From an uncultured Actinomycetes bacterium (GTDB lineage Bacteria > Actinomycetota > Thermoleophilia > Gaiellales > JALYLC01): a DNA stretch of 64,000 bases. Numbering within the stretch: the stretch's first letter is position 1; each line of letters begins with the position of its first letter. Both the position numbers and the translations under genes were made by a program. The DNA lies in NCBI GenBank assembly GCA_963713435.1, contig CAVQLU010000003.1, forward strand, positions 524 to 64,523, in the 5' to 3' direction. Below are positions 1 through 64,000 of this stretch, piece after piece. The notes under the pieces are model-generated. The model saw only the letters and a list, made by a program, of their open reading frames with translations. It was not told where the DNA came from and ran no database searches.

Positions 1-1671
1 CAAAGCCGCCGTCGCGCACCGATCTGCTCCGGCGACGCCCGCGGCCACGAGCGGGTCGCTCGGCACCGCGAACGGCAGACGATCGATGACGACGCAGAAC
101 GCGGCACGCACGCACATCGACCCCCTGCCAGAAGCTCTGCGTCGCCAGCAGCGCCGAGCGCCGCGTCAGGCCCGGAAGGCCTGGAGCAGGCGCTGGCGGG
201 AGCCTCTCCCTCCGCGAGCGGCGGTGTAGGCGGCGAGCTCAGGGCGCCGAGGCCGGCGTGCACGCCGCCTCGGCGCAGCGCCAACTGGTGAAGGGCGAGA
301 GCCCGCCCGTCGCTGGCGCGCACGATCGCGGAGATGTGATCGGCGATGGCCTGATCCCAGCCCGCAGCGCGCGGTCGGGCGCGTCGCGGGGCAGGTAGAG
401 CCGCGCCTGCTCGGCGACATCGAACGGCGAGGCCAGCGCCGAGCTCGCTCGCGCCTGCGAGGCCGAGGCGCGCGCGCGTGTAGGAGGTCGCCGTCGAGGG
501 AGAGCGTGGCCGAGGTGAGCACCGCCGCATGCAGGCGGCCCCACGGTGCTCGCGGAGGAGCGGCGCCACCGGACCGGCGCCGGCGCAGCTCGGGGCCGCA
601 CCGCCGCGCTCGCTCCACACCACCGCCTGTTCCGGATCGGCGCCGAGGCACGCATCGAGGGCGACGCAAGGCGCTCTGCGCGGCGCGCGATCACGTCGCG
701 CTCCTCCCCCATGCCCCCCAGCTTCGCGTTTAGGCTGCCGAGCGCATGCCGCACGCTGGCCGCCTGCCTCGGCGCGAGGTCGCGCAGGTCGACCTCGGTC
801 AGCCGGGTGCCGCCGCGGCGGCGGGCAGCCGGGCGAAGGCGCGTGCGCGGCGCTCTCGAGCTCGTGCAGCAGCCGGGCGGGAGCGGTCGCGTTGTCGAGC
901 CGGCAGGCCCGCTCGCAATCGCGCCGCAGCTGCGTCACGTCGCGCAGCGAGAGGCGCGCTCCGAGCCACTCCGCCGCGGCGTCCTCCGGCTCGTGCGCCT
1001 CGTCGAAGCGAGGGCGTCGTGCTCGGGCAGCACGCCGATGGCGCCGTCCGAGGCGATGCGCAGGCCGAGGTCGGCGAAGTAGAGCGCGTGGTTGACGATC
1101 ACGACGTCGGCGTCGCTCGCCCGCTCGCGCGCCTCCTCGGCGAAACACGTCGCCGAATACGTGCAGCGGCTCCCAGACAGCGCTCGGGGCCGACCGCCAC
1201 CTCGGCCCAGGCGCCGGGCGGCGGCTCGTCGTCGAGCTCGGCGCGATCGCCGGTCACGTCGTGTCGAGCCAGGGGCGCAGCCGCGTGATCGCCTCGCCGT
1301 GCGAGGGATCGAACAGGCGCATGCCGAGCTGCGCCACCATGCGCCTGCAGGCGTAGTTGGAGCGGCCCTTGAGCAGCTCGGCCCGTATGGGCTTGCCGCG
1401 GGCCGCCGCGGCCGCGGAGATCGTCGCGCAGGAGCTGCGACTGCAGCGCCAGCGTGGCCGTCGACACGATCACGCGGCAGCCGGAGAGCGAGGCCGGGAC
1501 AAGGTAGCCGAGGCTCTTGCCTGTGCCCGTGCCCGCCTCGCAGACAAGCGTTCCGCCGCGCGCGAGCACCTGCTCCACGCCCTGTGCGAGGGCAAGCTGC
1601 GCCCGACGCTCGCGATACGCAGGATGCGCGCGGGCGAGCGGCCCGTCCGTCGCAAACAGCGGCTCGAGCAC
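1..1671 (-). CDS. dinG: ATP-dependent DNA helicase, DinG/YoaA family (3'-partial, multiply frameshifted)
   Basis: Q-motif-like YRERRAQ, Walker A EAGTGTGKS, IVSTATLALQSQL; fragments VLTSATL, SPFD, SFWQG, VVIDRLPF in shifting frames. GTG at 1671 lies 7 nt after TAGACT. Confidence 0.8.
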
Positions 1672-1738
1672 GCCGCCCAGTCTACGCGCCGGGTCGCACC
1701 GCACCCTGGCGAAGAGCCTGCGCAAATAGGATCCCTCG

Positions 1739-2693
1739 GTGCAGGCGACGCGCGAGCCCGGTATGTGGACGCGGCGGCGCGTGGCGACGCTCGTCCTCGG
1801 CTACCTCGCCGGACTGGGCGCGATGGTGCTCGTCAAGGGCGTCTTCCTCTCCGCCGACCGCTATTTCCTGATCCTGCTCGTCCCCGCCCTCGCGTTGCGC
1901 GTCGGGCGGGCTACGTGCGCGACTTCCTGCCCTTCGTCGCGCTCGTGCTGGTATACGAGGAGGCGCGCGGCGTCGCGCACCTCCTCCACCCGCATCCGTT
2001 CTACGAGCCGATGCTCACGCTCGACCGCTGGATCGGTTCGGTCAGGTCCCGACCATCCGGCTGCAGGATTGGCTCTGGCACGGGCATCTCGAGTGGTACG
2101 ACCACGCGTTCTCGCTGCTCGACCGGCTGCACTTCATCGTGCCCCCCACGCTGCTCTTCCTGATCTGGCTCGAGCGGCGCGAGGTCTTCTACCGCTGTGC
2201 GGCGACGCTCGTGGCCGTCTCGTTCGCGGGCGCGGCGACATTCCTCGCCTTTCCGGCGGCGCCGCCCTGGCTGGCGTCGAAGCACCGCCTGATCCCGCAC
2301 GTCGCGCGCATCGGCTACGTCGAGGGCGGGAGCTCGCCCGTTTCGACCTCGAAGTCGTGGATCGAGGCCGGCATCCTCTCCAACCCGGTCGCCGCCGTGC
2401 CCTCGCTGCACGCCGCCTACGCGTTGCTCGTGCTGCTGTTCGCCTGTGCCTGGCGCGGGCGGCAGGGGCTGTGGGCCGCGCCCTACACGCTCGGGATGTG
2501 GTTCACGGTCGTCTACCTGGGCGACCACTACGTCGTGGACATCGTGATCGGCGCCGCCTACGCGATCGCCGGCTGGCTGCTCATCCCGCGACTCCTGCGC
2601 GTGGGCCCGTTCCGCCGCCTGCTGGGGCCGTTTCCGCCTCCCATCCTGGTCGGCGCCGAGCAGCGAGGCGATGTTCTACGCTCGGGGCCATGA
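1739..2693 (+). CDS. PAP2-superfamily membrane protein (Aur1/IPC-synthase-like); frameshifted near 1910 and 2040
   Basis: FPAAPPW, AAVPSLHAAY and GDHYVVD motifs; multiple TM segments; TAGGAT 6 nt before GTG. Confidence 0.75.
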
Positions 2694-3628
2694 ACGACGT
2701 GCGTGACCTCATCATCATCGGCGGCGCCTGCGCGGGTCTGACGGCCGCCGTCTACGCGTCTCGGGCGAACCTCAAGCCGCTCTGCATCGAGGGATTCGAG
2801 GCCGGCGGCCAACTCATGATCACATCGGACGTCGAGAACTTCCCGGGCTTTCCCGAGGGCGTGCTCGGCCCCGATCTGATGGTGCGCTTCCGCGAGCAGG
2901 CCGAGCGCTTCGGCACCGAGTTCATCACCGATGACGTGACAGCCGTCGATTTCAGCGAGCGGCCGTTCCGGGTCTCGGTCGGAGGCGAGGTCCATCGCGC
3001 TCGTGCCGTGATCATTGCGACGGGCGCCTCGGCCCGTCAGCTCGGATTGCCCAGCGAGCATGCCCTGCAGGCCCGGGGCGTGAGCTACTGCGCCACCTGC
3101 GATGCGGCCTTCTTCCCCGACAAGAAGGTGATCGTCGTGGGCGGCGGGGACTCCGCGCTGGAGGAAGCGACCTACCTCACGAAGTTCGCGAAGGACGTCG
3201 TGCTCGTGCATCGCCGCGACGAGCTGCGCGGCTCCAAGATCATGCAGGACTACGCCAAGGCCAAGCCCAACCTCTCCGTGCTCACGCCGTACGTGGTCGA
3301 CGAGGTGCTGGGCGGCGAGGTCGGCAAGGTGACCGGCGCGCGCCTGCGCAACGCGGTCACGGGCGAGGAGCGCGTCGAGGAGTCGGACGGCTTCTTCGTC
3401 GCGATCGGGCACACGCCCAACACCGCGCTCTTCCGCGGCATCCTCGACATGGACGAGGCCGGGTACCTGCTCGTCGAGCCGGGCACGACGCGCACGAAGA
3501 TCGAGGGCGTCTTCGCCGCCGGCGACGTGGCCGATCACGTCTACCGGCAGGCCATCACGGCCGCCGGCTCGGGCTGCCAGGCCGCGCTCGACGCCGAGCG
3601 CTGGCTGACCCACAGCGACGCAACGTAG
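2690..3628 (+). CDS. trxB: Thioredoxin-disulfide reductase
   Basis: GGQLMITSDVENFPGF, GVSYCATCD, VVGGGDSALEEA, GDVADHVYRQAITAAGSG. Confidence 0.97.
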   Translation: MNDVRDLIIIGGACAGLTAAVYASRANLKPLCIEGFEAGGQLMITSDVENFPGFPEGVLGPDLMVRFREQAERFGTEFITDDVTAVDFSERPFRVSVGGEVHRARAVIIATGASARQLGLPSEHALQARGVSYCATCDAAFFPDKKVIVVGGGDSALEEATYLTKFAKDVVLVHRRDELRGSKIMQDYAKAKPNLSVLTPYVVDEVLGGEVGKVTGARLRNAVTGEERVEESDGFFVAIGHTPNTALFRGILDMDEAGYLLVEPGTTRTKIEGVFAAGDVADHVYRQAITAAGSGCQAALDAERWLTHSDAT

Positions 3629-3668
3629 CGAAACACGCCGTTAACGCTGCGGTTCTAGTCTTCGGGCA

Positions 3669-4137
3669 ATGGCGTACTTCATCTGCCCGAACTGCGGCGA
3701 CCGCTCGATGGACTCCGATGGCCGCGACGGACTCGGACACCAGGCCGTCGGCTGCTCGCGTTGCGGCTTCGGCTTCGTCTTCGAGCTGCTCGACGACTTC
3801 TATCCCGGGCCGAGCGCGGGCATGCTCGCGTGCGATCGCGAAGCCCGCATCCTGGCCGTCGGCAAGGGGGTTTTCGAGCTGACCGGCTTCCAGGAGGGCG
3901 AGCTGATCGGCAAGGACCTGCGCGAGGCGCTCACGCTGCGCAGACCCCGACGGCGAGGATCCCGTCGGCACGGTGCTCGAATGGGGCGTCCGCAAGCTCG
4001 ACCAGACGTTCGAGCTCAAGGGCCGCGCCGGCATCGTCAAGCTCGTGCGCGCCGACCTCTTTCCCGCCTACGACGAGGACGGCGGCCTGCTCGCCTGCCT
4101 CGCCCCGCACGCCAGCGCGCACGACAAGGACGACTGA
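3669..4137 (+). CDS. Zinc-ribbon plus PAS-like small protein (frameshift near 3940)
   Basis: CPNC..CSRC followed by PAS-like GMLACDREARILAV..FELTGFQEGELIGKDL; continues in another frame to TGA at 4137. Confidence 0.65.
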
Positions 4138-4335
4138 GAACTGGTCTAAGAACCGCGTCCTAGAGGGCTCGCCACGCCCTGAACGGCCCGAATACACCAG
4201 AGGTGTGATACCCGACTGCCGAGAAAGGATGAGGTTCCGGCATTTGGGAGCGTCCAACGCCAAACGGGTGATGTTTTCCGATCCCGAGGCCACCAAGGTG
4301 TGGCCGTGGACGCTTCCTCGCCCTCCCGTTTCCCG

Positions 4336-6552
4336 ATGCTCCGGCTGGCCGTGGTTCTGCTGGTCGCCTGCGTCGGATGCATCGCCGGCCCGGCCGTCGC
4401 GCAGGCCGACGACCTGATCCAGCTCAACGGCGACCCGCCGGTCACGTTCGCCGGCGGCTATGGCTACGGGCTGCTCTACCTCGACGGCACCGTGCGCCTG
4501 AACGGCGACACCGCGATCACCGCGACCGACGTCTTCATCGGCCCGGACGCGCAGTTCGACGGATGCGCCGAAGTCGGCTGCGTCAATGGCCATTCGCTCA
4601 CGATCAACGCCTCCGGCGGCGTCGCCATCTCCCCCGCCATCAGCCTCCAGGGCAAGACGGGGCGAACCGCGTCGGCGGCACGCTCGCCATCCACGCGGCG
4701 CGCATCACGCTCGGCGGCCCTGTCGACACCACCGGCACGCTGGCGCCTTCCGGCGCGATCTCGCTCGATTCGCCGGGTCTCGTGGTCACCCAGAGCCTGC
4801 GGGCGCCCGGAGCCGGCATCTTCGTGCACGGCGCGGGCGGTGTCCTGATCGGCGGCGATGTCACGAGCGCCGGGAGGAGCAAGCGTGAACGGCGGCGGAG
4901 TCGATCTCGCATCGGCCGGCGGCGACGTGAACGTGCTCGGCTCGATAGCGAGCGGCGGGGTCAACGGCGCGGCCGGAGTCTACCCGGCGGCGGTGGCCCC
5001 GTGACGATCGTGGGCGGCGACGTCCACATCTCGGGCGGCGTCGACTTCGCACGGCGGAACCGCAGTCGATACGGCGCCGGCCAAGCCGGCGCGGTGAGCC
5101 ATGAACGCCCGCGGGCGACTGGCGGTCGGAACGTCAGCTCCCAGGGAGGCGGCTCGACCAGCAATCTCAGCGCGCCGGGGGCCCCGTCAGCCTGGCGGCG
5201 GCCGGCGCCCTGACTGCCGGCAACATCAACGCCACAGGTGGCAGCAGCGCCGGCATCGGGCCACACGGCGGCGCCGTGACTGCCACCGGTGCGTCTCTGG
5301 CGCTTGGAGCGATCACGGCCGATGCGGGTGACGCGACCTCCGACCCCGTCAACGGCAGCGGGGAGAGCGGCGGCCCGGTGACCCTCAAGGCCACCGGAGT
5401 CGTGGGCACCGGCGCCATCTCGACGCGCGGCGGCAGCGGCCGGGCGCTCGGCGGAGGCGGCCCCGGCGGACCGATCAGCATCACGGGCGACCGCGTCTCG
5501 ACTGCGTCGATCACCGCACTCGGTGAGAACCTGAGCGCAGCGGCGGCAGCGTCACCGTCTCGGCCCAGAGCGGACTGGTCATCGCCGGCCCCGTCGACGC
5601 CTCGGGCGCCGCAGGTGGCAACGGCGGGCCCGGTGGCGCGGGCGGGCCCGATGTTCCTCGCCGCGGCGCACGGCCCCGCTCACGCTCGGCGGTCGCCTGC
5701 GCTCGGAGGGCGGAGCGGGAGCAGCCGGGTGCGCGCGGTGGCAACGGCGGCTCGATCGAGCTCGTCGTGCAGTCCATCGCATCGTCGACCGGCGTGCTCG
5801 CGGGCGGCGGCAACGGCGGCACCGGGGCTCCCGGCGGCAACGGCGGCCGCGTGCGCATCTGGGCGCAGCTCCCGTCCCTGATCCTCCTGCAGCTCGTCGA
5901 CACGACGGGCGGCACCGGCACCCCGGCCGGTATCGACGGCCTGCAGCAGGAAGAGTCCGCGCCCACCGCACTCTCGATCGCGCCAAGACGGGAACGCTCT
6001 CGTTCACGACGAATTCGCCCGACGCCGAGGGCTACCGCATCTTCGCGAGCCTCGCCGGCGCGCCCGCAAAAGCCGATCATGACGACCAAGACGGGCAGCG
6101 CCGTGCTGCCGAAGGTCGCTCCGTGCGTCAAGGCCGACTACACGCTCTCGGCGTTCATGACCGCCGTCGGCTGGCAGAGCGACCCCATCGGGCCTGTGAG
6201 CTTCATGGCGCCCCCGTCGGCCACGCAGGCCTGTACGGACGCCCCCCAGCTGACGTTCGGCGTGCAGAAGCTCAAGAAGAAGCTCAAGGCGCTCAAGAAG
6301 AAGAAGTGGAACGTCTCCCTGACCTTCCTGGCCGACGGCATGGGCAACGCGCACGTGGTGCTGTCGCAGAAGAAGAAGGTCATCGTCGCTGCCGACAAGC
6401 CGCTGGCTGCCGGCCGCCGTAACGTGACCATGAAGCTGTTGATCCCGAAGAAGCTGCGAAAGGCCGGGAAGTTCCTCGTGACGGTGACCGGCAGCGCGCC
6501 GCTCGGCAAGGCGCGGTCCAAGAGCACGCTCGTCCTGGAGGTAAAGAAGTGA
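4336..6552 (+). CDS. Large secreted Gly-rich beta-solenoid-like protein with Lys-rich C-terminal domain (several frameshifts)
   Basis: Signal peptide ending in AVAQA; recurrent GGxVxI/GGNGG units across frames; basic C-terminus (KLKKKLKALKKKK...LEVKK). Confidence 0.6.
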
Positions 6553-7469
6553 ACCGCCCGCTCCGTTCGCTCTGCATAGCCGCCGGTGCGCTCGCATTCG
6601 GCGCAGCCCCGGCCCTGGCCTGCGTCAACGTCGGCGTGTACCAGGACAAGCCCGCCTCGACGCTGCCCGCGCTGCAGAAGAAGGCGGGCAAGAACGTCAG
6701 GACGGTCTCGACCTACGTGACCGTCGGTCACGCGCTCGATCCCAAGCTGATCAAGCTCGCGCGCACGAAGGGCGTGCGCCTGCTCATCAGCTGGCTGCCC
6801 GACAAGGGCAGCGACTCGGCCAAGGCGCCCGGCTTCCGCCTCAGCGCCATCGCCGCGGGCAAGTTCGATCCGGAGCTGCGCGCGCTGGCCAAGCAGATCA
6901 AGGGTCTCAAGAAGGGCGCGATCCTGCGTCCGATGCCCGATCCCAACACGCCCTGGTACGCGTGGTCGGGCACCGTCAACGGCAACCGCCCCGGCGACTA
7001 CGCCCGCGCCTGGAAGCACGTGCGCAAGGTCGTGACGAAGGTGGCCGGCAAGAAGGTCAAGCTGCTCTGGAGCGTGTACGGGCGCAGCGTGCCGGACACC
7101 AAGGCCAACGCGATCAAGGTGTACTTCCCGGGCGCCAAGCAGGTCGATCTGGTGGGCGCCGACGCCTACAACTTCGGCAACGCGCAGGGCCTCACCTGGA
7201 CCGCGCCCGCCGACCTCTTCGCACCGGCCTACGGGACGATCCAGAAGCTCGCCAAGAAGCCGTTCTGGATCTCCGAGACGGGCTCCACCGCCAAGGGCGG
7301 CGACGAAGGCGCCTGGATCGGCGCGCTGGGGCAGTTGGGCAAGACCATGCCGAAGCTGGCCGGGGTCGTCTGGTACGACGTCCGCGACAGCACCGGCGAC
7401 TTCCGCGTGCCGCGCTCGGGTGCGGCCGCTGCCGCGTTCAAGGCGTTCGTTCGCGGCGCGTGCAAGTAG
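6549..7469 (+). CDS. Secreted GH26-like glycoside hydrolase
   Basis: Signal peptide; IAAGKFD, WYAW, YARAWKHV, YFPG..VDLVGADAYN, KPFWISETG. Confidence 0.8.
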   Translation: MNRPLRSLCIAAGALAFGAAPALACVNVGVYQDKPASTLPALQKKAGKNVRTVSTYVTVGHALDPKLIKLARTKGVRLLISWLPDKGSDSAKAPGFRLSAIAAGKFDPELRALAKQIKGLKKGAILRPMPDPNTPWYAWSGTVNGNRPGDYARAWKHVRKVVTKVAGKKVKLLWSVYGRSVPDTKANAIKVYFPGAKQVDLVGADAYNFGNAQGLTWTAPADLFAPAYGTIQKLAKKPFWISETGSTAKGGDEGAWIGALGQLGKTMPKLAGVVWYDVRDSTGDFRVPRSGAAAAAFKAFVRGACK

Positions 7470-7510
7470 GCATCCGCAGCCATGAGTTCCTCGTCGAGGG
7501 GGAGTAGCCG

Positions 7511-8976
7511 ATGAGTGTGACCAAGAAAAAGCCGCACAAGGCGCACAAGCCGGCCAAGGGCCCGACCGTCAAGGCCCGGAAGCACCGCCTGCACGTCCCG
7601 CCGGGCGGGGCGTTCAGCGGCTCGACGACGTCGATGTCGCAGGCCATGGTCGATCGCCTCTTCTGGCGCGCCGGCTTTGGCCCGACTGCCGCCGATCGCA
7701 CCGCCTGGATCGGCAAGCCGCTCGACGACGCCGTCGACTCGCTCCTGAACACGCCCCAGGGCGCGCTCATCGGACCGAATCCGACGCGCGACGGCAAGGC
7801 GCTCGACCCGACCGGCGACGACACCGATCTGGTGCTCTCGTGGGTCGACCGCATGGTGCGCACGAGCAATCCGCTGGTCGAGCGCATGACGTTCTTCTGG
7901 CATCGCCACTGGGCCAACTCGCGCGATGTCGGTCTCGCCGACGCAGCTGCTGCTCAAGCAGAACGATCTGCTGCGCAAGTACAGCGACCTCGCCGCGAAT
8001 CCGGATCGTGAGCTTCCGCGACATGGCGCTCGAGGTCACCAAGGACCCGTCCATGCTGCGCTACCTGAACGGCGAGTCCAACGTCAAGGGCGGCCCCAAC
8101 GAGAACTACGGCCGCGAGTTCGTCGAGCTCTTCACGCTCGGCGTGAACCACGCCATCACGGGCGCCAAGAACTACAGCGAGAACGATGTCGCGCAGCTCG
8201 CGAAGTCGTTCACCGGGTACTACCTCAACGACAAGGACCCCGACAACGTCCAGGTCATCTACGACGGCAACCGCTTCTACAACGGCCCGAAGTCGATCTT
8301 CGGCAAGCTCGGCAACTACAACACCGACAGCGTGGTCGACCTCGTGCTCACGCACGACAGCCACGCTCCGTACATCGTCAAGAAGCTGTGGGGCGAGTTC
8401 ATGCCCACACCGCCCCCCACGCCGGTGCTGCAGCAGCTCGCGGCCGACTACACCGCGGGCGGGCGCAAGATCAAGCCGCTCGTACGCAGCATCCTCACGA
8501 ACCCGCAGCTGTTCGAGTCGATCGACGAGCCGAACATGATCAAGCCGCCGGTCGTCTTCGTGAGCGGTGCGCTGCGCGCCCTCGGCCTGGGCGTGACCTC
8601 GTCCGGGCCGGCCGACTACATGGATTCGATGGGACAGCTCCCCTACTTCCCGCCCACCGTGGCGGGCTGGGAGGGCGGCCTGTCGTGGCTCAACACCAAC
8701 ACCGCCCTGGCGCGCTTCGGCTTCGTCGGGGATGTCATCGGCAACGCGCCGAACGGCTCTCCGGCCAAGGTCGTGGACGTTCCTGGCGAGACGCCGCAAG
8801 CGGCCTTCGACCGGGCCTACGGCGCCGTGGGATCGCCCTGGATGTCTGCCGGCACACGTGCGGCCGTCCTGGACTACGCCACGCGCGCCTCGGTCAAATC
8901 CAGCACTGACCGCATCGCCCGCCAGGTCATGCTGCGCACGCTCATGCTCGCGGGCCCAGACGCACAGGTGATGTGA
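7511..8976 (+). CDS. DUF1800 family protein (compensating frameshifts ~7927-8005)
   Basis: RAGFGP, PLVERMTFFWHRHWA, DPSMLRYLN, PNENYGREFVELFTLG, MGQLPYFPPTVAGW. Confidence 0.9.
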
Positions 8977-8977
8977 A

Positions 8978-10466
8978 ATGACGATTCAGAGCGAGATCCA
9001 GGCGCTCAAATGCGCCGACTGCGCCCGCTCCGACAGCGCCGTCTCCGACCTGAAGCCCGATTCGCTGCTGCCGATCCCGGCAGACGCCCTCTCGGGCTGG
9101 CGCGAGGGGCTCCCTGGCAGCACCGGTGTCACGCGCCGCAAGCTGCTGCGCAACGGCGTGCTCGGCTTCGCGGCCGTCTACGGAGCGTCGCAGCTCTCGT
9201 TCGAGGACGTCTGGGAGTCGGCGGTCGCGCAGGCGGCCGAGCCGATGGGCAAGAGCATCGTCGTCATCTACCTGAACGGCGGCAACGACGGACTCAACTG
9301 CTTCGTGCCCCAGGACGCCACGCAGTACGGGCAATACAAGCTGCTCCGGCCGACCATCGCACGCGTGCAGGGTCCAGGTACCGGCACCGCCGTCGGCACG
9401 ACGATCATGCCGGGCACCAACAACGCGCTGGGCTTCTCCAACAAGCTCGTCTCCGGCACGGCCGCCGACCAGAACGGCGACACGAAGGGCTTCGACACGC
9501 TCTACGGCGACGGCACGGGTGGCGCGGGATCCGATCTCGCGATCATTCCGGCCGCCGACTACAACCCGCCCAACCGCTCGCACTTCGAGAGCCGCGACTA
9601 CTGGTTCGCCGGTGCGCTCTCGCAGCTGCAGACGGGCTGGCTGGGCCGCTGGCTGGATGCCTACGGCTCGCAGTCGAATCCGCTCCAGGCCGTCTCGCTC
9701 GACTCCAACCTCTCCAAGCAGATCCGCTCGGCCACGGCGCCCGTGTGCGCACTCGAGGGCCTGCAGGGCGTCGGCTTCCGTGTGCCGGGCGTGACGGGCG
9801 ACGTGAACAGCGAGATCGGCAAGCTGGCGACCGTGCCGGCCGGGGCGGGGAACGACTCACCTCGCGCGCTCGCGCGGCATGATGGGGCTGACCGTGGACG
9901 TCGCCAACCGGCTGACGAGCATCCCCGGCGCGGCTCCCGGCCCGGGCTACCCGCCCAACAGCGGCCTCTCGCAGAAGCTGCAGCTGGCGGCCACGCTGCT
10001 CTCGGCAGGACTCGGCACGCGCATCGTCACGATCGACTGGGGCAGCTTCGACACGCACGGCGACCAGCTCGCGGGACAGGATCCGCAGCTGGCGACGCTC
10101 TCCCGCGCGCTCGCCGCATTCAAGGCCGACCTGACGACGCGCGGCGTCGAGCAGAACGTGATCACGATGGTCTTCTCCGAGTTCGGGCGGCGCCTCGAGG
10201 AATCCGACTCGGCCGGTACCGATCACGGCTCGGGCGGCCCGATCATGCTGAGCGGCTCGTCCGTCAGGGGCGGTCTGGCCGGTGAGCACCCGGGAGTGAA
10301 TGTCAATCAGGACGGCGACCTCGTCGTCAAGACCGACTTCCGCACCGTCTACCAGTCGCTCATCGCCGAGTGGCTCGGCGGCGACCCGAACGCCATCCTG
10401 CCGGGCGGTCCCTTCCCGGGGATCCAGCGCGCCGACGGCGGGACCACGCTGACGAAGGCCGCCTAG
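8978..10466 (+). CDS. DUF1501 family Tat-exported protein (frameshift ~9860)
   Basis: TRRKLL twin-arginine motif, LNGGNDGLN, NRSHF, GWLGRWLD, FDTH, FSEFGRR, GTDHG, TDFRTVY. Confidence 0.9.
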
Positions 10467-10487
10467 CGCCCTCGTAGGCGCAGCGGG

Positions 10488-10904
10488 ATGATTCGCAGGC
10501 CGCTCTACCTCGCCCTCCTGGTGCTCGCTCTCGCGGCGGTGCCGGGAGCGGCGGGGGCGGCCGGCGAACGCGTCCACCGCTTGCACGTGCCGCCGCCGAC
10601 CGCTGCGGCGCTGCCGCAATCGCTGGCCGTGGACGAGTTCGAATGGGGCATGCGCGGCACGCACCTGCAGGTCGCAGCGGGCACGCTGCGGATCCACGTC
10701 TACAACCGCGGCATGGACGACCACGACCTCGCAGTCGTCGATGCCCACGGCCAGCTGCACACCGTGCCGCTCGCCTCGGGCGCGGACGCCGTGCTCAACG
10801 TCGACGTCGCCGCAGGCCCCGTCAAGCTCTACTGCTCGCTCTTCGCCGGCACGCCCGACTCGCACGAGGCCAAAGGCATGCTGTTCGACGTCACAGCGCG
10901 CTGA
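10488..10904 (+). CDS. Secreted cupredoxin-like blue copper protein
   Basis: Signal peptide; NRGMDDHDL and LYCSL..SHEAKGM give a His/Cys/His/Met type-1 copper ligand set. Confidence 0.75.
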   Translation: MIRRPLYLALLVLALAAVPGAAGAAGERVHRLHVPPPTAAALPQSLAVDEFEWGMRGTHLQVAAGTLRIHVYNRGMDDHDLAVVDAHGQLHTVPLASGADAVLNVDVAAGPVKLYCSLFAGTPDSHEAKGMLFDVTAR

Positions 10905-11178
10905 TGCTGCGCTCGACGTAGACCTGGAGCGCTGCGAGTGCCTCCAGTTGCTCGCGCCGGCGAGCCAGCAGGGCCTCGTCGGCTCCGCTCGCATCGACGG
11001 GCGCCAGCACGCCCAGCGACTCGAGCAGCAGCGAGCGGCCGGCGCCGAGATCGGCTCGGGCGTCCCGCTCGAGCGCGGCCCAGGTCAGGCGCAGACGCGC
11101 CGCCGCCAGCTCGTCGGCGAGCCGGGATGCGTGACGTGCCAGCCGGTCGGCATAGAGCTCGAGGTCGAGACGATCCAT
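10891..11178 (-). CDS. Hypothetical small helical protein
   Basis: ORF MDRLDLELYADRL...; TAGCCT 7 nt upstream of ATG. Confidence 0.55.
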   Translation of the reverse strand: MDRLDLELYADRLARHASRLADELAAARLRLTWAALERDARADLGAGRSLLLESLGVLAPVDASGADEALLARRREQLEALAALQVYVERSISAL

Positions 11179-11215
11179 GCTTGCGAGGCTAGGTGCGCCG
11201 TCTGCGACCTCGCGG

Positions 11216-11902
11216 TCACGCAGTGCGCCGGGTCCGGCGGCGAGGCACACGGATCTGACCTTCGGGACACAGATCGAGCAAGACGCACTCGGGACAGCGC
11301 GGCGCGCGCGCGGTGCAGACGGCGCGGCCGTGCCAGATCAGGAGGTGCGACCACTCGACCCAGGCCGGGCGGGGCACGATCTCCATCAGCTCCCGCTCGA
11401 CCTTCTCGGGGTCGCTCTCGGTCGTCAGGCCGAGCCTCCGCGTGAGGCGCCCCACGTGGGTGTCCACTGCGATCCCCTCACGGCGGCCGAACGCGTTGCC
11501 GCTCACGACGGCCGCGGTCTTGCGACCGACGCCGGGCAACTGCACGAGCTGGGCGGTGGTGCGCGGCACCTTGCCGTCGTGGCGCTCGAGCACCGCCAGC
11601 GCGGCGCCGCGCAGGGAGCGCGCCTTCTGGTTGTGGAAGCCCGTCTGGAAGATCGCCTTGGCGATCTCGCCCTCCTCCGCATCGGCGAACGCCTGCGGAT
11701 CGGGATAGCGGCGGAAGAGCTCCGGCGTGACCATGTTGACGCGCTCGTCGGTGCACTGCGCCGAGAGGATGGTCGCGACGAGCAGCTCCCACGGCGTCGT
11801 GAAGTCGAGCGAGCAGCGCGCATCGGGATAGGCGATGCGCAAGCGGCGCAGGATCGCCCGCACGCGGTTCTCGGGCGGCGACGAGGCGTTGAGACGGCTC
11901 AC
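11216..11902 (-). CDS. nth: Endonuclease III
   Basis: LLVATILSAQCTDERVN, HhH LPGVGRKTA, AVDTHV, C-x6-C-x2-C-x5-C Fe-S motif; GTGA overlap with addA stop. Confidence 0.95.
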   Translation of the reverse strand: MSRLNASSPPENRVRAILRRLRIAYPDARCSLDFTTPWELLVATILSAQCTDERVNMVTPELFRRYPDPQAFADAEEGEIAKAIFQTGFHNQKARSLRGAALAVLERHDGKVPRTTAQLVQLPGVGRKTAAVVSGNAFGRREGIAVDTHVGRLTRRLGLTTESDPEKVERELMEIVPRPAWVEWSHLLIWHGRAVCTARAPRCPECVLLDLCPEGQIRVPRRRTRRTA

Positions 11903-14900
11903 GCGGGCTCGGGCCTCCGCCAGCCGGGCGCCGGGCAGAGGCGGTCGAGCGCCGGGCAGGTCGAGCAGTGGTCGCCGGAGCGCGCGGCGAAGGCCGAAGC
12001 CCGCAGCCGCCCGATCGCGGCGCAGACGTCGCCCGCGAGCCGCTCGGCATCGTCCGTTTGGTAGACGCGCGCGACCGCTGCGTCCGGCCGCTCGAGGAAG
12101 CAGAACGCGATCTCGGCAGACGGAGCCCCGCTGCGCAGCGCGGCCAGCGCGTAGATCGTCCGCTGCAGCGAGTATTCGCTCTCGACGACCGCCTCCGGCT
12201 CCCTGCCCGCCAGCGCGGTGGTCTTGAGATCGGCCACGAGCAAGCCGCCCTCGGCGGTGCGAACGCAGAGGTCGAGCGAGCCGCGCAAGACCACGTCGTC
12301 CTCGCAGAACGCGAAGGGCAACTCGTGGCCGAGCGGGCCCTCGGCGCGCATGCGGGCCGCCAGAGGCGACCCCTCCCAGGCGTCCACGAGCGCCTGGACG
12401 ACCGCTCGGTCGCCGGGATCGAGTTCCGCGCACGCCTGCTCGACGCCGACGGCGACGGCTCGATGGAGCGCATCGCCGAGCAGCGCGCCCCGCAGCGGAC
12501 CCGCCAGGGTCAGGCGCGCGCCGCAGCCCGATCACGCGCTCTGCGTAGTACGCGAAGCCGCAGCGGTCGTGCAGCGCAAGTGTGCTGTACGAGAGCGCTC
12601 GTGGGACGTGCAGGGCGGCCTGCGGCAGCGGCACGAGCGGCGGCGGCAGCTCCAGCGCCGGCGCCACTGCGGCCGGCGGCGCATCGAACAGGCTGAGCTG
12701 CTCGTCGGGGGCGATCTCGACGGGCTCCTCGGGCTCCGCCGCGGGCGCCGGAGGCAACGCCAGAGACTCGGAGGTGTGCACGTGCACGCGCACCTCGGCG
12801 CCGGCGACCGCGACATCGGAGACCCCCGGCTCGAGCGCCGCCGCGACGACCCCGAACTGGCCGAGGACGCGCTGGAGCTCGCTGTTGCGCCTGCCGCCGA
12901 GCCAGCCGCCGAGCAGCAGCCGATCGCGCGCGCGCGTCCAGGCGACGTAGGCCACGCGATCGCCCTCGGCCTCGTCGGCCTCCTTCGCCGCGGCAGACAG
13001 CCGCGCGTAGACCGGCCCGCTCAGCGCCTTGCCTCGCGCGTCCCGCAGCCGCAATCCGAGCTCGCCGTCGCGGCCGACGGCCACCGGACCGCTCTCCCCG
13101 GGGTCTGCCGCGAGAGATCGGGGACGCACACCACCGCGAACTCGAGACCCTTGGCGGCATGGATCGTCATGAGCGCGACCGCCTCCTCGCCACCCCCGGG
13201 CGGGGCGTCGGCCTGGCTCAGGTCACGCTCGTCGCAGAGCCGCATCTGGTCGACGAAGCCGGCCAGGTCGGGTCCGTGATCGCGCTCGTACGCGCGTGCC
13301 GTCCGGATCAGCTTGCGCACGTTGCCGAAGCGGCGCTCGCCGTCGGGCGCCGTCAGGCAGGCGAGCTCGTAGTCGTGCTCGGAGACGACGCGCTCGAGCA
13401 GAGCCGCCAGTCCGAGCTCGGCACCCGCGCGCACCAGCCCGTCGTAGAGCTTCCTGAAGCGCTCCACGAGTGCACGATCACCCGCCGGGAGCCCCTCCAG
13501 CTGCCCGAGCTCGATCGGCCAGTAGAGCGCGGCCTGCGCGGCGGTGCGCAGGGCGGCGAGGCCGTCGTTGGAGACGCCCACGAGGGGCGAGGCCAGCACC
13601 ACGAGCAGGGCGTGGTCATCGAAGCGGTTGCGCAGCAGGGCCAGATAGGCGCACAGGTCGCGCACCTGCTGTGAGCGGTAGAAGCCGCGGCCGAGCTGAC
13701 TGTGCGCCGCCAGCCCGACGCGCTCGAGGGCAGCGGCAGTAGATCGACGCATCGCGCGAGGAACGCAGCAGGATGGCGATCTCGCTCGCGCCGACCTCAC
13801 CGCTGTCGACGAGGTCGCGCAGCCGGCCGGCCAGTGCCTGGGCCTCGAGCTCGCGCGCGGACGCAGTGCGCATCGTCTCATCACCGCTCGCGACCAGGTG
13901 CAGCTCGACGGCCGGCCCCTCGAGCGGGCCGACCGTGCGCAGCGCGTGCGGCGGGTCGAAATCGCGTTCGTCGAAGCGCTCGGAGAAGACGTGCCCGATG
14001 ACCTCGAGCAACTCGGGTCGCGCCCGGTAGCTCCCCGTGAGCGGCAGGCGCGACGCAGCGCGCTCGCCACGCGCGCGGAACAGCTCGACATCCGCATAGC
14101 GGAAGCGGTAGATGGACTGGCAGGCGTCGCCGACGAACACGCGCTGGCAGCCCGGGCCGACGAGAGCATCCAGCAGCCGGCACTGCAGGCCGTTCGTGTC
14201 CTGGAACTCGTCGACCAGCACGAGATCGAAGCGCTCGCGCACCTCCGCGCCGATCGCGTCCCGTTCGAGCAGCTCGCAGGCGCGCTCCTGGAGATCGTCG
14301 AAATCGAGCGCGAGCTCGGCCTCCTTGCGCGCCCGGTATGCCTCGCGGTAGCGCTCCAGCAGGCCGGCCACCGCCAGGCCCACCTCGTGCTCGAGGCGCG
14401 CGCTCGCTTCTTCCTGTGCTGCGGCCAGCAGGTCGCTCACGGCGGCGGCGGCCTCTCCCTTCGGTGCGACGAGCGCGAGCAGCTCGCGATCGCTGGGCTC
14501 CCCGGCCAGCAGCGCCTCGATCCGCCCGAGGCGGCGGAGGTCGCTGACGGCCTGCGGGCGCGCATCGCCCGCGAGCGCCGCGACGGCGCTCGCGGTCGCC
14601 TCTCGCAGCGGTGCGACGCAGCCCCGGCCCGGGATGCGCCGGGGGCAGCAGCGGGGCGGGAGCCCCGGCGGCGCGCAGGCGCGCATCCAGACTGCGAATG
14701 AGGACGCGCGAGCCGGCCACGCCGTATTCGCCGAGCAGGTCGAGCAACGCGGACGGCCCGTCGCGGCGCTCGCGCGCGATCGCATCGGCGAAGGCCGCCT
14801 CCGAGAGCACCAGCGCCTCGGCCTCGTCCAGCACCCGCACCTCGGCCGGCAGCCCCGCCTCGGCGGCGTACTCGCGCAGTAGGCGCGAGGCCAGCGCGTG

Positions 14901-15170
14901 AATCGTGCCGACCTGCGGACGTGCGACATCCGCGCCGGCCGGGAGGGCGCGCTCGAGGCGCACAGCCAGCTCGCGCGCGGCGGCCTCGGTGTAGGTCACG
15001 ACGAGCACGCGCTCGGGGGCCGTGCCGGCCGCGAGTGCGGCTCGCACGCGCTCGATCACGAGGGTCGTCTTGCCGGTGCCCGCACCGGCCGCCACGACGA
15101 TCTCCCCGCGGGCCTCGACGGCTGCCGTCTGCTGCTCGCTGAGCACCGGTTGCACGAGTTGCGCGCTCAC
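11899..15170 (-). CDS. addA: AddA-like UvrD helicase with C-terminal PD-(D/E)XK nuclease (several frameshifts)
   Basis: AAGAGTGKTT, VTYTEAAA, LVDEFQDTN, VGDACQSIYRFR, MTIHAAKGLEF, YVAWTRARD, GSLDL..VADLKT. Confidence 0.88.
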
Positions 15171-18050
15171 GGGTTCGCCACCCGGCAGACGCCGTGCCAG
15201 CGACACCAGGGCGGGCACTCGCCGCCCGGCGGGTCGTGCTCGACGTCCCCCGCCTGCATGCGCCCGGCGTACTCGCCGGCACGCTCTGCTGCCTCGTCGA
15301 GCAGGCTCTCGAACAGCTCGGGCTCCACGTAGTCGCGCCCCGCGAAGCCCTCCAGCGCCCCGGCCTCGCGCACGTCCTCGCGCAGCAGCCCGCGCGGGGC
15401 CTCGTCGCCCCTGACCGACTGGTAGAGACCCCCGACGACATCGCGGCCGAGCAGCTCCGCCGCTGCCCGGATGTAGAGCGGCATCTGCAGCCGCCCGCGT
15501 TCGAGCACGTTCGGGCCGAGCGCCCCCACCGCGCCCGACTTGTAGTCCCAGATGAGCGCCTCGGCAACCCATTCGCGCTCGTCCACGCGGTCGATGCGGC
15601 CCGTGATGGCGACATCGCCGACGCGCACTCCCGTCTTCGGGAGGGAGATCTCGAAGTGCCGCGGCACGAACTCATCGAGCCTCTCGGCCTCGCCGCGCAC
15701 CACCGTGCGCAGATTTCGCCGTAGCTCGCGCCGCAGCGCCTCCCAGGCCACGTCGTCGTCCTCGTAGGCCTGGATCGCGATGGCCTCGTCGATGCAGCGG
15801 TCGAGCAGGCTGAAGGCCGCCGGCAGATGCTCGGGACGCAGCCGGGACACGCGCAGCTCCGACGGGACGCCGTTGAAGAAGAGCCGCAAGGCGTTGTGCA
15901 TGACGCTGCCGCTGATGCGCGCGTCGAGCGGCTGCTCGACGTCGCGCGGATGCAGCTGCCGCTCGACGAACCAGAGCGCCGAGCAGGTCTGGAACGTCTC
16001 CAGCTCGGTCACCGAGTAGGTCGGCTGACCCGCCAGGCGCGCGAGCACCTGGGCGTCCCGCAGGCGAGTCGGCCGCGTCCACGCCGCCAGCGCGCGCTCG
16101 ACGCGGGCGACTGCCCGTCCGCCGTGCGCGTGAGCCCGCGTCAGGGCGGCCGGAGCATCATGGCGCGCGAGCGCGGCGATCGCCTGCAAACGCTCGCGCT
16201 CGTCGTGGCCGTCGAGGGCGTGCGCAGGCGCCGTGCGGGGTGGCTGCGCGGCGTCGCCCAGCACGCGCACGACCTCGTCCCAGAACGGCGAGGGCGCGAG
16301 CTCGAGGCCGTCGTCGTCGGTCGCGCGACGCACGAGCGCGAGGCTCTCGTCGACGCGGGCGAGCGCCGCTGCGAAGAGGAAGCGATCGCGCTCCTCCTGC
16401 CGGGGGCGATCGCCCGGGAGCCCGGGCGGGGTCAGCGCGCGCCGCAGATCGGCCGAGCCGGCGGCCTCCGCCGCCTCGCGCCGCGGCAGCACGCCCGCCT
16501 CGAGCCCGCACAGGACGAGCGCGCGGACCGGCGCAAGCCGGGCCAGGCCGATGCGCACGATGCGCACGCGACCCCGCGGCAGCCCGTCGCCGAGCCGCAC
16601 CTGCACGGCGTCGAGCGCGATCAGCACGTCGTCGCCGCCGGCTCCCGGCAGCGCTGCGGACAGCTCCTCGGCGGTCTCCGAAGCGGCCGCCAGCGCGCGG
16701 CGCGCTGCGACGCCGCTGCGCGTCTCGGCCGGCACGGGCGCCTCCCCGTAGGCACGCGCGAGGGCAGCGGCTGCCACATCGCGCAGCGCGGCGGCCGCAT
16801 CGCTCGCGGCGCGCAGCGCCGTCAACTCCGGGACGGGTCGCGGCGGATCGCCCGCCAGCAGGTCGCGCTCGCTGCGCTTCGCGTCGGCGATGTTGCGGCC
16901 TCGCAGCTTCGCCTCCGACTCGTGCGCCCGGGACGCCGCCCAGCTGGAGCCCGCGAGACGCAGCCAGGCGAAGAGGTCGTCGCGGTCGCCATCGGCCCAG
17001 GCCACGCGGCAGAGCGCGCGCAGCGCATGCCCCGCCGGCAGGTTCGTGAGGCGCTCGCTCGTATCGAGGGCGACATCGACCCCGGCGCGCTCGAGCGCCG
17101 CCGCAAGGGGTTCGCAGTCGTATCCGTCGGGCGTCACCACCAGCACCTCGTCGGCCGCGCAGCCGAGCCGCAGAAAGCGGCACACCTCGGCCGCGACGGC
17201 GCTCGCCTCGCCGTCCGTGCCGCCCGCCTCCACCAGGCGCACGGCACCGTCCGGGGGTGGCGGGGCCTCCGCGCGGGGCGAGAAGGCGCCGCGCGCGAGC
17301 GCGACGATGCTCTCGGGCGCTCCGTAGGCCGCGGCCCGCACCTCGACGACGCGCTCGGCGCGCGCGGCCAGCCACTCGAAGGCGACCCCGAGCGATCCGA
17401 GCAGCGGCCGCCCGGGCTCGTACGGAAGTGCCAGCAGGAGCTCGCAGCGGCCCGAGAGCGCCGCCAGCAGGCGGAGCTGCGCCGCCGAGAGGTCGTCGAA
17501 GCCGTACGCGAACACGGGCTCGCCGCCCCAGGCGGCGAGCTCGCGCTCGAGCCGTTCGGCCGCGCGCACGGCGAGCTGACCGCGACGCGCGCGGCCAGTC
17601 GCCGCGAGCGCTTCCTCGTAGGCGGCGTAGGCCGGTGCCAGTCGAGCCTCGCCGCCGAGCGCCCGCTCGAGCCCGGCGGGCGCCGCTCCGGCACGGTCGC
17701 ACTCGCGCGCGAGTCGCTCGAGCGCCGAGGCGAGCGCCACCGGGCCGCAACCCGAGCGCGGCTCCGTGCGTGTGCCCGACCCGGCGGCGGAGCACGCGGT
17801 CGAGCGCTTCCGAGGCGACCGCGACCTCGCCGCCGAGCACGCGCTCGATCAGCCCGTCGAGCGTGACGACCTCGCCGCCCAGCACCGCGCCGGCGCGCCC
17901 GCAGGCATCGCGCTCGAGCGCATCGCGCTCGTAGGCCGCCGGCACGAGCAGCAACGGCCGCCGCCCTGCCTCGCAGGCCGCAGCGAAGCGATCGAGCAGA
18001 ACCCCGAGCTTGCCCGAGCGCACCGGCCCGACGACGAGCTCGAGCGTCAT
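15167..18050 (-). CDS. addB: AddB-like helicase-like/nuclease subunit (frameshift ~17745)
   Basis: N-terminal GPVRSGK, YGFDDLS, C-terminal GRIDRVD..WDYKSG, LQMPLY, Cys cluster CPPWCRWHGVC. Confidence 0.85.
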
Positions 18051-18066
18051 GGCGCGCTCGCGGGAA

Positions 18067-18369
18067 TCAGCCGGCGAGCTGCGGCGGCGGGCTGTCCTCG
18101 ATCTGCTTCGCGACCGCCGCGTTGACCGCGTCGATGCCGTCCGAGTACAGATAGTTGATGCGGATGAACGGCTCCCACTTGTCCGGCACCGCGTCCTCGG
18201 GGTAGATCGCCTCGACGGGGCATTCGGGCTCGCAGGCTCCGCAGTCGATGCATTCCTCGGCATCGATCACGAGCATCCGGTCGGTCTCGTGAATGCAGTC
18301 GACCGGGCACACGTCGATACACGACTTGTCCTTCAGATCGATGCACGGCTCGGTGATGATGTAGGTCAT
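18067..18369 (-). CDS. fdxA: 7Fe (3Fe-4S/4Fe-4S) ferredoxin
   Basis: MTYIITEPCIDLKDKSCIDVCPVDC...CIDCGACEPECPVEAI. Confidence 0.93.
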   Translation of the reverse strand: MTYIITEPCIDLKDKSCIDVCPVDCIHETDRMLVIDAEECIDCGACEPECPVEAIYPEDAVPDKWEPFIRINYLYSDGIDAVNAAVAKQIEDSPPPQLAG

Positions 18370-18402
18370 CGGGGCTCCGGTCGGGGGTCGCTCGCCGATA
18401 CC

Positions 18403-18720
18403 CTAGATCATCAGGTCATCGACCAGCGCCGCGCACTTATCGGCGATCGCCGAGCGCGCCACGACCTTGTCGAAACCGGCGCGGCGCGCCGCCCGGAGCG
18501 CGTCCGGCTGCTCGTGAGAGCCGAACCCGAGCAGCTTCGCCGGACGCAGCTCGGCGACCGCCTCGGCAGGCTCCACGCGCTCCACGTCGCAGATGCAGAC
18601 GTCCGCGCCGGCCTCGAGACCCGAGCGCGCGCGCTGCACGCTGTGGCCGAGCGGCGTGAGCTGCGTGTCGATGCGGCTGAAGATCATGAGGTCGGCCCCG
18701 TGCACGTGGATGACCGCCAT
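18403..18720 (-). CDS. Small receiver-like (CheY-fold) hypothetical protein
   Basis: ADLMIFSRI, LLGFGSH, ARRAGFDKVVARS; TACCCT 7 nt before ATG. Confidence 0.5.
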   Translation of the reverse strand: MAVIHVHGADLMIFSRIDTQLTPLGHSVQRARSGLEAGADVCICDVERVEPAEAVAELRPAKLLGFGSHEQPDALRAARRAGFDKVVARSAIADKCAALVDDLMI

Positions 18721-18735
18721 GCGCCTGAGGGTAGC

Positions 18736-19455
18736 TCAGGTCGTGAGACCGTCCAGCCCCAGCGTGCGCAGGATCCGGCTGACGGCCACCGAGAGCCACC
18801 AGGTGCGATCGAAGAAGACCAGCAGTCCGAGGATCACGAGCACGATGCCCGAGAAGACGCGGATGACCGCGTAGCGGTCGCGCAGGAAGGCGGCAGCGCC
18901 GAGCGTGCGGTCGAACGCGACGGCGGTCGCAATCAGCGGCAGCGCGAGACCGGCGGCGTAGGCGCCCAGCAGCAGCGCCGCCGAAAGCACCCCGCCGCGT
19001 GCCGAGGCGAGCGCCAGCACCGCAGCCAGCACCGGCCCGACGCAGGGCGTCCAGCTGAGCGCGAAGACGCCGCCCAGGAGCAGCGCCGAGGGTGGTCGGC
19101 TGCGGCTTCCGGCCAGCCCGGGCAGCGACGGGAGGGGCAGCACGCCCGCCAGCGCCAGGCCCATGGCGACCACGATGATCCCGGCGGCCTGCGCGACCTG
19201 CCCCCGCCAGTCGTCGAGCGCCGACCCGGCCGCCCCCACGAGCGCGCCGAAGAACACGAAGACCGCGCCGAATCCGAGGATGAACGGCGCGACGCCGCGC
19301 AGCGTCTGCGCCAGCCCCCGCCGCTCGCGCAGATCGTCGACGGACACGCCGCCTCCCACCGCCGCCAGATAGGCAGGCACCAGCGGCAGGACGCACGGCG
19401 TGGCGAAGGAGAGCACGCCCGCGCCGAACGCGGCTGCCAGCGTCGCCGAGCTCAC
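18736..19455 (-). CDS. ccdA: Cytochrome c biogenesis protein CcdA
   Basis: GVLSFATPCVLPLVPAYL and WTPCVGPVL; about six TM helices. Confidence 0.92.
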   Translation of the reverse strand: MSSATLAAAFGAGVLSFATPCVLPLVPAYLAAVGGGVSVDDLRERRGLAQTLRGVAPFILGFGAVFVFFGALVGAAGSALDDWRGQVAQAAGIIVVAMGLALAGVLPLPSLPGLAGSRSRPPSALLLGGVFALSWTPCVGPVLAAVLALASARGGVLSAALLLGAYAAGLALPLIATAVAFDRTLGAAAFLRDRYAVIRVFSGIVLVILGLLVFFDRTWWLSVAVSRILRTLGLDGLTT

Positions 19456-19937
19456 TCGAGCCGCGCGAGCTCGTCGTCGAGTTGCCGCTCGAGCCGGTCG
19501 CGATCGGCGTCTGCGAGCGCAGTCGGCGGGGCGTCGGTGCTCCGCCAGCGACGCGCCACCAGCACCGCCAGTCCGGCGCCCGCCAGCACGAGCACGGTGG
19601 GCGCCAGCCAGGCGAGCGCGCCGAAGCCCGTGCGCGGCGTGTCGGCCAGCACCTCCGAGCCGTACTCCGACTCCAGCGTGCGCTTGGCCTCCGTGCGGCT
19701 CTCGCCGCGCGCGCGCAGGCGCCCCAACTCGCGCCGGATCTGGTTCGCCTGCGGCGAGCTCGACTGATCGAGACGCGTCTTGCAGGTCGGGCACATGAGC
19801 TCGGTGGAGAGCTGCGCGATCGTCCAGCCGTGCTCGGGGGCGGCACCCGGCCGGAACGCGCCGAGCGCGCCCGCGATCAGCGCCGCAGCCGCCAGCAGCG
19901 CGACGACGGCGAGCACCGGCGCGGTCAGGCGCCTCAC
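19452..19937 (-). CDS. ccmH: CcmH-like cytochrome c maturation protein
   Basis: ELMCPTC..LDQSSS..A, YGSEVL..P, WLAP plus TM helix. Confidence 0.85.
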   Translation of the reverse strand: MRRLTAPVLAVVALLAAAALIAGALGAFRPGAAPEHGWTIAQLSTELMCPTCKTRLDQSSSPQANQIRRELGRLRARGESRTEAKRTLESEYGSEVLADTPRTGFGALAWLAPTVLVLAGAGLAVLVARRWRSTDAPPTALADADRDRLERQLDDELARLE

Positions 19938-20842
19938 GGTGCCTCGGCCCGCGCGACGGCGCGCCGGACGGCGGCCGCGGTGGGCGCGCCGCTGAGGGCC
20001 GCCACGAGGCGTCCGCGCCGGTCGATCGCGAGCAGCGACGGGAACGACGTCACGCCGAGTGCACGCTGTGCCTGCCCGCCGCCGCGCCCGCTCGCGTCCG
20101 CCGGATCCGCCTCGGCACCCGTGACCGCACCGCCCTCCGAGAGCGCGATCAGGCGCACCTTGCCGCGCAGCGCCCCGGCGCGGCGCAGCAGGCTCGCGCA
20201 ATCCGCGCAGTCCGGAGTCACGAAGGCTACGAGCGCCGGAGAGCCGCGCAGCGCGGAGATCGCCGTGCCCCCCACCTTCACATCCGGATCGAGCGGCGCC
20301 GCGCGGCCGCTGCGCGCCACCGCGATGCGCACGTAGGGCTCGAGCAGCGGCGAGTCGACGGGGCCCTCGATGCGCACGACCGCACGCCCCGAGCCGTCCA
20401 GCACGTAGGTCTCCGGCGGCCCGGTGACCCCGAACTTCTGGCGCACGCCGCGCGTGTCGTGCACGAGCGCGTAGGGCACGTCGTGGCGCCGCGCGAAGGC
20501 CCGCGCCTCGTCGACCGCATCGTTGAAGTCGACGCCGACGAAGCGCACCCCGAGCCCGTCGTAGCGCACGGACAGGGCGTTCAGGTCGGGCGCCTCGTCG
20601 GCGCACGGCGGGCACCACGAGGCCCAGAAGTTGAGCACCGCCGGATGTCCGGCGAGGCCCTGCAGCGAGATCGAGCCGTCGCCGTCGAGGCGCGGCAGGT
20701 CGAAGGCCGGCGCCTGCGGCGCGTCACCGGCGCGCAGCGCGTCGCGGAAGGCGTTGTCGTCGCGATGCGCGAGCTGCCAGGCGAACAGCCCGACGAGGGC
20801 GGCCAGAAGCGCGATCGCACCGGCTGAAAGCGCGCGTCTCAC
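19934..20842 (-). CDS. TlpA/ResA thiol-disulfide oxidoreductase with second thioredoxin domain
   Basis: N-terminal TM, LNFWASWCPPC, GPPETY; second domain TPDCADC and FPSLLAIDRRG. Confidence 0.85.
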   Translation of the reverse strand: MRRALSAGAIALLAALVGLFAWQLAHRDDNAFRDALRAGDAPQAPAFDLPRLDGDGSISLQGLAGHPAVLNFWASWCPPCADEAPDLNALSVRYDGLGVRFVGVDFNDAVDEARAFARRHDVPYALVHDTRGVRQKFGVTGPPETYVLDGSGRAVVRIEGPVDSPLLEPYVRIAVARSGRAAPLDPDVKVGGTAISALRGSPALVAFVTPDCADCASLLRRAGALRGKVRLIALSEGGAVTGAEADPADASGRGGGQAQRALGVTSFPSLLAIDRRGRLVAALSGAPTAAAVRRAVARAEAP

Positions 20843-20952
20843 ACGACGGATGATCGGTCATCCGGGCCGCGCATGTGCCCGCCAGGCCCAGAAGCCCAAC
20901 CGCTCCAGACGCCACGCCCATTCAGTCAGAGCTTCTGTAGTGAGCCCGCGTG

Positions 20953-21953
20953 CTAGTGAATGATCCACACGGGGCTGCCGACGCGCACGTGCACGAACAG
21001 CCACTCGGCGTCCGGGATGCGCATGCGGATGCAGCCGTGCGACGCGCTGTAGCCGATCGAGGCGGCGTCGGGCGTGCCGTGCAGGCCGACGCCGGGCGCC
21101 GAGATGCCCATCCAGCGCGTGCCGAGCGGGTTGCCCGGCCCCGGCGGCACGGGCTTCTCCCCCGCTGCCCAGGCCGAGTTCGGCGGGTACCACCACGGAT
21201 TGAGCTGCTTCTCGACGATCTCGAAGGCGCCGGTCGGCGTCGGGTACTGCGACTGCCCGACGGCCACGTCGAGCATGCGCACCTTCTCGCCTCGCTTGGA
21301 GTAGAGCGAGACGCGGTGCAGCGTGCGGTCGACCACGAGCGCCGGCGGCAGCGAGCGCACGGTCACCGTCGGGCACGACGACCTTCGTCGGCAGCGTGAC
21401 CGGCCCGCGATCGGGCTGCTTCAGGGCTGCGGCGACGAGCGCCGTGGCGGCGAGCACGTCGAGACGGCGACCCCACTGGTCGGGCACGACGTGCGGAACG
21501 CTCTTGACCAGCTCGAAGCGGGCATCGGTCGGATCGGTGCGCACCTGCGGGGCGAGCGAGCGAATCCAGTTGCGCAAGCGCGTTGCCGGAGATGCGCGTC
21601 ACGACCGGGATGTCCGTGCCGGGCACGACGGCCGCGGTGCGGCCCGCTGCGAGCGCTGACCTTGCAGCGGCCGGTCGATGTAGGCGTGCAGCCCGAGCTG
21701 CGACGCCGAGGCAGTCCACTGCTGGTCGCCGAGCTTGACGGTGATCGTGCCGAGCACGCTCTGGCTGATCCAGGGCGCGGCCTGCGCGGCCGTCATGCCG
21801 CCGACGGCGACGCCGCCGACGCTCACGCCCGGGCGCGATGACGCCGTCGGGAACGGCGGCCGTACCGTCATCGGAAGCGGCGTAGGCTGCACCCAGCGGC
21901 ACGCCGAGAGCGAGCACCGCGGCGACGACGAGAAAGCGGCGCGACCAGAGCAT
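20953..21953 (-). CDS. L,D-transpeptidase (YkuD) with N-terminal PG-binding-like region (frameshifted)
   Basis: VAVG..YPTPTG, NPLGTRWM, GLHGT..SIGYSASHGCIRM; signal peptide at 21953. Confidence 0.85.
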
Positions 21954-22011
21954 CCGGGCAGTGTTGCATGTTCGGCCGGTGCGCACACGTAGAAGTTCAG
22001 CTACTACATCA

Positions 22012-24849
22012 CTACCGTGATCCCAGGCGGCGAACCGCCTGCGCGGCTGCCACCGTCACCGGCCGCGCCGGGTCGAGCGACACCAGCACGACGACGCCGC
22101 GGATCGCACCGGGAGGGCCGAGCGGAATCAGCGCCGCGGACGATCCGGACTGCACGAACGACGCCAGCGGCCCGGCGTCGGCATCGTCCGCATCGAGCAC
22201 CACGACCTCGCCGGCCAGCGCGCGCGCGACCACGGCCGTCGTCACGTCCAGCGGACGTCCGAGCACCCGCCCGACCGGTTCGCGCAGGGCGTTGCCCTCG
22301 ACGTGCAGGGCTGCCGGCGCGAGCGTTCCATCGGGCCGGAGGCGCTGCACGGCGCAGGTCGAGACGGTTGCGATGCGCGCGGCCGCGACGGCCAGCGCGC
22401 CGTCGGGATCGGCGCCCTCGAGCGCAGCGTCGGCCAGGGCCTCGTGCGCTTCCAGCCGCACTGCCACCGAGCGCGCGGTGATCTCGCTCGCCTTGGCGCC
22501 GCGCGCGGTCTGCTCGGCGATCCGGCGCTGCTCGTCGGCGGCCAGCACGGCGGCGGTCACGCCCGCCACGCGCAGGGCGACCTCGGCGGCGCCCGCCGGT
22601 GGCGCCGCGGAGGGCGACAGCAGGGCCAGCACGCCGACGTCGAGATCGCGCAGGACGAGCGGGATGATGACCGCGCTGCCCGCCTCCACCGCACGCGCCA
22701 GCGGTGCCAGACGGGTGTCGGATGCGAGATCGCCGCGCAGCGCGGGAGCCCCGCCCGCCTCGTCGAGGAGCGCTGCCACGAGCGGGGCCGCGGCCTCGGC
22801 GCCGCCGGCGCTCGCGACCTCGCGCAGGGCGCCGTCGGCGACTCTCGCCCATACGCCCCCGGCGCTCAGCCCCGTCAGGCGGAGCGCCGCCTCCAGCGCG
22901 CGCTGCGTGGACGGCTCGCCGGCCGGCGCGACCGCATCGCAGAGCGCGCGCGCATCGGCCAGGTCGACCGCCAGGCTCTCCTGTGCGCGAGCGCTCGCGA
23001 GCGCCTCGGCGACGCGCGTCGCGAAGACCGTCAGCGCGACGTCGGAACCCGCCGCGTCGGCGCGCTCGCGTTCGGCGAAGAGCAGTTGCAGCACCCCGAG
23101 CGCCTCGCCGCGCGCGCGCAGGACGACCGAGAGCACCGCGCCCGAGCCGATGCCGCCGGCGAGCGCCGCCGAGCCGTCCCCGCCGGTGACGATGGCGTCG
23201 TCGTGGCGCAGCGCCTCCAGCGCGAGCGCATCGAGCGGCCCCTGCCGCAGCGGATCGGCGAGGCGCGCTCCGAAGCCCGCGAGCACGTGCAGCCCGTTCG
23301 CATCGAGCGCGTGCACGAGTGCGCTGTCGGCGCGACAGGCGCCGCTGGCGAGTCGCGCAGCGACGCGCGCCACGGCGGCGCCGTCGGTGGCTGCCGCGAG
23401 CGCCTCACCGGCCACGTCGAGGAGCTCGGGCATGCCGGTCTCGACTCCACTGCCGGCCCGCGACACGGCCAGTGCGGCCTGCGCTGCGACATGCCGCAGC
23501 AGCTGGCGCTCGGACTCGCTGAACTGATCCGGCCCGGCGCGCAGGATCTCGAGCACCCCCACCGCGCCGCTCGCTCCGCCGATCGGCAGCGCGAGCGCCG
23601 TGATGGCGCCGCGATTCTGCAGGCGGCGTGCGACGGCGGGCTCCAGCGCGGCGTCGAGATCGGTCTCGCGTCCGCGCATCGCCTCCTCGAGGCCGCCGTC
23701 GAGCGGTGCGCTGGTGCCCGTCAGCTCGGCTTCCAGAGCCGGTGCATCCACGTGCACCGCGCGGGCGACCAGCACGCCCCGCGCGGTGTCGAGGATGCGC
23801 ACGAGCACGGCGTCGGCGCGCGCGAGCTCGGCGGCGACGCGTGCGAGCAGCGCCAGCGAGCGGGCGTCGTCGCCCTCGCCGGCCGCGGCCGCGGCCTGGT
23901 CGAGTGCTGCGAGCTGCGCCGACAGGCGCCGTGCTCCGACGGCCGCATGCGCGGCCTCGAGTGCCCGGCCTGCGATCTCCGCGATGCCGTCGGCGAGCGC
24001 GAGATCCTCGGAGGCCAGCGCCTCACCGGCGTCGCGACCGCAGAACACGACGGCCACGCTCGCCCGCTCGGCGTCGCGCAGGGCGAAGGCGAGCACCGCG
24101 CTGGGGCCGCCGTCGCCCTCGAAGGGGATGTCGGCGGGATCGCTCGCGATCGCCGCGCCCTCGTTGGAGAGCGCGCGCGCCGCAAAGCCGCCGTCGGCGC
24201 GCAGGTGCCAGCGCTGCACCCAGCCCGCGCCCCGGCCCGTGCTGGCGGCGATCACGAGCCGCCCGTCCGGCTCGCGCACCGCGACGGCGGCCCAGTCGCA
24301 GGCGAGCCCCTCGGCGGTCGCGCGGCTGATCGCATCGAGCACCCGATCGAGATCGAGCGCGACGCCGGCCAGCAGGCTCGCGGCAGCGCGCACGCGGTCG
24401 GCGATGGCTGCGCGCCGGCGCAACGACGCGCGATGCGTGGTGTCGAGCTCGGCGGCCGCGGCGGTGCTGACGCGCTCCAGCACGCCGCCGGCCGCGCCGA
24501 GCAGCGCCTCGGAGGCCTCTCGGGGCGCTCCGGCCATCTGCGTGCCGAGCTCGACGAAGGCGCGCTGCAAGGCACCGACGAGCGCGACGAAGCTGAGACC
24601 CGCCTGGATGCACCCCGCGACCTCGCGCTCCAGCACGAGCGAGGAGAACGGCGCGCGGTGCGGATCCCTCAGCGAGCGCTCGAGCGCCTCGAGCGCCTGC
24701 TCGCAGCCCGCGCGCACGCGCGAGAACGGCACGCCCTCGGGCGCCAGCACCTCATGCGCGATGAGCGAGCAGCGTTCCAGCAGGGATGCGCGCAGCTCGG
24801 CCAGCAGCGCGAGGCCGGGCGGCTCGGCCTGGGCAGTCTCGTCGACCAC
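22012..24849 (-). CDS. Multi-GAF domain sensor protein
   Basis: Repeated GAF-like units (ALPIGG..VGVLEI, IIPLVLRDLDVGVL, LIPLG..IRGVVVL); TATGCT 6 nt before GTG. Confidence 0.7.
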   Translation of the reverse strand: MVDETAQAEPPGLALLAELRASLLERCSLIAHEVLAPEGVPFSRVRAGCEQALEALERSLRDPHRAPFSSLVLEREVAGCIQAGLSFVALVGALQRAFVELGTQMAGAPREASEALLGAAGGVLERVSTAAAAELDTTHRASLRRRAAIADRVRAAASLLAGVALDLDRVLDAISRATAEGLACDWAAVAVREPDGRLVIAASTGRGAGWVQRWHLRADGGFAARALSNEGAAIASDPADIPFEGDGGPSAVLAFALRDAERASVAVVFCGRDAGEALASEDLALADGIAEIAGRALEAAHAAVGARRLSAQLAALDQAAAAAGEGDDARSLALLARVAAELARADAVLVRILDTARGVLVARAVHVDAPALEAELTGTSAPLDGGLEEAMRGRETDLDAALEPAVARRLQNRGAITALALPIGGASGAVGVLEILRAGPDQFSESERQLLRHVAAQAALAVSRAGSGVETGMPELLDVAGEALAAATDGAAVARVAARLASGACRADSALVHALDANGLHVLAGFGARLADPLRQGPLDALALEALRHDDAIVTGGDGSAALAGGIGSGAVLSVVLRARGEALGVLQLLFAERERADAAGSDVALTVFATRVAEALASARAQESLAVDLADARALCDAVAPAGEPSTQRALEAALRLTGLSAGGVWARVADGALREVASAGGAEAAAPLVAALLDEAGGAPALRGDLASDTRLAPLARAVEAGSAVIIPLVLRDLDVGVLALLSPSAAPPAGAAEVALRVAGVTAAVLAADEQRRIAEQTARGAKASEITARSVAVRLEAHEALADAALEGADPDGALAVAAARIATVSTCAVQRLRPDGTLAPAALHVEGNALREPVGRVLGRPLDVTTAVVARALAGEVVVLDADDADAGPLASFVQSGSSAALIPLGPPGAIRGVVVLVSLDPARPVTVAAAQAVRRLGSR

Positions 24850-25035
24850 TGGCTCAGCATAGGGCGCGTTGCGACATGCGCGTGAGGGTCGGCGAGTGAC
24901 GAGCGCCCGCTCGGTGCCGCCAGGCACCACGACGCACGTGGCGACGCGCCCGTCAGGGCTCCCGTCAGGCCGCGTCGCCGAATACAGGTGCGACGCGCTG
25001 CAGGTGCGGGCGAGCCGATGAACTACTCTGCAGGT

Positions 25036-25275
25036 GTGAGCGTGCCCCCGGGCAGGCGTACCCGCTGGAAAGATCGAGCCGACGACCCCGAGCTCGAGCG
25101 GGAGCTCATCGAGGAGCTCGATCGGCGCCGGCGCGGGCGTGAGGAAGATCGAGAGCGACGTGCGCTCGAACGGCGCTCGCGCTGGTTGATCTGGCTGTTC
25201 GTGCTGCTCACGGCCGGGGCGGCCGTCGCCATCGGCTACGGGGCGCTCGAGCTGGCCCGCTCGCTCTTCGGCTGA
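25036..25275 (+). CDS. Small single-pass membrane protein
   Basis: Charged N-terminus plus C-terminal TM; TACTCT 6 nt before GTG. Confidence 0.55.
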   Translation: MSVPPGRRTRWKDRADDPELERELIEELDRRRRGREEDRERRALERRSRWLIWLFVLLTAGAAVAIGYGALELARSLFG

Positions 25276-25345
25276 GCAGCCTTCCGGGCCGCAGGGCGGG
25301 CTCCGCGACCCGGCCCTGCCGTACCCATCACATAGGATCCCCGCC

Positions 25346-26146
25346 ATGTCCCGCCGCAACGCTGCTCTCAAGCCGCAGCTCAACCGCATTCGCGCGTGGG
25401 CCTACGAGGGCTCGACGGATGCCTGGATCGCGCACCAGCTCGAAACCACGGCCGAGGCCGTGCGCGCCTTCCGCCAGGAGCACGGCATCGAGCGCGGAGG
25501 CCCGGCGCCGCTCGCGCCGATCACGCCGGACAGCGTCGTCGAGGCGATGCTCGCCGAGGAAGCAGCGGCCCTCGAGGCCGGCCCCGAGCCGGAAGAGCCC
25601 GCGCCGGTGGCGGAGAGCGCTCCCGAGGAGAAGCCGGCGCCCAAGCGCCGCACGACCCGGCGCACCTCGGCCGCCAAGGCAGAGGCCGAGCCCGCCGCCG
25701 AGGCCGACGAAGCCCCCGCCGAGGGAGCGACGGCCGGCGAGCAGGAATCCGCGGAGGCGCCGGCCAAGAGCAGCAGTCGCCGGCGCGGCTCGCGTGGAGG
25801 CGCAGGGCGCAAGTCCACGGCCGCGGCTGCGGTCGAGGAAGCGGAGGCTCCGCCCCCGGTCGCCACGGAGGAGCCGGCCGAGAGCGACGCCGCCGAGGCC
25901 GGCGGCGACGACGATCCGGCGCGCGCCGGGCGCAAGCGGCGCCGCAGGGGCCGTGGCCGCGGCGCGTCCAGGGGGCTCGAGGCGCGTCTGCTCCCCGGCA
26001 GCGTGCTGCTCCTCGATCCGTCCGTGACCTCGGATGCGACGTTCCAGGAGCACTGGGCCGAGGCCGGCGCGCTGCGCGTCGAGGTGAGCACGGACGCGAT
26101 CGTCCTGCGCCGGGTGGCCGAAGCCGCGCCCGACAGCCCGAACTAG
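25346..26146 (+). CDS. Hypothetical protein: HTH-like N-terminus, disordered acidic/Arg-Gly linker, small C-terminal beta domain
   Basis: QLNRIRAW..TDAWIAHQLE; RRRGSRGG and RKRRRRGRGRG; TAGGAT 7 nt before ATG. Confidence 0.7.
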   Translation: MSRRNAALKPQLNRIRAWAYEGSTDAWIAHQLETTAEAVRAFRQEHGIERGGPAPLAPITPDSVVEAMLAEEAAALEAGPEPEEPAPVAESAPEEKPAPKRRTTRRTSAAKAEAEPAAEADEAPAEGATAGEQESAEAPAKSSSRRRGSRGGAGRKSTAAAAVEEAEAPPPVATEEPAESDAAEAGGDDDPARAGRKRRRRGRGRGASRGLEARLLPGSVLLLDPSVTSDATFQEHWAEAGALRVEVSTDAIVLRRVAEAAPDSPN

Positions 26147-26178
26147 AAGCCCTTACGGCCCGGAGCTGTGAGAGCTTC

Positions 26179-26790
26179 TCAGCCGAACTGGGTGACGCGG
26201 ACGCGCAGGAGGGCTTTCGCCTGCTCCACGAGCGCGAGCGGGTCGAGCGGCTTGCCGACGAACGTGTTCGCGCCGTGCTCCTCGGCGTGATCGTCTTCAC
26301 TCTCTCCCGAGAACATGATCACGGGCAGCGTCTCGATGCCGTGGCGCTCGCGCACGCGGCGCAGCATCTCCCAGCCGTCGATTCCCGGCAGGTTGACGTC
26401 GAGCATCACGAGATCGGGCGGATCCTCGTCGAGCGCCGCGAGGCCCTCTTCGGCCGTTGCAGCCTCGCGCACGACCATGCCGTCGAACTCGAGGTTGACG
26501 CGGATGAAGGAGCGCAGCTTGGGGTTGTCGTCGACGACGAGAACCACTGCATCGCCGCGCGGCCGGGAGCCGGCGCCGTTGCGCTGGATGAACGCATCGA
26601 GGTCGGAGCGCAGGAAACGACGGTGCCCGCCCGGCGTGTAGAACACCGGCAAGCGCCCACTGTCAGTCCACACGCGCACAGTGCTCTGTGCGATGCCGAG
26701 GTATTTCGCTGCCTGGCCGAGTGTCAACCACGTCGGCTCAGCAGACCGCGCACCTGTCCTCCGGTGCGGGGAGTCGCCGTCTCCCTTCAT
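26179..26790 (-). CDS. Excisionase/MerR-like HTH plus receiver-domain regulator
   Basis: WLTLGQAAKYLG..TPGGHRRF; VLVVDD, LVMLD, FVGKP. Confidence 0.88.
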   Translation of the reverse strand: MKGDGDSPHRRTGARSAEPTWLTLGQAAKYLGIAQSTVRVWTDSGRLPVFYTPGGHRRFLRSDLDAFIQRNGAGSRPRGDAVVLVVDDNPKLRSFIRVNLEFDGMVVREAATAEEGLAALDEDPPDLVMLDVNLPGIDGWEMLRRVRERHGIETLPVIMFSGESEDDHAEEHGANTFVGKPLDPLALVEQAKALLRVRVTQFG

Positions 26791-26847
26791 GCGACTCAGT
26801 GTAGCCCGGATCCCGTCTTGCGGTCGGTGCCCTTGAAAACCCGCCTC

Positions 26848-27135
26848 TCAGGGAGTCGCGGAGCCGGTCACCACGGTGACCGTGCGCGTGGCGACCGTCT
26901 CGGTCAGCGTGACCCGCTGCAGGGTGGCGTCAGACGTCGTCAATTCGGGCCCCGGCGCTTCCGTGAGCGCCTGGCCGACGAGAAAGCCTCCGACCGCGGC
27001 ACCCACGAGCAGGAGCAGGATCAGCAGCTTGCGCAGACGCGAATGGCGGCGCTGGCGCACCGCCGCCTTGCGGCGGCGCTCGATGCGCAACAGCTCCTCG
27101 GTCTGCGCGGTCGGGGGCGGCGGCGGGGTGCTCAA
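26848..27135 (-). CDS. Small membrane protein
   Basis: Basic stretch, TM helix, Thr-rich tail; TTGA overlap with upstream stop. Confidence 0.55.
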   Translation of the reverse strand: MSTPPPPPTAQTEELLRIERRRKAAVRQRRHSRLRKLLILLLLVGAAVGGFLVGQALTEAPGPELTTSDATLQRVTLTETVATRTVTVVTGSATP

Positions 27136-27449
27136 CCCGGCGTCCAGTCGCGTGCAGCACGCGCGGCCCGCGCGCAGGCCGCGTCGGCGAAGATCCCGTC
27201 CTGGGCCCAGGGGACGCCCGGCGCCACGCGCTGGGCCGCCGAGCGCGCCCAGCGATCCGCATCGCCGTAGACCGCCACGAGCGCGGCCAGCGAATAGGTC
27301 TGCCCGAGGCGGCGGCGCAACTCGCGCTGCAGCTCGAGCAGCACGCTGGTGGCGATCGGCGCACGCGCGGGATCGGCCAGCACGCGCTCGACCGAGCGCT
27401 CGCCGTTTCTCCAGTCCTCGCGCGCGAGGCGGACGCTGAGCTCGCTCAC
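27132..27449 (-). CDS. Hypothetical protein
   Basis: ELRRRLGQTYSLAALVAVY..ARDW; 4-nt overlaps with both neighbours. Confidence 0.6.
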   Translation of the reverse strand: MSELSVRLAREDWRNGERSVERVLADPARAPIATSVLLELQRELRRRLGQTYSLAALVAVYGDADRWARSAAQRVAPGVPWAQDGIFADAACARAARAARDWTPG

Positions 27450-27958
27450 GCCCACGCGCAGCAGACCTCCGGGACGGCTGGGGCACCGGCGCGCTCGAGC
27501 ACGAGCCGGCCGAGGGCATAGGAGGGCGCTCCGAGCGCAGCGGCGGCATGGGCGTGCAGGCACTTGAGCGGCGCGCCCGGCGCGCCGCCCTCGAGACTCG
27601 TTCGCAGCGCCGCGCCGCCATCGCGACGCGGACCGGCCGGTGCAAGCTCCGCGCGCAGGGCGGCGACGCGCGCATCGGCGCGGCGGCGGCTCTGGAGCAG
27701 TCCGGGCCGCTCGGCGAGCTCGCGCTCGAACAGCGCGACGCCGCCGGCGGACTCGAGCTCGCCGACCGCGCGGACGAGGACGCGACAGGAGAGCCAGAGC
27801 GTCGTCGGGAACGGCGTTCCCGTCTCGTCGTAGGGGCGCTGGGCGATCACGCTCGGCCCGCCGTGGACGCAGCGTGCAGCAACCCCGGCGAGCGCACGCG
27901 GCGGCCGCCCGAGCTGGCGCTCGATCGCCTCGCGGTCACGCTCCGACGCCGGTTCCAC
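27446..27958 (-). CDS. DUF501 family protein
   Basis: QLGRPPR..VAARC, GTPFPTTLWL, LESAGG, KCLHAHAA. Confidence 0.85.
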   Translation of the reverse strand: MEPASERDREAIERQLGRPPRALAGVAARCVHGGPSVIAQRPYDETGTPFPTTLWLSCRVLVRAVGELESAGGVALFERELAERPGLLQSRRRADARVAALRAELAPAGPRRDGGAALRTSLEGGAPGAPLKCLHAHAAAALGAPSYALGRLVLERAGAPAVPEVCCAWA

Positions 27959-28013
27959 GGCCCGCAGTGTGGCAGCCGGGAGGAGCCCCGGCGCAGACGG
28001 CGAAGCGGTGCGC

Positions 28014-28313
28014 ATGCCGACGCGCCCTCGCCCCCGCCCTGCGCGCAGCATCCGCTTGCACCGCGCACGGCGGCTGGGAGCGGTCGCGCTGCTGATGCTG
28101 CTGGTCGTGTTGTGCGTCGGGCCCGTGCGCTCGTATCTCCACGCGCGCTCGGCCACGCAGCAGCTGCGCGTCGAGGTGACGCAGCTCGACCGGAAGCACG
28201 CGAAGCTGCAGGCCGAGCTGAAGAGCGCGTCGCAGACCACCGCGATGATCGCCCAGGCACGCGCCGAGGGCTACATCCGCCCCGGCGAGAAGCCGTTCTC
28301 CCTCACGCCGTAG
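28014..28313 (+). CDS. ftsB: Septum formation initiator FtsB/DivIC
   Basis: TM, coiled coil, then QARAEGYIRPGE. Confidence 0.8.
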   Translation: MPTRPRPRPARSIRLHRARRLGAVALLMLLVVLCVGPVRSYLHARSATQQLRVEVTQLDRKHAKLQAELKSASQTTAMIAQARAEGYIRPGEKPFSLTP

Positions 28314-28322
28314 GGTCGCCCC

Positions 28323-29740
28323 TCAGAGGGTCTGCACGAGGATCGTGTTGGTGGCGCCCGGGCGGTTGACGTTCGTGCCGCTCGTGATCACCACGCGATC
28401 GCCGGGCCCCGCGATGCCGGCGCGCTGCACCGCGTCGATCGAGCGCATCCAGAGCGTCTCGACGTCTTTCGTGGGATCCAGCGCGAGCGGCACGACCGCC
28501 CAGTCGAGCATCAGCTGACGCTGCACGTCGAGGCTCGGCGTACACGCCACGATCGGACGGTGCGGACGGTGCCGCGAGATCTCCCGCGCGGTGTCGCCCG
28601 AGACCGTAGGAACGATGATCGCGGCCGCCTCGATCACCTCGGCCATGTCGCAGGCGGCATGGCCGACGACGTCGGAGATGTAGCGGGGGCCCTGGCGCGT
28701 GGAATCGAACGGCGTGTCGCGATAGGCGAACTCGGGCTCGACCGAGGCGGCGATCCGCACCATCGTGTCGACGGCCTCGACCGGGTATTTGCCGACCGCC
28801 GTCTCGCCGCTCAGCATCACGGCCGAGGTTCCGTCGAGGATCGCGTTCGCGACGTCCGAGGCCTCCGCACGCGTGGGCTCGGGCGCGTCGATCATCGATT
28901 CGAGCATCTGCGTGGCCGTGATCACGGTCTTGCCGGCCTCGCGCCCGATGCGGATCATGCGCTTCTGCAGCATCGGCACCTCGGCGGTCCCGACCTCGAC
29001 CCCGAGATCGCCGCGGGCGACCATGAGCGCGTCGGTCACCGCGACGATGGACTCGAGCTGCTCGATCGCCTCGAGCTTCTCGATCTTCGCGATCACGCGC
29101 TGGCGCCCGCCGAGACCGGTGATCAGCCGCTTGAGATCCTCGACGTCCTCGGCGCGCCGCACGAACGAGAGCGCGATGTAGTCGACGTCCCAGCGCACCG
29201 CGTGCTCGAGCATCTCGCGATCGCGATCGGTGATCGACGGGATCGGCAGATAGCTGCCCGGGAGGTTCACGCCCTTCTGGGAACGGATCAGGCCGCCCGT
29301 CTCGACGCGGCAGCGCACGCGCTTGCCGAGCGCCTCCACGACGCGCAGGCGCACGCGCCCGTCGTCGATCATGACCGGCGATCCCGGCCGCACGACGCGC
29401 GCGAAGTCGAGCTCGAAGCCGAGCTCCAGATCCTCGGGACCGGCCGCGCCGGCGCTCGCGAGCACGAGATCCTCCCCCGTGCTGACCGCTCGCGGCTGCG
29501 CCAGCGGCGCCACGCGCAGCTTGGGGCCCGGCAGGTCGGCCAGGATGGCCAGCGGCCGGTCGAGGCGCTTCTCCACCGCTCGCACCGCGACGACGAGCGC
29601 CTCGAGCTCGGCCACGTTGCCGTGCGAGCAGTTGACGCGCGCAACGTCCATGCCCGCTGCCACGAGGCGCTCGATCATCGGCTCCTCGGCGGTCGCGGGG
29701 CCGATCGTGCAGACGATCTTGGTGCGGCGGGGGGCGATGC

Positions 29741-29744
<4 letters not shown>
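28323..29744 (-). CDS. pyk: Pyruvate kinase
   Basis: [42 protein letters not shown]. Confidence 0.97.
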
Positions 29745-31008
<1,264 letters not shown>

Positions 31009-31012
<4 letters not shown>

Positions 31013-32091
31013 TGGCCTTCCCTGAGAGAACGCTTGGCCGCCTGATAGTAGTGCTCCTGCTCCGGCATCCCCGCCGCGCGGAACTCGACGCCCGCGGCGG
31101 CCGCCAGGCGCTCGGCGAGCTCGACCCGGCCGCGGAAGCGGGCCGTCGCGGCGCGCAGCGCGAGCTCGGGATCGCAGTTGTGCCTGCGGGCGACGTTGAC
31201 GCAGGCGAACAGCACGTCCCCCAGCTCGCCGACGAGCGCCGGCAGCGGTTCGCGCTCGGGCTCCGGCTCGCGCCGGTCGCGCAGCTCGGCCCGAAGCTCG
31301 GCCAGCTCGCTCTCGAGATCGCCGAACGCGTCGCCGGCGGTGGCGTACTCGAAGCCGATGGCAGCGGCGCGCCGCTGGACCTTGCGCGCTTCGAGCAGAG
31401 CCGGCAGGGCGGCCGGCACGTCGTGGAAGATGCCCTCGCGGCCCTCGCTCTCGACCTTGACGCCCTCCCAGCGGTTGCGCGCGTCGCCGGCGGTCTCGGC
31501 GCTCTCCGCGCCGAACACCCAGGGGTGGCGAATGCGCAGCTTGGCGGTCACGCCGAGCGCGACGTCCTCCCACGATCCGACCTCGGCCTCCTCGCACAGC
31601 AGCGCCAGGAAGGTCGTCTGGAAGAGCAGGTCGCCGAGCTCGTCGATCAGCTTCGGCGAGAGTCCGGCCTCCCGCACCGCGTCGGCGACCTCGTAGGCCT
31701 CCTCGACCGTGTGCGGCACGATCGACGTCGCCGTCTGGGCGCGATCCCAGGGGCATTCGCGGCGCAGCACGGCCGTCAGGTCGAGCAGCGCTCCCGCAGC
31801 CGCCTGTGCCGCCTGCCGGGCGAGCAGCGAGCGCTCGGGCACGGTCGCGGCAGCCGGTTGCGCACGCGCCAGCGCATAGGCGGAGGCGTCGGGCGCGCAG
31901 GCCGTCGCAGCAGCGCCGTCGAGGGCGATGCCGAGTGCCTCCAGCCGCTCCCTGAGGGCGTCAGGGAGATCGTGGGGGGCAGCGCTGCCCGCCGCGCCCA
32001 GGGCCTCCAGCGCCGCTGCCGGCACCAGCTCGGGCTCACCCGGGCCGAGTGCCACGATCAGAGCGATCGGCGCCGCCGCGCCGCCGGTCAC
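31009..32091 (-). CDS. mazG: Nucleoside triphosphate pyrophosphohydrolase MazG with short YabN-like N-terminal region
   Basis: [37 protein letters not shown]-terminal ALGPG. Confidence 0.92.
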
Positions 32092-33113
32092 TGCGATGTT
32101 GTCTGGTCGGCGGGCGCGTAACCGGGCGCGAACTGGATGTCTCTGCTGAGGTCGATCACGGCCAGGTCGAACTTGTTCGCGATCGTCTTCTGGCGCTTCT
32201 GGTCGGCGAGCTGGGTGCGGATCTGCGACTTGAGCGTCGCATCGAGCGGCCGCGTGCTCGCGGGCAGCACCGGCCCCATCGGCTCGATCAGGTGCCAGCC
32301 GAACTGCGTCTTGACCGGCTCCGAGACGACGCCCTCGTTGAGGGTGAACGCGACGTCCGCGAACGGCTTGACGAGACTCGTGCGGTTGACGAGTCCGAGA
32401 TCGCCGCCGTTGTTCTTCGTGCTGTCGGTGGAGTACTGCTTGGCGAGCGCCGCGAAATCGGCATCCGAGGACGAGAGCTGCGAGTAGAGCATGTCGGCAG
32501 TGGCCTTGTCCTTGACCAGGATGTGCCGCACCTTGCGGCGCTCCGGGAGCGCGTAGACCGTCGCCTTGTCCTTGTCGTACTGCGCCAGCACCTGGGCGTC
32601 CGTGATGGTCGGGTTGCCGGCCACCTTGGCGGCGGCGGCCTGGGCCAGCAGCTTCGTCTCGATGCGGTGCCGCAGCAGATCGCGCGTCATCCCCGTCGAG
32701 CGGAACTCGGCGTTGACCTTGTCCTCGTCGATGGTGCCCGCGGTCGTGCCGGGGAACGCGCTCGCGAGCGTCTGCTTGAGCGCTGCGTCGACCGCACTCG
32801 GCTTCACCGTCACCCCGAGGTTGTGTGCCCACGCGCGGAGCTCGGCGTCGTGCGCGAGCGCCTCGAGCGCGCGCTGGCGCAGCGAGATCCAGTCGGTCGT
32901 GCCCGGAACGGGATACGACGTCTTCATGGAGAGCTGCGCGATGCGCATCGTGGTGCGGAGATCGGTGGCGGTGATCGGGGTGCCGTCGACGACCGCCACG
33001 GCGTTCGGCGGCACGTCGCTACCCGAGCCGCTGCTCCCGCCGCAACCGGCGAGCACGAGTGCCCCGAGCACCGCGACCCCTGCACACAGTCCTGCGGCCG
33101 AGCGGTTCATCAT
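32088..33113 (-). CDS. prsA: Parvulin-type PPIase/foldase lipoprotein (paralog 2)
   Basis: Lipobox LAGC; RHILV, GGDLG, PVKTQFGWHLI. Confidence 0.88.
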   Translation of the reverse strand: MMNRSAAGLCAGVAVLGALVLAGCGGSSGSGSDVPPNAVAVVDGTPITATDLRTTMRIAQLSMKTSYPVPGTTDWISLRQRALEALAHDAELRAWAHNLGVTVKPSAVDAALKQTLASAFPGTTAGTIDEDKVNAEFRSTGMTRDLLRHRIETKLLAQAAAAKVAGNPTITDAQVLAQYDKDKATVYALPERRKVRHILVKDKATADMLYSQLSSSDADFAALAKQYSTDSTKNNGGDLGLVNRTSLVKPFADVAFTLNEGVVSEPVKTQFGWHLIEPMGPVLPASTRPLDATLKSQIRTQLADQKRQKTIANKFDLAVIDLSRDIQFAPGYAPADQTTSQ

Positions 33114-34171
33114 CCGGCCGTAGTCGCTGCCGTCGAGGCCGTGCTCGTCGTCTTGGGAGGCGCGTAGCCGGCCGCGTAGATCACGTTCTTCTCGAGCTTC
33201 TTCTGGAAGGCCGAGAACCACTTGTTGGCGACGGTCTGCTTCTTCTGCGTCAGCAGCGTGGCGCGGATCGTCTTCTTGAGCGCCGCGTTGAGCGGCTGCT
33301 GGGTGGCCGGGACGGTGTTGCCCGTGGCCTCGATCACGTGCCAGCCGTAGGAGCTCTTGACCGGCGGGGCGACCTGGCCGGTCTTGATGCTGAAGGCGAC
33401 CTTGTCGAAGACGGGGACGGTCTGACCCTTCGTGATGACTCCGAGCTTGCCGCCGCTCGACTTCGAGCCCGGGTCGATCGTGTACTTCTTCGCCAGCGCG
33501 GCGAACTGCGCGTCGCTGGAGGAGAGCTGGGCGTAGATCTTGTCGGCGGTGGCCTTGTCCTTGACCAGGATGTGGCGGACCTGCCGGGTGGCGGGCGTGG
33601 AGTACTGCGCCTTGTTCTTGGCGTAGTAGGTGGCCACGTCCTGGTTGTTGACCGCGACGCTCTTGGTCAGCTTCACGTAGATGGCCTGCTTCAGGAGCCC
33701 GTCGCGCAGGCCCTCGACGACCAGCGCCTCGCTCGTGTGGTTGTCCGCGAGGACCTTCTTCCACTTGGCGGCGTCGACCTTGCCGTTGGCGCCCTTCGCG
33801 TACTGCAGCTCGAGCTTCTGCAGGTTCTTCGTCACATCCGCCGGCTTCACCACGACCTTGAGCTGCTTGCCGGCCTCGGCGAACTCGGCCTGCTGCACGA
33901 GGGTGACCACGACGCTCTGCTGCAGCTGCTTGCGCGCCGCCGTGCCCGGCTTGGGGCAGGCCTTCTTGGCGGCCTTGTACTGCTCGCAGAGGGTCGCCAT
34001 GCGCGTATCGAGGCTGGACTTCGCAACGGTCTCCGAGCCGACCACGGCAATGGCGGTGGACGGGACCTTGTCGGAGGAGCCGGAGCTACCGCCGCACGCA
34101 CTGACGAGCAGTGCGGTGGAGCAGATCGTGAGGCCGACGAGCGGCACGCGGAGACGGACGGGCAGATGCAT
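33110..34171 (-). CDS. prsA: Parvulin-type PPIase/foldase lipoprotein (paralog 1)
   Basis: Lipobox VSAC; RHILV, GGKLG, PVKSSYGWHVI. Confidence 0.88.
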   Translation of the reverse strand: MHLPVRLRVPLVGLTICSTALLVSACGGSSGSSDKVPSTAIAVVGSETVAKSSLDTRMATLCEQYKAAKKACPKPGTAARKQLQQSVVVTLVQQAEFAEAGKQLKVVVKPADVTKNLQKLELQYAKGANGKVDAAKWKKVLADNHTSEALVVEGLRDGLLKQAIYVKLTKSVAVNNQDVATYYAKNKAQYSTPATRQVRHILVKDKATADKIYAQLSSSDAQFAALAKKYTIDPGSKSSGGKLGVITKGQTVPVFDKVAFSIKTGQVAPPVKSSYGWHVIEATGNTVPATQQPLNAALKKTIRATLLTQKKQTVANKWFSAFQKKLEKNVIYAAGYAPPKTTSTASTAATTAG

Positions 34172-34341
34172 GGGACAGCCTTGTGAGAAGTCGCTTGGGC
34201 TCAGGGAGCGGGAGGGCTTGCGTACTCCCTCATTCGGGTGAGCCACCGCGACTCATCTATAGCAGCAGCGGGACCCTCCAAACGCAGCATCGCTGCGCTT
34301 GTGCGCTGCCGCAAGACCTGCGCGGGCCGCTTCACCGACGC

Positions 34342-37300
34342 TTAACCCTGCGCTCTACCGCGATTAATGAGGTCACCGAGCGTGTCCACGAGCGCGATCA
34401 CCTGTGCCAGGGGCCGCTCCGGCGCCAGCGGCAGCCCGATCTCGGCCGCCGAGGCGTTGTAGAGCACGCGTCCGTGCTTCTCGCGCAGTTCGCGCAGGTC
34501 GGTCGGCCCGAGCACGACGCGCGCCACCGTGGCGCGCGTCCCGCGTACGGTCAGCGAGTCCGCCCCCAGCAGCGCCAGCTTGACGCGCGCCTCCTGGGCC
34601 AGGATCAGGTTCTCGACGGGCGCAGGCGGCTCGCCGAAGCGGTCGGTGAGCTCGATCTCGATGTCGCGCAGCTCGTCGACCGTCTCGGACAGCGCGATGC
34701 GGCGGTGCACGTCCAGCTTGGCGGCCTCGTAGGCCACGTAGTCGGCCGGAACGTAGGCGTCGAGCGCCAGATCGAGGCGCACGGGCCGCATGAGCGCGCC
34801 CCGGTTGCCGCTCAGCTCGGCCACCGCTTCGGCCAGTAGGTCGCAGTACAGCTCGAATCCCACCGCCGCCACGTGGCCCGACTGCTCGTCGCCGAGCAGG
34901 CTGCCGGCACCGCGCAGCTCGAGATCGCGCAGGGCGACGCGGTAGCCCGAGCCCAGCTCGGTGTAATCGGCCAGCGCCGCGAGGCGCGCCCGCGCCTCCT
35001 CGGAGAGCTCGCTGCCGTCGGGATACATGAGATAGGCGTGCGCGGCGTTCTCGCCACGGCCCACGCGGCCGCGGATCTGGTACAGCTGAGCCAGCCCGAG
35101 CACGTCGGCGCGCTCGATGATGAGCGTGTTGACCTGCGGGATGTCGAGCCCGCTCTCGATGATCGTGGTCGCCACCAGCACGTCGAGGTCGCCGCGCAGG
35201 AACTCGACCATGGCCTGCTCGAGCGCGCGGTCGTCCATCTGGCCGTGCCCGACGCCGATGCGCGCCTCCGGCACGAGCCGGCGCAGCTTCTCGGCCGCCT
35301 CGTAGATCGTCTCGACGCGGTTGTGCAGGTAGAAGACCTGCCCGTCGCGCGCCAGCTCGCGGCGCAGCGCCGCGGCCACCAGCGCCTCGTCGTACTCGGC
35401 CACGTGCGTGCGAATCGGCTGGCGCCCGCGCGGAGGGGTGGCGATGACCGAGATGTCGCGCAAGCCCGCCAGCGACATGTGCAGCGTGCGCGGAATGGGC
35501 GTGGCCGACATCGAGAGGGCGTCGACCTCGAGCCGTAGCTGTCGCAGCAGCTCCTTCTGCCGGACGCCGAAGCGCTGCTCCTCGTCCACGACGATCAGGC
35601 CGAGCTGCTTCGGGATGACATCGCGCGAGAGCAGCCTGTGCGTGCCGATCAGAACCTCGATCTTGCCCTCGTTGAAGGAGCGCAGGGCCTGCTTGACCTC
35701 GGAGGCGTCGCGCATCCGCGAAACCGCCTCGACGCGCACCGGGAAGTCGCGAAAGCGATCGCGGAACGTCTGCAGGTGCTGCTGCACGAGCAGCGTGGTG
35801 GGCGCCAGCACGAGCACCTGACGCCCCGAGATCGCGACCAGGAAGGCGGCCCGCATGGCGACCTCCGTCTTGCCGAAGCCGACGTCGCCGCAGATCAGCC
35901 GGTCCATCGGCTGCTCGCCGGTGAGATCCTCGAGCACCTCGTCGATGGCGCGGCCCTGATCCTCGGTCTCCGTGTACGCGAAGGCGCGCTCCAGGCGCTC
36001 GAGCCAGCCCTCCTCGTCGGCGTAGGGCTCGCGCGTGCGCGTCTGGCGCACGGCGTAGAGCCGCAGCAGCTCTCCCGCCAGCTCGTGCACGGCGGCGCGG
36101 GCACGCGAGCGCAGCGTGTGCCAGGCCTTGCCCCCGAGCTTCGAGAGGGCGGGCGCCCGGCCGTCGGCGCCGATGTAGCGCGAGAGCTTGGCCAGCTGGT
36201 CGTGCGGGACGAAGAGCCTGTCCTCGCCCTTGAATTGCAGATTGACGTAGTCGCGCGTGACGCCGCCGACCGTCTTGGTGTCGAAGCCGAGGAAGCGGCC
36301 GACGCCGTGCTCGACGTGCACGACGTGGTCACCAGGGCGCAGATCGGCGGCGCTCGAGAGCGCGCGCCCGAGGCGCCCGGCGACCGTGGCGCCCGCCGCC
36401 CGGCGCCGGAACAGCTGCTGCGCCGAGACCACGGCCAGGCGCGCCTTCGGCCACACCACCCCGCGCCTCAGCGGCGAGACCGCGAAGCTCACTCCCGCCC
36501 CCTCCGGCAGCGGCTGCCCCGGGGCGAGCAGCGTCGCCTCGACCCGTCGCAGGGCGAGCTGTGTGCGCTCGGCATCGCCCCGGTGCGGGAAGGCCACGAT
36601 CACGCGCAGACCGGTGCGCACGAGCCCGAGCAGCTCGGCCTCGGCCTCGCTGATGCCGCGGCCCGCCAGCGCGGGCCGCTGCGCCTCGAAGCCTGCGTCG
36701 CCCTGCAGGGGATCGAGCGCGCTCACGCCCTCGAGCAACTCCACCACCGACGACTCGCTCACGTAGGCGCGTTCGCGCGCAGAGCGCGAGTGGCTCGCCG
36801 CGGCCTCCGTCAGGCGGTCGCGCGCCGCCTCCAGCACGCGCTCGGGCTGCCAGGCGCAGAGCACGCCGTGGGCGATCAGCTCGGGCGCCAGGGAGACGAG
36901 GTCGTTCGGGACGGGGACGTCTTCGGAATGCGTCCACTCCTCGACGTCCGCGGCCGCGCGGCGCGCCTCGCGCGCGGGCTGCAGATCGCTCCGCTCGAGC
37001 TCGGCGAGCGAGCGCTGCGTGAACACCGAGAAGCGCGAGATGCGCTCGACTTCATCGCCGAACAACTCGATGCGGACGGGCTCCGCGCCGGTCGTCGGGA
37101 AGACGTCGAGGATGTCGCCGCGGACGGCCAGCTCACCGCGATCGCCCACCCGCTCGACACGCGTATAGCCCGCTCCGACGAGAGCGGCGACCGCCTCGTC
37201 ACGCGGCAGGTCTCCCCCGCGCTCGACGTGCAGGGCGCCCGAGCGGCGGTCGGGGGGCGGCACGCGCTCCACCAGCGCAGCGGCCGAGATGGCCACGAGT

Positions 37301-37680
37301 CCACCCGCTCGCAGCAGGCCGAGCCCGCGGGCGCGCTCGCCGACGAGGTGCGGCGCCGGCTCGAGCCCGGAGCCATACGGCACGCCGCGCGAGGGGATGA
37401 AACCGACCTCGGCCGCCGGCGCGTACCAGGCCGCCTCGTCGGCCACCTCGCGCGCGGCTTCGTCGTCGTCGCAGAGCACCGCCAGGCCGCTTCGCGTCTC
37501 GCCCCGGCGCCGCAGCCAGAGCGCGGCCAGGAGCGGCGCGAGCGCCGCCTCGGGGCAGCGCGCACGGGCGGGAAGCGCCGAATCGAGCGCGCCTGCGAAT
37601 TGCGCGACGGCCGCCTGTGCGGCGACCTCATCCGTCACGGATGCGAGGTCGGCGAGCCTGAGATCGAGGGTTCGTTCCAT
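34342..37680 (-). CDS. mfd: Transcription-repair coupling factor
   Basis: RGDILDVFP, VVHVEHGVGRF, DRLICGDVGFGKTEVA, DEEQRFG, SATPIPRTL, QIRGRVGR. Confidence 0.97.
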   Translation of the reverse strand: MERTLDLRLADLASVTDEVAAQAAVAQFAGALDSALPARARCPEAALAPLLAALWLRRRGETRSGLAVLCDDDEAAREVADEAAWYAPAAEVGFIPSRGVPYGSGLEPAPHLVGERARGLGLLRAGGLVAISAAALVERVPPPDRRSGALHVERGGDLPRDEAVAALVGAGYTRVERVGDRGELAVRGDILDVFPTTGAEPVRIELFGDEVERISRFSVFTQRSLAELERSDLQPAREARRAAADVEEWTHSEDVPVPNDLVSLAPELIAHGVLCAWQPERVLEAARDRLTEAAASHSRSARERAYVSESSVVELLEGVSALDPLQGDAGFEAQRPALAGRGISEAEAELLGLVRTGLRVIVAFPHRGDAERTQLALRRVEATLLAPGQPLPEGAGVSFAVSPLRRGVVWPKARLAVVSAQQLFRRRAAGATVAGRLGRALSSAADLRPGDHVVHVEHGVGRFLGFDTKTVGGVTRDYVNLQFKGEDRLFVPHDQLAKLSRYIGADGRAPALSKLGGKAWHTLRSRARAAVHELAGELLRLYAVRQTRTREPYADEEGWLERLERAFAYTETEDQGRAIDEVLEDLTGEQPMDRLICGDVGFGKTEVAMRAAFLVAISGRQVLVLAPTTLLVQQHLQTFRDRFRDFPVRVEAVSRMRDASEVKQALRSFNEGKIEVLIGTHRLLSRDVIPKQLGLIVVDEEQRFGVRQKELLRQLRLEVDALSMSATPIPRTLHMSLAGLRDISVIATPPRGRQPIRTHVAEYDEALVAAALRRELARDGQVFYLHNRVETIYEAAEKLRRLVPEARIGVGHGQMDDRALEQAMVEFLRGDLDVLVATTIIESGLDIPQVNTLIIERADVLGLAQLYQIRGRVGRGENAAHAYLMYPDGSELSEEARARLAALADYTELGSGYRVALRDLELRGAGSLLGDEQSGHVAAVGFELYCDLLAEAVAELSGNRGALMRPVRLDLALDAYVPADYVAYEAAKLDVHRRIALSETVDELRDIEIELTDRFGEPPAPVENLILAQEARVKLALLGADSLTVRGTRATVARVVLGPTDLRELREKHGRVLYNASAAEIGLPLAPERPLAQVIALVDTLGDLINRGRAQG

Positions 37681-37739
37681 AGCGTGGTCCACAACTCCGG
37701 CCGGCACGGGGCCGGCGGCTGCAGGATAGCCTCCGCCCC

Positions 37740-39062
37740 GTGACAGACACCCTTTTCGACGAGCTCTGCGACTGGCTGCGGATCCCCTCCATCTCCTCGG
37801 GCGGGGGCAACCCGGCCGACCTCCTGCGCGCCGCCGAGTGGGCCTGCGAGCGCATCACCGCCGCGGGCGGCAGCGCCGAGGTCGTCTCGGGCTACGGTAA
37901 CCCGCTCTGCCTGGGCGAGTTGCGTTCGCGCCGGGCCGACGCGCCCACCGTGCTGATCTACGGCCACTACGACGTGCAGTCGCCCGATCCGCGCGACCTC
38001 TGGACGAGTGACCCCTTCGATCCCGTGGTGCGCGACGGCCGGCTGTATGCGCGCGGGGCGAGCGACGACAAGGGCAACTTCCTGCCCCTTCTGCACGTGG
38101 CCTGTGAGCTCGCGCGCGCGGGCGAGCTCCCGGTGCACGTGCGCGTCGTGCTGGAAGGCGAGGAAGAGGTCGGAGGCATGAACGTGCTGCGCTTCGTCGC
38201 GGAGGACGAGCGCGGCGCCGACTGCGCGATCGTCTTCGACGGAGGCATGATCGATGAGGACAACCCGGCGCTGCACGTCGCGGTGCGCGGCGCGATCATG
38301 GCCCATCTGCGCGTGCGCACGGCCGAGCGCGACCTGCACTCCGGGGTCTACGGCGGCGTCGCGCTGAACGCCGCCAACGTGCTCACGCAGATGCTCGCCC
38401 AGGTCACCGCCGGCCCCGACGGCAGGCTGCGCTCCGAGCTGCGGGCCGGGCTGGCCGTGCCGAGCGCCGCCGAGACGGCCTCCTGGGCCGGGCTCCCCGC
38501 CGGAGCGGGCGTGCTGGCCGAGGCGGGCGCCACGGAGATCGCTCCCGGCGCCGCCGCGGAGCTGTACGCGCGCACCTGGGCGGACACGAGCCTCGACATC
38601 AACGGCATCGAGAGCGGCGATGCGGTGCAGCGGCGCACGATCATCCCCTGCACCGCCAGCGCGCGCCTGAGCGTGCGCGTGGCCCTCGGCCAGGACGGCC
38701 AGGCGATCACGGCCGCGCTTGAACGCCTGCTGCGCGAGGCCGCGCCGCCCGGCGCGCAGATCGAGCTGGAGGTCGAGCCCGGCGAGGCGGCCGGCTTCGA
38801 CGCGGCCGATCCAGTGCTCGCGCTGGCCCGCGGTGCGCTCAAGCGTGCGACCGGTAACGATCCGCTGTTCGTGCGCAGCGGCGGCTCCATCCCGATTCTG
38901 GGAGCGCTCGCCGATCGCGGCATCCCGACGGTGCTCTCGGGCTTCGCGCTCGACGCGGACGGCATCCACGGGCCCGACGAGAGCTACCGGCTCGAGAGTC
39001 TCGTGCTCGGCGAGCGCGCGGCGCGCGAGCTCTACGCCGCGCTCGCCACGCTCGCGTCCTGA
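37740..39062 (+). CDS. M20 family metallopeptidase (dipeptidase)
   Basis: YGHYDVQ, ARGASDDKG, EGEEE, DLHSG, GGSIP, IHGPDE. Confidence 0.92.
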   Translation: MTDTLFDELCDWLRIPSISSGGGNPADLLRAAEWACERITAAGGSAEVVSGYGNPLCLGELRSRRADAPTVLIYGHYDVQSPDPRDLWTSDPFDPVVRDGRLYARGASDDKGNFLPLLHVACELARAGELPVHVRVVLEGEEEVGGMNVLRFVAEDERGADCAIVFDGGMIDEDNPALHVAVRGAIMAHLRVRTAERDLHSGVYGGVALNAANVLTQMLAQVTAGPDGRLRSELRAGLAVPSAAETASWAGLPAGAGVLAEAGATEIAPGAAAELYARTWADTSLDINGIESGDAVQRRTIIPCTASARLSVRVALGQDGQAITAALERLLREAAPPGAQIELEVEPGEAAGFDAADPVLALARGALKRATGNDPLFVRSGGSIPILGALADRGIPTVLSGFALDADGIHGPDESYRLESLVLGERAARELYAALATLAS

Positions 39063-39072
39063 GGAGGACGAC

Positions 39073-39636
39073 TCACGGATAGGCGGCGATCGCCGCCTCG
39101 ATGCCCTCGCGCGCGATCAGCTCGACGCAGTCGGCGGCCGTGCCCACCATGGGCGCCGGATCCTCATCGGGCTCGAACGGCGAGAGCACCCAGTCGGCGA
39201 GATCGCGGCGATCCCCCGCGCGCTGGCGGCCGATGCCGCAGCGCACGCGGCCGAAATCGCGGGTGCCGAGCCGCTCTGCCACGGAGCGCAGGCCGTTGTG
39301 GCCGCCCAGGCCGCCACCCAACTTCGCACGTACCTGGCCGAAGCGCGCCTCGACGTCGTCGTGCACGCAGACGACCTGGTCGGCGCCGAGGCCGTAGCTG
39401 CGCACCGCCTTCTGCACCGGCCCGCCCGAGAGATTCATGAAGCCCAGCGGGCGCAGCAGCGCAACGGTCGTACCGTCCTCGAGGCGCACCTCGCTGAGCG
39501 CCCCGCCGAACTTCTCACGCTCGGCGGGCGCGTGCCAGCGCGCGGCCAGCTCGGCTGCGACGAGGTAGCCGAGGTTGTGACGCGTATCGGCGTAGCGGGT
39601 GCCCGGATTGCCGAGCCCCGCGACGAGCAGGTCCAC
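39073..39636 (-). CDS. pth: Peptidyl-tRNA hydrolase
   Basis: GLGNPG..TRHNLG, FMNLSG, VHDD, GGHNGLRS. Confidence 0.96.
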   Translation of the reverse strand: MDLLVAGLGNPGTRYADTRHNLGYLVAAELAARWHAPAEREKFGGALSEVRLEDGTTVALLRPLGFMNLSGGPVQKAVRSYGLGADQVVCVHDDVEARFGQVRAKLGGGLGGHNGLRSVAERLGTRDFGRVRCGIGRQRAGDRRDLADWVLSPFEPDEDPAPMVGTAADCVELIAREGIEAAIAAYP

Positions 39637-39671
39637 GGGGGTATGCCGCTTGCGGAACCGGAAGAAGGCGG

Positions 39672-40373
39672 CTACTCCGCGTCCGAAGCCGCGCCGCCCT
39701 CGCCCTCGGCATCGCCTTCGCCGGCGGTCTCGCGTGCCTCCGCGGCCTCTGCTGCCTCGGCTGCCTCGGCCTCCGCGGCCTCTTCCTCGGCCGTCGGGCC
39801 CTTGGGCTGCGCGACGCTTGCGAGCATGGTGTCGGGATCGCCGAGGTAGGTGATCCCGGCGCGCTCCGGCAGGTCGCTGATCTTGATCGAGTCGCCGATG
39901 CCGAGCGACGTGATGTCGAGCTCGACGTGCTCGGGCAGGTCGCCCGGCAGGGCCTCGATCTGAATCTCGTGCGCGTTCTGCGCGAGGATGCCGCCGAACG
40001 TCTTGACGCCCTCGGCCTCGCCGACCAGGACGATCGAGACCGTGGCCTGGATCGTCCGGTCCATGCGCACCTCGAGCAGGTCGAAGTGCTGCAACGTGTC
40101 GCGCAGCGGGTGCAGCTGCATGTCCTTGATGATCGCGTGCACCGGCGTGGCGGCGCCCGGGACCTTGACCTCGATGATGGAGTGGCGGCCGCCGGCCTCG
40201 CTCAGCGTCTCGCGCAGATGACGGCTCTCGACGGCGAACGGAAGCGCCTCGCGCCCGTTGCCGTAGAGGACGCCCGGGATCTTGCCCGTGCGGCGTACCG
40301 CGCGCGCACTCGACGTGCCACCGATCTCGCGTGTCTCGATCTCGAGCATGACTGCCTTCTCGCGTTTGTTCAC
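39672..40373 (-). CDS. rplY: 50S ribosomal protein bL25/Ctc
   Basis: RRTGKIPGVLYG, QLHPL..HFDL, acidic C-terminal tail. Confidence 0.95.
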   Translation of the reverse strand: MNKREKAVMLEIETREIGGTSSARAVRRTGKIPGVLYGNGREALPFAVESRHLRETLSEAGGRHSIIEVKVPGAATPVHAIIKDMQLHPLRDTLQHFDLLEVRMDRTIQATVSIVLVGEAEGVKTFGGILAQNAHEIQIEALPGDLPEHVELDITSLGIGDSIKISDLPERAGITYLGDPDTMLASVAQPKGPTAEEEAAEAEAAEAAEAAEARETAGEGDAEGEGGAASDAE

Positions 40374-40391
40374 GGGGCGGCGCCGCCGTCC

Positions 40392-41450
40392 CTAGAAAAG
40401 CTGGTTCTCGCCCTTGAAGATCGCCGACACCGAGTCATCGGTGAAGACGTTGTGAATGGTCTCGGCGAGGATCCGCGCCACCGAGAGCACCCGCACCTTG
40501 TCGGGCTTCGTGGTCGGATCGACGGGAATGGTATCGCAGACCACGACTTGCTCGAGCACCGAGTCCTGCAGGCGCTGCAGCGCGGGCTCCGAGAACACGG
40601 GGTGCGTCGCACACGCGTAGATGCAGCGCGCACCCGCCTGATGGATGGCCTCGGCACCCGCGACGAGCGTCCCGGCGGTGTCGATCATGTCGTCCGAGAT
40701 CACACAGGTCTTGCCCTTGACGTCGCCGATCACGTTGGTGACCTGCGCGCGGCTGTGCGCCGGGCGCTCCTTGGTCAGCACCGCCAGCTCGCCGCCGAGC
40801 ATCTCCGCGAACTTCTTGGCCAGCTTGACGCGGCCGGTGTCGGGCGAGATGACGACGATCTCGTCCTTCGGCAGGCCGAGATCGAGGAAGTACTGCTGGA
40901 ACATCGGCAGCGCCGTCATGTGGTCGACCGGCACGCGGAAGAAGCCCTGCACCTGTCCTGCGTGCAGATCCATCGTCAGCACGCGGTCGACGCCGGCCGT
41001 CTCGAGCATGTCGGCCATGAGACGCGCCGTGATCGGCTCGCGCGGCGCGGACTTCTTGTCCTGGCGCGCGTAGGGGAACCACGGCACGACCGCCGTGATG
41101 CGCTTGGCCGAGGCCAGGCGCGCCGCGTTGATCATGATCAGCAGCTCGACGAAGTGATCGTTGGCCGGGCGCGAGCCCGACTGGATCAGGAAGACGTCCG
41201 AGCCGCGCACCGACTCGTTGAGGCGGACGTACGTCTCGGTGTTCGGGAACGTCTTGAGCGTGGACTCGCCGAGCGCGACGCCGAGCTCGTCGGCGATGCG
41301 CTCGGCCAGATCGAGGCTCGAGCGCCCGGCGAAGAGCATCATCCGCCGGAAGGACGTGCCGTCGCGCGAGCTCGAGCGCGGCGCGTCGTCGGTGCCGTTG
41401 TTGCGCTCGGGAAGGAACTCGCCGGCGCCGAACAGAGGATCGGGCGTCAC
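40392..41450 (-). CDS. prs: Ribose-phosphate pyrophosphokinase
   Basis: FPYARQDKK, MDLHAGQVQGFF, SPDTG, DDMIDTAGTL. Confidence 0.97.
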   Translation of the reverse strand: MTPDPLFGAGEFLPERNNGTDDAPRSSSRDGTSFRRMMLFAGRSSLDLAERIADELGVALGESTLKTFPNTETYVRLNESVRGSDVFLIQSGSRPANDHFVELLIMINAARLASAKRITAVVPWFPYARQDKKSAPREPITARLMADMLETAGVDRVLTMDLHAGQVQGFFRVPVDHMTALPMFQQYFLDLGLPKDEIVVISPDTGRVKLAKKFAEMLGGELAVLTKERPAHSRAQVTNVIGDVKGKTCVISDDMIDTAGTLVAGAEAIHQAGARCIYACATHPVFSEPALQRLQDSVLEQVVVCDTIPVDPTTKPDKVRVLSVARILAETIHNVFTDDSVSAIFKGENQLF

Positions 41451-42781
41451 TGCTCCTGCTCCTTCCGGCGCGCCTCGACGCGCTGGGCATATCCGGGCTT
41501 GGTCGTCTGGCGCGGGCGCGCGATCGCCAGTGCGCCCGGCTCGACATCCTCGGTGATCACGCTGCCGGCCGCAACGAAGGCGCCGTCGCCGACCATGACC
41601 GGCGCGACCAGCGTGGAATGCACCATCGTGCTGACGCCCTCGCCGATCGTCGTGCGGTGCTTGTTGCGCCCGTCGTAGTTGGCGGTGATCGTGCTGGCGC
41701 CCAGGTTGCTGCCGGCACCGACGTCGGCATCACCGACATAGCTCAGGTGCGGCACCTTGGCGCCCTCCCCGAGGGAGGTGTTCTTGAGCTCGACGAAGCG
41801 CCCCACCTGGGCGCCGTCCCCCAGCGTGCAGCCGGGGCGCAGATAGGCGAACGGCCCGACGCGGCACCTCTCGCCCACCGCTCCGTCATCGATCATGGCG
41901 TTCGGGCCGATCACGCTCCCGGCTCCCACGGAGGTGGCGCCGCGCAACATGACGTTGGGCTCCAGGCGGCAACCGGGCTCGAGCCGGACGTCGCCGTCCA
42001 CATACGCGGTGGCGGGATCGACGATGCGCACGCCGGCCAGCATGTGCGCGTGCAGGATGCGCCGCCGCAGCGCCGCCTCTCGCTCTGCCAGCTCGGCCAG
42101 CGTGTTGACGCCCTCGGCGGTCTCCGGCGCCGGCTCGTCGACGGCCACGGCCGCTGCGCCATCCTCTGCCAGCAGCCCGATCACGTCGGTCAGGTAGAGC
42201 TCGCCCTGGGCGTTCTGCGCGGTCAGGCGCGGCAGCGCCGCGGCCAGCGCCTCGCGCCGGAAGCAGTAGAGCCCGACGTTGAACTCGTCCAGCGCCAGCT
42301 CCTCGGGCGTGGCATCGCGGGCCTCGACGATGCGCGCCACGCGCGCGCCGTCCCGCACGATGCGGCCGTAGGCGTGCGGGGGCGCCAGCCGGGCACTCAC
42401 GAGCGCGCCGCCGGCGTCTCCCGTGCAGGCCGCGATTGCGCGCTGCACCGTCGCGGGCTCGATCAGCGGCGTGTCGCCGGACAGCACGACCACGAGCTCG
42501 CTCGTCGCCGGCACCGCCTCCATTCCCACCATCACGGCGTGGCCCGTTCCGTTGGCCGGCGACTGCACGACCACGCGGACGTCCGGCAGCGCTGCGGCGA
42601 TGGGCTCGGCCGTCTCCGGCCCGGCCACGACGATCACGTCGCCGGCGCCCGCCTCGCGCGCCGCGCGGGCGACCCAGGCCAGCATCGGCAGCCCGCACAG
42701 CTCGTGCAGGACCTTCGGCAGCGGCGAGCGCATCCGGGTGCCCATCCCGCCGGCCATGATGATCGTGGAAATCGCAGCCAT
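41447..42781 (-). CDS. glmU: Bifunctional UDP-GlcNAc pyrophosphorylase/GlcN-1-P acetyltransferase
   Basis: AGGMGTRMRS..PKVLH, GTGHAV, NAQGELYLTD, GPFAYLRPG, HLSYVGDA. Confidence 0.96.
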   Translation of the reverse strand: MAAISTIIMAGGMGTRMRSPLPKVLHELCGLPMLAWVARAAREAGAGDVIVVAGPETAEPIAAALPDVRVVVQSPANGTGHAVMVGMEAVPATSELVVVLSGDTPLIEPATVQRAIAACTGDAGGALVSARLAPPHAYGRIVRDGARVARIVEARDATPEELALDEFNVGLYCFRREALAAALPRLTAQNAQGELYLTDVIGLLAEDGAAAVAVDEPAPETAEGVNTLAELAEREAALRRRILHAHMLAGVRIVDPATAYVDGDVRLEPGCRLEPNVMLRGATSVGAGSVIGPNAMIDDGAVGERCRVGPFAYLRPGCTLGDGAQVGRFVELKNTSLGEGAKVPHLSYVGDADVGAGSNLGASTITANYDGRNKHRTTIGEGVSTMVHSTLVAPVMVGDGAFVAAGSVITEDVEPGALAIARPRQTTKPGYAQRVEARRKEQEQ

Positions 42782-43058
42782 CGGCGCGGCCCCCGTGGGA
42801 GCGCGCGGTCAGTCTAACGGGCATCCTGCGCCGTGACGACTGCATACGCTCAACCGGGGAGAGGCACCGTCCCTCCCCGGCTTCGCGTGGTCGGTATCGA
42901 CGTCTTCGGCGAGGCGCCGGCGCCGGCCCGCGGCAACGTGGAAGCCGCCGGTCTCGCCGGCCGGGTCGAGCTCGAAGGCGCGCGGGAGGCCGAGCGCACC
43001 TGGGCGGGGCCCGTCCGCCTGTTCGCGGGCCGCCGCCCCGTCTGAACGAGGATCAAGG

Positions 43059-43129
43059 CTGGGGCGCCAGGATTCGAACCTGGGATCACGGGACCAAAGC
43101 CCGTTGCCTTACCGCTTGGCCACGCCCCA
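43059..43129 (-). tRNA. tRNA-Gln (TTG)
   Basis: TGGGGCG/CGCCCCA acceptor stem, anticodon arm ACGGG-CTTTGGT-CCCGT, T-loop GGTTCGAATCC; full CCA not encoded. Confidence 0.97.
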
Positions 43130-43140
43130 CCGGCCCGCGC

Positions 43141-43146
43141 AGTCTA
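43141..43146 (-). promoter_or_regulatory. -10 hexamer (TAGACT) for tRNA-Gln
   Basis: TANNNT 11 nt upstream of the tRNA 5' end; the same hexamer precedes dinG, glmU and metG. Confidence 0.6.
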
Positions 43147-43430
43147 AGAGCTCGGTTCGGGATGACCGCAGTGCCTGGAGCGGCTGGATCGGCCTGCAGC
43201 CGATCACCAGGGCACCCATACAGCTTGCGAAGCTTCGATCGACTCCGAGAGTGCCCCGGTGATTGACTTCCGTCCGACCCGGGCGCTCGCTCGCTGCGCG
43301 AGGCGGGCCCGGGGCTTCGCAGGAACGCCGGCCGGCTCTTGAAAGGGTTCCAACCGGATCTGCGAGCCGGCCGGCGCCCCTGCTCGCTCCAACCACCCCA
43401 GACCCACACCCTCATCCCGAAACGAGCTCT
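43147..43430. mobile_element. Non-coding structured element with 19-bp terminal inverted repeats (MITE-like or ncRNA)
   Basis: AGAGCTCGGTTCGGGATGA (43147-43165) vs TCATCCCGAAACGAGCTCT (43412-43430), 18/19 complementary; several internal hairpins; no credible ORF. Confidence 0.6.
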
Positions 43431-43833
43431 ACGAACGGCTGCGATCGGCGAGCAGCCGCATCAGCAGCACGAGCAGCACCACGACGGCGATCAGGATGGT
43501 GAAGAAGATCGTCACGGGGATCGCGACCACGACCAGGGCGAGCAGGCCCTGGGCGAACGCGACGATCCAGGCGGCCTCGCGCAACATGCCCGGCTTGAGC
43601 TGGCGCCCGACGAAGTAGTAGACGGCCACGGCCAGCAGCCCGAAGAGCACGATCGTGATCGTCGAGGCTCCCCAGAACGCGACTGCCAGGAATTCCAGAG
43701 CTGCCAGCGCAGCGGCGAGCAGCACGCGGCGCTCGCGCAGTCTCCCGTGGAGGCCCGTCGGACCGGGCGGCGGCACCCGTCGCCCGTCGCGATCGACGAC
43801 CACCACGTCTTCAGGCCCGACCTGGTAGCTCAT
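43429..43833 (-). CDS. Small multi-pass membrane protein
   Basis: About four hydrophobic helices; TAGGAT 6 nt before ATG. Confidence 0.75.
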   Translation of the reverse strand: MSYQVGPEDVVVVDRDGRRVPPPGPTGLHGRLRERRVLLAAALAALEFLAVAFWGASTITIVLFGLLAVAVYYFVGRQLKPGMLREAAWIVAFAQGLLALVVVAIPVTIFFTILIAVVVLLVLLMRLLADRSRS

Positions 43834-44697
43834 GGCTTGATCCTAGCGCCAGCGCCGCCCTGCCAGAGGCGGGAGATCGCCGTCCAGGCCACATTGCCCG
43901 CAAGCCGCTCGTACGCCGCTTGCGCCCCACCCTCGCTCGCGAACAGGCCGAAGACGGCGGAGCCGGATCCGCTCACGGCCGCGGCCCTCGCACCCTGCGC
44001 GAGCAGCTGCCCGCGCAGCGCTGCCGTGGGCGGGCAGAGCTCCTCGGCCGCAGGCCCAAGGTCGTTCTCGATCAGGGACGCCAGCAGCTCGACGTCAGCC
44101 GTCGCGAAGGGCTCGGCGCTCAGGGCAGCAGCGCGCTCACCCGCTCCCTCGCTCGGCCGGTAGCGCGCGTAGACATCCGCCGTGGCGAGCGCCTGACCCG
44201 GCCAGGCTGCGACGATCCAGCCCTGCGCCCCGAGCGGGCAGGCCTCGAGCCGCTCGCCGCGGCCCCGCGCCAGTGCCGATTCGAGGCCTGAGGCGAAGAA
44301 CGGGACGTCGGAGCCCACCGCAGCGGCGAGCTCGACCAGCTCGCCGTCAGCCAGCGGCGCGGGCAGCGTCGCGTTGGCCAGCTGCAGGGCGGCGCCCGCA
44401 TCGGCGCTCCCGCCGCCGAGCCCGGCGCCGACGGGCGCGAGCTTGTGGATCCGCACGCGCCAGCCCCCGGCGTGAGCCGGCACGCGCTGCGAGCAGCTCG
44501 AGCGCGCGCGTGACGAGCGTGTCGCCGCCGGTCAGGCCGGCCGCCTCGACGTGCGTGACCGCCGCGGGCTCGAGCTCGACGGTGTCGCCGGCGGACAGTC
44601 GCGCGAGCACCGTCGCGAGCTCGTGATAGCCATCTGCTCGGCGGGGGCCGACACGCAGGCTGAGATTGATCTTGACGCCGGCGATCACGTCAGGCAC
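43830..44697 (-). CDS. ispE: 4-diphosphocytidyl-2-C-methyl-D-erythritol kinase (frameshift ~44480)
   Basis: KINLSL..DGYHEL, PVGAGLGGGSADA, GSDVPFF, VSGSGS. Confidence 0.92.
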
Positions 44698-45523
44698 CGG
44701 CTCGCGCCAGGCGCGCGAAGGCCTCCGCGGGCAACGCCTCGGCGCGCGCGCCCGGATCGACGCCGGCGAGCGCGCAGGCTGCGTCCACGGCGCGGCGATC
44801 CTCGCGCCACCCGGCCAGCGTGAGCGCGTTCGCGATCGTCTTGCGGCGATACGCGAAGGCGGCACGCACGGTCGCCACGATCTGCGGCCAGTCGCCGGCC
44901 AGGCCCTTCCACTCGGCGCGGCGCGCGAACGCGACGAGCGTGGAGTCGACGTTCGGCACGGGGACGAAGACGCTGCGCGAGACGGCGTGGCGCCCGCTCG
45001 GCTCGAGCGCCAGTGCGCAGAGCACGCTCGGCCCCCCGTAGAGCGCGTCGCCCGGCCCGGCGGTGAGCCGCTCTGCGATCTCGCGCTGGACGAGCACGCA
45101 CCAGCGCCGCACCCCGGGGAGACCGCCGATGGAGTCGAGTAGGAGCGGCGCCGCGACGTGGTAGGGCAGGTTGGCGACGAAGGCCGTCGGCGGCGGCTCG
45201 AAGGCGTCCAGCGCCATGCGCATGGCGTCGCCCCAGTGCACGGTCACGTTGCTCGAGCCCTCCAGCGTGCGCGTCAGCGCCTCCTCGAGGCGCCGGTCGA
45301 TCTCGACCGCGTGCACGTGCGCGCAGAGACCTGCCAGGTGCGCTGTCAGCGTGCCGACACCGGCGCCGATCTCGAGGGCGACGTCATCCGGCTCGAGCGC
45401 CGCGAGGCGCTCGATCACGCCCAGCAGGTTGTCGTCGACGAGGAAGTGCTGCCCGAGTTCCTTGTCCGGCCGCAGCCCGAGCTCGGCCAGGCGCGCGAGC
45501 GTGACCTGGCGCGGCGTGCTCAC
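44690..45523 (-). CDS. rsmA: 16S rRNA dimethyladenosine transferase
   Basis: LGQHFL, LEIGAGVG, VANLPY, VQREIAERL, RRKT. Confidence 0.95.
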   Translation of the reverse strand: MSTPRQVTLARLAELGLRPDKELGQHFLVDDNLLGVIERLAALEPDDVALEIGAGVGTLTAHLAGLCAHVHAVEIDRRLEEALTRTLEGSSNVTVHWGDAMRMALDAFEPPPTAFVANLPYHVAAPLLLDSIGGLPGVRRWCVLVQREIAERLTAGPGDALYGGPSVLCALALEPSGRHAVSRSVFVPVPNVDSTLVAFARRAEWKGLAGDWPQIVATVRAAFAYRRKTIANALTLAGWREDRRAVDAACALAGVDPGARAEALPAEAFARLARAGA

Positions 45524-46266
45524 GGCAGGGCGAAGACGCGCGCTGCGTTGGCCTGCACGACCGCCGCCAGCTCCGCCTCGCCGACCCCGCGCGCCGCGGC
45601 GACAGCCCTCAGCGTCTCCAGCACGTAGTGCGGGCGGTTCGGCTTGCCGCGGAAGGGCACGGGCGAGAGGTACGGACAGTCGGTCTCGAGCAGCAGCAGC
45701 TCCGCCGGCACGCGCCGCGCGGCGTCCGCGAGCGCCGTCGCCGAGGGGTAGGTGACATTGCCCGCGAACGACGCGTACCAGCCGCGCTCGACGGCCTCGT
45801 CCAGGTGCTCGGGCAGTGAGAAGCAGTGCAGGATCACCGCGGCGCTCGTCTGCCGCAGGACGGCGAGGGTGTCGTCGGCCGCCTCCCGCGTATGGATCAC
45901 GAGCGGCTTGCGGTGACGCTCGGCGAGCTCGACCTGAGCGGCGAAGGCGATCGCCTGGGCCGCATGCGGCGCACGGTCGCGGTAGTAGTCGAGGCCGCAC
46001 TCCCCCACGGCCACGACGGCCGGGTCCGCCAGCAGGGCATCGAGCTGGTCGCGCACCTGCTCGTTCCAGGCCTCGGCGCGGTGCGGGTGCAGTCCGGCGG
46101 TGGCGAAGACGCCGGGGTGGGCGCGCGCCAGGGCGATCGCCTCCTGCGCGAGCTCGGGCGAGTCGCCGATGCAGACGATCTGCCCCACGCCTGCCGTGCG
46201 GGCCTCCGCGATGGCCGCCTCGGCGCCGCCCTCGAGGCCCTGCAGGTGCGCGTGCGTGTCGATCAC
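45520..46266 (-). CDS. tatD: TatD family DNase
   Basis: IDTHAHL, GLHPH, VGECGLDY, IHTREA, LHCF, LETDCPYL. Confidence 0.95.
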   Translation of the reverse strand: MIDTHAHLQGLEGGAEAAIAEARTAGVGQIVCIGDSPELAQEAIALARAHPGVFATAGLHPHRAEAWNEQVRDQLDALLADPAVVAVGECGLDYYRDRAPHAAQAIAFAAQVELAERHRKPLVIHTREAADDTLAVLRQTSAAVILHCFSLPEHLDEAVERGWYASFAGNVTYPSATALADAARRVPAELLLLETDCPYLSPVPFRGKPNRPHYVLETLRAVAAARGVGEAELAAVVQANAARVFALP

Positions 46267-47804
46267 GCCGGGGGCGCGTCGATGCGCGGGAAGAGCTGCG
46301 CGCCCGACGCTTCCACCTTCCGCCCGCTGCCCGTGCCGAGCGCCGCCCGGTCGAAGCCGACGTCGTCGCCCGGCTCGCCCACGGCGGCCAGCATGAGCGG
46401 GGCCTTGGCCGGCAGGAACGGCCACAACAGCACCGCGAGGGTGCGCACGCCCTCGCAGAGCGTCGCCAGCGTCTCGTCGAGCGCCGCCGGGGCGCCGGGC
46501 TCCTCGCTGCGCGCGAGCTCCCACGGCGCGCGCGACTCGACGAAGCGGTTGAGCGCTCGCACGAGCTCCCACACGCGCTCCAGGGCACCCGTGAAGTCGA
46601 GCACCTCGAAGCGGTGCTCGTAGCCGTGGGCGACCTCGCGCGCCAGCTCGACCAGCTCGGGCGCAGAGGGCACCGCGGGAATCACGCCGTCGCGGTAGCG
46701 CGTCACCATCGCGACGCTGCGCGAGACGAGGTTCCCGAGCTCGTTGGCGAGCTCGCCGTGATAGCGGTCGTGCATGCCGGCGTACCCCACGCCACCGTCC
46801 TGGCCGAAGGCGACCTCGCGCAGCAGGTAGTAGCGCAGCGCGTCCGGGCCGTACAGCTCGGAGGCGGGGCGGTAGTCCATCGCGTTGCCGCGCGTCTTGG
46901 ACATGCGGTGGCCGTCCTGCCCGGCGAGCATCCCGTGGATGAACAGCTGCTGCGGCAACTCGTAGCCGGCCGAGAGCAGCATGGCGGGCCAGATCACCGC
47001 GTGGAAGCGCAGGATGTCCTTGCCCAGCAGCTGCCAGCGCGCCGGCCACAGGCGCTCGGTCAGGTCCTCGCCGGGGCGGGCGTAGGTCAGCGCTGATGTG
47101 TAGTTGATGAGCGCGTCGATCCAGACGTAGATCGCCTGGTCGGTGTCCCACGGCAGCGGCACGCCCCAGTGCACCGACTCGCGCGTGATCGAGACGTCGC
47201 GCAGACCGCCTTCGACGTGCGAGCGCACCTCGTTCAGGCGCGTCTGAGGCAGCACGAACGGCGGATCGGCCGCGTAGCGGGCGAGCAGCGCATCGGCATA
47301 GGCCGAGAGGCGGAAGAACGTGTTGCGCTCCTCGGTCCAGGCCGGCACCGTGCCGTGCTCGGGGCAGCGCCCGTCGATCAGGTCGTCCTCGTCGTAGTAG
47401 GCCTCGCAGGCCGTGCAGTAGAGGCCCGAATACGTGCTCTCGTAGAGATCCCCGCGCTCGCGCATGCGCTCCACGAAGCGCTGGACGAACGCCTCGTGCT
47501 CGGGGTCGGTGGTGCGGATGAAGAAGTCGTTCTGGGCCTCGATCTCGCGCGCCAGCTCGCGGAAGCGCTCGGCCACGGGATCGGCCCATTGCTTCGGCGA
47601 GACGCCCGCGGCGGCCGCGGCCTGCGCGACCTTGGCGCCGTGCTCGTCCGTCCCCGTCAGGAAGAACACGTCGGCGCCGCTACGCCGGGCGTGCCGCGTG
47701 GCGACATCGGCCGCGATCGTCGTGTAGGCGTGGCCGAGGTGCGGCTCGCCGTTGACGTAGTAGATCGGGGTCGTGACGTAGTAGGGCTCACCAGGTCGCG
47801 GCAT
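46263..47804 (-). CDS. metG: Methionine-tRNA ligase (short form)
   Basis: TTPIYYVNGEPHLGHAY, GTDEHG, YVWIDAL, GKDILRFH, RMSKT. Confidence 0.97.
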   Translation of the reverse strand: MPRPGEPYYVTTPIYYVNGEPHLGHAYTTIAADVATRHARRSGADVFFLTGTDEHGAKVAQAAAAAGVSPKQWADPVAERFRELAREIEAQNDFFIRTTDPEHEAFVQRFVERMRERGDLYESTYSGLYCTACEAYYDEDDLIDGRCPEHGTVPAWTEERNTFFRLSAYADALLARYAADPPFVLPQTRLNEVRSHVEGGLRDVSITRESVHWGVPLPWDTDQAIYVWIDALINYTSALTYARPGEDLTERLWPARWQLLGKDILRFHAVIWPAMLLSAGYELPQQLFIHGMLAGQDGHRMSKTRGNAMDYRPASELYGPDALRYYLLREVAFGQDGGVGYAGMHDRYHGELANELGNLVSRSVAMVTRYRDGVIPAVPSAPELVELAREVAHGYEHRFEVLDFTGALERVWELVRALNRFVESRAPWELARSEEPGAPAALDETLATLCEGVRTLAVLLWPFLPAKAPLMLAAVGEPGDDVGFDRAALGTGSGRKVEASGAQLFPRIDAPPA

Positions 47805-48637
47805 CAGGGCAGCAGTCTAGGTCGCTCGGGCCCGATGGCCGCCTCGTAGAGCGCGCGTCGCGGAGCGCCCGTGAGCCGGGCCACCAACTCGCTCGCCTTG
47901 CGCGAGGGGAGGCCGAGCGCGACCAGTTCGCGCACGGCGTCCAGCGCCTCGGGCGAAGGCGCGTTGCGGTCGGCCCGCGCTGCCGCGGCGAGCACCAGGC
48001 AGACCTCGCCCTTCTCCATCACGCCGCGCGCGGCGACCTCGCTCGCGCTGCCGTGGACGACCTCCTCGTGCAGCTTCGTCAGCTCGCGCGCGACCGCGAT
48101 CGGGTGCTCCGGCGCCAGGCGCGCCAGATCGGCGAGCGTGGCCGCGAGGCGGCGGGGCGATTCGAAGCAGACGCTCGGCAAGGGCGCAGCGAGCGCAGCG
48201 GCGAGAAAGCGCGCGCGCTCGCCCGCCGCCCGCGGCACCCAGCCGAGGAACGCATAACCCTCGGCGGCCAGGCCGGAGGCCACGAGCGCCGTCTCCACCG
48301 CGCTGGGGCCGGGCAGCACGACGACCTCGCAGCCCGCGGCCAGCGCACGCGCCAGCAGCAGCCGGCCCGGGTCGGCGATCAGCGGCATGCCCGAGTCCGA
48401 CACGAGCGCCACCTGCTCGCCGCCCGCGGCGCGGGCCACCAGGCGGTCGGCGACCTGCGGCTCGCGGCGCTCGTCACAGGCGATGAGCTCGGGAGCGGCG
48501 ATCTCGAGCGCGCTCAGGAGCGCTCGCGTGCGGCGCGTGTCCTCGCACGCGATCACGCTCGCGCCGGCGAGTGCGTCGAGTGCCCGCAGCGTGATGTCGC
48601 GCAGGTTTCCGAGCGGCGTCGGCACGACCGTGAGCAC
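47804..48637 (-). CDS. rsmI: 16S rRNA cytidine-2'-O-methyltransferase
   Basis: PTPLGNLRDITLRA, ACEDTR, VSDSGMPLIADPG, FESPRR, ARELTKLHEE. Confidence 0.95.
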   Translation of the reverse strand: MLTVVPTPLGNLRDITLRALDALAGASVIACEDTRRTRALLSALEIAAPELIACDERREPQVADRLVARAAGGEQVALVSDSGMPLIADPGRLLLARALAAGCEVVVLPGPSAVETALVASGLAAEGYAFLGWVPRAAGERARFLAAALAAPLPSVCFESPRRLAATLADLARLAPEHPIAVARELTKLHEEVVHGSASEVAARGVMEKGEVCLVLAAAARADRNAPSPEALDAVRELVALGLPSRKASELVARLTGAPRRALYEAAIGPERPRLLP

Positions 48638-48706
48638 GGGCTGACGATAGCTCCCGCCCGAAGAGAGACTCGGGGGCCCCTCAGATTGCGCTGGTAGGGT
48701 GCCGCC

Positions 48707-49936
48707 GTGCCCGGGGACGACGCCAAGCGGCCGTTCCGGACGTATCGCGGCCGGGGCAGCCCAGCCGGGGACCCGATCGAGGAGCGGGCGCGCGCCGGAG
48801 CGGCCGGCGCTCCGCCGTCCTCTCCCGTCGAGCCCCCCGTGGCAACGCCGCCCGACCCGCCGGCCGCGCCGCCTGCACCCCCACGGGGCCGCCCGGGGGT
48901 CGTCGTGCTGCCCGACGAGCAGGCGCCCGGCCCGCGGCAACCGCCGTCCCGGCGCCCGCCGCGGCCGAAGCGACGGCGGCTGCCGGTCTGGCGCATCGTC
49001 GCGCTCGCCGTGATCGGCGCACTGCTCGTGCTGGTGCTCTGGGTCGGCTACGGCTACTGGCAGTTCCGCGGCTCCATGGACGCGGCCAACGAGCGCGTCG
49101 GGGCGAGCACGCGCGCCGCGCTCACGCCGGGCGGCTCGCCGCTCTCGGACGCCTCGACCACGCTCGTGCTCGGCTCCGACGTGCGCCCGGGCGGCAGTGA
49201 CGGGCGCTCCGACTCGATCCTGCTCGTGCGCGTCGACCCGGGGCGGAACACCATCGCCCAGCTCTCGATACCGCGCGATCTGCGCGTCACGATTCCGGGC
49301 CACGGGGACGACCGCATCAACGCGGCCTACACGCTGGGCGGCCCGGCACTCGCGATCAAGACCGTGCAGGACCTGACCGGCATTCCCATCAACCACGTCG
49401 TCCAGGTCGACTTCGCGGGCTTCCGCGAGCTCGTCGACGCGCTCGGCGGGGTCACGATCGACAACCCGACGAAGATCATCTCGAACAGCTTCGACGGCCA
49501 CCCGTGGCGCTTCGGGCGCGGCCGTCTGCACCTCGACGGCCGCCACGCGCTGGCCTATGCGCGCGTCCGGGAGAACACCGCCGACCCGTCCGACAACGAC
49601 CTCACCCGCGGTCTGCGGCAGCAGCGCGTGCTTCAGGCCATCGCGCACGGGCTGGCCGGCCCTGGCACGCTCTTCCGGCTGCCGAGCGTCGGGCGCACGA
49701 TCGGCAAGCCGCTCACGACCGACCTCTCGGCCAACGACCTGCTGGCCCTCGGCTGGCGTCAGATGCGCGCGAGCAGCACCCTGCACTGCCGCCTGGGCGG
49801 CACCACGACATCGGTGGGCGGCGCCAGCGAGCTGATCGGCGGCGACGAGAACCGCCGCGTCATCCTGGCCGTGCTCGGCAAGTCCGCGCCGGTCGCGGCC
49901 ACGCCCGGCGACACGTTCTCGGCCGGCTGCACCTAG
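48707..49936 (+). CDS. LCP (LytR-CpsA-Psr) family glycopolymer transferase
   Basis: Pro-rich N-terminus, TM, LVLGSD, RSDSI, SIPRD, RINAAY, ALAYARVR, DLTRGLRQQ. Confidence 0.92.
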   Translation: MPGDDAKRPFRTYRGRGSPAGDPIEERARAGAAGAPPSSPVEPPVATPPDPPAAPPAPPRGRPGVVVLPDEQAPGPRQPPSRRPPRPKRRRLPVWRIVALAVIGALLVLVLWVGYGYWQFRGSMDAANERVGASTRAALTPGGSPLSDASTTLVLGSDVRPGGSDGRSDSILLVRVDPGRNTIAQLSIPRDLRVTIPGHGDDRINAAYTLGGPALAIKTVQDLTGIPINHVVQVDFAGFRELVDALGGVTIDNPTKIISNSFDGHPWRFGRGRLHLDGRHALAYARVRENTADPSDNDLTRGLRQQRVLQAIAHGLAGPGTLFRLPSVGRTIGKPLTTDLSANDLLALGWRQMRASSTLHCRLGGTTTSVGGASELIGGDENRRVILAVLGKSAPVAATPGDTFSAGCT

Positions 49937-49964
49937 ACGTTCGAGAGGCGCGCCGGGCGGAGCG

Positions 49965-50354
49965 TCAGGAAGCGGTCTTGTCCGGCTTCTTGGACGACGA
50001 GCCGTCGCCGCCCGAGCTCTTGGACTCGGACTTCTTGGACTCGGAGCTCTTGGAATCCGACCCCTTGGACTCCGACTTCGAGTTGCCGTCTCCCGAGGAT
50101 GCCGCCGCGCTCTCCTTCGAGCCCGAATCCGACGAGCTGCCCGACTCGGAGGCCTTGTCGCCGTTGGCGCTCTTGCCGCCCTTGCCGTAATCCGTCGCGT
50201 AGAAGCCCTTGCCCTTGAAATGAATCGAGGGCGCGTGCAGCACGCGCTGCGCCGGCTTGCCGCAGACCTCACACTTGGTCAGGGCCTCGTCGGCGAACTT
50301 CTGCACGACGTCGACACGGTGGCCGGCCGTGCACAGATACTCGTAGATCGGCAT
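49965..50354 (-). CDS. FmdB family zinc-ribbon protein
   Basis: MPIYEYLC..GH, CEVCG, FKGKGFYATDY, Ser/Lys-rich tail. Confidence 0.9.
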   Translation of the reverse strand: MPIYEYLCTAGHRVDVVQKFADEALTKCEVCGKPAQRVLHAPSIHFKGKGFYATDYGKGGKSANGDKASESGSSSDSGSKESAAASSGDGNSKSESKGSDSKSSESKKSESKSSGGDGSSSKKPDKTAS

Positions 50355-50453
50355 TGCGACCGCAGTATATCCCGAGCTTCCCCGATTCACTGGCACTCTC
50401 GCGTCGAGAGTGCCAAGAAGCGGAGAGCCGGATATGCTGGCCCGCGCCCCGGC

Positions 50454-51623
50454 ATGCGGATCGCCATCGTCACCGATTACTACTACCCGATGCTTGGCGG
50501 CATCACCGAGCACGTCCACGGTCAGGCGCGCGAGCTCGCACGGCGCGGCCACGAGGTCACGGTCGTGACAGGCAATCTCCTGCGCACGCCGCCGATCGCC
50601 GACCAGGACGCCCGGCCTGTCGTCGACGAAGGGTTCGAGGTCGTGCGCCTCGGCGTCGGCGTGCCGCTCTACGGCAACGCCTCGCAGACCATCCACACCG
50701 TGCCGGCCGGACTCGTGCTGCAGCTGAAACGGCTCTTCAAGCGGCTCGACGTCGACGTCGTGCACCTGCACGCCCCCTACAACCCGAGCATGTGCGCGAT
50801 CGCGCCCCTGGCCATCCCGAAGGGCGCGGTGGGCGTCGCCACCTACCACTCGGTCTTCGCGCCGGGCGTCCTGCTCGACGTCTTCGCGCCCATTCTGCGG
50901 CGCTGGCTCGGCAAGCTCGATGCGCACGTCGTCGTCTCCGAGGCCTGCATCGGCTCGCTCGCGCCGTACTTCCCGTTCGACTACCGCATCATCCCGAACG
51001 GCATCGACGACCGGCACTTCTCGCCCGACGCCGAGCCTCTGCCCGAGTTGCGCGAGGGCGGCAAGCCGGTGATCCTCTTCCTCGGGCGCTTCGATCCGCG
51101 CAATGGACTGCCGACGATGCTCGAAGCGTTCCAGCAGGTACATGCCGAGCACGAGGGAGCGGTGCGGTTGTGCATCGTCGGTGACGGGCCGCTGGGCAAC
51201 GTCTACCGTCGCAAGCTGCCCGAGCGCGTGGCCGGCGATGTCATCTGGGCCGGGCGCGTCGACTGGTCGCGCCCGCGCTACTACGCGTCCGCCGACATCC
51301 ACTGCACGCCCTGCCAGCGCGCGTCGTTCGGCATGGTGCTGCTGGAGGCCATGAGCACCGGGCGCCCGGTCGTCGCGAGCCGCATCTCGGGCTTCCAGCT
51401 GCTCATGGAGCACGGCAAGCAGGGGCTCATGGTGAGCCCGGCCGATGCCGCGAGCCGCTTCGCGCAGGCGCTCCTCTACCTGCTCGACCGCCCCGCCGAG
51501 CGCGCCCGCATGGGTCGCGAGGGGCGCATGACCGCCGTCACGCGCTATGCCTGGTCGAGCGTCGCCGTGCAGCTCGAGCACCTCTACGAAGAGCTGCTGG
51601 CCGGCAAGCGGGGCGCCAGATGA
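50454..51623 (+). CDS. GT4 glycosyltransferase (PimA/PIG-A-like)
   Basis: DYYYPMLGGITEHV, IIPNGID, LFLGRFDPRNG, SFGMVLLEAM..G.PVVAS. Confidence 0.9.
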   Translation: MRIAIVTDYYYPMLGGITEHVHGQARELARRGHEVTVVTGNLLRTPPIADQDARPVVDEGFEVVRLGVGVPLYGNASQTIHTVPAGLVLQLKRLFKRLDVDVVHLHAPYNPSMCAIAPLAIPKGAVGVATYHSVFAPGVLLDVFAPILRRWLGKLDAHVVVSEACIGSLAPYFPFDYRIIPNGIDDRHFSPDAEPLPELREGGKPVILFLGRFDPRNGLPTMLEAFQQVHAEHEGAVRLCIVGDGPLGNVYRRKLPERVAGDVIWAGRVDWSRPRYYASADIHCTPCQRASFGMVLLEAMSTGRPVVASRISGFQLLMEHGKQGLMVSPADAASRFAQALLYLLDRPAERARMGREGRMTAVTRYAWSSVAVQLEHLYEELLAGKRGAR

Positions 51624-53476
51624 GGAAGCCGGCGGTCGTGCGGCGCTTCGTCGGTGCCTCGGCCGTGGTGATCGCCGCCGGCGCCGCTCTCGCCGCCGTC
51701 GTCGGCACCGCGCTCGCGGGCTGGGCCGGCTGGGCGGTCTTCGGCGTCATCTGCCTGGCCGTCGTCACCTGGGCCTGGGCCTCGTTCACGCCCAACTCCG
51801 CGCTCTTCGGCAAGGTCGTGACCGGACGCGGCACGAACGACCGCGTGCTGGCGCTGACGTTCGACGACGGCCCCTCCTCGGAGTGGACGCCCGGCGTGCT
51901 GGATGCGCTGCGCGCGAGCGGCGTGCGCGCCACCTTCTTCGTGCTCGGCCGCCATGTCGAGGCGCACCCCGACCTGGTACGCCGCATCAGCGACGAGGGC
52001 CACGAGATCGCCTCTCACGGCTACGACCACGCGCTGCTCACGTTCGCCTCGCAGGCCGACGTCGACCGCCAGCTGGAGCGCACCGAGGCCTCGCTCGAGA
52101 GCGCGCTCGGCTATCAGCCCCACCCGCTGCTCTTCCGCGCGCCGCACGGGTTCCGCAACCCGTTCGTGGCGCGCGCGACTTCGCAGCGCGGCTATTCCGT
52201 CGTGGGCTGGACGAAGGGCGTCTGGGACACCGCCAAGCCGGGCGTCGAGGCGATCGTGCGGCGCACGACCGTCGGCTTCCGGCCGGGCGGGATCCTGCTG
52301 CTGCACGATGCCGACGGCAGCGGGGCGGGCGACGACCGCAGCCAGACCGTCGAGGCCGTGCCCGAGATCGTCGAGCGCGCGCACGCGGCGGGCTACGAGC
52401 TCGTGACCGTCTCCGAGCTCGCCACCAAGGCGCCCGCGAAGCGCACGGCGCCCTGGCGCATCGCACTCGGGCTCGCGCTCTTCGCCGTGCTGCTCGAGCT
52501 GGCCCTGCGCACGGTCGACCTCAGCACCGTCAGCAACGTCAACATCGCCTGGTGGTGGGTGCTCGCGTCCCTGGCGCTCAACCTGGCCTCGATCCTGCTC
52601 AAGGCGGTCGTCTGGAAGGCCGCCCTCGACACGATTCCCGACCACCCCCGCTTCCACTACGCGGACGTCGTGCCCGCGCTCTTCATCGGCTTCCTGCTCA
52701 ACACCCTGCTGCCGGCGCGCCTCGGCGAGATCGGGCGCGTGGCCGTGCTGCAGCGACGCCTGCGGCTGGAGGGCGACAACGTGCCGACCGCCACGCTGGC
52801 GGGCTCGCTGGTGGCCGAGCAGATCGTGCTCGCCATCGCGCTCGTGATGATCATGCTGCTGCAGCTGCCGTTCGTGAGCGTGCCCCAGCGCTTCGAGGGC
52901 ATGATCCTGGCCTTCGGCGGCGTCGTCATCGTCGTGCTGCTCGCGGTCATCGGGCTGGAGGCGTTCTCGCGCCGGCACCGCGGCAGCCTCACGCCGCGCC
53001 CCGACCTCGCCTTCGCGCGCGGCCAGCAGGCGCTCGCGATGCTGCACCCGATCGCGCGCGGCATGCAGCAGGGGCAGACGGTGCTGCGCCGCCCGCGCAG
53101 CGCGACATTCGCGCTGCTCGCGGGCCTGGCTTCCTGGGCGGCCCAGATCGGCGGCATCTACGCCGCCCTCGCGGCAGCCGACATCCACCCCACGCTCGGC
53201 ATGGCCGGGCTCGTGTTCCTCGTCTCCACGCTCGTGCAGCTCTTCCCCTTCTGGCCCGGCAACGTCGGCCTCTTCCAGGCAGCGGTCGCCCAGGTGCTCG
53301 TGCAGGCCTACCCGATCGACTTCCCGCACGCGCTCGCGTTCGCCGTCGGGCTGCAGGTGATCGAGGTCTGCCTCGGCGTCGGCCTGGGGTTCGTGTTCCT
53401 CTCTCGCGAGGGCCTCTCGCTGGCCGAGGTGCGCGGCCTGCGCGGCGACGACTCGAGCGACGACTCGAGCACTTAA
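51620..53476 (+). CDS. CE4 (NodB) deacetylase fused to LPG-synthase-TM/flippase-like domain
   Basis: LTFDDGP, ATFF, HGYDH, FRAPHG, ILLLHD; then NTLLPARLGEIGR and FWPGNVG with many TMs. Confidence 0.85.
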   Translation: MRKPAVVRRFVGASAVVIAAGAALAAVVGTALAGWAGWAVFGVICLAVVTWAWASFTPNSALFGKVVTGRGTNDRVLALTFDDGPSSEWTPGVLDALRASGVRATFFVLGRHVEAHPDLVRRISDEGHEIASHGYDHALLTFASQADVDRQLERTEASLESALGYQPHPLLFRAPHGFRNPFVARATSQRGYSVVGWTKGVWDTAKPGVEAIVRRTTVGFRPGGILLLHDADGSGAGDDRSQTVEAVPEIVERAHAAGYELVTVSELATKAPAKRTAPWRIALGLALFAVLLELALRTVDLSTVSNVNIAWWWVLASLALNLASILLKAVVWKAALDTIPDHPRFHYADVVPALFIGFLLNTLLPARLGEIGRVAVLQRRLRLEGDNVPTATLAGSLVAEQIVLAIALVMIMLLQLPFVSVPQRFEGMILAFGGVVIVVLLAVIGLEAFSRRHRGSLTPRPDLAFARGQQALAMLHPIARGMQQGQTVLRRPRSATFALLAGLASWAAQIGGIYAALAAADIHPTLGMAGLVFLVSTLVQLFPFWPGNVGLFQAAVAQVLVQAYPIDFPHALAFAVGLQVIEVCLGVGLGFVFLSREGLSLAEVRGLRGDDSSDDSST

Positions 53477-53549
53477 GCCTCGACCCTCGCTCGACCGTCG
53501 TGCCGCGGCGCACCGGCACGTCCCCCCCACGCGGGGGAGCGAGGGCGAT

Positions 53550-55442
53550 ATGTCGAAGTCGATATGTCAGTCGATGGGGCGGTTCTCCTCGACTTGGCGC
53601 ACGTTCGCCGCGACTTCGCTCGCGCTTTCGCTGATCACCCTGATTGCAGGGACGCAACTCCAGGCAATGGCCGCCTGGCATCCGCCCGGGCCGACGCAGG
53701 CCGGACCCGTGAAGCGCGCCGTCGTGCGCTCGGCCACCGTGCCCTTCCGCTGGCACAGGGTCAAGAAGGCCCGCGGCTACGACCTGCGGGTGGCGCGCGA
53801 CCGGCGCTTCCGCACGGGCATGCAGACGGTTCACGTGCGCACACTCAAGGCCAGTCTCGTGCTCGCGCCGGGGCGCTGGTACTGGAAGGTGCGCGCCACC
53901 GGCAAGCCCAACTCGCGCTGGTCGAACATCGCGCAGATCACGGTCGCGCCGCGCGGCGACGTCTATCCGCCCACCCGGCCCAGCGCCCTGCGCGTGACCG
54001 CGGTGGCCGAGAACAGCATCACCGTCACGTTCGGCGCGGCCAAGGACGATCGCGGCGTCGTGCGCTACGACCTTCTGGGCGGCGGCAAGGTGCTGGCCCG
54101 CGGCGCCGCGGCGCCGCTCACCGCGCAGGGCCTGCCCTGCGCCACCCTGTATGCGCTGCGGGTGCGCGCCTACGACGCGGCCGGCCACGCTTCCCCGCTC
54201 TCGCCGGTCGCGAATGCCCGCTCGCGGCCCTGCACGGACTCCGTCGCCCCGAACGCGCCGGGGAACATGCGCGCGATCACGGTCGCCGACACGAGCGTCG
54301 CGCTGGCCTGGGACGCCGCGAGCGATCCCGACGGCAGCATCAGCCGCTACGCGGTCTATCGCAACGGCGTGCTGCTCGGGATGCCGCACAGCACGGGCTT
54401 CCTGGCCCGCAACCTGGCGCCCGCCACGCCGTACCACTTCACGGTCGCGGCGATCGACGGCGGCAACCACCGCTCCCCGGACAGCGCCCTCGACACGACC
54501 ACGCAGGCTCCGCTCCCGGCGACCGGCCCCGCCTACGCGTACATGCTCGCGACGACCGGCGCGAGCTTCGAGGACATGCAACGCCACTACCGGCAGATCT
54601 CCGTGATCGCGCCGACCTACTACCACCTCGAGCCCGATCTCTCGATCGCCGGCCAGGACGACGCGCTCGTGACGGGCTGGGCGCGCCTGCGCGGCATGTC
54701 CGTCGAGCCGCGCGTCGAGACGCAGGATCCGGCGATCCTGCACACGCTGCTCGCGAGCCCCGCCAATCGTCACGACCTCGTCGGCCGCATCTCGGCTCTG
54801 GTGGCCGAGAACGGCTACGACGGCGTGAACATCGACTTCGAGGCCGGCGCCGCCACCGATCGCCCCGCGCTCACCGCCTTCATGAGCGAGCTCGCACAGA
54901 CGCTGCACGCCCAGGGTGCCACGGTGACCATGGCGGTCGGCGCCAAGACCGGCGCCACCACCACCGGCCGCTCCGGGTTCTTCGACTACCCCGCGCTGGC
55001 AGCGATCTGCGACCGCCTGTTCGTGATGGCCTGGGATCTGCACTGGGCGACGAGCCCGGCCGGCGCGATCTCCGACGCCACCTGGGTGCAGAAGATCATC
55101 GCCTACATCAAGACCGTGCCGAACAGCTCGCGCTTCATCATCGGCACGCAGCTCTACGGCTTCGACTGGCCGCTCGGCGCGCGCGCGACGCCGCTCGAGT
55201 TCGACGACATGACCGCTCTGCAGGCCGGTCTCGGCGCACCCACGCAGTGGGACGCGGTCGCGCAGGAGCCCTTCTTCACCTACACGGACACCGCGGGCGT
55301 CTCGCACACGGCGTACTACGCCAATGCACAGAGCGTGCAGGGGCGGCTCGGCCAGGCACGCGCCGCAGGACTCGGCGTCGGCCTCTGGCGCCTCGGCGAT
55401 GAAGACCAGGAGACATGGAACATTCCCTCACTCAACCCGTGA
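53550..55442 (+). CDS. Secreted FN3-repeat plus GH18 glycoside hydrolase
   Basis: Signal peptide; three FN3-like units (VRAYDAAG, VAAIDGG); DGVNIDFE; VMAWD. Confidence 0.88.
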   Translation: MSKSICQSMGRFSSTWRTFAATSLALSLITLIAGTQLQAMAAWHPPGPTQAGPVKRAVVRSATVPFRWHRVKKARGYDLRVARDRRFRTGMQTVHVRTLKASLVLAPGRWYWKVRATGKPNSRWSNIAQITVAPRGDVYPPTRPSALRVTAVAENSITVTFGAAKDDRGVVRYDLLGGGKVLARGAAAPLTAQGLPCATLYALRVRAYDAAGHASPLSPVANARSRPCTDSVAPNAPGNMRAITVADTSVALAWDAASDPDGSISRYAVYRNGVLLGMPHSTGFLARNLAPATPYHFTVAAIDGGNHRSPDSALDTTTQAPLPATGPAYAYMLATTGASFEDMQRHYRQISVIAPTYYHLEPDLSIAGQDDALVTGWARLRGMSVEPRVETQDPAILHTLLASPANRHDLVGRISALVAENGYDGVNIDFEAGAATDRPALTAFMSELAQTLHAQGATVTMAVGAKTGATTTGRSGFFDYPALAAICDRLFVMAWDLHWATSPAGAISDATWVQKIIAYIKTVPNSSRFIIGTQLYGFDWPLGARATPLEFDDMTALQAGLGAPTQWDAVAQEPFFTYTDTAGVSHTAYYANAQSVQGRLGQARAAGLGVGLWRLGDEDQETWNIPSLNP

Positions 55443-56848
55443 AGCGCCTGCGCGACATCTTCGCATCGCTCTGCTGGCGCATCATGCTGGGCGGCTACTT
55501 CGTCCTGCTCGCGGCGATCATCTGGTTCATCAAGAGCTCGTACCTGCCGGCCCTCTGGCTGGATCCGATCTTCGGGCTCTACAGCCTCGCCGTGACCTTC
55601 TACCTGGTCTCGCGCTTCGGCCTCTCGGTGCTCTACCGCCCGGTGCGCCGCGGGCCGGACGAGCTGCCCACCGTGGCGGTCGTGATCCCGGCCATGAACG
55701 AGCAGGCCGCGATCGAGACGACGCTCGCGTCGATCTTCGCGCTCGACTACCCGCAGCGCCTGCTCTCGGTGTTCGCAGTCGACGACGGCTCGACGGACTC
55801 CACCTGGGAGCGCATGTCGTTCGCCGCGCGCCGCTTCCCGAACCTGCACGCCATCCGCTTCTCGCACAACCGCGGCAAGCGCGCCGCCATGGCGGCCGGC
55901 ATCCGCGCGACCGATGCGCAGATCGTCTGCTTCGTCGACTCGGACTCGACGCTCGAGCCCGACGCCCTGCGGGAGATCATCAAGCCGTTCCGCGACCGCC
56001 GCGTGGCCGCCGTGACGGGTCACGCGGACGTGCAGAACCGCGCGTACAACATCCTCACGCTGCTGCAGCAGGTGCGCTACTTCGTGGCCTTCCGCGTGAT
56101 CAAGGGCTCGGAGTCGATCTTCGGCTGCGTCACCTGCGCCTCGGGCTGCTTCTCGGCCTATCGCCGCGATCGCCTGCTCGAGGTGCTGCCGGCCTGGGAG
56201 ACGCAGACCTTCCTCGGCCGCGAGGCCACCTTCGGCGACGACCGCGCGCTCACCAACATGCTGCTGCGCCACAACCGCGTCGTCTACCAGTCGACCGCGC
56301 GCTGCGCGACCAACGTGCCGCACGTGTTCAAGGGCTTCCTCGTGCAGCAGACGCGCTGGAAGAAGAGCTGGCTGCGCGAGTCGCTGATCGCCTGCACGTT
56401 CTTCTGGCGCAAGAACCCGATCGCGTCGATCCCGACCTACGCCTCGAACATCTTCCCCATCGTGGCGCCGATCGTGATCTTCCACGCCTGCATCTGGAAT
56501 CCGATCGTGCACGGCGCCGACCCGTGGATGTACCTCGTCGGCCTGTATGCGATGGCGGTGCTCTACAGCCTGTATTACGGCTTCACGCGCCGCAAGCCGT
56601 ACTGGTGGGCCGGCATCGCCTTCGTGCTGCTCTATGCGACGGTGCTGATCTGGCAGACCTACTGGGCCATCGCGACGGCGCGCAAGACCGCCTGGGGCAC
56701 GCGCTCGGGACGCGAGGACGACGGCCGCGGCTTCCGCATCATCGGCACGATCGGCTCTCCGCAGCCCTCGGGCATCCCGGTCTGCGCGGAGGTCGAGCAC
56801 GTCGGGACGGCGTCGCCCGCCGGCACCGAGCTCGGAGTCGCCGCGTGA
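55415..56848 (+). CDS. Processive GT2 synthase, hyaluronan synthase/NodC-like
   Basis: VDDGSTD, NRGKR, FVDSDS, CVTCASG..AYRR, FGDDRALTN, QQTRWKKSW, WGTR. Confidence 0.88.
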   Translation: MEHSLTQPVKRLRDIFASLCWRIMLGGYFVLLAAIIWFIKSSYLPALWLDPIFGLYSLAVTFYLVSRFGLSVLYRPVRRGPDELPTVAVVIPAMNEQAAIETTLASIFALDYPQRLLSVFAVDDGSTDSTWERMSFAARRFPNLHAIRFSHNRGKRAAMAAGIRATDAQIVCFVDSDSTLEPDALREIIKPFRDRRVAAVTGHADVQNRAYNILTLLQQVRYFVAFRVIKGSESIFGCVTCASGCFSAYRRDRLLEVLPAWETQTFLGREATFGDDRALTNMLLRHNRVVYQSTARCATNVPHVFKGFLVQQTRWKKSWLRESLIACTFFWRKNPIASIPTYASNIFPIVAPIVIFHACIWNPIVHGADPWMYLVGLYAMAVLYSLYYGFTRRKPYWWAGIAFVLLYATVLIWQTYWAIATARKTAWGTRSGREDDGRGFRIIGTIGSPQPSGIPVCAEVEHVGTASPAGTELGVAA

Positions 56849-57903
56849 TCTCCCGCAAGGTCCCCGTGAACCTGGTCGGGGGAGTCCTGGCCTGGGTCAT
56901 CGGCATCATCGCCATCCCCCTCACGGCGGTGCCGTTCGTGGCCTACGCGCACTACAGCCAGGAGGGGCGCCTGATCGCGCTGCACGTCGACCGGCAGTTC
57001 CGCGGCCCGGCCTTCGAGCGGCTCGATCGCGCCGACGCGGCCTACGTCACCAAGCATCACCTGCACTACAGCAACGCGGTGCTCGTGCTCAACGTCCACG
57101 CCGTCATGGACGGCGACAGCTCGGACGGGGAAAACCCCGAGAGCTCCGTCCTGCCGGTGAAGCTGTTCGCGGCGGACATGCAGATGCTGCGCGACGCCGG
57201 CTACCACACGGTCACCCCCGAGCAGATCACCGCCTGGCGCGCCGGCGTGCTCGACCTCCCGCACGACGCGCTGCTCCTGACGTTCGACGACGGCCGCACC
57301 GACACCGTGCTGAACGCCGCGCCGATCCTCAAGCGCGTCGGCATGCGCGCGACCGTGTTCGCGATCGGCGACGCCTGGACGCGCTCCCCGCTCTACGAGG
57401 CATCGCCCGGCGGGCTGCGCTCGCTGCAGCGCCAGGGCTGGTCGATCGAGGCCCACGCCTCGGCCCCGCGCGCGAGCATCGACGCAGGTGACGGACAGAG
57501 CCTCCCGTACCTGAGCGCACGCCGCTCGGTCGACGGCCGCCTCGAGACGCTGCCGCAATTCCGCCGCCGCGCGGCGACCGAGTACCGCAGCGCCCGCCTG
57601 GCCGCCGAGAAGATCGCCCACCGCCCCGTCGTCGCCTTCGCCTGGCCCTTCGGCGCCTACGGCGCCGACACGCGCACGAACGACCACCGCCTGGCCGGCA
57701 TCAACCTCGAGGAAGCGCGCCGCGTCTACAGCCTGGGCTTCAACGAGGACGGCCAGACGACCTTCAGCCTGCTCACGAAACAGACCGACCCGATGCGCAT
57801 CGCGCGCTTCGAGCTCGTCCCGACGCTCACGCCACGCCAGCTGTTCGAGCGACTCGAGCTCGCCGTCGCAGCATCCGCACCGGAGGTTTCCCGTGCCGGC
57901 TAA
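56845..57903 (+). CDS. Membrane-anchored polysaccharide deacetylase (IcaB/PgaB-like CE4)
   Basis: FAADMQMLRDAGYHTV, LLTFDDG, ATVF, IEAH, FAWPFG. Confidence 0.82.
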   Translation: MISRKVPVNLVGGVLAWVIGIIAIPLTAVPFVAYAHYSQEGRLIALHVDRQFRGPAFERLDRADAAYVTKHHLHYSNAVLVLNVHAVMDGDSSDGENPESSVLPVKLFAADMQMLRDAGYHTVTPEQITAWRAGVLDLPHDALLLTFDDGRTDTVLNAAPILKRVGMRATVFAIGDAWTRSPLYEASPGGLRSLQRQGWSIEAHASAPRASIDAGDGQSLPYLSARRSVDGRLETLPQFRRRAATEYRSARLAAEKIAHRPVVAFAWPFGAYGADTRTNDHRLAGINLEEARRVYSLGFNEDGQTTFSLLTKQTDPMRIARFELVPTLTPRQLFERLELAVAASAPEVSRAG

Positions 57904-59282
57904 GGCCTCGCCCCGGGGTGCTACGGCGGCCAAGTGGCACTCGCCGCGTGTGCCACTTGGCCCGACCGCACTCACGTCGCCGACCCCGAGGAACCTCTTG
58001 CGAGGCCACGAGCCCGCCACGACAGAGGTGCCGCAAGGCCAGTACCCATCTCGTTCCGGGGGCCCCGGGGCGCATGCTGCGACGTGTGCTCTTCTCGGTG
58101 ATTTCACCGGGGAGGTCGGCGTCGCGAGTGCGCCAAATGACACTCGCCGCGAGTGTCACTTGGCAGCTCCGCGGACACCGGCGCCCGCCCTTCCGCCGAG
58201 GCTCCCGGTGCGCGCCAGGCCGCCGCTCCGTCGCGCCAAGTCGGCCAAGTGGCACTCGCGGCGAGTGTCATTTGGCATCCTCGCCCTGCTCGCCTTGCTG
58301 GCGACGGCGGTCTCCGCCGCCGGCGCACGCGCCGCCGAATCGTCTGGGGCGCTGCCCAGCGCGCGCGCCGCCGGTCAGCCGATCGTGCTCGCGCTGACCG
58401 CCACGCACCCGTCGTCGGCCGCGCGCGGATCGCTCTCGGCGCACTTGTCGTCGATCGGGCTCGTTGCGCCTGCGTGGCTCTCGCTGCAGCCCGGTGGGCG
58501 CTTCGCGCTACAACGCCGCCGATCCGTTCACCTCTGGGCTCGGGGCGCGCGGGGCGCGGCTCGTGCCGGTGCTCGCCGATCCGGGGCACCTGGCGGGCAA
58601 ACTGCTCTCCGACGGCCCGTTGCGACGCCGGCTGGCCGTGCGGCTCGGTGTCGCGATTCGCGCGCTGGGGGCACGCGGGGTCGTGCTCGACTGGCGCGAC
58701 CTGCCGCCGGCTGTGCGCGCGTCGTACGCGGTCTTCGTGCACGAGCTGCGCGTCGAGCTCGGCCCGCGCGCGCAGATCGTGGTGACGGTTCCCGCCGTGC
58801 GCACGCAGCTGGCGCTGCGCTCCAGTGCCTATGACCTGCGGGCGCTCGCCCGCCCGGCCAGGCTGCTCGTGCTGGCGTGGAACGAGCACGGGCCGCGCAG
58901 CGAACCCGGACCGGTCGCCTCGCTCGCCTTCTGGAAGCAGACGCTGCGCACGGTGCTGCGCGCGGCGCCTCGCTCGCGCGTGCTGATGGGCGTGCCGACC
59001 TGGGGCTGGCGCTGGGGAGCCGTGGCCGGCGCGGGCGCCGAGCAGGCGACGCAGGCACAGCTCTTCCCCAAGGCCAGCGAGACCGCGCTGCAGCGCCCCT
59101 ACGGCGCGCGCGTGGGTCAGCGCGCGTGGGTCGAGTCGGACCGGTCGGTGCAGCTCAAGCTGCTCGTCGCCCGGCAGGCGAAGATCGCGGGCGTCGCGCT
59201 GTGGGTGCGCGGAGGCGAATCCTCTGCGACGTGGAGTCAGCCGCTCCTGGCGCCGTCGCGCGGCGGAGGCGCCTCGCGGTAG
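57893..59282 (+). CDS. GH18-like protein, probably catalytically inactive (frameshift ~58505)
   Basis: Signal-like ILALLALLA..ARA; GVVLDWR, AYDLRAL, LAWNEHG..PGPVAS, LMGVPTWG, AGVALW. Confidence 0.7.
57929..58276. repeat. Three 33-nt palindromic REP-like repeats
   Basis: GCCAARTGRCACTCG...GWGTGYCAYTTGGC at 57929-57961, 58132-58164 and 58244-58276. Confidence 0.85.
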
Positions 59283-59433
59283 CAGGGCGCGTCGGTGAAC
59301 GCCGCGAGCGGGTCGCTCGCGCGCGTCGCCAGCGGGTCACGCCGCCGGCGCCGCCGGTCGAGCAGCAGGACCGTACCGCCCAGGAGGCCTCCGACGACGA
59401 CGCGGCGCGCGCGGCGGAGACGGGAGCCGCCCG

Positions 59434-59955
59434 TCACTGGACCCGTCGGTAGGCGACGACGGCCGCCACGACGCCGAACACCATCTGCAGCACGATCCAG
59501 TTGGTGGACAGGCGCGCGTGCGAGTCGAGGATGGGCACGGCCTGCCAGGCGATGACGTAGGCGAGGATGCTGCCGCCGCCGGCGATAAGGCCCACCTCGC
59601 GACCGCGGTAGTAGCCGCTCGAGCGCTTGACCACCTCGGCCATCAGCACGCCGATGCCGAAAGCGACCAGGAAGCCGAAGAAGCCGAAGCCGGAGTTGGC
59701 GAGCGCCCCCATCGCGATCCCGGCGCCGAGAGCGGTGCCGATCGCCGCGAGGATGGCCGTGGCCGCCCGCGCCGGCTTGAGGCGCACGAGAGCGCTGCGC
59801 GGCATACGCGCGCAGTCGCGGCACTTGACTCCCACGGGCGCGTGCACCATGCACTCGGTGCAGATCGGCTTGCCGCACGACGAGCACGAGACGAGCGTCT
59901 CGACGTTCGGGTGATTGGCGCAGCGGGGAGCCGGTTCCTCCTCGATCGCGGACAT
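59434..59955 (-). CDS. B-box-like zinc finger membrane protein
   Basis: CANHP..CSSCGKPICTECM..C..C plus four TM helices; leaderless TACGCT. Confidence 0.8.
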   Translation of the reverse strand: MSAIEEEPAPRCANHPNVETLVSCSSCGKPICTECMVHAPVGVKCRDCARMPRSALVRLKPARAATAILAAIGTALGAGIAMGALANSGFGFFGFLVAFGIGVLMAEVVKRSSGYYRGREVGLIAGGGSILAYVIAWQAVPILDSHARLSTNWIVLQMVFGVVAAVVAYRRVQ

Positions 59956-59984
59956 GACCCGAGCGTAGACGTTCGCGGCGAAAG

Positions 59985-60683
59985 CTATTGCCGTAGGCGC
60001 ACGACGAGGCGTCCGGACAGCGCGCCGTAAAGCGAGCGCAGCATCAGGCCTGCGATCGGCCAGGCCACCGCGGCCCAGAGGACGAGCGTCGCGACCACGC
60101 GCGCGCGTCCGCCGAGCGGCGAGAGCGCCACTCCGAACGCGAGGAAGAGGATCGCGGCGAACGCCGCAGCGAGCGCGCAGGGCAGGAGCGAGCGCCGGTA
60201 GCCGCCATCGCGGCAGAGCGCGAGCGAGCGCCGGCAGGCCGTCAGGCCCGCACCGTCGCCCGCCCCGGCCGCCACGGGGGCGAGTCCGAGCGGGGCGAGC
60301 AGCAGCGGCACGAGGAAGATGGCGGCCAGGTGCAGGACCGCGAGGGCGCCGAACGGCACCGCGACGAGCAGGGCGGTCGCGACGATTCCCGGCAGCGTCT
60401 CACGCAGCCTGCGCCCGATGAACGCGGTCATGGCGCCCGCCAGCGCAAGCGCGGCGGCCGCCGTGCCGAAAGCGCCGAGCGTGACGATCAGCTCGGGACG
60501 GGCACCGGCTGCGCGCAGCGCGACGACGATCGCCACCGGGAACACCGCCGCGACGAGTGCCATGAGACCGAACGTCGCGAAGGCCTGGGCGTAGCGCGTC
60601 AGCGCGGTGGCGACGAGATCGGCCGTGCGGATCTCACTGCCGCTCGTGTCCGTCGCCGGTTCCGCTGCGGGTGGGCTGCTCAC
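59985..60683 (-). CDS. Integral membrane protein
   Basis: Multiple TM helices; CACAAT 7 nt before GTG at 60683 (ATG at 60692 is an alternative start). Confidence 0.65.
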   Translation of the reverse strand: MSSPPAAEPATDTSGSEIRTADLVATALTRYAQAFATFGLMALVAAVFPVAIVVALRAAGARPELIVTLGAFGTAAAALALAGAMTAFIGRRLRETLPGIVATALLVAVPFGALAVLHLAAIFLVPLLLAPLGLAPVAAGAGDGAGLTACRRSLALCRDGGYRRSLLPCALAAAFAAILFLAFGVALSPLGGRARVVATLVLWAAVAWPIAGLMLRSLYGALSGRLVVRLRQ

Positions 60684-60714
60684 GGCAGCCATTGTGGCGG
60701 TGCGGCGGAGACGG

Positions 60715-60743
60715 GGGTGCCGGGCCCTCTCGGCCCGGCACCC
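60715..60743 (-). terminator. GC-rich hairpin, putative intrinsic terminator
   Basis: GGGTGCCGGGCC-CTCTC-GGCCCGGCACCC just after the stop of the 60765 gene; no strong U tract. Confidence 0.55.
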
Positions 60744-60764
60744 TGCGTCGCCTGGAGTGTCGTT

Positions 60765-63623
60765 CTAGGTGATCGGGACGGTCAGGAGGGCCGTGCGGTA
60801 CTTGTTCTTCGTGCCGCGGATCCCGATCGCGCCCTTCTTGGTGGGCCGGATCGAGAAGGTCGCGACGCCCTTCTTGTTCGTGATGCGCGTGATCGAGCTG
60901 ATGCCGGCGCCGGCAATGCGCACCTTGGCGGCCTTGAGCGGCTTGCCGTTCGGCATCGTCACCGTGACGGTAAAGACCCCGCGCGTCTTGCGCGCCGGCG
61001 CGCCGCCGGCCGTGAGCACCATGCGCGCCATGAGCGTCAGCTTGACCGGGCGCGAGAACCCGCCGACGTTGCCGTCGGGGTCGACCGCTGCGACGCGCCA
61101 GTAGAGCAGGCCGCCGTCGGTGAAGTCCTGCTGCGTGAGCAGCGGCGTGTAGAGCGCCTCGTCCGTCGTGTCATCGACCACGGTCGAGAGGAAGGACGTC
61201 CCGCGCCCGATCTGCACCTTGTATTGCTTGGCGTTTGGCTTGGCCTTCCAGACCAGCGTGAGCGCCCCGGTCTTCTTGGTGAAGAGCGTGTGGGCGCCCT
61301 GCGGCTCGCCGATCGTGTGCACGACGTCGCGCGTCGGGGTGTAGGCGCTCTTGAAGTTGCCCGGGAACACCGCGCGGACCTGCACCGTGCCGTGACCCGT
61401 GCCCGTCATGCGCGTGTAGCTGACGGCCGTGCTCGGGATGTTCGAGGTGACGTGCACGCTGGCGTCCGGCCACACGTCCTGGACCTCGTAGCTGACGGCG
61501 CCCGGCACGGGGTTCCAGGTGAGCGCCGGGAAGGTCTCACCGGAGAAGGCCTCCTGCGTCGTGATCGTCGGCACCGGCAGCGTCTGCACGAAGGTCTGAG
61601 TGCCCGACCAGGCGAGCCCCTTGCCGTCGTTGTTGTTGGCCCGCACGCGCCAGTAGACGGTCGCGCCGACCGGGTAGGTCGTCGTGGCCGCGTAGGCCGT
61701 CGCGTCGGTGGTGGCCGACTCGAGGATGGTGCTGAACGAATCGTCCTGAGCGACCTCGATGGTGTAGCTCGAGACCTCCTCGGGCACGACGCCCCAGTGG
61801 AACACGACCACGCCGGACGTGCTCGCGCCGCCGATCGGAGAGATCGGGGTCGGCGGCACGGAACGGTGCTGGAAGGTCGGCGTCGTCGTGAAGCCGCCGA
61901 CACCGGATGCACCGACGAAGGCCGGGAGGAGGGTGTTGCCGGTGTCCACCGGAACGACCTGCCAGTAATAGCTCGTGCCCTCGTCGACGAGCGATTGCGA
62001 AGGCGCGTAACAGGGCTCCTTGGTGTAGGCCGCCTCCACCGGAGTGGCGAAGTTCGAATCGCGCGCGATCGCGACCCAGTAGCCCACGCTCGCCCGCACG
62101 GCGCCTGTCCCATCCATGTCCGCCGGCTTCCAGCAGAGCAGCGGGTTCTTGCCGACGGTGGTGCCGTTCTGCGTGCTCACGATGTCGATCGCCGGATTCA
62201 GACGTCCGGCGCACCCGGGCGATCCGCACGAGTTGGGAGGGTTGGTGAATCCCTCGCTGCCGGCATGGAAGTCGACACTTGCGAACGGTCCGGCCTGAGC
62301 CGATCCGTCGATCGCGTTGTCCGCGTAGGCGCGGACGGAGACCGTGCAGTTGCCCGTCAGGCCAGGGTTATCCGATTTGAAGTTCCAGCCGGGCGCCTGG
62401 AAGATCCCCGGCCGCGGATCGGGAAAGGCGTCTGTGCGAGGCGTCCACACCGTGTTGGAGGTCGCGTAGCTGTGCAGATCGGTGCCGCAGAGGACCTGCA
62501 CCTCGTACGTGCGAGCGCCGGGAACGGTGTTCCACATCACGACCGGCTCGTCGACGTTTCCGGCGAATCCGATCGGCTCGAGCTTCGAGTTATAGACCCT
62601 GAGATTCTGCGGTCCGGCGGGGATGGTCCGATCCCACGCCTTATCGAATGCCGCACCGTTGTTCCACGGCCCGGCCTGCCCCTGAGGATCGACTCCGCGA
62701 ACGCGCCAGTAGTAGGAGTTGTCCGGCAGCGACTGCGCGGGCGCAAACGACGTCGAATTGGTGTTGGCGGACATCATGCGCGAGCCTGGGGCGAAGCCCG
62801 GGTCCGCGTTGACCTCGAGCTGATAGCTGGCGGCGCCCAGAATCGGCGCCCACGTGAAGAGCGGGTCGAAGATCTCCTGTGCCGCGACCATGTCGCTGAC
62901 CGACGGGGTCGTCGCGCCGTTCCACGTCCACACGAACGACGAGATGGAGGACGGCTTGCCGGCGTGGCCCTCGGCGTCGACCGGGGTGATCTGCCAGTAG
63001 TAGGTGCCCGGGTGCAGCGAGCTCGAGATGGCGAAGTTCGTGTTCGTCGTCGAGATCGGCTTGCCGCCGTCGTTGATGGCGAGCGCGCCGCTCGAGATGA
63101 TCCCGCCCGGAGCGTCGACCCCACCGCCCGGAGCGCCGCCGGCGACCGAGATGAGGTACGTCGCGGCGCCGGAGACCTGCGACCAGCGCAGGATCACGGG
63201 CGACGGATACGAGATCACACCGAGATTGGCCGGCGTGGCGAGCGTGGCCAGCGCGGCCCACTTCTTCGTGAACTTGCGCACCGGCGTCCACTTCGAGGCC
63301 CCGCCGTTCTTGTCGAGCGAGCGCAGGCGCCAGAAGTACGCGCCGTTGGGGAGCACCTTGTTGTGGATGTAGCGGACGTTCCCGGTGGTGACGTCGATCA
63401 TGGCCGGGTTGAAGCCCGCGTCGCTCGCGATCTGCACCTCGTATGTCGCCGCGCGCGCAGCCTTCTTCCACGTCAGGATCGGCATGGTCGTGACGTTGGC
63501 GGTCACGCCGGGCGAGGTGGCCTTCGGACGTGCCGGGGCGGCCTGGGCCGCGACGGGCGTGAGGAGGAGGCCGGCCGCGACGGTAAGCGCGAGCAGGCGT
63601 GCAGAAAAGCGAGTCATGCGCAT
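60765..63623 (-). CDS. Large secreted FN3/Ig-like repeat protein with basic C-terminal domain
   Basis: Signal peptide ending AQA; repeated W..V.GA..YEVQ and Y(Y/F)W(R/Q)V units; Lys-rich terminal domain. Confidence 0.8.
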   Translation of the reverse strand: MRMTRFSARLLALTVAAGLLLTPVAAQAAPARPKATSPGVTANVTTMPILTWKKAARAATYEVQIASDAGFNPAMIDVTTGNVRYIHNKVLPNGAYFWRLRSLDKNGGASKWTPVRKFTKKWAALATLATPANLGVISYPSPVILRWSQVSGAATYLISVAGGAPGGGVDAPGGIISSGALAINDGGKPISTTNTNFAISSSLHPGTYYWQITPVDAEGHAGKPSSISSFVWTWNGATTPSVSDMVAAQEIFDPLFTWAPILGAASYQLEVNADPGFAPGSRMMSANTNSTSFAPAQSLPDNSYYWRVRGVDPQGQAGPWNNGAAFDKAWDRTIPAGPQNLRVYNSKLEPIGFAGNVDEPVVMWNTVPGARTYEVQVLCGTDLHSYATSNTVWTPRTDAFPDPRPGIFQAPGWNFKSDNPGLTGNCTVSVRAYADNAIDGSAQAGPFASVDFHAGSEGFTNPPNSCGSPGCAGRLNPAIDIVSTQNGTTVGKNPLLCWKPADMDGTGAVRASVGYWVAIARDSNFATPVEAAYTKEPCYAPSQSLVDEGTSYYWQVVPVDTGNTLLPAFVGASGVGGFTTTPTFQHRSVPPTPISPIGGASTSGVVVFHWGVVPEEVSSYTIEVAQDDSFSTILESATTDATAYAATTTYPVGATVYWRVRANNNDGKGLAWSGTQTFVQTLPVPTITTQEAFSGETFPALTWNPVPGAVSYEVQDVWPDASVHVTSNIPSTAVSYTRMTGTGHGTVQVRAVFPGNFKSAYTPTRDVVHTIGEPQGAHTLFTKKTGALTLVWKAKPNAKQYKVQIGRGTSFLSTVVDDTTDEALYTPLLTQQDFTDGGLLYWRVAAVDPDGNVGGFSRPVKLTLMARMVLTAGGAPARKTRGVFTVTVTMPNGKPLKAAKVRIAGAGISSITRITNKKGVATFSIRPTKKGAIGIRGTKNKYRTALLTVPIT

Positions 63624-63643
63624 TTCATCGCCCTCGGGGGGAT

Positions 63644-63675
63644 GCCCCTGATCACCCGTGGGAGTGATCAGGGGC
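63644..63675. terminator. Perfect 12-bp hairpin between clp gene and downstream gene
   Basis: GCCCCTGATCAC-N8-GTGATCAGGGGC. Confidence 0.5.
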
Positions 63676-63711
63676 GCCCTCACGCCCTGCTAGGTGCTTG
63701 CTGCGAAGCCG

Positions 63712-64000
63712 TCAGGCAGCCAGAGCGACGACCGGCTCGACGCGCAGCTCGATCGCGCCGTCGACCGCATCGACGCTCACCACCGCATCGCCGGCCGGTG
63801 CCTGCTCCAGCAGGAGCTTGGCCAGCGGGTTCTCGATCAGGCGCTGGATCGCGCGCTTGAGCGGGCGGGCGCCGAAGGCCGGGTCGTTGCCCTCCTCGGC
63901 GATCAGCTCGCGTGCCGCGTCGCTCACGACCAGGCCCAGCCCGCGCTCGGCCAGCCGCGTGCGCAGCCGCTGCAGTTGCAGGCCGACGACCGCTCGCAGC
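63712..64000 (-). CDS. clpB: ClpB/ClpC chaperone, C-terminal end (5'-partial)
   Basis: DPAFGARPLKRAIQRLIENPLA. Confidence 0.85.
   Translation of the reverse strand, partial: LRAVVGLQLQRLRTRLAERGLGLVVSDAARELIAEEGNDPAFGARPLKRAIQRLIENPLAKLLLEQAPAGDAVVSVDAVDGAIELRVEPVVALAA

Follow-up and report, generated by a model that had tools for sequence, protein, structure and literature searches.

The 64,000-nt stretch analysed here (the window), from an uncultured bacterium of the order Gaiellales, contains a strongly folded sequence with inverted repeats at both ends, lodged between the tRNA-Gln(TTG) gene (43057..43129, minus strand) and the stop codon of a gene for a 134-aa hydrophobic protein (43429..43833, minus strand). 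The question raised by this locus is whether such a sequence is an RNA gene, a leader of the tRNA or a mobile element, the initial annotation having hesitated between a stand-alone IS110/IS1111-type bridge or seek RNA, an IS5-like MITE and an undescribed ncRNA. The sequence is a mobile, non-autonomous element, member of a non-coding, recently mobile family scattered in the genomes of one soil actinobacterial family. The family is new, but the type of genomic parasite to which it belongs is already known, and it is not a new RNA gene. Judging from the sequence of its ends, the element is likely mobilized in trans, by a DDE transposase from the IS5-family clade that has the same ends. No description of the family was found in Rfam or in the literature searched (ISfinder, subscription journals and supplements being outside its scope). 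The hosts of the family are abundant, mostly uncultured soil actinobacteria.

Structure of the element and of its insertion locus

The MITE core is 282 bp long (43148..43429, the minus strand being the better-folding one), as delimited by its ends, its fold and the net insertion of 285 bp, and is bounded by 18-bp terminal inverted repeats (TIRs). The left TIR (43148..43165, plus strand), of the type GAG...ATGA found in an IS5 clade, was recognised by repeat search and by an end profile, and the outer base of the right TIR (43412..43429, minus strand) gives the G of the TAG stop codon of the host gene. In the 19-nt form in which the repeats had been described (43147-43165 and 43412-43430), the arms are 95% complementary and 246 nt apart. 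The two long ORFs crossing the element have a flat codon GC (0.69/0.69/0.68 and 0.71/0.67/0.71), versus a GC3 of 0.90-0.93 in the two neighbouring genes; the element is short and has no coding capacity, so that the description of inverted repeats around a non-coding stretch was correct. All nine motifs quoted in that description are indeed present at the minus-strand positions given for them. The element is flanked by TAA on the left (43145..43147, plus strand) and by TAC on the right (43430..43432, plus strand, from comparison with empty alleles); since the target reads TAC in empty alleles, the duplication is not exact. The TCTA reported at both ends does occur twice, but is not a clean 4-bp duplication, since its right copy overlaps the TIR.

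The insertion leaves the host signals in place. Two flank bases, together with the outer base of the element, restore the host TAG, and the TAGACT hexamer in front of tRNA-Gln (43141..43146, minus strand) is unchanged, only the sequence upstream of it being replaced. This hexamer is kept in the six same-genus empty alleles (6/6) and is likely the -10 box of the tRNA gene, a role that a sigma-70 promoter scan of 43000-43600 did not pick up, no promoter-like site being detected in that interval. A terminator scan of the same interval gave a single terminator-like site, located outside the element. The start context CAGTCTA is common to two further copies of the host genome. The 134-aa protein has 93 homologues, most of them also of 134 aa and one labelled Gaiellales, and matched no NCBIfam family.

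Two other observations concern the window. The gene upstream (43830-44700), presumably ispE-like according to its translation, is seemingly split into two frames near 44480, possibly through an assembly error. A truncated copy of the same family, with one end and about 25 bp (20896-20936), lies just past the stop codon of an ORF on the minus strand (20953-21366).

Empty sites, copies and distribution

The site is empty in all of the six same-genus genomes, which were read base by base. In these alleles the tRNA is directly followed by ...CAGTCTACGA... and then by the upstream gene, and the TAG stop codon and the TAGACT hexamer overlap, as had been foreseen for a removal of the element. A contig from soil run X1 joins 43142 to 43428 and skips 285 bases (depth 2.6, with 30 letters on the short side), while contigs from runs X10 and X2 carry at the same site an element cut to a short stub (43154/43167-43429). 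The net insertion at the window site is thus 285 bp, i.e. 282 + 3.

Twenty loci of the host genome (G000) match the TIR profile, seven with both ends and 13 as fragments, versus none in a reversed-genome control. Across the family, 60 delimited copies were retained from 10 genomes, out of 69 rows from which six without a second end, two longer than 400 bp and one mis-delimited (C5) were dropped; eight of the 60 come from an unpublished genome (G003); the remaining 52 lead to the same conclusions, to the extent visible in the data for each copy. A further 19 copies come from metagenomes (22 rows, less one mis-delimited and two same-site repeats, L278 being counted once). Of the 55 copies found in other genomes, 14 have both of their flanks close together in G000, with no element in between; these interspecies empty sites are too diverged to fix the length of the duplication, and two of them (L060 and L077) are fitted better by the absence of a duplication than by one of 3 bp. 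The copies and empty sites that the initial annotation proposed to look for in the genome and its relatives were therefore both found, in agreement with its reading as a non-autonomous mobile element, and the empty sites exclude a fixed ncRNA.

The range of the family rests on BLAST and nhmmer. Strong BLAST matches (E < 1e-12) among 301 genomes of the order were obtained in 12 of the 14 family genomes and in G128; nhmmer confirmed copies in G128 and G271, which belong to two other families of the order, and found none behind the hits in G116 and G131. None of 400 other genomes sampled from the phylum matched at E 1e-6.

Insertion sites and target duplication

In the 60 genome copies (10 genomes) the core starts with GA[G/A/C] and finishes with [C/T/G]TC, between flanks of the consensus C-T-N-A | ... 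| T-N-A/G-G. At the window site the target TAC has become TAA | TAC, with a net gain of 3. An exact 3-bp duplication is present in 13 of the 60 genome copies and four of the 19 metagenome copies, versus 36 of 46 elements of the IS5 clade discussed below. Young copies are also inexact, one of four copies of G009 that are 93-98% alike having an exact duplication. Of the exact rules tried (3-bp; TA; A...T ends plus a 1-bp duplication), none accounts for more than 29 of the 60. The base beside the left end is A in 50/60 and the base beside the right end is T in 54/60, which exceeds the positions that they should copy. In the IS5-clade elements L161, L163, L167, L210, L217 and L222, the two flanks are TTA and TAA, with a mismatch at the central base of the duplication.

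The stop codon of a long GC3-rich ORF is adjoined by 37 of the 60 copies in a raw count, and the stop-codon contacts are split 20:20 between the two ends of the element.

A probable partner among IS5-family elements

A search of transposase loci led to L091 (G012), a 905-bp IS5 element in two frames that matches NF033580, has the TSD TTA and bears ends of the MITE type; a short MITE copy adjoins it. The 80 best relatives of L091 were taken, the closest being from Thermoleophilia and Gaiellales; 46 were delimited and 34 of the 80 IS loci could not be. A profile built from the MITE ends alone gave means of 18.0 and 18.8 bits on the ends of the 46 delimited relatives, versus 20.1 for the MITE ends themselves, with a best-of-270 null of -0.7 +/- 3.8 (maximum 13.0), and at most 4.8 for the ends of 14 other IS elements of the same genomes. 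Between the right TIR of the window copy and the best IS ends, 15 of 19 positions are identical, and the MITE has TIR types that parallel those found in the IS5 clade, an argument for selection on the ends by the transposase. These matches support the proposal of an IS5-like MITE. The target of the clade is TNA, which we take to be listed by ISfinder as the target for IS1031.

The cognate transposase was not detected in G000 (55% complete) by protein query, family search or tblastn, nor was it found in the copy-rich G009 (86%) or the single-contig G010 (81%). NF033580 matched four of the 14 family genomes, two of them above the cut-off, and only one of the 17 matching loci (G012:C189) carries both cognate ends, G003:C174 having one cognate right-end fragment. 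No autonomous element enclosing the inner core was seen among the 80 IS5 loci, and the copy-bearing loci, including 42 from metagenomes, gave no transposase match.

Two candidates were discarded. A second NF033580-type IS beside a copy (L094) has unrelated ends, which score -1.5 and 0.3, and a weak tblastn hit in G000 (C14, E 0.001) has printed frames which, read by eye, show no transposase. It was also observed that copies are often next to an IS5 element or a remnant copy, or nested within one (L091:2298-2469, L094:130-410, L059, L080, L058 and L142).

Conserved predicted fold and strand polarity

The minus strand of the window copy has a predicted fold of -189.9 kcal/mol (z -10.9, none of 200 shuffles being as good), and the plus strand one of -154.1 kcal/mol (z -6.6). 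An RNAalifold consensus, calculated on an alignment (A1) of 49 copies of 240-290 bp, predicts a junction whose unpaired bases are invariant (CGA motifs), from which a long closing helix and three inner helices emerge. On the minus strand of the window copy, the subterminal helix P1 is formed by a G-U-rich 5' arm (43385..43411) and a 3' arm (43166..43191), both placed by consensus fold and covariation. The inner helices, placed by the consensus fold, are P2 (43319..43383), with 20-bp arms, an inner internal loop and a small hairpin, P3 (43278..43313), whose length differs among subfamilies, and the outer part of P4 (43203..43263), the distal sequence of which differs among subfamilies. The motifs TGGAGCG and CGCTCCA, previously thought to close the fold together, are both present, but in the consensus fold of the family TGGAGCG (43391-43385) pairs with CGATCCA (43191-43185).

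Covariation, assessed by our own count and on a tree, was detected throughout the fold: 51 of 75 pairs have changes on both sides, a value reached by none of 500 shuffles; the consensus pairs are paired at 94.9%, versus 35-40% in slid controls; and the double changes on the tree amount to 18, 11, 9 and 18 for P1-sub, P2, P3 and P4, versus 1.4, 1.0, 1.6 and 2.3 with permuted partners. The junction bases are invariant while the TIRs vary. In 54 of 55 copies the better fold is that of the minus strand, and DNA energy parameters favour the same strand as RNA parameters. The G-U count was redone with a strand-symmetric alignment of the arms, because the consensus structure had been predicted on the minus strand, and gave G-U in 179 distinct contexts versus A-C in 40, a difference whose p-value is overstated since the copies are related. 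The corresponding values are 22 versus 15 for P4 alone and 4 versus 8 for the IS5 TIR pair used as control. The view that the sequence is structured and that G-U pairs favour the minus strand is thus supported at the level of a conserved fold. According to these models, the four-way fold is unusually well conserved and strand-polar, and the G-U excess on one strand in a symmetric count suggests that the polarity belongs to the element and not to a host gene.

This polarity is likely due to selection acting on a single-stranded form. Other processes can leave similar traces: template switching in inverted repeats can make covariation, and strand-biased mutation can make a G-T excess, both without selection on RNA. 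Contigs from RNA libraries of four runs cover parts of the element; they are unstranded and often 5-12% different, and cannot show transcription. In Rfam searches, only the tRNA reached the gathering score in the window region, the best other hit being gntR-DTE (24.2 versus 63.6 bits), and 10 other copies gave no match, in line with the earlier remark that RNase P, tmRNA and SRP signatures are lacking. Covariation screens for new RNA motifs will pick up elements like this MITE family. As its fold is strand-polar although the copies meet host genes from either end, the family is also a clean test case for the question of whether the folds of MITEs are selected or are a by-product.

IS110-family insertions in the core

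In four loci, representing two MITE subfamilies, an IS110-family element is inserted at one fixed spot of P2, with a shared core TCT: L332:560-2126, L329:1277-1400 and L331:640-752 in the unpublished G003, and L239:1440-1567 on a public metagenome contig, both junctions being visible in L332 only. The corresponding site of the window copy (43334..43343, plus strand; TCT at 43337-43339) is empty. The inserting element is about 1.49 kb long, with 10-bp subterminal repeats and a downstream non-coding region of 297 nt, a layout described for IS1111 in PMC11187229; insertion of an IS1111 element into a MITE is likewise reported, for QMITE2, in PMC10969869. Relatives of at least 90% were found only in G003 among the 301 genomes of the order. 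The 297-nt region contains two short matches to the target (7 and 6 nt), on opposite sides of a stem, which fit a guide pairing with the target, although this sequence match is only suggestive. With the IS110 element sitting in the core as its target, the link is the reverse of the one first proposed. The IS110-family element targeting the MITE would constitute a natural guide-target pair.

Apparent end exchange, hybrids and minimal derivatives

Ends and interiors appear to be exchanged between copies: several TIR types are found on the same core, and five of 79 copies bear two different types. A contig from run X3 covering the insertion site of the window copy (window 43163-44091) has 23 listed differences inside the element versus two over some 660 bases of flank. 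Mixed-end copies could stem from tandem insertions that later collapsed.

Minimal derivatives of about 50-170 bp, which keep both ends and have lost most or all of the core, were observed in G000 at C1:128974, C5:124748-124824, C5:79247, C7:352551, C9:344555 and C10:26212-26376; ends can thus persist without the fold. Hybrids were also observed, in which MITE ends surround a RAYT-associated hairpin repeat: the second copy of L065 (L065b) and L073, both in G001 and of 157-161 bp, and L079 in G006, of 527 bp with about ten tandem units. In G000, two Y1 (RAYT-like) genes (L298, C6:24949; L305, C7:399884) lie amid clusters of palindromic repeats unrelated to the element.

Mode of mobilization and alternative explanations

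In the mechanism that we propose, the transposase would bind the 18-19-bp ends and cut the target with a 3-nt stagger. The copies surviving at stop codons and -10-like hexamers would occupy tolerated TA/TNA sites, because in a 72%-GC genome the non-coding TA/TNA sites are mostly there and because the insertion leaves both signals intact. More tentatively, donor-flank bases may be carried to the new site and repaired as a heteroduplex, which would account for the inexact duplications; as these also occur, at a lower rate, in the IS clade, they bear on how IS427/IS1031-type transposases handle donor flanks. Recombination between copies might exchange ends and interiors and so lead to mixed TIR types on one core, and the inner fold might be kept as a single-stranded structure, likely an RNA, whose polarity would be set by the element. 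A bolder and rather unlikely extension is that spread depends on the four-way junction as a polar single strand. In its folded form this strand, RNA or ssDNA, would work in transposition or end exchange, would allow one core to take on the ends of any IS5-clade transposase that comes by, and would leave inexact duplications; the most constrained loop of the core would in turn have become a site that an RNA-guided IS110-family recombinase is programmed to attack, the MITE being a parasite with a parasite of its own.

Some of the same data could be explained by spread through a single-stranded intermediate of fixed polarity, an RNA or ssDNA made by the element, with the four-way junction as substrate or scaffold and the IS5-like ends serving only for integration or being relics. 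The polar G-U excess, the even distribution of stop-codon contacts between the ends (20:20), the invariant unpaired junction bases beside variable TIRs, the inexact duplications and the copy-rich genomes devoid of an IS5 match would all suit such a route, which we nevertheless consider improbable: no enzyme gene is enclosed with the core in any locus examined, 43000-43600 contains no promoter-like site, and in its TIR types the element follows the IS5 clade. HUH enzymes act on ssDNA hairpins, and movement of a REP/TIR-type repeat by an HUH (Y1) tyrosine transposase, RAYT or TIRYT, would fit both the strand polarity and the poor duplications. Two Y1 genes are present in G000, PF01797 matched eight of the 14 family genomes, and the hybrids L065b, L073 and L079 carry RAYT-type hairpins within MITE ends. 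However, none of 15 Y1 loci has core or TIR hits, the two Y1 loci of G000 are flanked by a different repeat, and G009 and G010 are copy-rich yet without a PF01797 match. GGGGWSAS, given as the TIRYT motif in PMC3733652, is found in four of 60 copies and is absent from the window copy, which leaves this second route very unlikely.

It is highly improbable that the element is an IS110/IS1111 bridge or seek RNA standing alone, or what a deletion has left of such an IS. This reading could invoke a structured non-coding sequence, IS110 genes in eight of the 14 family genomes and a core beside an IS110 gene in four of 30 loci, neighbours that the initial annotation had suggested looking for. In three of these four, though, the IS110 is inserted inside the core, which is then a split target; the subterminal repeats and the 297-nt downstream non-coding region there are those of the IS110 itself. 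At the fourth locus (L316) the copy is intact and lies some 490 bp upstream of the IS110 gene. In two partly overlapping sets of 30 IS110 loci the core is never the end of the IS itself, and a core touching an IS110 is a split target, apart from the intact L316 copy. The repeats of the element are terminal and reach the ends set by the empty sites, and are not subterminal; for IS1111, PMC11187229 describes sTIRs with 7/3-bp extensions. The strong fold and the position just upstream of a tRNA could likewise evoke an ncRNA fixed in the chromosome or a leader regulating tRNA-Gln, but with the site empty in the six same-genus genomes, copies at unrelated loci and no Rfam match except the tRNA, this is scarcely credible, and the undescribed ncRNA gene first considered is not supported either. 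Mobilization in trans by an IS5-family transposase thus remains the preferred reading.

Comparison with known systems

As described in PMC3184786 and PMC10969869, bacterial MITEs such as Correia/NEMIS, RUP, Nezha, Chunjie and QMITE2 share with the element a short, non-coding sequence, IS-like TIRs, multiple intergenic copies, filled and empty sites and a stable predicted fold. In contrast with them, the element is GC-rich and not AT-rich, its duplications are mostly inexact, even in young copies, several TIR types occur on one core, and its interior does not align to the partner IS, so that it is not a simple internal deletion. With the IS427 and IS1031 groups of the IS5 family (NF033580; L091 clade) it shares ends of the form GA[A/G]...AATGA, 18-19-bp TIRs, the TNA target and a 3-bp stagger; L091 itself has two frames, as IS427 according to PMC3281130, and a 3-nt target, as IS1031 in PMC2516522. 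Unlike these groups, it has no transposase, and its long subterminal pairing and three inner helices are absent from the IS.

The element also resembles bcr1 of the Bacillus cereus group, a mobile small repeat in which compensatory changes keep a branched fold. According to PMC3184786, bcr1 is 155 bp long, has 5-bp direct repeats in each case and is transcribed, whereas the element has IS5-type TIRs and a predicted four-way junction. Like QMITE2 of Coxiella and the REP or attC targets of the IS1111 family, it offers a conserved repeat site taken by an IS110-family element, here in four loci (PMC10969869 and PMC11187229); its target, however, is the internal-loop site GGCTCTTGAA and not a GTAG REP, with a putative guide pairing of two 6-7-nt matches. 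Finally, TIRtrons and REPINs (TIRYT, RAYT) are, like the element, palindromic intergenic repeats of the same genomes, from which it differs in lying beside none of the 15 Y1 loci and in missing GGGGWSAS in 56 of 60 copies.
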